Shown here: piece by piece, positions 1 to 36,497 of the stretch | Layout of the letters: every line of letters starts with the position of its first letter | How positions within the stretch are numbered: the stretch's first letter is position 1 | Origin: Pseudoxanthomonas sp. | GTDB taxonomy: Bacteria > Pseudomonadota > Gammaproteobacteria > Xanthomonadales > Xanthomonadaceae | DNA length: 36,497 nucleotides | Direction of reading: 5' to 3' | Assembly: GCA_035687185.1 (NCBI GenBank) | Contig: DASRYN010000151.1 | Coordinates: 1 to 36,497, forward strand | Made by a program: the position numbers and the translations under genes | Notes under the pieces: generated by a model | Seen by the model: only the letters and a program-made list of their open reading frames with translations | Told to the model about the DNA's origin: nothing | Database searches by the model: none

Positions 1-744
<744 letters not shown>

Positions 745-769
745 CTCCAAGATCAAGGGAGGTTTGCTG

Positions 770-1270
770 ATGAACAACACGACCCGCGCGCTGCTGGCCG
801 CATGCCTGGTTTCCTCGCTGGCCCTGGCCGGCTGCAAGAAGGAGGAGCCGGTGGCCAACGAGGCCGCCGAGAAGAAGGTGCTGACCGCGCCCGCCAAGGA
901 CGACGACGCCGGCTGGAAGGCCTACCTGCCGGCGGTGGTGCAGGAGAACATGGGCAACATCACCAACAACCCGTTCCTGTACTACCTGCCGCCGGAGTCC
1001 GATCCGGAGTTCGCGGCCAAGTACGAGCGCCAGGTCGAGGCGGCCACCACCGCCATGGGCCGCGGCATCCAGAAGGGCAACCTGCTGGCCTTCGGTTCGC
1101 CGGCCTCGGCCAAGATGGCCGAGCTGATCGAGACCGCGTTCAAGGACGTGCCGCCGGACACGCTCAAGGGCGTGCGCATCCTGTTCATCGGCGACGCGGC
1201 CGACAACCCGCGCGTGCAGGCGGCCGTCGCGCCGACCGGCGCCGAGTACGTCTTCGTCGAAGCCAAGTAA
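770..1270 (+). CDS. Hypothetical lipoprotein
   Basis: GGGAGG SD before ATG 770; signal MNNTTRALLAACLVSSLALAG-C with lipobox; strongly biased GC3 codon usage. Confidence 0.8.
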   Translation: MNNTTRALLAACLVSSLALAGCKKEEPVANEAAEKKVLTAPAKDDDAGWKAYLPAVVQENMGNITNNPFLYYLPPESDPEFAAKYERQVEAATTAMGRGIQKGNLLAFGSPASAKMAELIETAFKDVPPDTLKGVRILFIGDAADNPRVQAAVAPTGAEYVFVEAK

Positions 1271-1327
1271 GCAAGAGGACCGTGCCGGCGGCGTCCCGCG
1301 TGGGCGCCGCCGGCGCAACCGCCCGTC

Positions 1328-1609
1328 GTGTCGCTCCGCATCAACGAACTCTGCGTCAACTGCGACGTCTGCGAGCCGGCCTGCCCGAACCGGGCCATCT
1401 CGATGGGCGAAACCATCTACGTGATCGACCCGGCGCGCTGCACCGAGTGCGTCGGCCACTTCGACGAGCCGCAATGCGTGGTCGTCTGCCCCGTGGAGTG
1501 CATCGATCCGGATCCCGAGCACCCGGAGGAGCGCGAGGCGCTGCTGGACAAGCTGCGCCGGCTGCAGCGGGAGCACCCCGAGTTTTACGCGCAGGAGGCC
1601 GCCCCATGA
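1328..1609 (+). CDS. yfhL: YfhL-family 2[4Fe-4S] ferredoxin
   Basis: CVNCDVCEPACP and CTECVGHFDEPQCVVVCP (Alvin-type insert); usual linkage to coaD. Confidence 0.93.
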   Translation: MSLRINELCVNCDVCEPACPNRAISMGETIYVIDPARCTECVGHFDEPQCVVVCPVECIDPDPEHPEEREALLDKLRRLQREHPEFYAQEAAP

Positions 1610-3363
1610 ACCTGCTTTCCCGTGCGCTGCTGGCGCTTTCGCTGCTGCTGCTTCCCGCGCTTTCCGCCGCGGCCGTGGAGGCGAAGCCCGGTGCTGAGCC
1701 GGCCGCCGCGTGCCCGCCGGGCGCCGCCATCGCCAGCGCGCACACGCTGGCTACCGAGGCCGGCTTCGAGGTGCTGGCGCAGGGCGGCAATGCGTTCGAC
1801 GCCGCGGTGGCGGTGTCGGCGGCGCTGTCGGTGGTCGAGCCGATCAGCTCCGGCCTGGGCGGCGGCGGCTTCTTCCTGCTGCACGACGCGGCCAGCGGCC
1901 GCGACGTGTTCGTCGACGCGCGCGAGACCGCGCCGGCCGCCGCCACGCCCGGCCGCTACCGCGACGCGGACGGCAGGCTGGACCGCGAGCATTCGCAGAA
2001 CGGCCCCTGGGCCGCGGCCATCCCGGGCCTGCCCGCGGGCCTGGTGCACGTGGCCCGGCGCTACGGGCGATTGCCGCTGTCGGCCAGCCTGGCCCCGGCC
2101 ATCCGCCTGGCGCGCGACGGCTTCCCGGTGTACGCGCGGCTGGAGCGCGGCTATGCCGCCCGCCGCGAGGTGATGGAGCGCTATCCCGGCACGCGCGCGG
2201 TGTTCTTGGCCGGCGGCCAGCCGCCCCGCCAGGGCCAGGTGCTGAAGCAGCCGGACCTGGCGCGCACGCTGGAGGCGCTGGCGCGCGACGGGTTCGACGG
2301 GTTCTACCGCGGCCCGGTGGCGAAGAAGCTGGTGGACGGCGTGCGCGCCGCCGGCGGCCGCTGGACCGCCGCCGAGCTGGCCGCGTACCAGGTGAAGGAA
2401 CGCGAGCCGCTGCGCTTCGGCTACCGCGGCTGGGAGATCGTGACCGCGCCGCCGCCGTCGTCCGGCGGCGTGGCGCTGGCGCAGATGCTGCAGGTGCTGG
2501 CGGGCTGGGACCTGCGCGGGATGGACCCGGCCGCGCGCGCGCACCTGACCATCGAATCCATGCGCCGCGCCTTCCGCGACCGCACCTTCTACCTGGGCGA
2601 CCCGGACTTCGTGCACGTGCCGGTGGACGTGCTGGCCAGCCCGTACTACGCCGCCGGCCTGCGCGCGACCATCAACCCGGAGCAGGCCACGCCCAGCGAC
2701 GTCTTCTCCGGCCTGCCCACGCCGCTGGAAGACGAGGAGACCACGCACTTCTCGATCATCGACGCCGAGGGCAACCGCGCCGCGGTCACCCAGACGGTGA
2801 ACCTGCTGTTCGGCTCGGGCCTGGTGCCGCCGGGCACCGGCGTGCTGCTCAACAACGAGATGGACGACTTCGCGCTGCTGCCGGGCCAGGCCAACGCCTT
2901 CGGCGTGATGGGCTACGAGGCCAACGCGCCGGCGCCGGGCAAGCGGCCGCTCAGTTCGATGACCCCGACCTTCATGGTCTCGCCCGACCGCATCGCGGTG
3001 CTGGGCACGCCGGGCGGCAGCCGCATCATCACCATGGTGCTGCTGGGCGTGCTGGGCTACGCCGACGGGCTGGGCGCGCAGGCGGTGGCCGCGCTGCCGC
3101 GCTACCACCACCAGTGGAAGCCGGACGTGGTGCAGGCCGAGACCGGCGCCTTCGACCCCGCCGTGGCCGCGCGGCTGCGCGCGATGGGCCACGTCCTGCA
3201 GATGCCGGAGGACGCCGTGTCCGGGCGCGCCTCCAGCCACGTCTGGGGCAACCTGCAGACGGTGATGTGGGACCGGCGCCGCGGCGCGCTGGAGGCCGGC
3301 GGCGACCCGCGCCATCCGGAAAGCTCGGCGCAGGTGCGGCAGGCGCCGCAGGCGGCGCCCTGA
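1606..3363 (+). CDS. ggt: Gamma-glutamyltransferase (exported)
   Basis: ATG 1606 overlaps the yfhL stop; signal peptide; GGNAFDAAVA, SGLGGGGF, ETTHFS (catalytic Thr), LNNEMDDF, GKRPLSSMTP, GTPGGSRI. Confidence 0.95.
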   Translation: MNLLSRALLALSLLLLPALSAAAVEAKPGAEPAAACPPGAAIASAHTLATEAGFEVLAQGGNAFDAAVAVSAALSVVEPISSGLGGGGFFLLHDAASGRDVFVDARETAPAAATPGRYRDADGRLDREHSQNGPWAAAIPGLPAGLVHVARRYGRLPLSASLAPAIRLARDGFPVYARLERGYAARREVMERYPGTRAVFLAGGQPPRQGQVLKQPDLARTLEALARDGFDGFYRGPVAKKLVDGVRAAGGRWTAAELAAYQVKEREPLRFGYRGWEIVTAPPPSSGGVALAQMLQVLAGWDLRGMDPAARAHLTIESMRRAFRDRTFYLGDPDFVHVPVDVLASPYYAAGLRATINPEQATPSDVFSGLPTPLEDEETTHFSIIDAEGNRAAVTQTVNLLFGSGLVPPGTGVLLNNEMDDFALLPGQANAFGVMGYEANAPAPGKRPLSSMTPTFMVSPDRIAVLGTPGGSRIITMVLLGVLGYADGLGAQAVAALPRYHHQWKPDVVQAETGAFDPAVAARLRAMGHVLQMPEDAVSGRASSHVWGNLQTVMWDRRRGALEAGGDPRHPESSAQVRQAPQAAP

Positions 3364-3400
3364 GCGGGCACGGCTTGCGGATTCTTAACCGCGGCGCCGC

Positions 3401-3406
3401 TAGCAT
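3401..3406 (+). promoter_or_regulatory. Putative -10 element (TAGCAT) for a leaderless transcript
   Basis: TAGCAT ends 6 nt before ATG 3413; no SD in between. Confidence 0.4.
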
Positions 3407-3412
3407 TCGCGC

Positions 3413-4303
3413 ATGAAACTCTGGTCCATCCGCGGCAACTCGCAGAAGCTCGACGGCGGCTCCATGTTCGGCAACGCGCCGAAGGCCATGTGGGAGAAGT
3501 GGGCCCCGCCGGACGAGCACAACCGCATCGACCTGGCCTGCCGCGCGCTGCTGGCCAGCCCGCTCAACGGCAGGACCGTGCTGTTCGAGACCGGCATCGG
3601 CGCGTTCTTCGAGCCGAAGCTGCGCGAGCGCTACGGCGTGCAGGAGGACCGCCACGTCCTCGTCGATTCGCTGCGCGCGGCCGGCTTCGAGCACGAGGAC
3701 ATCGACGTGGTGGTGCTCAGCCACCTGCACTTCGACCACGCCGGCGGGTTGCTGGCGCCCTGGGCGGAAGGGCGCGCGCCGGAGCTGCTGTTCCCCAACG
3801 CGACCTACCTGGTCGGCGCCGCGCACTGGGCGCGCGCGCGCAACCCGCATCCGCGCGACCGCGCCAGTTTCATCCCCGAGCTGCCCGGCCTGCTGGAGGG
3901 CAGCGGCCGGCTGGAGCTCGTCGACGGCCCGCGCTCGCGCGCGCTGGGCGATGCGGTGCGCTTCCACTTCAGCGACGGCCACACGCCGGGGCTGATGCTG
4001 GGGGAGATCCTCGGGCCGGAGGTCGTGGACGGGCAGCCGCACGGCGGCGTGGCGTTCTGCGCCGACCTCATCCCCGGCCGCTCCTGGGTGCACCTGCCCA
4101 TCACTATGGGCTACGACCGCAACGCCGAGCTGCTGATCGACGAGAAGCGCGCCTTCCTGGAAGACAAGCTGGCGCGCGACGTGCACCTGTTCTTTACCCA
4201 CGACCCCGGCTGCGCCCTGGCCCGCGTGGTGCGGGACGCCAGGGGGCGCTTCGGCACCGCCAACGAGGTGCCCGAACTGCAGGCGCGGCCGCTGGCCGCC
4301 TGA
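3413..4303 (+). CDS. MBL-fold metallo-hydrolase (YtnP-like)
   Basis: LDGGSMFG N-terminus, HLHFDHAGG (HxHxDH), GHTPG, ADLIP, FTHDP. Confidence 0.9.
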
Positions 4304-4379
4304 GCCGGCGGCGCCCTGGCGCTTGCCACGGCGCGCCGCTCCCACGAGGATGGGCGCTCCACCGTCGGGGAGGTGCTGC

Positions 4380-6158
4380 ATGGGAGTTCCGCGTCCGCTG
4401 TCCGTCCGTTCCGTCCTGTCGCTGGCCGCGCTGGTGGCGGCCGTGCCCGCCGCGTGCGCGGCGCCCGCATCCGGGCCGGCGGTGCAGGTCCGCATCGACC
4501 AGCTCGGCTTCCTGCCCGGCGCGCACAAGCTCGCGCTGGTGGAGGGCGGGCCGGCGCGCGCGTTCGAGGTGGTGGACGAGGGCGGGCAGGTGGTATTGCG
4601 CGGCACGCTGCCGGCCGCGGCGCGCTGGGAGGCCTCCGGCAGCGAGGCCGCGGTGGCGGACCTGAGCGCGCTGTCCGTGCCGGGCCGCTACCGCCTGCGC
4701 GTGGACGGGGCGGTGGCGTCCGATCCGTTCGCGGTCGATCCGCAGGCCTACGCGGGGCTGGCCGACGCCGCCCTCAAGGCGTTCTACTTCAACCGTGCCG
4801 GCACCGCGCTGGCGCCGGCGCATGCCGGGCCCTACGCGCGCCCGGCCGGCCATCCGGACACCGAGGTGGAGATCCATCCTTCCGCCGCCTCGCCATCGCA
4901 CCCGGCCGGCAGCGTGGTGTCCGCGCCGAAGGGCTGGTACGACGCCGGCGACTACAACAAATACGTGGTGAACTCCGGCATCTCGACCTGGACGCTGCTC
5001 GCGGCCTGGGAGCACTACCCGGAATTCTTCCGCGGCCGCGACCTGGGCATCCCGGAAAGCGGCGACGCGGTGCCGGACATCCTCGACGAGGCCTGGTGGA
5101 ACCTGGAGTGGATGCTGGCCATGCAGGACGCGGGCGACGGCGGCGTCTGGCACAAGCTCACCAACCTGCGCTTCGACGGCGAGGTGATGCCCGAGCGCGC
5201 CACCGCGCGGCGCTACATGGTCGGCAAGGGCACCGCCGCGGCGCTGGACTTCGCCGCGGTGATGGCCATCGCCAGCCGCCTGTACGCGCCGTACGAGGCG
5301 CGTTTCCCCGGCGCGCCCGCGCGGATGCGCGCGGCGGCCGAGGCCGCCTGGCGCTGGGCGCAGGCGCATCCGGACGTGGCCTACCGGCAGCCGCAGGACG
5401 TCCACACCGGTGCCTACGGCGATTCGCGCTTCGACGACGAGTTCGCCTGGGCCGCGGCCGAGCTCTACCTGCTGACCGGCGATGCGCAGTACTGGCGCGC
5501 GTTCGAGCGCCACGCCGCCGATCCCGGCGTGCCGTCGTGGGCCAGCGTCGGCGCGCTGGGATGGGTGTCGCTGGCCCACCATCGCGCGCGCCTGCCCGAC
5601 GAGACCGCGCGGCGGCGCGTGGAGACGGCGGTGGAATCGCTGGCCGACGCGCTGGCCGCCCGCTGGAAGGCCTCGCCGTGGCGCGTGGCCATGCAGCCGG
5701 GCGATTTCGTCTGGGGCAGCAACGCGGTCGCGCTGAACCAGGCGATGATGCTGCTGCAGGGCTACCGCATCTCGCAGCGGCGCGAGCACCTCGACGCGGC
5801 GCAGTCCCAGCTGGACTACGTGCTGGGGCGCAACCCGCTGGGCGTGTCGTTCGTGACCGGGCAGGGCCTGCGCACGCCGCGCCACGTGCATCACCGCCCC
5901 TCGCAGGCCGACGGCATCGACGCGCCGGTGCCCGGCTGGCTGTCCGGCGGCCCCAATCCGGGCCGGCAGGATGCGAAGGACTGCCCGGTGCCGTACCCGT
6001 CGGCGCTGCCCGCGCGGGCCTGGCTGGACCACGGCTGCAGCTACGCCAGCAACGAGGTGGCGATCAACTGGAACGCGCCGCTGGTGTACGTCGCGGCGGG
6101 GGTCCAGGCGCTGACGCCGGCAAGCGCGCAAGCGGGCGCGTCGGACGGCAGTCCCTAG
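4380..6158 (+). CDS. Secreted glycoside hydrolase family 9 cellulase with N-terminal Ig-like domain
   Basis: GGGGAGG SD; signal peptide; GWYDAGDYNKY, DYVLGRNP, HVHHRPS and SYASNEVAINWNA GH9 signatures. Confidence 0.92.
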   Translation: MGVPRPLSVRSVLSLAALVAAVPAACAAPASGPAVQVRIDQLGFLPGAHKLALVEGGPARAFEVVDEGGQVVLRGTLPAAARWEASGSEAAVADLSALSVPGRYRLRVDGAVASDPFAVDPQAYAGLADAALKAFYFNRAGTALAPAHAGPYARPAGHPDTEVEIHPSAASPSHPAGSVVSAPKGWYDAGDYNKYVVNSGISTWTLLAAWEHYPEFFRGRDLGIPESGDAVPDILDEAWWNLEWMLAMQDAGDGGVWHKLTNLRFDGEVMPERATARRYMVGKGTAAALDFAAVMAIASRLYAPYEARFPGAPARMRAAAEAAWRWAQAHPDVAYRQPQDVHTGAYGDSRFDDEFAWAAAELYLLTGDAQYWRAFERHAADPGVPSWASVGALGWVSLAHHRARLPDETARRRVETAVESLADALAARWKASPWRVAMQPGDFVWGSNAVALNQAMMLLQGYRISQRREHLDAAQSQLDYVLGRNPLGVSFVTGQGLRTPRHVHHRPSQADGIDAPVPGWLSGGPNPGRQDAKDCPVPYPSALPARAWLDHGCSYASNEVAINWNAPLVYVAAGVQALTPASAQAGASDGSP

Positions 6159-6180
6159 CCGGCTTGCGGGATATGCGTGG

Positions 6181-6206
6181 CCGGTTGGCGCCACCGCGCC
6201 AACCGG
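6181..6206. terminator. GC hairpin between convergent GH9 and upp
   Basis: 11-bp stem ccggttggcgc/gcgccaaccgg, 4-nt loop, no U-tract. Confidence 0.35.
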
Positions 6207-6212
6207 GCGCCT

Positions 6213-6842
6213 CTACAGCCGCGTGCCGAAGATGCGGTCGCCGGCATCGCCCAGGCCGGGCAGGATGTAGCCCCGGTCGTTGAGGCGCTCGTCGATGGCC
6301 GCGGTGTAGGCGGTCACGTCCGGGTGCGCGGCCTCGAGCGCGGCGAGTCCCTCGGGCGCGGCGACCAGGAAGATGCCCTTGATGCGGCGGGCGCCGGCAC
6401 GCTTGAGCATGTCGATGGTGGCGACGAGCGTGCCGCCGGTGGCGAGCATGGGGTCGAGGATGAGCGCATCGCGCTCGTCCAGGCGGCCGGTGAGGCGCTC
6501 GAAGTAGGGCACGGGCTGCAGCGTCTCTTCGTCCCGTTGCAGGCCCACCACGCTGACCTTTGCCGCCGGGATCAGCGCCAGCACGCCGGGCAGCATGCCC
6601 AGGCCGGCGCGCAGGATCGGCACCAGAGTGATCTTGGCGCCGGCGATGCGCCGCACCTGCACGGGGCCCGCCCAGCCGTCCACGCTCGCCGCCTCGGTTT
6701 CCAGGTCGGCGGTGGCCTCGTAGGCGAGCAGGGTGCCCAGTTCGGTCACCAGTTCGCGGAAGCCCTTGGTGCTGAGCGAGGCGTCGCGCAGCAGGCCGAT
6801 CTTGTGCTGTACCAGCGGGTGGCGGACTTCGACGGCGGCCAT
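6213..6842 (-). CDS. upp: Uracil phosphoribosyltransferase
   Basis: [47 protein letters not shown]; 209 aa from ATG 6842. Confidence 0.97.
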
Positions 6843-7024
6843 GGCGGGACGGTGCGGTAGGGGTGGGCATAGTCTGCCCGGTCCGGCCACGGATCCGCGA
6901 GGGGCTGGCAGGGCTGCAAAAGCCGGGTGCGTTGGGGAGGCCGTGTCCTGCCGCGATCGTTGGCGGGCGTCGCTGCGGTCGCCAGAAGCACGGGCAGCGC
7001 CCGCGTCTTCGCGAGCCGCCGCCT

Positions 7025-7227
7025 TCGCAGGAGGCGGCCTTGCCGGCGACACGGGCGACGGGATGACGAGGTGGCCAGCCATCCGGCGTGGCATGTCGCC
7101 CGCAAGGCGGGCTCCTACAGGGTGGGGCGTTCCTGCATGTTTCTGGTGCGTCGGGCGGCCGATGGCATGTTCTCGCAGGAGCCGGCTTTGCCGGCGACAC
7201 GGGCGACGGGATGACGAGGCGGCCAGC
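7025..7227. repeat. REP/BIME-like cluster: two 55-bp direct repeats flanking an inverted GTAG-type REP
   Basis: 7025-7079 and 7173-7227 match at 52/55; each begins with GCAGGAG(G/C)CGGC(C/T)TTGCCGGCGA; 7096-7118 reads GTAGGAGCCCGCCTTGCGGGCGA on the minus strand. Confidence 0.75.
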
Positions 7228-7325
7228 ATGGGACGGCACGGCCACAGCCGCAGCCGCAGCCTCCCCGTCCGTGGTCACCGGCATCCGCCGCGGCATCCTC
7301 GCCATTCCGCCTTCCAGACCGGTCC

Positions 7326-7354
7326 AAAAAAGGAGCCGGCCTGCGCCGGCTCCT
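7326..7354 (-). terminator. Intrinsic terminator of the TonB-dependent receptor gene
   Basis: Stem aggagccggc/gccggctcct followed by a T-run on the minus strand, about 20 nt after the stop. Confidence 0.8.
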
Positions 7355-7374
7355 CCTTCCCCCGGTGCGTGCCG

Positions 7375-9771
7375 TCAGAACGCCCAGCGCATGACCAGCT
7401 GGTAGCTCGGGCCGGCTTCCTCGGTCTCCAGCTCGTACTCGTCGTAGTCGCGATCGAGCTGGTCCTCCAGCGTGTTGAACTTGTCGAAGAATTCGTCCTT
7501 GCTCGCGTCGAGCAGGTTGTTGGCCGACAGGCGCACCGAGAAGCTGTCGCCGAAGCGCTTCTCCACGAATGCGTCCAGCTCCTCGCCGTAGCGGATGAGC
7601 GCTTCCTCGCCCATGAGCCGCGTGTAGGCGTCGCCCTGCTTGCGGTAGGTCACGCCGAAGCTGGCGGCCAGCGTCGGCAGGTCCTGGATGAAGCCGATGT
7701 TGAAGGTGCTCTTGGCTTGGTCGTTGAAGCGGCGCTCGCCCATGAAGTCGTCCACCTTCGAATCGACCCACGAGTAGTTCAGGAACACGCCCGTGTTGTC
7801 CATGCCGAACACGGACAGCGGGGTGGACAGGTCGAACTCGAAGCCGTAGACCTTGCCGTCGCCGACGTTGGCCGAGGTGAACAGCCAGCTGTCCGGCTGG
7901 AACGGGTTGGCGGCGATGGCTTCCGCCTCGCTCGCGTAGTCGCCGTCCTCGACCATCTCGGCGATGTCGTCCTCGTAGTCCTCGATCGCGGCCTCGCTGG
8001 GCTCGCCGGTGTTCACCAGCTCGACCAGGTCCTTCACGTCGCGGTAGAAGAAGTTCAGGCCCACCACGCCGCGGCGGCCGAGGCGGTGTTCGAAGCCCAG
8101 GTCGATGCCGTTGGCCGTCTCCGGCTCCAGCTCCGGGTTGCCGATGTAGTCGTTGTCGCCGAACTCGCCGTCCAGCAGCGCCGGCACCAGCTCGTTGAAG
8201 TTGGGGCGCTTGACGGTCCGGGCCAGCGACAGGTTGATGCGGTCCGCCTCGGTGACGTCCCAGCGCAGGTTCACCGAGGGCAGCAGCTCGTTGTAGTCCT
8301 TGTCGACGCGGCCTTCGCTTTCGCCGTCCTCCAGGTAGTCCACCTGGCCGCGGGTGGTCTCGTAGCGCAGGCCGGCCTCCCAGGCGAACACCGCCCCCTT
8401 GCCGCTGAGCATGACGTACGGGTCCACCCGCTTCTCCTCGATCACCGAGGCCACGCTGCCGTCGAGCGCGTAGTCGGCCGGGAAGCGCGGGGCGGCCTGG
8501 CCTTCCTCGTCGGCCTCCCACTCGTAGCTGGTGACCAGGCTCTCGCGCTTCTTGTTGCGCACATCCACGCCGAACTCCAGTTCGGCGCCGCCGGCCGGGC
8601 GCTTGTGCGCCAGGGTGAAGCCGGTCTCGCTGTCCTTGGCGTCGATGGCCTCGGCCTCGTAGGCGGTCTCGTCCCACTCGGCGCCGTCCACGCTCCAGGT
8701 GTCGTCCCAGTTCTCCGCGCCGCTGACGTAGACGTCCTCGCCCTCGGTGGTGCCCTCGTAGTCCTCGAAGCGGGCGTGGTCCAGGCTCAGCCGCGTGGTG
8801 CCGCCGGCCATGCCGAAGCGGTACTCCAGGCCGACGCCGTAGTTCTTCTGGTCGTAGGGGTTCAGGCCAGGCACCCGCTTGTTCTGGACCTCGTCGTCGT
8901 CCAGCTCCTCCTCGAACGACACCTCGGTGACGTCGCGGTCGGTCTTGACGTAGAACGCGTCGAGGCTGAAGCGGCCGGTCTGGCCCACGTCGGCCGTGTA
9001 GCTCAGGTTGGCCGAGTAGTCGCGGCCGTCCTTCACCTCGGTCTGGTCCTCCCAGCTGACCTTCTCCTCCATCGTGTCGTCGGTGAAGCGGTCCGAGCGC
9101 TTGAACTTGGAGCGGTAGCGGTCCTGCACGTTGACGCCCGCCAGCAGGCGGCCCCCCAGGGCCTCCAGCGAGGTCACCGCGCCGAAGGTGGGGTTCACCT
9201 CGCCGTCGTCCCAGCGGTTGGCGCCGATGCGCACGTAGCTGCCCTCGAACTCGTAGGCGTCGCGCAGCACGATGTTGATGGCGCCGGCGACGGCGTCGCC
9301 GCTGCGGTTGGCGCTGGCGCTGCGCTTGATCTCGATGTGGTCGACCATCTCGGCCGGGATCCGGTCGACGTAGAAGGACCGGTCGTCGCCGGCGCCGGGC
9401 ACCTTCTTGCCGTTGATCAGCACCTGGGTGTAGCCGCCGCCCAGGCCGCGCAGCTGCGCGCCGTCGTACTCCATGATGTCGCTGCCCACGAAGCCCACGC
9501 CGGGCACGCGCTTGAGCATGTCGCCGACGGTGTTGGGCTCGAACCGCTGGAAGTACTCCAGGTCGTACACCAGGGTGGGTTCGATGTCGGCGGCGCGGTT
9601 GCGGTAGGCGATCTCGCCCTGCACCACGATCGCGTCCAGCTGCTTGGGCTCGCCGCCGCCGCCGGCCGATCCATCGGGCGCGGCGGTTTCCGCGGCGATG
9701 GCGCCGGCGGGCAGCAGGACGGCGCAGGCGAGCGCGCGGGACAGGCCGACGGCCAGGGCATTGCGTTTCAT
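7375..9771 (-). CDS. TonB-dependent outer membrane receptor
   Basis: Signal MKRNALAVGLSRALACAVLLPAGAIA; TonB box LDAIVVQG; plug motifs LKRVPGV, QLRGLGGGYTQVLING, GDAVAGAINIV; GNPELEPE; NNLLD; C-terminal Phe. Confidence 0.93.
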   Translation of the reverse strand: MKRNALAVGLSRALACAVLLPAGAIAAETAAPDGSAGGGGEPKQLDAIVVQGEIAYRNRAADIEPTLVYDLEYFQRFEPNTVGDMLKRVPGVGFVGSDIMEYDGAQLRGLGGGYTQVLINGKKVPGAGDDRSFYVDRIPAEMVDHIEIKRSASANRSGDAVAGAINIVLRDAYEFEGSYVRIGANRWDDGEVNPTFGAVTSLEALGGRLLAGVNVQDRYRSKFKRSDRFTDDTMEEKVSWEDQTEVKDGRDYSANLSYTADVGQTGRFSLDAFYVKTDRDVTEVSFEEELDDDEVQNKRVPGLNPYDQKNYGVGLEYRFGMAGGTTRLSLDHARFEDYEGTTEGEDVYVSGAENWDDTWSVDGAEWDETAYEAEAIDAKDSETGFTLAHKRPAGGAELEFGVDVRNKKRESLVTSYEWEADEEGQAAPRFPADYALDGSVASVIEEKRVDPYVMLSGKGAVFAWEAGLRYETTRGQVDYLEDGESEGRVDKDYNELLPSVNLRWDVTEADRINLSLARTVKRPNFNELVPALLDGEFGDNDYIGNPELEPETANGIDLGFEHRLGRRGVVGLNFFYRDVKDLVELVNTGEPSEAAIEDYEDDIAEMVEDGDYASEAEAIAANPFQPDSWLFTSANVGDGKVYGFEFDLSTPLSVFGMDNTGVFLNYSWVDSKVDDFMGERRFNDQAKSTFNIGFIQDLPTLAASFGVTYRKQGDAYTRLMGEEALIRYGEELDAFVEKRFGDSFSVRLSANNLLDASKDEFFDKFNTLEDQLDRDYDEYELETEEAGPSYQLVMRWAF

Positions 9772-9821
9772 GTGGGGAAGCATCCGTGGGTGGTAAATGA
9801 ACGGAACTTTCACCCGCGGAT

Positions 9822-9850
9822 GTGGCACTCGCATGACAGCGCCGTGTCGG
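9822..9850 (-). promoter_or_regulatory. Putative Pho box upstream of the TBDR
   Basis: Minus strand CCGACAC-ggcg-CTGTCAT-gcga-GTGCCAC: 7-bp units at 11-bp period, one a perfect CTGTCAT. Confidence 0.55.
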
Positions 9851-9878
9851 CGTCAAGGTTCGATGTCGCTTCGCCGGA

Positions 9879-9896
9879 TTGTCACAATCGCGTCAT
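9879..9896 (+). promoter_or_regulatory. Putative Pho box upstream of the phytase-like operon
   Basis: TTGTCAC-aatc-GCGTCAT, GTCA(C/T) cores exactly 11 bp apart, 43 nt before ATG 9940. Confidence 0.65.
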
Positions 9897-9939
9897 ACGA
9901 TGCGCGCTTCCGTCGTCTTTGCCCCGGGGATCCGAACAG

Positions 9940-11100
9940 ATGAAGTTGCAAAGCCTGTCGCCGGCGATCGTGCTGCTGCTCGCCGCCTGCACCACCGCGC
10001 CCACCTCCGGCACCGCCGCCGCGCCCACCTCCGGCACCGCCGCCGCGCCCGACCGCGAACCGGACCAGTACGAGGCCGACGACATCCTGCTGCGCGACCA
10101 TGACGTGCCGCACGCGGTGGTGAAGGAGGCGTTCGTCACCGAGGCCACACCGGAGGACAACATCGACTCGCCCGCCAGCTGGCTGCAGGACGGCCGGCTC
10201 ATGGTGGTGGCCACCGCCAAGGCCACCGACCGCCTGGTGGTCTACGACGGCGACACCGGGCGCCGGCTGCGCACCGTCGGCGGCCCGGGCACCGGCCCCG
10301 GCCAGTTGCAGCGGCCCAACGGCGTGGCCACGGTCGACGACCGCTACGCCTTCGTGGTCGAGCGCGACAACCACCGCGTGCAGATGTTCCGCCTGCCGGG
10401 GTTCGAGCCGGTGCTCGCATTCGGCCAGGACGAGCTCGTGCAGCCCTACGGCCTTTGGGTGAACCGCAAGGGCGATGGCTACGAGGTGCTGGTCAGCGAT
10501 GCGTACATGGCCGGCGAGGACGCGCAGGGCGAGGACATCGTGCCGCCGCTTTCGCAGCTGGACCGTCGCTTCCGCCGCTACGAGCTGGGCCAGGCGGGCG
10601 GCACCTGGACCGCGCGCGCCGCCGGCGCGTTCGGCGACACCACGGCCGCCGGCGCGATCCGCGTGCCAGAATCGCTGTTCGGCGATGCGGCCAACGGCCG
10701 CCTGCTGGTGGCCGAGGAGGACGTGCCCACCGGAACCCGGCTGCGCGAGTACGACCTGCAGGGCCGCTACCTCGGCCGCGACGTGGGCGCCGGCAAGTAC
10801 GTCGCCCAGGCCGAGGGCATCGCCCTGATGCGCTGCGCCGACGGCAGCGGCTGGTGGGTGGGCAGCGACCAGTTCGCCGACCGCACCGTATTCCACCTGT
10901 TCGACCGCAGGAGCCTGGCGCACGTGGGTTCGTTCGCGGGCGAGGTCACCGGCCTGACCGACGGCGTGTGGCTGGACGAGCGCGGCGACGCGCGCTTCCC
11001 GCAGGGCGTGCTGTACGCCTCGCACCAGGACCTCGGCCTGGCCGCGTTCGACTGGCGCGACATCGCCGCGGCGCTGGGCCTGCCGGAGTGCCGGCGTTGA
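9940..11100 (+). CDS. Beta-propeller phytase-like lipoprotein
   Basis: Lipobox LLLAA-C; DNIDSPASW (cf. DDPAIW), ATAK, QAEGIAL, TDGVWL and FPQG segments resembling beta-propeller phytases. Confidence 0.78.
   Translation: MKLQSLSPAIVLLLAACTTAPTSGTAAAPTSGTAAAPDREPDQYEADDILLRDHDVPHAVVKEAFVTEATPEDNIDSPASWLQDGRLMVVATAKATDRLVVYDGDTGRRLRTVGGPGTGPGQLQRPNGVATVDDRYAFVVERDNHRVQMFRLPGFEPVLAFGQDELVQPYGLWVNRKGDGYEVLVSDAYMAGEDAQGEDIVPPLSQLDRRFRRYELGQAGGTWTARAAGAFGDTTAAGAIRVPESLFGDAANGRLLVAEEDVPTGTRLREYDLQGRYLGRDVGAGKYVAQAEGIALMRCADGSGWWVGSDQFADRTVFHLFDRRSLAHVGSFAGEVTGLTDGVWLDERGDARFPQGVLYASHQDLGLAAFDWRDIAAALGLPECRR
9997..10050 (+). repeat. Perfect 24-bp tandem repeat (APTSGTAA x2.25) in the lipoprotein linker
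   Basis: gcgcccacctccggcaccgccgcc at 9997-10020 and 10021-10044, plus a partial copy. Confidence 0.9.
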
Positions 11101-12485
11101 GCCGGCGCACGGCGCTGGCGCGCGGCCTGCTGGGCGCGCTGCTGTCCACCGCCTGCCTGCCGCTGGGCGCGCAGGAGCCCGCGGGCGGCGCCGAGCCGAA
11201 CACCCGCGTGCCCGCCGGCGTGGCGCGCTACGCGCCGGACGTGTTCCCGGAACGGATCGTGGCCTCGCCGGCGCAGGACGCCGCGACCGGGCTGGCCATG
11301 TCCTGGCGGACGGACGCCACGGTGGAGGCGCCCTGGCTGGAGATCGTGGTCGCCGGCGACTCCCCGGACATGGGCCCGCCGCGCCGGGTGCGGGCCTCGA
11401 CCCGTGCGCTGCAGACCGAGAACGGCCTGGCCCATTATCATCGGGCGGACGTGGACGGCCTGCAGCCGGACACGCTCTACGCCTGGCGTGTGCAGGGCGG
11501 CGGTACCTGGAGCGCATGGCACCACACCCGCACCGCGGCCGCGCCCGGCGCGCCGCTGACGCTGCTGTACTTCGGCGACACCCAGAACAAGAACGTCAGC
11601 CACGTCACCCGCGTGGTGCGCGAGGCCATGCGCCGCGCGCCGGAGGCCCGCCTGGCGCTGTTCGCCGGCGATCTGGTGAGCGGCGGCGACGGCGAGGACG
11701 ACAACGAGTGGGGCGAGTGGTTCGAGGCCATGGGCGCGCTGCCGACCTCGATGGCGGTGGCGCCGGCCGCCGGCAACCACGAGTACACCGAGTTCTTCGA
11801 GGACACGCCGAAGGAATACGAGGAACTGGGCGTGCACTGGCCGGCGACGTTCGCACTGCCGCGCAACGGCGTGGCCCAGGCGCCGGACACCACGTACTGG
11901 TTCGATTACCAGGACGTGCGCGTGGCCGTGCTCGACGGCACCGCCGCGCTGCAGAAGGGCGCCGCGGCCGCGCAGGCGCGCTGGCTGGACCGGGTGCTGT
12001 CCGGCGGCGACCGCCGCTGGCGCATCGTGCTGCTGCACCAGCCGTTCCACTCGGCCGCGCGCGGCAAGGACAACGCGGCGCTGCTGCAGCACCTGATGCC
12101 GGTGGTGCGGCGCCACCGCGTCGACCTGGTGCTGCAGGGGCACGACCACGTCTACGGCCGGCGCACCGCCGGGGGCGACGGCGTCCCGCCGGTGCTCACC
12201 GTGTCGGTGGCCGGGCCGAAGCAGTACCGCCTGTCCGCGCGCGCCAGGGACACGATGCGCCCGGTGGGCGAGGACACCCAGCTGTTCCAGGTGCTGCGCA
12301 TCGACGGCGGCCGGCTCCGCTACGAGGCCTTCACCGCCACCGGGCGCCTGTACGACGCGTTCGAGCTGGTGGACGAGGGCGGAGCCCGGCGCCTGGTCGA
12401 GATCGAGGACGGCCGCATCCCGGAGCGCGACTGCACCGCCCGCGCGCAGTCGCCCAAGGGCCGCGCCGACCGGTGCTGGGAGTGA
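11097..12485 (+). CDS. Exported metallophosphoesterase with purple-acid-phosphatase-like FN3 N-domain
   Basis: TTG start overlapping the phytase TGA with GGAG SD; SRRTAL twin-Arg signal; GDTQ, AGDLV, GNHE, LLHQP and GHDH calcineurin-like motifs. Confidence 0.85.
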   Translation: MSRRTALARGLLGALLSTACLPLGAQEPAGGAEPNTRVPAGVARYAPDVFPERIVASPAQDAATGLAMSWRTDATVEAPWLEIVVAGDSPDMGPPRRVRASTRALQTENGLAHYHRADVDGLQPDTLYAWRVQGGGTWSAWHHTRTAAAPGAPLTLLYFGDTQNKNVSHVTRVVREAMRRAPEARLALFAGDLVSGGDGEDDNEWGEWFEAMGALPTSMAVAPAAGNHEYTEFFEDTPKEYEELGVHWPATFALPRNGVAQAPDTTYWFDYQDVRVAVLDGTAALQKGAAAAQARWLDRVLSGGDRRWRIVLLHQPFHSAARGKDNAALLQHLMPVVRRHRVDLVLQGHDHVYGRRTAGGDGVPPVLTVSVAGPKQYRLSARARDTMRPVGEDTQLFQVLRIDGGRLRYEAFTATGRLYDAFELVDEGGARRLVEIEDGRIPERDCTARAQSPKGRADRCWE

Positions 12486-13123
12486 GCGTGCGCCCCGCCG
12501 CCAGGCCCGTCCCGGTGCTGCGCGCGCTGGCGACGCTGGCGCTGTGTGCCGCGGCCATGGCCGCGCAGGCGGCCTCGCCGCACGTGGGCCATCCGTTCCT
12601 CGCGCCGCAGCCCGCGCAGGCGCCCGGGGAGGTGCTGCTGGCGGTGGAGATCCCCGCCGGCAGCTTCACCAAGTACGAGATCGGCGAGGACGGGCTGCCG
12701 CGCGTGGACCGCTTCCTGTCCACGCCGATGGCCTATCCGGCCAACTACGGATCCATGCCGCGCACCCTGGCCGGCGACGGCGATCCGCTCGACGCGCTGG
12801 TGCTGACCCGCGAACCGCTGCACCCGGGCGTGCTCGTGCGTTTCCGCCCGATCGGCTTCCTGCGCATGACCGACAAGGGCGAGCGCGACGAGAAGGTGAT
12901 CGGGGTGCCGGTGGACGCGGTGGACCCGACCTATGCCGGCATCCGCGAACTGTCGGACCTGCCGGAGATGGAGCGGCTGCGCATCGAGGCCTTCTTCCGC
13001 GCCTACAAGCAGCTGCCGGGGCCGGAGAACCCGGTGCGCCTGGATGGCTTCGGCGGCGCGGCCGAGGCCAGGGCGCTGATCGGCGAGTCGATGCGCCGCT
13101 TCGAGGCCGGCCGCGGGCGCTGA
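12482..13123 (+). CDS. Family I inorganic pyrophosphatase with N-terminal signal peptide
   Basis: EIPAG..KYE, VDRF, YPANYG, DGDPLD, MTD...DEKV, FF..YK; GTG 12482 overlaps the upstream stop (alternative GTG 12488); hydrophobic leader ending AQA. Confidence 0.85.
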   Translation: MSVRPAARPVPVLRALATLALCAAAMAAQAASPHVGHPFLAPQPAQAPGEVLLAVEIPAGSFTKYEIGEDGLPRVDRFLSTPMAYPANYGSMPRTLAGDGDPLDALVLTREPLHPGVLVRFRPIGFLRMTDKGERDEKVIGVPVDAVDPTYAGIRELSDLPEMERLRIEAFFRAYKQLPGPENPVRLDGFGGAAEARALIGESMRRFEAGRGR

Positions 13124-13138
13124 GGCCGGCGGCGGCCG

Positions 13139-17595
<4,457 letters not shown>

Positions 17596-17879
17596 GCCGG
17601 CCACCGGGGCCGGCCGGGCCGGGTGTCGGCGTGCGGGCGGCATGGGGCGCAGAGTCGGCTGCGGCAGGACCGCCTCCGGCCGCGCCCGGCGGCCCCGGCA
17701 CCGGCGACCCGACCGCTTCCCGCGCGCCGCGGCCCGCCGCAGCCGACGCGCCCGGACGTGCCGCCGGAGTCCGGGCGGGAACCCCGCGGCGCGGGAATGG
17801 TCGGAATTGCGGCTTGCAAAGGAGGCCGTGCGCCCCTATGGCATAATCCCCGGCTATTTCGAAACGACCAGGAAGACCC

Positions 17880-18218
17880 ATGAGCCTTCTCGCCACCCTC
17901 GGCCCGTCCGCCATCCTCGCCGCCGCGCCCGCGCCGCAGGGCGGCGGCTTCGGCATGCTGCTGTTCCCGATCGTCCTGATCGCGATCATGTACTTCCTGA
18001 TGATCCGCCCGCAGATGAAGCGGCAGAAGGAGCACCAGGCCATGCTCGGCAAGCTGTCCCGCGGCGACGAGGTGCTGACCAACGGCGGCCTGGCCGGCGT
18101 GGTCACCGACATCGGCGACAACTTCGTGACCCTCGAGGTCGCCGACAACGTGCGCATCCGCGTGCAGAAGGGCGCCATCGCCAACGTGCTGCCCAAGGGC
18201 ACGCTGAAGTCCGCCTGA
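17880..18218 (+). CDS. yajC: Preprotein translocase subunit YajC
   Basis: MYFLMIRPQMKRQKEH, GDEVLTNGGLAG; tgt-yajC-secD order. Confidence 0.96.
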   Translation: MSLLATLGPSAILAAAPAPQGGGFGMLLFPIVLIAIMYFLMIRPQMKRQKEHQAMLGKLSRGDEVLTNGGLAGVVTDIGDNFVTLEVADNVRIRVQKGAIANVLPKGTLKSA

Positions 18219-18276
18219 TCCTCCCGTCCCACCGCTGAGCGTGGTCCCGCGGGGCGGGGCCGCGCGGGGTCCCGCA

Positions 18277-20118
18277 ATGCTCGAATTCCCCCGCTGGAAG
18301 TATTTCGTCATCCTGCTGGTGCTGGCGGTCAGCGCGCTCTACGCGCTGCCGAACGTCTACCAGAACGACTACGCGGTGCAGATCACCGCCAGCCGCGGCG
18401 CCGCGCTCGACGACGCGCTGCGCGGCCGCGTCGAGGCCGGGCTGAAGGAGGCGGGCGTGACCGCCAAGTCCGTCGCCGTCGAGGGGGGCAACCTGATGGT
18501 GCGCCTGGCCGACGCCGACGCCCAGACCCGGGCCGCCGACGCCCTGCGCTCCGACCTGGGCGAGAACTACACCGTCGCCCTGAACCTGGCCTCCAACGTG
18601 CCCGACTGGCTCGACCGCCTGGGCGCCAAGCCGATGGTGCTGGGCCTGGACCTGCAGGGCGGCGTGCACTTCGTGCTGCAGGTGGACCAGCAGGCGGCGC
18701 TGGAGAAGCGCGTGGACGCCTACGTCGAGGACGTGCGGGTGACCCTGCGCGACAACCGCATCCGCTACACCGCGGTGGACCGCCGCGCCGACCACTCCAT
18801 CGCCGTCTCGCTGGGCTCGGGCGCCGATCCGGCCAAGGCCCGTGAGGCGCTGGCGCGCGCCATGCCGACCCTGACCCTGGAAGGCGAGGGCGCCGGCCTG
18901 GTGGTGCGCATCCCCGAGACGGAGCTGACCCAGATCGCCGGCTCGGCCATCGAGCAGAACATCACCACCCTGCGCAACCGCGTCAACGAGCTGGGCGTGG
19001 CCGAGCCCATCATCCAGCGCCAGGGCGACGACCGCATCGTGGTGCAGCTGCCCGGCGTGCAGGACACCGCCGAGGCCAAGCGCATGATCGGCGCCACCGC
19101 CACGCTGGAATACCGCGCCGTGATCGACGGCAGCGCCGCCGACGCGGTGGCCACCGGCCGCGTGCCGCCAGAGGCCAAGGTGTTCTACCGCCGCGACGGC
19201 CGCCCCGAGCTGCTGAGCAAGCGGGTGATCGTGACCGGCGACCAGATGGTGGCCGCGCAGAGCACCGTCGACCAGAACGGCCAGCCTGCGGTCAGCGTCA
19301 CGCTGAACAACGTCGGCGGCGACCGCATGTTCGACTTCACCAGCCAGAACGTCGGCAAGCCGATGGCCGTGGTCTACACCGAGCGCATCCCGCAGGTGAC
19401 CATGGTCGACGGCAAGGAGGTCCGCAGCTTCCGCGTCCGCGAGGAGGTCATCTCGGTGGCCAACGTCAACGGCGTGTTCGGCAAGAACTTCCAGACCACC
19501 GGCCTGGAGAAGACCGAGGCCGACGACCTGGCCAAGCTGCTGCGCGCCGGTTCGCTGGCCGCGCCGATGGACTTCGTCGAGGAGCGCATCGTCGGCCCCA
19601 GCCTGGGCAAGGAGAACGTGGAGCGCGGCGTCACCGCGGTGCTGTACGCGTTCCTGTTCACGCTGCTGTTCTTCGCGGTGTACTACCGCATGTTCGGCGT
19701 GATCACCGGCATCGCGCTGCTGTTCAACCTGCTGATCGTGGTGGCGATCATGTCGCTGTTCGGGGCCACCATGACGCTGCCGGGCTTCGCCGGCCTGGCG
19801 CTGTCCATCGGCCTGTCGGTGGACGCCAACGTGCTGATCAACGAGCGCATCCGCGAGGAGCTGCGTTCGGGCGTGCCGCCCAAGGCGGCCATCGCCGGCG
19901 GCTACGAGAAGGCGTCCGGCACCATCTTCGACGCCAACCTCACCGGCATCCTCGCCGGCGTGGCGCTGTACGCCTTCGGCACCGGCCCGCTCAAGGGCTT
20001 CGCGCTGACGATGGTGATCGGCATCCTGGCCTCGATGTTCACCGCGATCACCGTATCGCGCGCACTGGCGGTGCTGGTGTATGCGCGCCGCAAGAAGCTC
20101 AAGTCCCTGGCGGTCTGA
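18277..20118 (+). CDS. secD: Protein translocase subunit SecD
   Basis: LGLDLQGG, RVNELGVAEP, VGPSLG, VDANVLINERIREE, DANLT, GPLKGFA. Confidence 0.97.
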   Translation: MLEFPRWKYFVILLVLAVSALYALPNVYQNDYAVQITASRGAALDDALRGRVEAGLKEAGVTAKSVAVEGGNLMVRLADADAQTRAADALRSDLGENYTVALNLASNVPDWLDRLGAKPMVLGLDLQGGVHFVLQVDQQAALEKRVDAYVEDVRVTLRDNRIRYTAVDRRADHSIAVSLGSGADPAKAREALARAMPTLTLEGEGAGLVVRIPETELTQIAGSAIEQNITTLRNRVNELGVAEPIIQRQGDDRIVVQLPGVQDTAEAKRMIGATATLEYRAVIDGSAADAVATGRVPPEAKVFYRRDGRPELLSKRVIVTGDQMVAAQSTVDQNGQPAVSVTLNNVGGDRMFDFTSQNVGKPMAVVYTERIPQVTMVDGKEVRSFRVREEVISVANVNGVFGKNFQTTGLEKTEADDLAKLLRAGSLAAPMDFVEERIVGPSLGKENVERGVTAVLYAFLFTLLFFAVYYRMFGVITGIALLFNLLIVVAIMSLFGATMTLPGFAGLALSIGLSVDANVLINERIREELRSGVPPKAAIAGGYEKASGTIFDANLTGILAGVALYAFGTGPLKGFALTMVIGILASMFTAITVSRALAVLVYARRKKLKSLAV

Positions 20119-20134
20119 GGGAGGACCGAGAACC

Positions 20135-21100
20135 ATGAAGATCTTCCCGCTGAGCCTGATCCCCAACGACACGCGCATCGACTTCATGCGGATGCGCTGG
20201 GTGTCGGTCGCCGTGGCCGCGCTGGTGTTCGCCGCGGCGGTGGCCGGCATCGCGGTCAAGGGTTTCAACTACGCCCTGGACTTCACCGGCGGCACCGTGG
20301 TGGAGGTGCGCTTCGAGCGCCCGGCCAACGTCGACCAGGTGCGCGAGCGCCTGGACACGGCCGGGTACGCCGGCGCGCAGGTGCAGAGCTTCGGCTCGGG
20401 CACCGACCTGCTGGTGCGGCTGCAGCCGCGCGACGGCGAGACGACCACCGATGCCAACAACCGCACCGCGCAGGAGGTGCTGGCGGCGGTGGCCGCGCCG
20501 GACAACCGCGCCACGCTGATGCGGACCGAGTTCGTCGGCCCGCAGGTGGGGCGCGAGCTGGCCATCAACGGCCTGTACGCGGCCATCTTCGTCGTGGTGG
20601 GCTTCCTGATCTACATCGGCTTCCGCTTCGAGTGGAAGTTCGCGGTGGTGGCCACACTGACGACGCTGTTCGACGTGCTGGTCACGGCGGCCTACTTCGC
20701 CTGGAGCGGGCGCGACTTCGACCTCACCGTCCTGGCCGGCCTGCTGGCGGTGATGGGCTTCTCGATCAACGACACCATCGTGGTCTTCGACCGCGTGCGC
20801 GAGAACTTCCGCAGCCTGCGCGTGGAGCCGCTGGAGGTGTTCAACCGTTCGATCAACCAGACGCTGTCGCGCACGATCATCACGTCGCTGGTGTTCTTCC
20901 TGTCGGTGCTGGCGCTGTACCTGTACGGCGGCGGTTCGCTGGAGGGGCTGGCGCTGACGCAGATGATCGGCGCGGTGATCGGCACGCTCTCGTCGATCTT
21001 CCTGGCCTGCCCGCTGCTGACAATCGGCTTGCTGAAGGTCACCAAGCAGGACCTGCTGCCCAAGGCCAAGGACGAGGCGGCGCTGGCGCGGCGGCCGTAA
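20135..21100 (+). CDS. secF: Protein translocase subunit SecF
   Basis: LDFTGG, VGPQVG, GFSINDTIVVFDRVRE, QTLSRT; GGAGG SD. Confidence 0.97.
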   Translation: MKIFPLSLIPNDTRIDFMRMRWVSVAVAALVFAAAVAGIAVKGFNYALDFTGGTVVEVRFERPANVDQVRERLDTAGYAGAQVQSFGSGTDLLVRLQPRDGETTTDANNRTAQEVLAAVAAPDNRATLMRTEFVGPQVGRELAINGLYAAIFVVVGFLIYIGFRFEWKFAVVATLTTLFDVLVTAAYFAWSGRDFDLTVLAGLLAVMGFSINDTIVVFDRVRENFRSLRVEPLEVFNRSINQTLSRTIITSLVFFLSVLALYLYGGGSLEGLALTQMIGAVIGTLSSIFLACPLLTIGLLKVTKQDLLPKAKDEAALARRP

Positions 21101-21122
21101 CCGCGCTCGGCCACGCAAGGCG

Positions 21123-21153
21123 AAGAAGCCGCCCCCGGGGCGGCTTCTTTTTT
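21123..21153 (+). terminator. Intrinsic terminator after secF
   Basis: aagaagccgccc/gggcggcttctt stem followed by a T-run. Confidence 0.85.
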
Positions 21154-21212
21154 GATGTTTCCCCAGGGCGTCGGGGGGGGGGGCTGGCCCAGGCGGTGCC
21201 GGGGCCGCTCCC

Positions 21213-22037
21213 TCAGGCGAAGGCGGCGGCGTAGCCGGTGTTGACGACCAGCTTCTGCAGTTCGTCGGCCACGCGGACGTTGCCGGCGATGATCTGCCGG
21301 GCTTCCGGGCCGCGCTCGTCCAGGCGCGGGGTGGCGGCGCCGCGGAAGTCGCAGATCCGGCCGCCGGCCTCGCGCACCAGCAGCACGCCGGCGGCGATGT
21401 CCCACGCCTTCACGCCTGCCTCGAAATAGGCGTCCAGGCGGCCGCAGGCGACGTAGGCCAGGTCCAGCGCGGCCGAGCCGGTGCGGCGCACGTCCTCGGC
21501 CTGGGCCAGCAGCGCGTCCACGCACTTGAGCTGGGCGCTGGCGCGGGCGCGCTCGCGCGGCGGGAAGCCGGTGCCGACCACGGTGCCGGCCAGTTCCTTG
21601 CGGTCGGCCACGCGGATGCGGCGGTCGTTGAGCACCGCGCCGGCGCCGCGGCTGGCGGTGAACAGCTCGTTGCGCAGCGGGTCGAAGATCACCGCGTCGG
21701 TCGGCTCGCCGTTGTCGACCAGGGCGATGGACACGCAGTAGTGGGGGAAGCCGCGCAGGTAGTTGCTGGTGCCGTCCAGCGGGTCGATCACCCACTGCAG
21801 GCGGCCCTGGCGGCCCGGCTGGTGGCCGCCTTCCTCGCCCAGCACCCCGTAGTCGGGGTAGGCGCGGCGCAGTTCCTTCACGATCACCTGCTCGGCGTCG
21901 GCATCGACCTCGCTGGCGTAGTCCATGCGCTGCTTCTGGACCACGTTGAGCGCGTCCAGGCGGTTGATGTGGCGCAGCAGGACGTTGCCGCCGAGGCGGG
22001 CGGCCTTGACCATGACGTTGACGACGGGCTTCTGCAA
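21213..22037 (-). CDS. suhB: Inositol monophosphatase / Nus factor SuhB
   Basis: TTG start with GGGAG SD ([14 protein letters not shown]); [38 protein letters not shown]; divergent from trmJ. Confidence 0.94.
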
Positions 22038-22077
22038 GGCGAAGGCTCCCGGTAGGGCTGGGAAGGAACGGCGAAGG

Positions 22078-22086
22078 AAAAGAGCG
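22078..22086 (-). promoter_or_regulatory. boxA-like element in the suhB leader
   Basis: Minus strand CGCTCTTTT between an extended -10 (TGgTAAACT, hexamer 22112-22117) and the suhB start. Confidence 0.45.
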
Positions 22087-22128
22087 GACCGGCGCGCGAG
22101 GCCGGGCGCGCAGTTTACCATCTGCGCC

Positions 22129-22926
22129 ATGTCCGATTCCGCCCCCGCCACGGCCGCCCCGGCCGACAACCTCCGTATCGTCCTGGTCGGCACCCAGCAT
22201 CCCGGCAACATCGGCGCGGCCGCGCGCGCCATGAAGACCATGGGCCTGTCGCGCCTGGTCCTGGTGGCGCCGGAGACCGCGCCCAACGACGAGGCCTACC
22301 GCCGCGCCGCCGGCGCCGAGGATCTGATCCAGGCCGCGCCGGTCCATGCCGACCTCGCCGCCGCGGTGGCCGACTGCCGGCTGGTGCTGGGCTGCACCGC
22401 GCGCAGCCGCCGGGTACAGCTGGAGCAGCTGGACCCGGACGCGGCCGCCGGCCGGCTGCTGCAGCACGCGGGCGAGGGGCCGGTGGCGCTGGTGTTCGGG
22501 CGCGAGCGCACCGGGCTGACCAACGAGGAGCTGCAGCTGTGCCACGCCTCGGTGCACATTCCCTCCGACCCGGCATTCAGTTCGCTGAACCTGGCCGCGG
22601 CGGTGCAGGTACTGGCCTACGAGGTCCGGCTGGCGCTGCTGGCCGCCGCGCCCGGGCCGGCGCCGCAGCCGCGCCCCGACGACCTGCCGGCCACGCACGC
22701 GCAGGTCGAGGGGTTCTTCGCGCAGCTCGCCGACACGCTGGAGGCGATCGATTTCCACAAGGGCCGCACCCCGGACTCGGCCATGCGCAAGCTGCGCCGG
22801 CTGTTCCTGCGCTGCGACCTGACGGTCAACGAGGTGCGCCTGCTGCGCGGGGTGCTGGCCGACGCGCAGCGCATGGCGCGGCTGGCCGCCGACGCCGCCG
22901 GCCGCGGGTCGCCGCTGTCCCCCTGA
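22129..22926 (+). CDS. trmJ: tRNA (C32/U32-2'-O)-methyltransferase, TrmJ/LasT family
   Basis: [46 protein letters not shown]. Confidence 0.93.
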
Positions 22927-22979
22927 GCGGCTTTCGGCTAGGCTTCCCGCCCATGAAGGGGGCCGGCTTGTCGTCCAGC

Positions 22980-23891
22980 ATGCGCAGATGGATCCAGGCC
23001 GTGGTTTGGGGCCTGCTGCTGGCCGTCCTGCCGGTCGCACGGGCCGAGGACAGCCACGTGCTGGTGCTGGGCCGCATCAGCGACGACCCCGCCGCCCACT
23101 ACGACCAGCTCAAGGCGCTGCTGGACTACGTGGTGCCGCGCATGCGCGAGGTGGGCATCACCGAGGGGCGCGTGCTGATGGCGCGCGACGCGCAGCAGAT
23201 GGCCAGCTATCTGCGGCGCGGCCGGGTGGACTGGGTCACCGAGACCGCCAGCACCGCGGTGCAGCTGCAGAAACGCGCCGGCGCCCGCCTGCTGCTGCTG
23301 ACCGAACGCGGCGGCGTGAGCCGCTACCACACGGTGTTCTTCGCCCGCCGCGGCGGGCCGGTGCGCACGCTCCAGGACCTGCGCGGCCGCACCCTGGCCC
23401 TGCAGAGCACCGCCTCCACCAGCGCCTACATGGTGCCGATGACCACGCTGCTCGAGGCCGGGCTGGAGCCGGAGATCCTGCTCAGCCCCGGCGACCTGCC
23501 CTCCGCCGGCAGGGTGGGCTACCTGTTCGCCCGCTCCGAGCTCAACATCACGGTCTGGGTGCAGAAGCGGCTGGTGGACGCGGGCGCGATCAGCAACCTG
23601 GACTGGAGCGACCCGGACCGGATGCCGCCGGCGTTCAAGGCCGACCTGGAAGTCTTCCACGAGACCCCGGCCTATCCCCGCGCGCTGGAACTGGTGCGGG
23701 CCGACCTGCGGCCGGAGGTCGAGGCGCGGCTGCGCGAGGTGCTGCTGGAGGCCGCCGCGGACCCGGAGGCGGGGCAGGCCCTGAAGCTGTTCTTCGATAC
23801 CTCGCGCTTCCTGCCGCTGGACCAGGAGCTGGAGCGCGCGCTGGACGGGCTCCGCGCAGGCGTGGCCCGGGTGCGCGCGGAGGTCGAATGA
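22980..23891 (+). CDS. Periplasmic phosphate/phosphite/phosphonate-binding protein (PhnD-like)
   Basis: Signal peptide ending ARA; LQDLRGRTLALQSTASTSAYMVP matches the DL.G..... S.TS.Y.P pattern; VDAGA; start could be 22953. Confidence 0.8.
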   Translation: MRRWIQAVVWGLLLAVLPVARAEDSHVLVLGRISDDPAAHYDQLKALLDYVVPRMREVGITEGRVLMARDAQQMASYLRRGRVDWVTETASTAVQLQKRAGARLLLLTERGGVSRYHTVFFARRGGPVRTLQDLRGRTLALQSTASTSAYMVPMTTLLEAGLEPEILLSPGDLPSAGRVGYLFARSELNITVWVQKRLVDAGAISNLDWSDPDRMPPAFKADLEVFHETPAYPRALELVRADLRPEVEARLREVLLEAAADPEAGQALKLFFDTSRFLPLDQELERALDGLRAGVARVRAEVE

Positions 23892-26011
23892 AGCTGCGCT
23901 TCGGCCTGCAGGCGCGGTTCCTGGCGGCCATGTCGCTGGTGCTGCTGGTGGTCCTGGTGCTGCTGGGGCTGCTGCTGCACCGGCAGCGGCTGGTGCAGCG
24001 CGAGTCGGAAACGCTCAGCAGCGCGGTCATGCACCGCATGGTGGACGAGTACCTGCACTCGCACGGCCGCGCGCTGGCCGGCAACCTGGCCGACAACCTG
24101 GCCAATCCGCTCTACTACTCCGACCTGGACGCCATCGGCCGCATCCTGCGCGACCACATGCGCGACGGGCTGGTGGAATACCTGCTGGTGTTCGACGCCA
24201 ACGGCCGGCTGGTCCACGACGGCTCCACCGAGATCGCCGGCTACGGCCGGCTGATGCCGGACCCGCTGGCCGCGCGCGCGGTGGGCGCGGAGGAGCCGGT
24301 GAGCCAGGCCACCGCGCGGGTGCTGGAGATGTCCGCGCCGATCCGGGTGGGCAGCAAGCGCATCGGCGGCATCCGCGTGGGCCTGTCGCTGGAGGCGGCC
24401 CACCGCTTCGAGCGGCGCAGCGCCGAACGGCTGCACGCGCAGATCCAGGCGCTGTCCCAGCGCCACCGCGGCTGGCTCGGGCTGCTGCTGGCGCTGCTGC
24501 TGGGCGTGGTGGTGCTCACCGCCTGGTACGTGCAGCGCACCCTGGTCCGGCCGATCCGGCAGCTGGCGCAGTCCGCGCGCCGCATCGAGGCCGGCGACTA
24601 CAGCGTCCGCCAGCACGCCGGCAACCGCAACGACGAGCTGGGCGACCTGCAGCGCGCCTTCGACCGCATGAGCGAGAGCGTGGCCCGCCACGACCGCGAC
24701 GTGCGCCGCATGGCCTACACCGACGCGCTGACCGGCCTGACCAACCGCCTCGCGTTCCGCGAGGCGCTGGACCACCGGCTGATGCTGCTGCGCGGCTCCG
24801 GCCGCCAGCTGGCGCTGCTGTTCGCCGACATCGACGACTTCAAGCGGGTCAACGACACCCTCGGCCACGAGGCCGGCGACGAGGCGCTGCTGCAGTTCGC
24901 CAACCGCATCCGCGAGGCGGTGGAGCGCTACGGCGGCGACGACGCGCTGCTGGCCCGCTTCGGCGGCGACGAGTTCGTGATCCTGGTCCAGGAGGGCGAC
25001 GTGCGCGCCGTGGCCACGCGCCTGGCCGAAGTGCTGGTGGCCGAGCTGCGGCGGCCGCTGGACATCCACGACCGGCAGGTGTTCCTGGGCACGTCCATCG
25101 GCATCACCCTGTTCCCGGAGGACGCGTCCAGCGCCAGCGCGCTGATGAAGAACGGCGACATCGCCATGTACCAGGCCAAGGTCGCCGGCAAGAACGGCTT
25201 CCGCTTCTACAGCCGCGCCATGGACCACGCGGTGGAGCGCCGCGTGCACATGGAGCAGGAGCTGCGCGGCGCCTGGGAGCGCGGCGAGCTGAGCGTGGTG
25301 TACCAGCCCGTCTGCCGCACCAGCGACGGCCGGGTGGTCGGCGCCGAGGCGCTGCTGCGCTGGCAGCACCCGATGCTGGGCACCATCGCCCCGTCGGTGT
25401 TCATCGACGTGGCCGAGCAGAGCGGCCTGATCGAGAGCATCGGCCCGCGCGTGCTGTACACCGCCTGCGCCGAGGCCGTGCGCTGGCTGGAGCTGGGCAC
25501 CGAGAAGCTGTTCGTCTCGGTGAACATCTCCCCGCGCCAGTTGCGCCGGGGCGACCTGCCCGACATCGTCGCCGGCTGCCTGCGCGAGACCGGCCTGCCG
25601 GCGTCCTGCCTGCACCTGGAGCTGACCGAGACCACGGTGATCAGCGACGAGCTGCAGGCCGCCGCGCTGCTGGCGCGGCTGCACAGCACCGGGGTGAAGG
25701 TCTGGCTGGACGACTTCGGCACCGGCTTCTCGGGGCTCAGCCACCTGCGCCGCGTGCCGGTGGACGGGGTGAAGATCGACCGCAGCTTCGTGGCCGACCT
25801 GCAGCGCGATCCGGACGACCTGGCCCTGACCACCGCCATCATCGCCATGGCCCACTCGCTGGGGATCACCGTGGTGGCCGAAGGCGTGGAGAAGGAGGCG
25901 CAGTACAAGCTGCTGGCCGAGCGCGGCTGCGACCTGGTCCAGGGCTACTGGCTCAGCCACCCGGTCAGCGCGCCGGAGTTCACCCACCTGCTGGCGCGGC
26001 GGATGCGCTGA
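23888..26011 (+). CDS. Membrane diguanylate cyclase/phosphodiesterase (TM-periplasmic-TM-HAMP-GGDEF-EAL)
   Basis: ATG overlaps the upstream stop; two TM segments; HAMP (PIRQLA..RNDELGDL); DIDDFKRVNDTLGH, RFGGDEF; AEALLRW, VNIS, DDFGTGFS, KIDRSF, EGVE, QGY. Confidence 0.93.
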   Translation: MKLRFGLQARFLAAMSLVLLVVLVLLGLLLHRQRLVQRESETLSSAVMHRMVDEYLHSHGRALAGNLADNLANPLYYSDLDAIGRILRDHMRDGLVEYLLVFDANGRLVHDGSTEIAGYGRLMPDPLAARAVGAEEPVSQATARVLEMSAPIRVGSKRIGGIRVGLSLEAAHRFERRSAERLHAQIQALSQRHRGWLGLLLALLLGVVVLTAWYVQRTLVRPIRQLAQSARRIEAGDYSVRQHAGNRNDELGDLQRAFDRMSESVARHDRDVRRMAYTDALTGLTNRLAFREALDHRLMLLRGSGRQLALLFADIDDFKRVNDTLGHEAGDEALLQFANRIREAVERYGGDDALLARFGGDEFVILVQEGDVRAVATRLAEVLVAELRRPLDIHDRQVFLGTSIGITLFPEDASSASALMKNGDIAMYQAKVAGKNGFRFYSRAMDHAVERRVHMEQELRGAWERGELSVVYQPVCRTSDGRVVGAEALLRWQHPMLGTIAPSVFIDVAEQSGLIESIGPRVLYTACAEAVRWLELGTEKLFVSVNISPRQLRRGDLPDIVAGCLRETGLPASCLHLELTETTVISDELQAAALLARLHSTGVKVWLDDFGTGFSGLSHLRRVPVDGVKIDRSFVADLQRDPDDLALTTAIIAMAHSLGITVVAEGVEKEAQYKLLAERGCDLVQGYWLSHPVSAPEFTHLLARRMR

Positions 26012-26017
26012 GCCGCG

Positions 26018-26662
26018 TCAGGCGCGCAGGCGCTGCAGCCAGGCGCCGACCAGGTCGGTCAGCTGTTCCGAGAGCAGGCCCATGCCCACCAGGGTGGCGG
26101 CCGACACCAGCCACAGCGCCAGCAGCAGCGCGCCGTCGCGCTCCATCAGCGCCAGCGCGTAGAGCAGCAGCAGGCTGGCGAACAGGTAGTTGGTCAGCGG
26201 GATCGGCAGGGCCAGCAGAACGCCGAGCAGCACCAGCAGCAGGCCGGTGAAGGCGTTGGCCAGGCGGCTGCCGGCCAGCGGCTGCAGGCGCGGCCGGATC
26301 AGGTGTTCCAGCCGCGCCAGCCACGGCCCGATGCGGTCGCAGAAGCGCACCATGGTGCGGCGCCGCGGTCCACGCCGGCCGATGAAGCCCGGCAGCCACG
26401 GCTGCTGCAGGCCGACCAGCATCTGCAGCCCGATCAGCACCACCAGCGGGCCGCCCACCGCGCCGCCGACGCCGGGAATGGGGATGAAGCCGGGCAGGAT
26501 GGAGACGAACAGGAACATGCCGAAGGCGCTGCGGCGCAGCCCGGCCAGCAGGTCGTGCAGGGTCAGCACCTGGTCCGAGTCTCCCTCGGAGAAGGCGCGG
26601 AGCAGCCGGGTGACGCCGTTGCCGGCGGGCGGCGCGCCCGGGGGCTCAGACCGCGGTGACAT
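26018..26662 (-). CDS. exoD: ExoD-family membrane protein
   Basis: FIPIPG, GLQQPWLP, LEHLIRPRL, LALPIPLTN, ERDG motifs; overlaps the upstream gene by 17 bp. Confidence 0.85.
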   Translation of the reverse strand: MSPRSEPPGAPPAGNGVTRLLRAFSEGDSDQVLTLHDLLAGLRRSAFGMFLFVSILPGFIPIPGVGGAVGGPLVVLIGLQMLVGLQQPWLPGFIGRRGPRRRTMVRFCDRIGPWLARLEHLIRPRLQPLAGSRLANAFTGLLLVLLGVLLALPIPLTNYLFASLLLLYALALMERDGALLLALWLVSAATLVGMGLLSEQLTDLVGAWLQRLRA

Positions 26663-27962
26663 CGTCGTCCTGCGGCAGCCGGCGCAGCAGCAGCTTGTCG
26701 ATGCGTGCCCCGTCCAGGTCCACCACCTCGATGCGCCACCCGGCCCAGTCGAAATGCTCGCCCACGTGCGGGATGCGGCCGAAGTGCGCGATGCACATGC
26801 CCGCCAGCGTGTGGTAGTCCGCGTCGCCGGCGTCGGGCAGCGCCGCCCCGTCCATCAGCTCGCGCAGGTCCTCGGCCGGCAGCGTGCCGCCGACCAGCAG
26901 CGAGCCGTCGTCGCGGGCGACCACCAGCGCGTCCTCGTCGGCGTTCTCCACCGCCTGCAGGCGGCCGACGATGGCGCCCATCAGGTCGCTGACCGTCACC
27001 AGGCCCTGGATGTCGCCGTACTCGTCCACCACCAGCGCCATCGACTGCTGTTCCTCGCGGAAGATCTCCAGCAGCTTCATCGCGTGGGTGGACTCGGAGA
27101 CGAACAGCGGCGTGCGCAGCCCGCGCAGCAGCGCCTGCCCGGCCGGCGGCTGCCCCAGGTCGTGCAGCAGCGCCTTGACCTCCAGCACGCCGGCCACGTC
27201 GTGGTCGCCGCCGCGGTAGACCGGGTAGCGCGAGTACTGGTGCTCGCGCATGGTCTCCAGGTTCTCCTCGGGCGGGACCTCGGCGTCCAGCCAGGCGATG
27301 CGGTTGCGCGGGGTCATCATGCTCGCCGCGGTGCGGTCGCCGAGGCGGATGACGCGGTTGACCATGTCGCGCTCGTGCGCGTCGATCACGCCCTGCTCGT
27401 GGCTCTCGGCCACCAGCATGCGGATCTCTTCCTCGCTGATGGTGCTGGCCTCGTCCTTGCCCAGCCCGAGCAGGCGCAGCACCAGGCGGGTGCTGTGCGA
27501 GAGCAGCCACACGAAGGGGAAGGCGATGCGGGCCAGCCAGCCCATCGGCAGGGCGACGAAGCCGGCGATGCGCTCCGGCGCGGTGATGGCCAGGCGCTTG
27601 GGCACCAGCTCGCCGAAGATCAGCGTCAGGTAGGTGATCAGCGCCACGGCCACCAGCTTGCCCAGGGTGCCGGCGTACTCGCCCAGCGCCGGGACCACGC
27701 GCGCCAGCCAGCCGCCGATGGCCAGGCCGATGGCCTCGCCGCCGAACAGGCCGGTGAGGATGCCGATCAGGGTGATCCCGATCTGCACCGTGGACAGGAA
27801 GTTCTCCGGCTTCTCGGACAGGGCCAGGGCCCGGGCCGCGCGCTTGCTGGCCTGGGCCAGCTGCTTGAGCCGGCTGCGGCGCGAGGTCATCACCGACATC
27901 TCCGACATCGCGAAGAAGCCGTTGAGCAGGACCAGGGCCAGTACGATCAGCAGCTCAGCCAC
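26646..27962 (-). CDS. Hemolysin-family/CorB-like CNNM-CBS-CBS-CorC membrane protein (putative Mg2+/cation transport)
   Basis: LNGFFAMSE, LSTVQIGITL, FGELVPKRLA, MTPR, YSRYPV, VVDEYG and C-terminal CorC domain; GTG start has only a weak SD. Confidence 0.9.
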   Translation of the reverse strand: MAELLIVLALVLLNGFFAMSEMSVMTSRRSRLKQLAQASKRAARALALSEKPENFLSTVQIGITLIGILTGLFGGEAIGLAIGGWLARVVPALGEYAGTLGKLVAVALITYLTLIFGELVPKRLAITAPERIAGFVALPMGWLARIAFPFVWLLSHSTRLVLRLLGLGKDEASTISEEEIRMLVAESHEQGVIDAHERDMVNRVIRLGDRTAASMMTPRNRIAWLDAEVPPEENLETMREHQYSRYPVYRGGDHDVAGVLEVKALLHDLGQPPAGQALLRGLRTPLFVSESTHAMKLLEIFREEQQSMALVVDEYGDIQGLVTVSDLMGAIVGRLQAVENADEDALVVARDDGSLLVGGTLPAEDLRELMDGAALPDAGDADYHTLAGMCIAHFGRIPHVGEHFDWAGWRIEVVDLDGARIDKLLLRRLPQDDDVTAV

Positions 27963-28047
27963 GCCGGCGGACCCCGCGGCGAGGAGCGGAAAGCGTGCGG
28001 CCGGGGCGGATGCGCCGGGAAGAGGGGGGAGTCGGGTCGTCGTCCAT
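27955..28047 (-). CDS. Putative MgtL-like leader peptide (30 aa, MDDDPTPPSSRRIR...)
   Basis: First ATG after an extended -10 (TGcTAAGAT, 28077-28085); acidic/Pro N-terminus; stop overlaps the CorB-like GTG. Confidence 0.5.
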   Translation of the reverse strand: MDDDPTPPSSRRIRPGRTLSAPRRGVRRRG

Positions 28048-28168
28048 AGGCTGCGCCCCGGGGGGGCGCGGGCCGCATCTTAGCAAATGCGCGCCGCCCG
28101 GCCTCACGCGGCCGTGACGCCGCCCGCGCCCGCCGCCGGCAGCCGCAGTATCCCGGCCGGGCGCCGGG

Positions 28169-28186
28169 CTGTCATAATTCCGCAAT
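28169..28186 (+). promoter_or_regulatory. Pho-box-like site overlapping the -10 of the DUF47-pit operon
   Basis: CTGTCAT-aatt-CCGCAAT containing TGtCATAAT, 21 nt before ATG 28208. Confidence 0.55.
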
Positions 28187-28207
28187 CCATCCGCAGGACA
28201 GCCTCCC

Positions 28208-28834
28208 ATGTTCTCACTGCAGACCATCTTCGGTTCCGGCAAGCAGTTCTTCGTCCTGCTGGACGAGGCGGCCGAGGCGGCCCACGACAGCACCAGGGCG
28301 CTGTACGAGATGATGAAGGCCTCCGACCGGCAGCCGGCGCTGGACGGCTTCAAGCTGGCCCGCCAGCGCGAGCGCGCGGCTTCGGAGAAGATCGGCAAGG
28401 CGCTGGTGGAGAGCTTCATCACCCCGCTGGAGCGCGAGGACATCGAGGCGCTGGGCTCGGCGCTGTACAAGATCCCCAAGCAGGTGGAGAAGTTCGCCGA
28501 CCGCTACTCGCTGGCGACCCAGCACCTGGCCCACATCGACTTCGCGCCGCGCGCGGCCATGCTGGAGCAGGCCGCGTCCGTGGTGGTGGACATGGTGCGC
28601 GAGCTGCGGCACATGAACCTGGACCGCATGACCGCGCTCAACGACAAGCTCCGCTCGATCGAGAACGAGGCCGACCGGCTGATGCTGGAGCTGTACCGCG
28701 ACATCTATTCCGGGCGGCTGGACCACCTGCAGATGTTCCTGCTCAAGGAGTTCTTCGAGATCCTGGAGAAGGCCATCGACCGCTGCCGCGAGGCGGGCGT
28801 GGTCGCGTACCAGATCGTGCTGAAGAACTCGTGA
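28208..28834 (+). CDS. DUF47 / PhoU-like Pit accessory protein
   Basis: SFITPLEREDI and IENEAD motifs, helical protein, upstream of pit. Confidence 0.9.
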   Translation: MFSLQTIFGSGKQFFVLLDEAAEAAHDSTRALYEMMKASDRQPALDGFKLARQRERAASEKIGKALVESFITPLEREDIEALGSALYKIPKQVEKFADRYSLATQHLAHIDFAPRAAMLEQAASVVVDMVRELRHMNLDRMTALNDKLRSIENEADRLMLELYRDIYSGRLDHLQMFLLKEFFEILEKAIDRCREAGVVAYQIVLKNS

Positions 28835-28964
28835 TGGCCGGCGCAGGGTTTTCCACGGGCGCGCCGGCCGCGAACGCGCGCGCCCGGATCCGCTTCGACG
28901 CCGCGCGGCCCGGCCGCGCCGGCCCGGCCGCGGCGACGGCGGCCGACACGCAGGGGGTGATGCC

Positions 28965-30083
28965 ATGCTGACGCTCGTGCTGGTGGTGATCCTGGCCGCG
29001 CTCGTGTTCGAGTTCATCAACGGCTTCCACGACACCGCCAACTCCATCGCCACCGTGGTGGCCACCAAGGTGCTCTCGCCGGGGCACGCGGTGATGCTGG
29101 CCGCGGTGATGAACCTGATCGGCGCCCTGGCCGGCACCGCGGTGGCCAAGACCATCGCTTCGGGCCTGGTGGACGTGAGCGTGGTGGAGGTCACCTCGCA
29201 GGTGATCCTGTGCGCGCTGCTGGGCGGCATCATCTGGAACCTGATCACCTGGTGGTTCGGCCTGCCGTCCTCGTCCTCGCACGCGCTGATCGGCGGGCTG
29301 TGCGGCGCGGCCCTGGCCGCCGCCCACAACGACTGGAACGCGCTGATCTGGTCGCAGGAGGCCGGCGACTGGACCAAGAACCAGGGCCTGCTGTGGAAGG
29401 TGTTCCTTCCCATGATCACCTCGCCGCTGACCGGCTTCCTGCTCGGCGTGGCGACGATGCTGCTGCTGTGGGCGATCATCGCCGGCATGGCGCGCGCCGG
29501 CGGCGTGCTGCGGCGGATGGCGCGGCCGCGCTGGGTCAACGCCTTCTTCGGCAAGGCGCAGATCCTCTCGGCGGCCTACATGGGCTTCGCCCACGGCCAC
29601 AACGACGCGCAGAAGACCATGGGCATCATCGCCCTGACCCTGTTCGCGGCCGAGTCCGCCGGCACCCTCGACGACCTGCCGGGCTGGCTGGCGTTCCTGC
29701 ACCCCGGCGCGGGCGAGCAGGACATCGCCACCTGGATCGTGATCACCTGCGCCATCGTGATGGCGCTGGGCACGGCCTCGGGCGGCTGGCGCATCATCAA
29801 GACGCTGGGCCACAAGATGGTCAAGCTGCACCCGATCAACGGCTTCGCCGCCGAGACCAGCTCGGCCACGGTGCTGACCCTGGCCGCGCATTTCGGCATG
29901 CCGGTGTCGACCACGCACAGCATCTCCACCGCGATCATGGGCGTGGGCTTCGCCAAGAACCCGCGCGCGCTGAAGTTCGGCGTGATCGAGCGGATCCTCT
30001 GGGCGTGGATCCTGACCATCCCGGCCGCCGGCGGCCTGGCCTACCTGATCCTGCGCGCGATGGAGGCGCTGGGCTGGGCCTGA
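28965..30083 (+). CDS. pit: PiT-family inorganic phosphate transporter
   Basis: FINGFHDTANSIAT, GLPSSSSHALIGG, AHGHNDAQKTMG, GMPVSTTH. Confidence 0.94.
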   Translation: MLTLVLVVILAALVFEFINGFHDTANSIATVVATKVLSPGHAVMLAAVMNLIGALAGTAVAKTIASGLVDVSVVEVTSQVILCALLGGIIWNLITWWFGLPSSSSHALIGGLCGAALAAAHNDWNALIWSQEAGDWTKNQGLLWKVFLPMITSPLTGFLLGVATMLLLWAIIAGMARAGGVLRRMARPRWVNAFFGKAQILSAAYMGFAHGHNDAQKTMGIIALTLFAAESAGTLDDLPGWLAFLHPGAGEQDIATWIVITCAIVMALGTASGGWRIIKTLGHKMVKLHPINGFAAETSSATVLTLAAHFGMPVSTTHSISTAIMGVGFAKNPRALKFGVIERILWAWILTIPAAGGLAYLILRAMEALGWA

Positions 30084-30098
30084 GCCCGGCCGCGCCCG

Positions 30099-30509
30099 CT
30101 ACAGCAGGTCGCCTTCGGCCGACAGCGCGCGTTCCATGCGGTCGCCCAGGCCGCCGATCTCCAGCACGAGGCGTTCCACTTCGGCCGGGGTGAGGCCGTC
30201 GTAGGGGCGGTTCTCGCACAGCTGCAGGTAGGGCACGCCGTCCAGCTCGCCGATGGCCAGGTAGCCCACGCTGCTCTGCCAGTTGAACACCAGCGCGCGC
30301 CGCGCATCGATCCCGGTGGTCGGCGCGATCACCGTGCTCACCCGCAGCAGGGGGCGGCCGTCGTCGCCGTCCAGCTCGCTGAGGAAGATCGACTGGTGGC
30401 GGCTGCCGCCTTCCAGCGACAGCTCCACGCAGGCCACGAAGGGTTCCTGCATGGTCAGGCGGAAGCCCGCGGTCGCCAGGTGGCTGCGGATCTGTTCGAA
30501 ATTGCGCAT
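30099..30509 (-). CDS. Hypothetical protein, possibly YbjN/CesT-like chaperone fold
   Basis: GGAGG SD; 136 aa with beta-rich core, 'ALVFNW...GYLAI' and C-terminal 'GDRMERALSAEGDLL' pattern; fold is inference. Confidence 0.65.
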   Translation of the reverse strand: MRNFEQIRSHLATAGFRLTMQEPFVACVELSLEGGSRHQSIFLSELDGDDGRPLLRVSTVIAPTTGIDARRALVFNWQSSVGYLAIGELDGVPYLQLCENRPYDGLTPAEVERLVLEIGGLGDRMERALSAEGDLL

Positions 30510-30533
30510 GGCGTCCTCCGCGTCGCTGCCGGC

Positions 30534-30540
30534 TATGCTA
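30534..30540. promoter_or_regulatory. Overlapping divergent -10 elements
   Basis: TATGCTA reads TATGCT on + and TAGCAT on - inside a 38-bp divergent gap. Confidence 0.5.
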
Positions 30541-30547
30541 GCCGCTG

Positions 30548-30889
30548 ATGCCCGCCACGTCTGCCGACGCCGCCGAACGCCTGCTGGCCGCGGTCCGCGC
30601 GATCCCGCGCGGGCAGGTGGCCGGCTACGGCGAGGTGGCCCGCCGCGCCGGGCTGCCGGGCCGCGCGCGGCTGGCGGCGCGGGTGCTGGCGGCCAACACC
30701 GACCCGGACCTGCCCTGGCACCGCGTGCTGCGCTCGGACGGGCGCATCGCCTTCCCCGAGGGCTCGGCCGGCTGGCGCGAGCAGTGCCGGCGGCTGCGCG
30801 CCGAGGGCGTGGCGGTGGAACGGGGCCGGGTGCGCCGCACGGCCGCGCTCGACCTGGATGCGGCGGTGTGGGGGCCGGACGGCGCGTAG
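30548..30889 (+). CDS. Alkyltransferase-like protein (ATL/YbaZ, MGMT family)
   Basis: IPRGQVAGYGEVA, PWHRV (Trp in place of the catalytic Cys), LRAEGV. Confidence 0.9.
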   Translation: MPATSADAAERLLAAVRAIPRGQVAGYGEVARRAGLPGRARLAARVLAANTDPDLPWHRVLRSDGRIAFPEGSAGWREQCRRLRAEGVAVERGRVRRTAALDLDAAVWGPDGA

Positions 30890-30946
30890 AGCGGTCCGTC
30901 GCGGCCGGCCCGGTATGATGGGCGCCCCCTGGATCCGGAGCCGCGG

Positions 30947-31621
30947 ATGCTCTCGCGACTGCCCCCCGTCACCCGCGCACTGCTGGTCGCCAACGTGGCG
31001 CTGTTCCTGCTGCAGCTCCTGATGGGCCCGGCCACCTTCGACCCGTTCATGCTCTGGCCGCCGAGCGCGATGGGCTTCGACCCGTTCTCCCCCGGCCAGA
31101 ATTTCCAGCCCTGGCAACTGCTGACCTACGGCTTCCTGCACGGCGGCTTCGGCCACCTGCTGTTCAACATGCTGGCGCTGTACATGTTCGGCGCGCCGCT
31201 GGAGCTGACCTGGGGGGCGCGCCGCTTCCTGGCCTACTACCTGATCTGCGTGGCCGGCGCCGGGCTGTGCCAGCTGGCGGTGGGCTGGTGGAGCGTGTCG
31301 CAGGGCGGGCCGGCCTACCCGACGGTGGGCGCCTCCGGCGGCGTGTTCGGCCTGCTGCTGGCCTACGGCATGCTGTTCCCGAACCAGCAGGTGATGCTCC
31401 TGTTCCCGCCGATCCCGATGAAGGCGCGCACCTTCGTCATCGTGTTCGGCGCGATCACGCTGCTGCTGGGCTTCACCGGCTGGCAGCCGGGCGTGGCCCA
31501 CTTCGCCCACCTGGGCGGCATGCTGTTCGGGTGGCTGGTGATCCGCTACTGGCGCGGGCAGCCGCCCTTCGGCGGCCGCCGGCCGCCGCGCGGCGGACCG
31601 CACCTGCGGCGGGTGAAGTAG
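30947..31621 (+). CDS. Rhomboid intramembrane serine protease
   Basis: WQLLTYGFLH, HLLFNM, GASG, AHFAHLGG. Confidence 0.94.
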   Translation: MLSRLPPVTRALLVANVALFLLQLLMGPATFDPFMLWPPSAMGFDPFSPGQNFQPWQLLTYGFLHGGFGHLLFNMLALYMFGAPLELTWGARRFLAYYLICVAGAGLCQLAVGWWSVSQGGPAYPTVGASGGVFGLLLAYGMLFPNQQVMLLFPPIPMKARTFVIVFGAITLLLGFTGWQPGVAHFAHLGGMLFGWLVIRYWRGQPPFGGRRPPRGGPHLRRVK

Positions 31622-31634
31622 CTGCGGCGGGCAA

Positions 31635-31664
31635 GGAAAAGGCGCGGGGGACCGCGCCTTTTCC
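31635..31664. terminator. Bidirectional intrinsic terminator
   Basis: ggaaaaggcgcgg/ccgcgccttttcc 13-bp stem between convergent genes. Confidence 0.8.
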
Positions 31665-31675
31665 GTTCCTGCCGG

Positions 31676-33685
31676 TCAGCGCCAGACGCGGATCTGCTCG
31701 GCCTCGGCGCGCTGCATCGGCTGGCCGGCCTTGCAGCCGTACGCGGCGCCGAAGGCCGGGTGGTTGGCCAGCGGCACGTTGCTGCGCAAGGCGCCGGGCG
31801 CGTGGATGTCGGCGGTGAGGCGCTCGGCGGCGGTGTTGGCGGCCACCTGCTGCGCCCACAGCCGCGACCAGGCGCGGAAGAAGGCCTGCTGTTCGGCCGG
31901 CTTGGCGCCGGGCCGCGCGGCCGTCCAAGCGTTCCAGGCCAGTTCCAGGCCGGCCAGGTCGGCCAGGCCCTCGTCCTTGACCAGGTCGCCGTTGACCTTG
32001 GCGCCCTTCACGCCGGGGTAGTCGTGGGTGGCGTACTGCGCGGCCACCCGCGTGCCGAACTGGGTCCAGGCGCTCTTGTCGGCCGGCGTCCACCAGCTGC
32101 GCAGCTCGCCCCGGGCGTCGACCAGCGCGCCCTTGGCGTCCACCGCGCGGGTCAGCTGGTTGCCCACCAGCGCGCCGAGCGCGCCGTAGACCATGGCCGG
32201 GTCGTTGGGGTCGAACACCGGCGGCTGCAGCACGGCGGCGGTGGCGATCAGGCGGTTCTGGGCGATGTCGTAGGCCAGCGCGGGCTGCTGCGGCAGCACG
32301 TCCCAGCGCCGGTCGGCGTTGCCCTTGCCGATGCGCTTCATTTCCTCGCGGTGGCGCCAGGTCGAGGCGATGAGCATGTTGCCGCCGAAGCTGCCGCGGC
32401 CCATGGGCTGCACGGTGTAGTCCAGGTCGCGGCGCGGGGTGCCGACCTCGATCTTCAGGGCCTGCAGCTTGGCGCGCGCCTCGGCCTTGGCTTCCGGGCT
32501 CAGCCAGGCGGCACGCTCCACCGCGGCCAGCTGCGCCTCGCGGATCTCGTCGATGGTGGCGGCGGCCTGGCGGCGCGCGGCGGGGGTCAGGTAGCGCTCG
32601 GCGTACTCGCGGCCGAGCATGGGGCCGGCGGCGGTGTTGATCGCCTCCAGCACCTGCTGCCAGCGCGGCGGCGGCGCGGCCTGGCCGGCCAGGACCTGGC
32701 CGCGGAAGGCGAAGCTGGCGTCGCGGAAGCTCCTGGACAGGTACGGCGCCATGGCATCGCCCACCCGCCAGCGCAGGTAGGCCTTCCACTGTTCGGGCTT
32801 GACGCGCTGGACCATGGCGTCCAGTTCGGCGAACAGGGCCGGGTCCGGCAGCGAGACCAGGTCGTCCTTGACGCCCTGGGCTTCGAGGAAGGCGCCCAGC
32901 TGCAGGTTGCGGTAGCGCTTGGTGACGTCGGCCACCGGCACCGGCACGTAGGTGCGGAAGGGGTTGCTGAGGTCGGCCACCGATTGCGCCTTGCGCGCGA
33001 TGGCGGTCTCCAGCTCGACGACCGCGCGCGCATCGGCGTCCAGGCGCGCCTGCGGGGTGCCGGTCAGCGCCAGGATCTGCTTGACGTAGTCGTGGTAGCG
33101 GCCGAGCAGGGCCTGGCTGTCGGCGTCGTTGCGGGTGTAGAAGGCCGGGTCGGGCAGGCCCATGCCGCCCTGCATGAAGTAGCCGATGTGGCGGTCCAGC
33201 GCCTTCAGGTCCACGTCCGGGGCGAAGTTGAAGGCCACCGGGATGCCGACCTGGTGCAGCGCGGCGATCGCGGCCGGGACGTCCCTGGCGCGCTTGATGG
33301 CGTCGATGCGCGCCAGCAGCGGCGCGATCGGCCTGGAACCGTCGGCCTCGACCGCGGCCTCGTCCAGGCCGCTGGCCCAGAAATCGCCCAGCCGCTTCTG
33401 CACCTCGTTCTGCGGGGCGCGCATGGCCGCGTCCAGCAGCTCGCGCTGCTGCTGCAGGGCGCGCCCGGCCAGCTGGCCCAGCGCGCTGGTGGCGCCGGCC
33501 TCGGCCGGCGCCGGGTTGGCCTTGAGCCAGTCGGCGTTGGCCAGGGCATAGAAGTCGGTGCACTGCGCCGGCACCGCGGGCGCGCGGCTGGCGCGCTTGC
33601 GCTGGGCTTCGGCGCCGGGGGCGGTTGCCAGGGCGGCCAGGCCGAGGGCGAGGGCGAGCACGAGCGGACGGGGATGGGTCGTCAT
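31676..33685 (-). CDS. Secreted M13 peptidase homolog lacking HExxH (probable pseudoenzyme)
   Basis: Signal peptide; CTDFYALAN, QGGMGLPD, LQPPVFD, HAP; GNQLTRAVD where the paralog has GHEMTHGYD. Confidence 0.88.
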   Translation of the reverse strand: MTTHPRPLVLALALGLAALATAPGAEAQRKRASRAPAVPAQCTDFYALANADWLKANPAPAEAGATSALGQLAGRALQQQRELLDAAMRAPQNEVQKRLGDFWASGLDEAAVEADGSRPIAPLLARIDAIKRARDVPAAIAALHQVGIPVAFNFAPDVDLKALDRHIGYFMQGGMGLPDPAFYTRNDADSQALLGRYHDYVKQILALTGTPQARLDADARAVVELETAIARKAQSVADLSNPFRTYVPVPVADVTKRYRNLQLGAFLEAQGVKDDLVSLPDPALFAELDAMVQRVKPEQWKAYLRWRVGDAMAPYLSRSFRDASFAFRGQVLAGQAAPPPRWQQVLEAINTAAGPMLGREYAERYLTPAARRQAAATIDEIREAQLAAVERAAWLSPEAKAEARAKLQALKIEVGTPRRDLDYTVQPMGRGSFGGNMLIASTWRHREEMKRIGKGNADRRWDVLPQQPALAYDIAQNRLIATAAVLQPPVFDPNDPAMVYGALGALVGNQLTRAVDAKGALVDARGELRSWWTPADKSAWTQFGTRVAAQYATHDYPGVKGAKVNGDLVKDEGLADLAGLELAWNAWTAARPGAKPAEQQAFFRAWSRLWAQQVAANTAAERLTADIHAPGALRSNVPLANHPAFGAAYGCKAGQPMQRAEAEQIRVWR

Positions 33686-33792
33686 CGGGGGAACGGGCGA
33701 CGTCGGAAAGGTCGCGCGAGTGTAGCAAGGCGCCCGGCGGCGTCCGTGCAGGACCGCGCCGGAAACGTGACGGCCGCCGGCGCACGGCGCGG

Positions 33793-33825
33793 AAAAAAGC
33801 GAGGCCCGGACGTGCCGGGCCTCGC
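33793..33825 (-). terminator. Intrinsic terminator between the two M13 genes
   Basis: gcgaggcccgg/ccgggcctcgc stem plus T6 on the minus strand. Confidence 0.85.
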
Positions 33826-33849
33826 GTGGGACGCGGCAGGCGCGGGCGC

Positions 33850-35952
33850 TTACCAGATCACGACCTGGGCGTCGCCCTGGCGGACCATCGGCTTGCCGGG
33901 CTCGCACTTGAACGCGGCGGCGAAGGCCGGCAGGTTCGAGGGCGCGCCGATGGCGCGGAACTGCGCCGGGGCGTGCTCGTCGGTGGCGATGCGGTTCTTC
34001 AGCTCTTCCGGGGTGAAGTTGCGGCGCCACACCGTGGCCCAGTTGAGGAAGAAGCGCTGGTCGCGGGTCAGGCCGTCGGTCATCGGGTCGGGCGTGCCCT
34101 CGGTGGCCTTCCTCATCGCGTCGTAGGCCGTGGCCAGGCCGCCCAGGTCGGCGATGTTCTCGCCCAGGGTGTGGCGGCCGTTGATCTTCTGCCCGTCGGC
34201 GGTGCGGTAGGCGTCGAACTGCGCCACCAGCTTGCCGGTGCGCGCGGCGAAGCCCTCGGCGTCGGCCGGCGTCCACCAGTTCTCGAACTTGCCCGTCGGC
34301 CCGAAGCGGCTGCCCTGGTCGTCGTAGCCGTGGGTCATCTCGTGGCCGATCACCGCGCCGATGCCGCCGTAGTTCATCTCGTCGGTGGCCTGTGGGTCGA
34401 AGAACGGCGGCTGCAGGATGGCGGCCGGGAACACGATCTCGTTCTGCAGCGGGTTGTAGTAGGCGTTGACCGTCTGCGGGCTCATGCCCCATTCGGTGCG
34501 GTCCACCGGCTTGCCGATCTTGGACAGGTTCCAGCGGTAGTTGAACTCCTGCGCCGCCAGCACGTTGCCGATGTAGCTGTCGCGGCCGGTCTCCAGGCCG
34601 GCCCAGTCGCGCCACTTGTCCGGGTAGCCGATCTTGGGCGTGAACGCGCCCTGCTTGGCCAGCGCCTTCTCCTTGGTCTCGGCGCTCATCCACTCCAGGT
34701 TCCGGATGCGCGCCTCGAGGGCGGCGCCCAGGTTGGCCACCAGCGCCTCCATCTTGGCCTTGGACTCCGGCGGGAAGGCGACCTGCACGTACATCTGGCC
34801 CAGCGCCTCGCCGGCCTGCTGGTTGATGGTGTCCAGCACGCGCTTCCAGCGCGGCTTCATCTCCTTCTGGCCGCGCAGGGTCTTGGCGTAGAAGTTGAAG
34901 TTCTCCTCGGCGAAGGCGTCGCCCAGGTACGGCGAGGCGCCGTCGACGGTGTGGAAGCGCAGGTAGGCGCGCCACACGGCCGGGTCGGCGTCGCCCAGGG
35001 CCTTGCTCACTTCCTGGTGGAAGGCCGGGATCGCCAGCGAGAACTTCTCCGGCGCGGCCACGCCCTGCGACTCGAAGAACTTCGTCCACGGGAAGTTCGG
35101 GGTCAGCTTGTCGGCGTCGGCCAGGGTGACCGGGTTGTAGTACAGGGACACGTCGCGGGAGATGTCCTCGCGGGACTTGGAGGCCTTGGCCAGGCGGGTC
35201 TCGAAGGCCATCACCTCGGCGGCCTGCGCCTGGGCGTCGGCCGCCGGCACGCCCGACAGCTCCAGCACCCTGGCGACGTGGCGCACGTAGGCGTCGCGGA
35301 TGTCCTTCTTGTCGGCGTCGAAGTAGTACTTGCTGTCCGGCAGGCCCAGGCCGCCCTGCATGGCGTAGGCGATGTTCATGCCCGGGTCCTGGAAGTCGGC
35401 CTCGGCGCCGAAGCCGAACAGCACGTTCTCGCCGCGGGCCGCGCTGGTGCGCAGGTACTCGGCCACCGCGGCGCCGTCGGCCAGTGCGTCGATCGCGGCC
35501 AGGCGCTCCTTCAGCGGCTCGATGCCCTGGGCGTTGATCTTCGCTTCGTCCATGCCGGTGGCCCACAGGTCGCCGACGATCTTCTTCACGCCGGTGGCGC
35601 CGGCGTCGGCGGCGGCCTGCTGGGCGAGCTGGTGCTGCACGGCGTTGGAGCGCTCGTCCAGCATCTCGAAGGCGCCCCAGCTGGTGCGGTCGCCGGGGAT
35701 GGGGTTGGCGGCCAGCCACTTGCCGTTGGCGTAGCCGGCGAAGTCGGTGCAGGCGTCGACCGAAGTGTCCAGGTCGGCCAGGGCGAAGCGGTTGACCGGC
35801 GGCAGCTTGCTCTCGTCGAGGGTCAGCGCGGCCGGGGCCGCGGCGGGCGCATCGGCGGCGGCCGGGGCCGCCTCGTCCTGCCTGGAGCAGGCGGCCAGCG
35901 CCGCGGCGATGGCCAGCGGCAGCAGCAGGGTCTGGGACTTGCGGGTATTCAC
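33850..35952 (-). CDS. M13 (neprilysin/PepO-like) zinc metallopeptidase lipoprotein
   Basis: GTG 35952 with GGAG SD; lipobox LAA-C; VNAYY, ILQPPFF, GHEMTH, GENIADLGG, HAP. Confidence 0.94.
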   Translation of the reverse strand: MNTRKSQTLLLPLAIAAALAACSRQDEAAPAAADAPAAAPAALTLDESKLPPVNRFALADLDTSVDACTDFAGYANGKWLAANPIPGDRTSWGAFEMLDERSNAVQHQLAQQAAADAGATGVKKIVGDLWATGMDEAKINAQGIEPLKERLAAIDALADGAAVAEYLRTSAARGENVLFGFGAEADFQDPGMNIAYAMQGGLGLPDSKYYFDADKKDIRDAYVRHVARVLELSGVPAADAQAQAAEVMAFETRLAKASKSREDISRDVSLYYNPVTLADADKLTPNFPWTKFFESQGVAAPEKFSLAIPAFHQEVSKALGDADPAVWRAYLRFHTVDGASPYLGDAFAEENFNFYAKTLRGQKEMKPRWKRVLDTINQQAGEALGQMYVQVAFPPESKAKMEALVANLGAALEARIRNLEWMSAETKEKALAKQGAFTPKIGYPDKWRDWAGLETGRDSYIGNVLAAQEFNYRWNLSKIGKPVDRTEWGMSPQTVNAYYNPLQNEIVFPAAILQPPFFDPQATDEMNYGGIGAVIGHEMTHGYDDQGSRFGPTGKFENWWTPADAEGFAARTGKLVAQFDAYRTADGQKINGRHTLGENIADLGGLATAYDAMRKATEGTPDPMTDGLTRDQRFFLNWATVWRRNFTPEELKNRIATDEHAPAQFRAIGAPSNLPAFAAAFKCEPGKPMVRQGDAQVVIW

Positions 35953-36097
35953 GTGTCGGGTTCTCCGGCCCGCGGACGGGCATGGTCGGGCGGCCCCGGG
36001 CGGGGCGGTGGGCCGACTGTACGCCACCGCCCGGAGGGCGGGGACTGCCGGAGGTCATGCGTGCACAATGGAGGCCGGACCCGGCGGAGGGAAGCGC

Positions 36098-36497
36098 ATG
36101 CAGGTCGAATTCCACGGCGCGGCCGGCGAGGTGACCGGCTCCATGCACCTGGTGGAGGCGGCCGGGCGCCGCATCCTGCTGGACTGCGGGCTGATGCAGG
36201 GCCGGCGCGAGCTGGAGGCGCGCAATGCCGACCCCTTCCCGTTCGATCCGGCCGCGCTGGACGGCCTGGTGCTCAGCCACGCCCACATCGACCACGTCGG
36301 CCGCGTGCCGCTGCTGGTGCAGCGCGGCTTCCGCGGCCCGGTGTGGCTGCAGCGGGCCACCGCCGAACTGCTGCCGATCATGCTGCTGGACGCGGCCTCG
36401 CTGGCCGAGGCCGACGCCGATCGCGCCAACCGCCACCGCGGGGCGGGCGAACCGGCGCAGCCGCTCTACACCGCCGAGGACGTGCGCGCGGCGATGG
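36098..36497 (+). CDS. MBL-fold beta-CASP ribonuclease family protein, 5' fragment
   Basis: MQVEFHGAAGEVTGS, LLDCG, LSHAHIDHVGR, PLYT; GGAGG upstream; runs off the window end. Confidence 0.88.
   Translation, partial: MQVEFHGAAGEVTGSMHLVEAAGRRILLDCGLMQGRRELEARNADPFPFDPAALDGLVLSHAHIDHVGRVPLLVQRGFRGPVWLQRATAELLPIMLLDAASLAEADADRANRHRGAGEPAQPLYTAEDVRAAM

Follow-up and report, generated by a model that had tools for sequence, protein, structure and literature searches.

A conserved, out-of-frame leader ORF with an acidic/proline start precedes a CNNM/CorB-family transporter gene in xanthomonads and may act as a ribosome-based sensor

A short leader ORF that opens with an acidic run and a proline, and that overlaps the start of a CNNM/CorB-family membrane protein gene, is, on the evidence of its sequence conservation, a real and family-wide feature of xanthomonads, far beyond what chance would produce. 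It lies in the 36,497-nt stretch of Pseudoxanthomonas DNA analysed here (the window). We put at about even the chance that the leader is a coupled ribosome-destabilisation sensor for corB and exoD, with a sign opposite to that of MgtL.

Layout of the corB-exoD locus

The locus is arranged as follows.

28085-28077, minus strand: extended -10 box (TGnTAnnnT), TGCTAAGAT, read from the sequence, from which a transcription start is predicted
28053..28069, minus strand: GC hairpin of 7 bp by folding, at the predicted mRNA 5' end, finishing 5 nt before the AUG
27955..28047, minus strand: leader ORF of 30 aa, MDDDPTPPSSRRIRPGRTLSAPRRGVRRRG, from ATG 28047 to TGA 27957-27955, with no Shine-Dalgarno (SD) sequence
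28024..28044, minus strand: acidic/proline N-terminus DDDPTPP, codons 2-8, the predicted sensor, from sequence conservation
27979..28032, minus strand: leader body, C-rich and G-poor by base counts; it may load Rho and pair with the SD
27971..27977, minus strand: SD-like GCGGGGT of the transporter gene, predicted from sequence and fold to pair with the leader body
26646..27962, minus strand: CNNM/CorB-family membrane protein gene, 438 aa, start GTG 27962, with CNNM, CBS pair and CorC_HlyC domains
26018..26662, minus strand: exoD (PF06055, by domain search), overlapping the 3' end of the transporter gene by 17 nt and likely in the same operon
28208..30083, plus strand: divergent neighbours, the DUF47 (PhoU_div) and Pit phosphate transporter genes, by domain search

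The -10 box, hairpin, ATG, ORF, stop and CCC CCC TCT codons given by an initial annotation of this DNA match the sequence base for base. Its description of a CorB-like gene followed by exoD is likewise borne out, as the CNNM, CBS pair and CorC_HlyC domains all scored above cut-off and the next gene encodes ExoD. In the window, the leader stop overlaps codons 2-3 of the transporter gene. The closest named transporter proteins are from Pseudoxanthomonas (81-86% identity), on which we base the family name Lysobacteraceae (Xanthomonadaceae), and this is the only CNNM-domain gene in the 82%-complete assembly. Across the family, exoD follows the transporter gene in 82 of 85 loci with the leader and in 33 of 43 without it, and DUF47 lies upstream in 76 of the 85 loci with the leader. 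An Rfam scan of 27800-28300 returned one chance match (E 1.5), outside the leader, and no riboswitch or sRNA family.

By analogy with its relatives, the CorB-family target is probably an exporter, and its substrate may be Mg2+, a polyamine or another cation. The transporter matches the structures of MtCorB, and with MtCorB, MpfA, YhdP and PaeA (YtfL) it shares the domain order CNNM, CBS pair, CorC_HlyC and a conserved GELxPK turn; for MpfA and YhdP, both CorB relatives, Mg2+ export has been proposed (PMC8242095). The best NCBIfam model was that of the polyamine exporter PaeA (NF052568), but the score of 275.8 bits falls below the cut-off of 500, and identity to E. coli PaeA is 29%. Of the Mg2+ ligands of MtCorB, G110/E111 are retained, whereas the three serines S21, S25 and S71 are apparently replaced, standing opposite N, A and I in the alignment. 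The E. coli paeA gene has no annotated leader ORF, and its upstream DNA, read by eye, holds no such motif.

Distribution and coding character of the leader

For the family draw, 151 genomes were searched with the transporter and 150 were scored; we used the first 30 loci and the 100 matches listed after them, leaving out the unpublished G084 and weaker or partial matches lower down. To these we added 80 named loci from Pseudoxanthomonas, Stenotrophomonas and Xanthomonas, some of which duplicate the draw, and an outgroup of 15 loci from other families of the order, out of 43 listed matches. A leader was scored as an ATG, then D/E/H, with at least three D/E/P in residues 2-7, lying 30-165 nt before the transporter start. 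The initial annotation had proposed looking for an M[DE]DDP ORF kept in relatives, and it is indeed kept: among family orthologs with enough upstream DNA, 85 of 128 carry the leader, out of frame with the transporter in 84 of the 85, although the leader is here defined by its own motif and related genomes are not independent. The other 43 lack it, and two further loci were too short. All 73 named loci having sufficient upstream DNA carry the leader, and it was found in none of the 15 loci taken from the 43 listed matches in other families of the order. Three of the 43 family orthologs that failed the motif test have degenerate leaders at the same place (MENSSKPPP, MDASP and MDAAP). On the protein tree, the leader occupies one large clade and part of a second, with deeper branches devoid of it; leader losses are nested, and some place the promoter directly before the transporter ATG.

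Gene callers appear to miss the leader: none of three leader peptides queried occurs among 15 billion called proteins. The initial annotation knew of no description in xanthomonads, and none was found in the full-text literature either, a body from which subscription papers are largely missing; the sORF or TSS tables of Xanthomonas studies could list it. Literature matches for 'MDDDP' were unrelated, such as an MDDD-PpiB reporter with slow deformylation (PMC4745127). In the Xcv dRNA-seq TSS supplement (PMC3300014) the ortholog was not identifiable, and XCV2906-2908 do not fit. RNA runs contained just 7-8% of the sequence words.

The leader has the marks of a coding sequence. Between codon 6 and nine bases before the transporter start, stops occur in none of the 85 family leaders in the leader frame, whereas the other two frames contain them in 27 and 28, and parsimony on the tree of 158 leader-bearing loci gives no changes in stop presence in the leader frame versus 22 and 25 in the others. 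Leader length ranges from 43 to 152 nt (16-55 codons) and the body cannot be aligned, but of 64 length changes, 51 preserve the frame, where one third would be expected under neutrality. The other 13 switch frame, and a single one of these goes into the transporter frame; when the degenerate leader of locus L007 is included, the in-frame switches are 2 of 14 (p about 0.007 by hand, versus one half). The start codon is ATG in every one of the 85 family leaders. Proline is enriched in frame over codons 5-9, with a frequency of 0.51 versus 0.29 and 0.24 in the other frames, and shows no in-frame enrichment over codons 10-15 (0.21 versus 0.30 and 0.27). From these sequence patterns, we consider that the leader ORF is very probably translated. 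In all 84 out-of-frame leaders, the first stop base falls between -8 and +16 of the transporter start; this position is not independent evidence, however, since codons of the transporter itself provide the stops at +5 and +13. As judged by sequence, what is kept across leaders is the acidic run with Pro5, the open frame and arrival at the transporter start codon.

A leader that is not translated, with AUGGACGACGAC serving as an RNA site, e.g., for RsmA/CsrA (consensus ANGGA), or as a helix partner, would explain some of these observations. Asp is encoded by GAC in 222 of 224 leader codons versus 87% in the CDS, which is a nucleotide-level bias, and the G's of the motif are predicted to be paired in many folds. 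But when the acidic motif was searched without a start requirement among the 128 loci, ATG preceded it in 71 of 71 matches, and never ACG, AGG or AAG, while stop avoidance and frame keeping span the whole leader. A long-range helix between GACGAC and the transporter's Ile-Val codons appears in many folds, but it was rejected, because TCGTC, the candidate partner, is found in 33 of 48 orthologs lacking the leader and just as often in those that have it (57 of 85). We therefore regard an untranslated RNA site as highly improbable.

The signals around the two start codons are distinct. Within the 75 nt ahead of each leader ATG, 83 of 85 orthologs have an extended -10 box (22-62 nt upstream), compared with none of 1275 windows inside the CDS. 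In 51 orthologs the 5' UTR is short and folds into a hairpin (median fold z -1.9), with a gap to the AUG of 4-6 nt in 38 of them, whereas in the 32 orthologs with a long UTR its place is taken by a C-rich tract without structure (median z +0.15); the 5' hairpin is thus not universal and is typical of short-UTR loci. SD-like pairing is found at 8% of leader starts versus 88% of transporter starts, and the leader start is comparatively accessible, at an opening cost of 4.1 kcal/mol versus 8.7 for the transporter start. Opening positions -15..+3 of the transporter costs a median of 13.3 kcal/mol with the leader and 8.2 without it. However, shuffled sequences with the same bases occlude the SD as strongly as the leader does (median z 0.28), and a specially selected anti-SD hairpin was rejected, as it does not rise above shuffled leaders. 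A genome-wide regulon was likewise rejected: among 14 DE/P-rich ATG starts listed in the leader's own genome, the only one with an extended -10 box was the corB leader. It was also the sole MDDDP-type leader among eight cases in that genome of a promoter with a short overlapping ORF.

Reading phase, frameshifting and assembly error

The window leader contains CCC CCC TCT at 28029-28021, and the initial annotation considered that a programmed +1 frameshift there might yield an N-terminally extended transporter. On paper this is possible in the window, where the +1 frame is indeed open from CCC CCC TCT to GTG 27962 and would add 28 residues, and CCC-C/U occurs in codons 5-10 in 27 of the 36 family leaders that are in the +1-type phase. 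The family as a whole tells otherwise. Beside these 36, 48 of the 85 leaders are in the other phase, from which a +1 slip cannot join the transporter, and one is in frame. The extension is not conserved. Even in the +1-type leaders the transporter frame is often closed by a stop: past codon 8 it stays open in 22 of the 36 from the family draw and in 10 of 72 among the named loci, and CCC-C/U in codons 5-10 is combined with an open transporter frame in just 15 of 36 and 7 of 72, respectively. Since neither the phase nor a shift site with an open frame is conserved, the frameshift was rejected, and we rate it as very unlikely. Proline at codon 5, present in 65 of 85 leaders, is encoded by CCT (27), CCA (15), CCC (13) or CCG (10). 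The best-conserved part of the leader is thus the acidic run and a Pro5 that can be any CCN, mostly CCT or CCA, which points to ribosome destabilisation rather than to CCC slippage.

An out-of-frame leader could also be an artefact, namely a chance ORF or an assembly indel hiding a simple in-frame N-terminus. Such an N-terminus is seen in one complete genome (L018), whose C-run lacks one base compared with its relatives and thereby puts the leader in frame; this may be real or a homopolymer error. The initial annotation had recommended a check of the G6 run at 28024-28029, and we made it on the contigs of four runs rather than on raw reads. The contigs of X1, possibly the source, show no difference over the stretch. 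Two runs from other studies, X2 and X3, each gave one contig spanning 27911-28273 with one substitution and one gap; the gap lies at 28060, in the hairpin loop and outside the G6 run. A second X2 contig, with 26 differences and several indels, is a diverged relative. The run is therefore unchanged in two other studies, with no G5, and the intact C6 run of the leader strand excludes an assembly indel as far as contigs show. With 84 of 85 family leaders out of frame as well, an artefact of either kind is scarcely credible.

A candidate cation sensor and its sign

The acidic/proline start is the part of the leader that stands out. Across the 85 family leaders, codon 2 is D in 78 and E in 6, codon 3 is D in 78 and E in 4, codon 4 is D in 68 and codon 5 is P in 65. 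At least four D/E/P in residues 2-7 are found in 79 of 85 leaders but in just 2 of 440 control genes, picked from the leader's own genome by an ATG plus SD rule. According to a preprint by Chadani and colleagues on E. coli, clusters of D/E/P directly after the initiator Met abort translation, and more so at low Mg2+; MgtL uses EPDP for such aborts, and YbeX/CorC may be Mg2+-induced via an N-terminus of this kind (bioRxiv 2021.02.02.429294). The sequence criterion for ribosome destabilisation published there is 4 of 6 residues, and in the window leader 5 of 6 residues are acidic or Pro in the first six codons. Work on EttA reports that acidic N-termini are not always sufficient for the effect and that EttA modulates it, acting on the acidic residues of MgtL (PMC11282234).

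The same coupled leader could instead respond to how proline is decoded or to a rescue factor (EF-P, charged or methylated tRNA-Pro, or EttA), without cation-dependent drop-off. The in-frame enrichment of proline in codons 5-9 would fit this, as would the action of EttA on MgtL (PMC11282234) and the choice of codons, the rare CCT and CCA making up 42 of the 65 Pro5 codons versus 5% in the CDS. Proline pairs argue the other way, as PP is found in frame in 38 of 85 leaders versus 31 and 25 out of frame, with PPP in 23, whereas runs of three D/E are seen in frame in 68 of 85 leaders and in none in either of the other frames. We judge this input to be unlikely.

The leader body has 31 C and 10 G in 54 nt (27979..28032), and the family median C-G skew is 0.38, versus 0.07 upstream of the 440 control genes. 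This richness in C is at the nucleotide level, because Pro in codons 10-15 is not enriched in frame. A C-rich, G-poor RNA is what is expected of a Rho loading site.

We suggest that a coupled destabilisation sensor would work as follows. Transcription would start a few bases past the extended -10 box, and ribosomes would initiate without an SD at the accessible leader AUG, as the conservation of the start suggests. By extension from the E. coli work, the Asp-Asp-Asp-Pro sequence, synthesised while the exit tunnel is still empty, would destabilise the 70S ribosome, more so at low Mg2+. After an abort, the transporter SD would remain paired within the C-rich leader, whose RNA, now free of ribosomes, may load Rho and so reinforce the off state, leaving corB and exoD off. 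A surviving ribosome would reach the stop at the transporter start, open the SD, and re-initiate there or admit another ribosome. High Mg2+ or polyamines would thus let ribosomes reach the corB start and turn corB-exoD on. The overlap with the transporter start would supply the connection to the target that a sensor in a frame of its own requires; leader length, leader sequence and the choice of out-of-frame phase would then be irrelevant, and what would matter is arrival at the start codon. The broader proposal of the initial annotation, a ribosome-based sensor over the transporter and exoD, hence survives in part: the conserved out-of-frame, MgtL-like leader is most likely a sensor, but the +1-frameshift option fell with the 48 leaders in the wrong phase.

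Coupling as such requires just an open frame that reaches the start, as the variable body shows, and the leader might therefore be a constitutive device that responds to no signal and merely brings ribosomes to a folded start or holds a membrane protein at a constant low amount. This would leave unexplained why MDDDP is conserved beside a diverging body, when such starts are rare (the 2 of 440 control genes), and we think it quite improbable.

For the sign of the coupled sensor, the closest guide is YoaL (yoaE/mgpA; E. coli and Salmonella), an out-of-frame ORF with a 13-nt overlap with the start of a CBS-CorC-domain membrane protein gene, matching the second frame class seen here. A preprint reports that blocking yoaL translation strongly lowers yoaE translation in E. 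coli (bioRxiv 511675), and Salmonella mgpA (yoaE) and corC are reported to be induced by high Mg2+ (PMC12421838). Taken together with the drop-off work and with export by CorB relatives, we infer that an abort at low cation would mean off, and completion on. The opposite sign is conceivable, with ribosomes that cross the overlap blocking the transporter RBS, so that at low Mg2+ an abort in the leader would turn expression on, the way MgtL controls an importer. In favour of this, 88% of loci have an SD for the transporter itself, and the overlapping ORFs baxL and argL repress their downstream genes (bioRxiv 511675), showing that overlapping ORFs can repress too. Yet proteins of the CorB/CorC family guard against an excess of cations, and high Mg2+ induces them (PMC8242095, PMC12421838). 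The family's own CorC, moreover, has an acidic, small-residue N-terminus (MSEDDS-type) in all 30 of the best 30 of 64 matches, and since this motif lies within the protein's own N-terminus, it can only give a high-Mg2+-on sign. The two in-frame cases, L018 and the degenerate L007, also imply that sign. We consequently give the opposite sign a low probability.

The sensor of the corB leader resembles that of MgtL, and its wiring that of YoaL, but the leader belongs to neither type, because its target is not mgtA, the 30-aa peptide gave no match in Pfam (E 0.001) or NCBIfam (E 0.1), and the YoaL N-terminus differs. MgtL (mgtA; E. coli and Salmonella) is likewise a short leader before a cation-transport gene, with acidic residues and Pro directly after Met (EPDP in MgtL, DDDP here). 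Its target is the importer MgtA, however, and its completion promotes Rho termination (PMC11282234), whereas the corB leader precedes a CNNM/CorB gene, has no SD, is 16-55 codons long, overlaps the start of its target, and is predicted on completion to turn a likely exporter on. YoaL, by direct reading, starts MDRHRRH without an acidic/Pro run, and the membrane domain of YoaE is TerC, not CNNM. In YbeX/CorC, an acidic N-terminus has been proposed to raise the level of an efflux protein when Mg2+ stabilises ribosomes; there the sensor is within the protein, whereas the corB sensor is in a separate frame and leaves the first membrane helix of the transporter untouched.

If the coupled sensor is true, it would be a natural case of ribosome destabilisation with a sign opposite to that of MgtL, in a family that includes Xanthomonas and Stenotrophomonas. 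It might also be the first destabilisation switch wired via translational coupling to turn on an exporter, although we make that claim with little confidence. Just as tentatively, several ribosome-based sensors may together govern Mg2+ homeostasis in xanthomonads: an MDDDP leader for the CorB exporter, lacking an SD and starting with a 5' hairpin, a destabilising CorC N-terminus, and a leaderless three-codon ORF before the importer gene mgtE. A 2025 Salmonella paper states that the control of mgpA and corC remains unclear (PMC12421838). The corB leader would offer a compact answer to how CNNM/CorB-type exporters are switched on, in more than 150 natural variants.

Leader loss and in-frame leaders among transporter orthologs

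At six sampled loci (L194, L195, L199, L169, L188 and L197), the extended -10 box, TGnTAnnnT, or a similar box lies only ~8-25 nt 5' of the ATG of the CNNM/CorB-family transporter gene, so that the transporter would be expressed from a leaderless or almost leaderless mRNA. In the tree, loss of the M[DE]DDP leader ORF in L194, L195 and L199 is nested within the leader-bearing clade. In two genomes, L018 and L007, the leader is in frame with the transporter. The difference between L018 and its relatives is a single C within a run, which could be either a real variant or a homopolymer error, and the L007 leader is degenerate and shorter.

A second 5' design, recognized by eye, is common to orthologs that fail the leader motif test: a promoter-like box, TGGCATAGT, followed by a GCCGG...CCGGC hairpin. 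It was seen in L124, L148, L170, L173, L175, L179, L182, L184, L186, L190, L191, L192, L196 and L207. Also by eye, GGAG or GGAA often stands between box and hairpin, the hairpin ends a few bases 5' of the transporter ATG, and at some of these loci this 5' region contains a short out-of-frame GTG or TTG ORF.

Upstream of mgtE and at the CorC/YbeX N-terminus

L246:149-173 (G000:C150), with L250-L278: mini-ORF upstream of mgtE, -10-like GATAAT and three-codon ORF
L244:977-1861 (G000:C260), minus strand in L244, with L280-L309: CorC/YbeX orthologs, acidic N-terminus

Among the mgtE loci from the best 30 of 59 matching genomes, 21 of 30 have a -10-like GATAAT, then 6-7 nt, then a three-codon ORF encoding MNA, MNI, MNT, MND, MDT or MTT and a stop, 44-101 nt 5' of the mgtE ATG. 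A hairpin, judged by eye, lies 3' of the mini-ORF in many loci. We suggest that this three-codon ORF, which would be leaderless, is a candidate control element for mgtE, the Mg2+ importer gene.

All CorC/YbeX ortholog loci considered (30/30, the best 30 of 64 matches) encode an acidic, small-residue start of the MSEDDS type, comparable to the N-terminal destabilising stretch of E. coli YbeX.

Neighbourhood in the window

28147-28175, minus strand: second sigma-70-like site in the sequence, ATGACA-17-GATACT
23061-26011, plus strand: phosphonate-binding-type periplasmic protein gene, then HAMP-GGDEF-EAL gene

The sigma-70-like site shares positions with the probable promoter of the DUF47-pit genes, which are transcribed divergently, and the periplasmic protein and HAMP-GGDEF-EAL gene pair is convergent with exoD.
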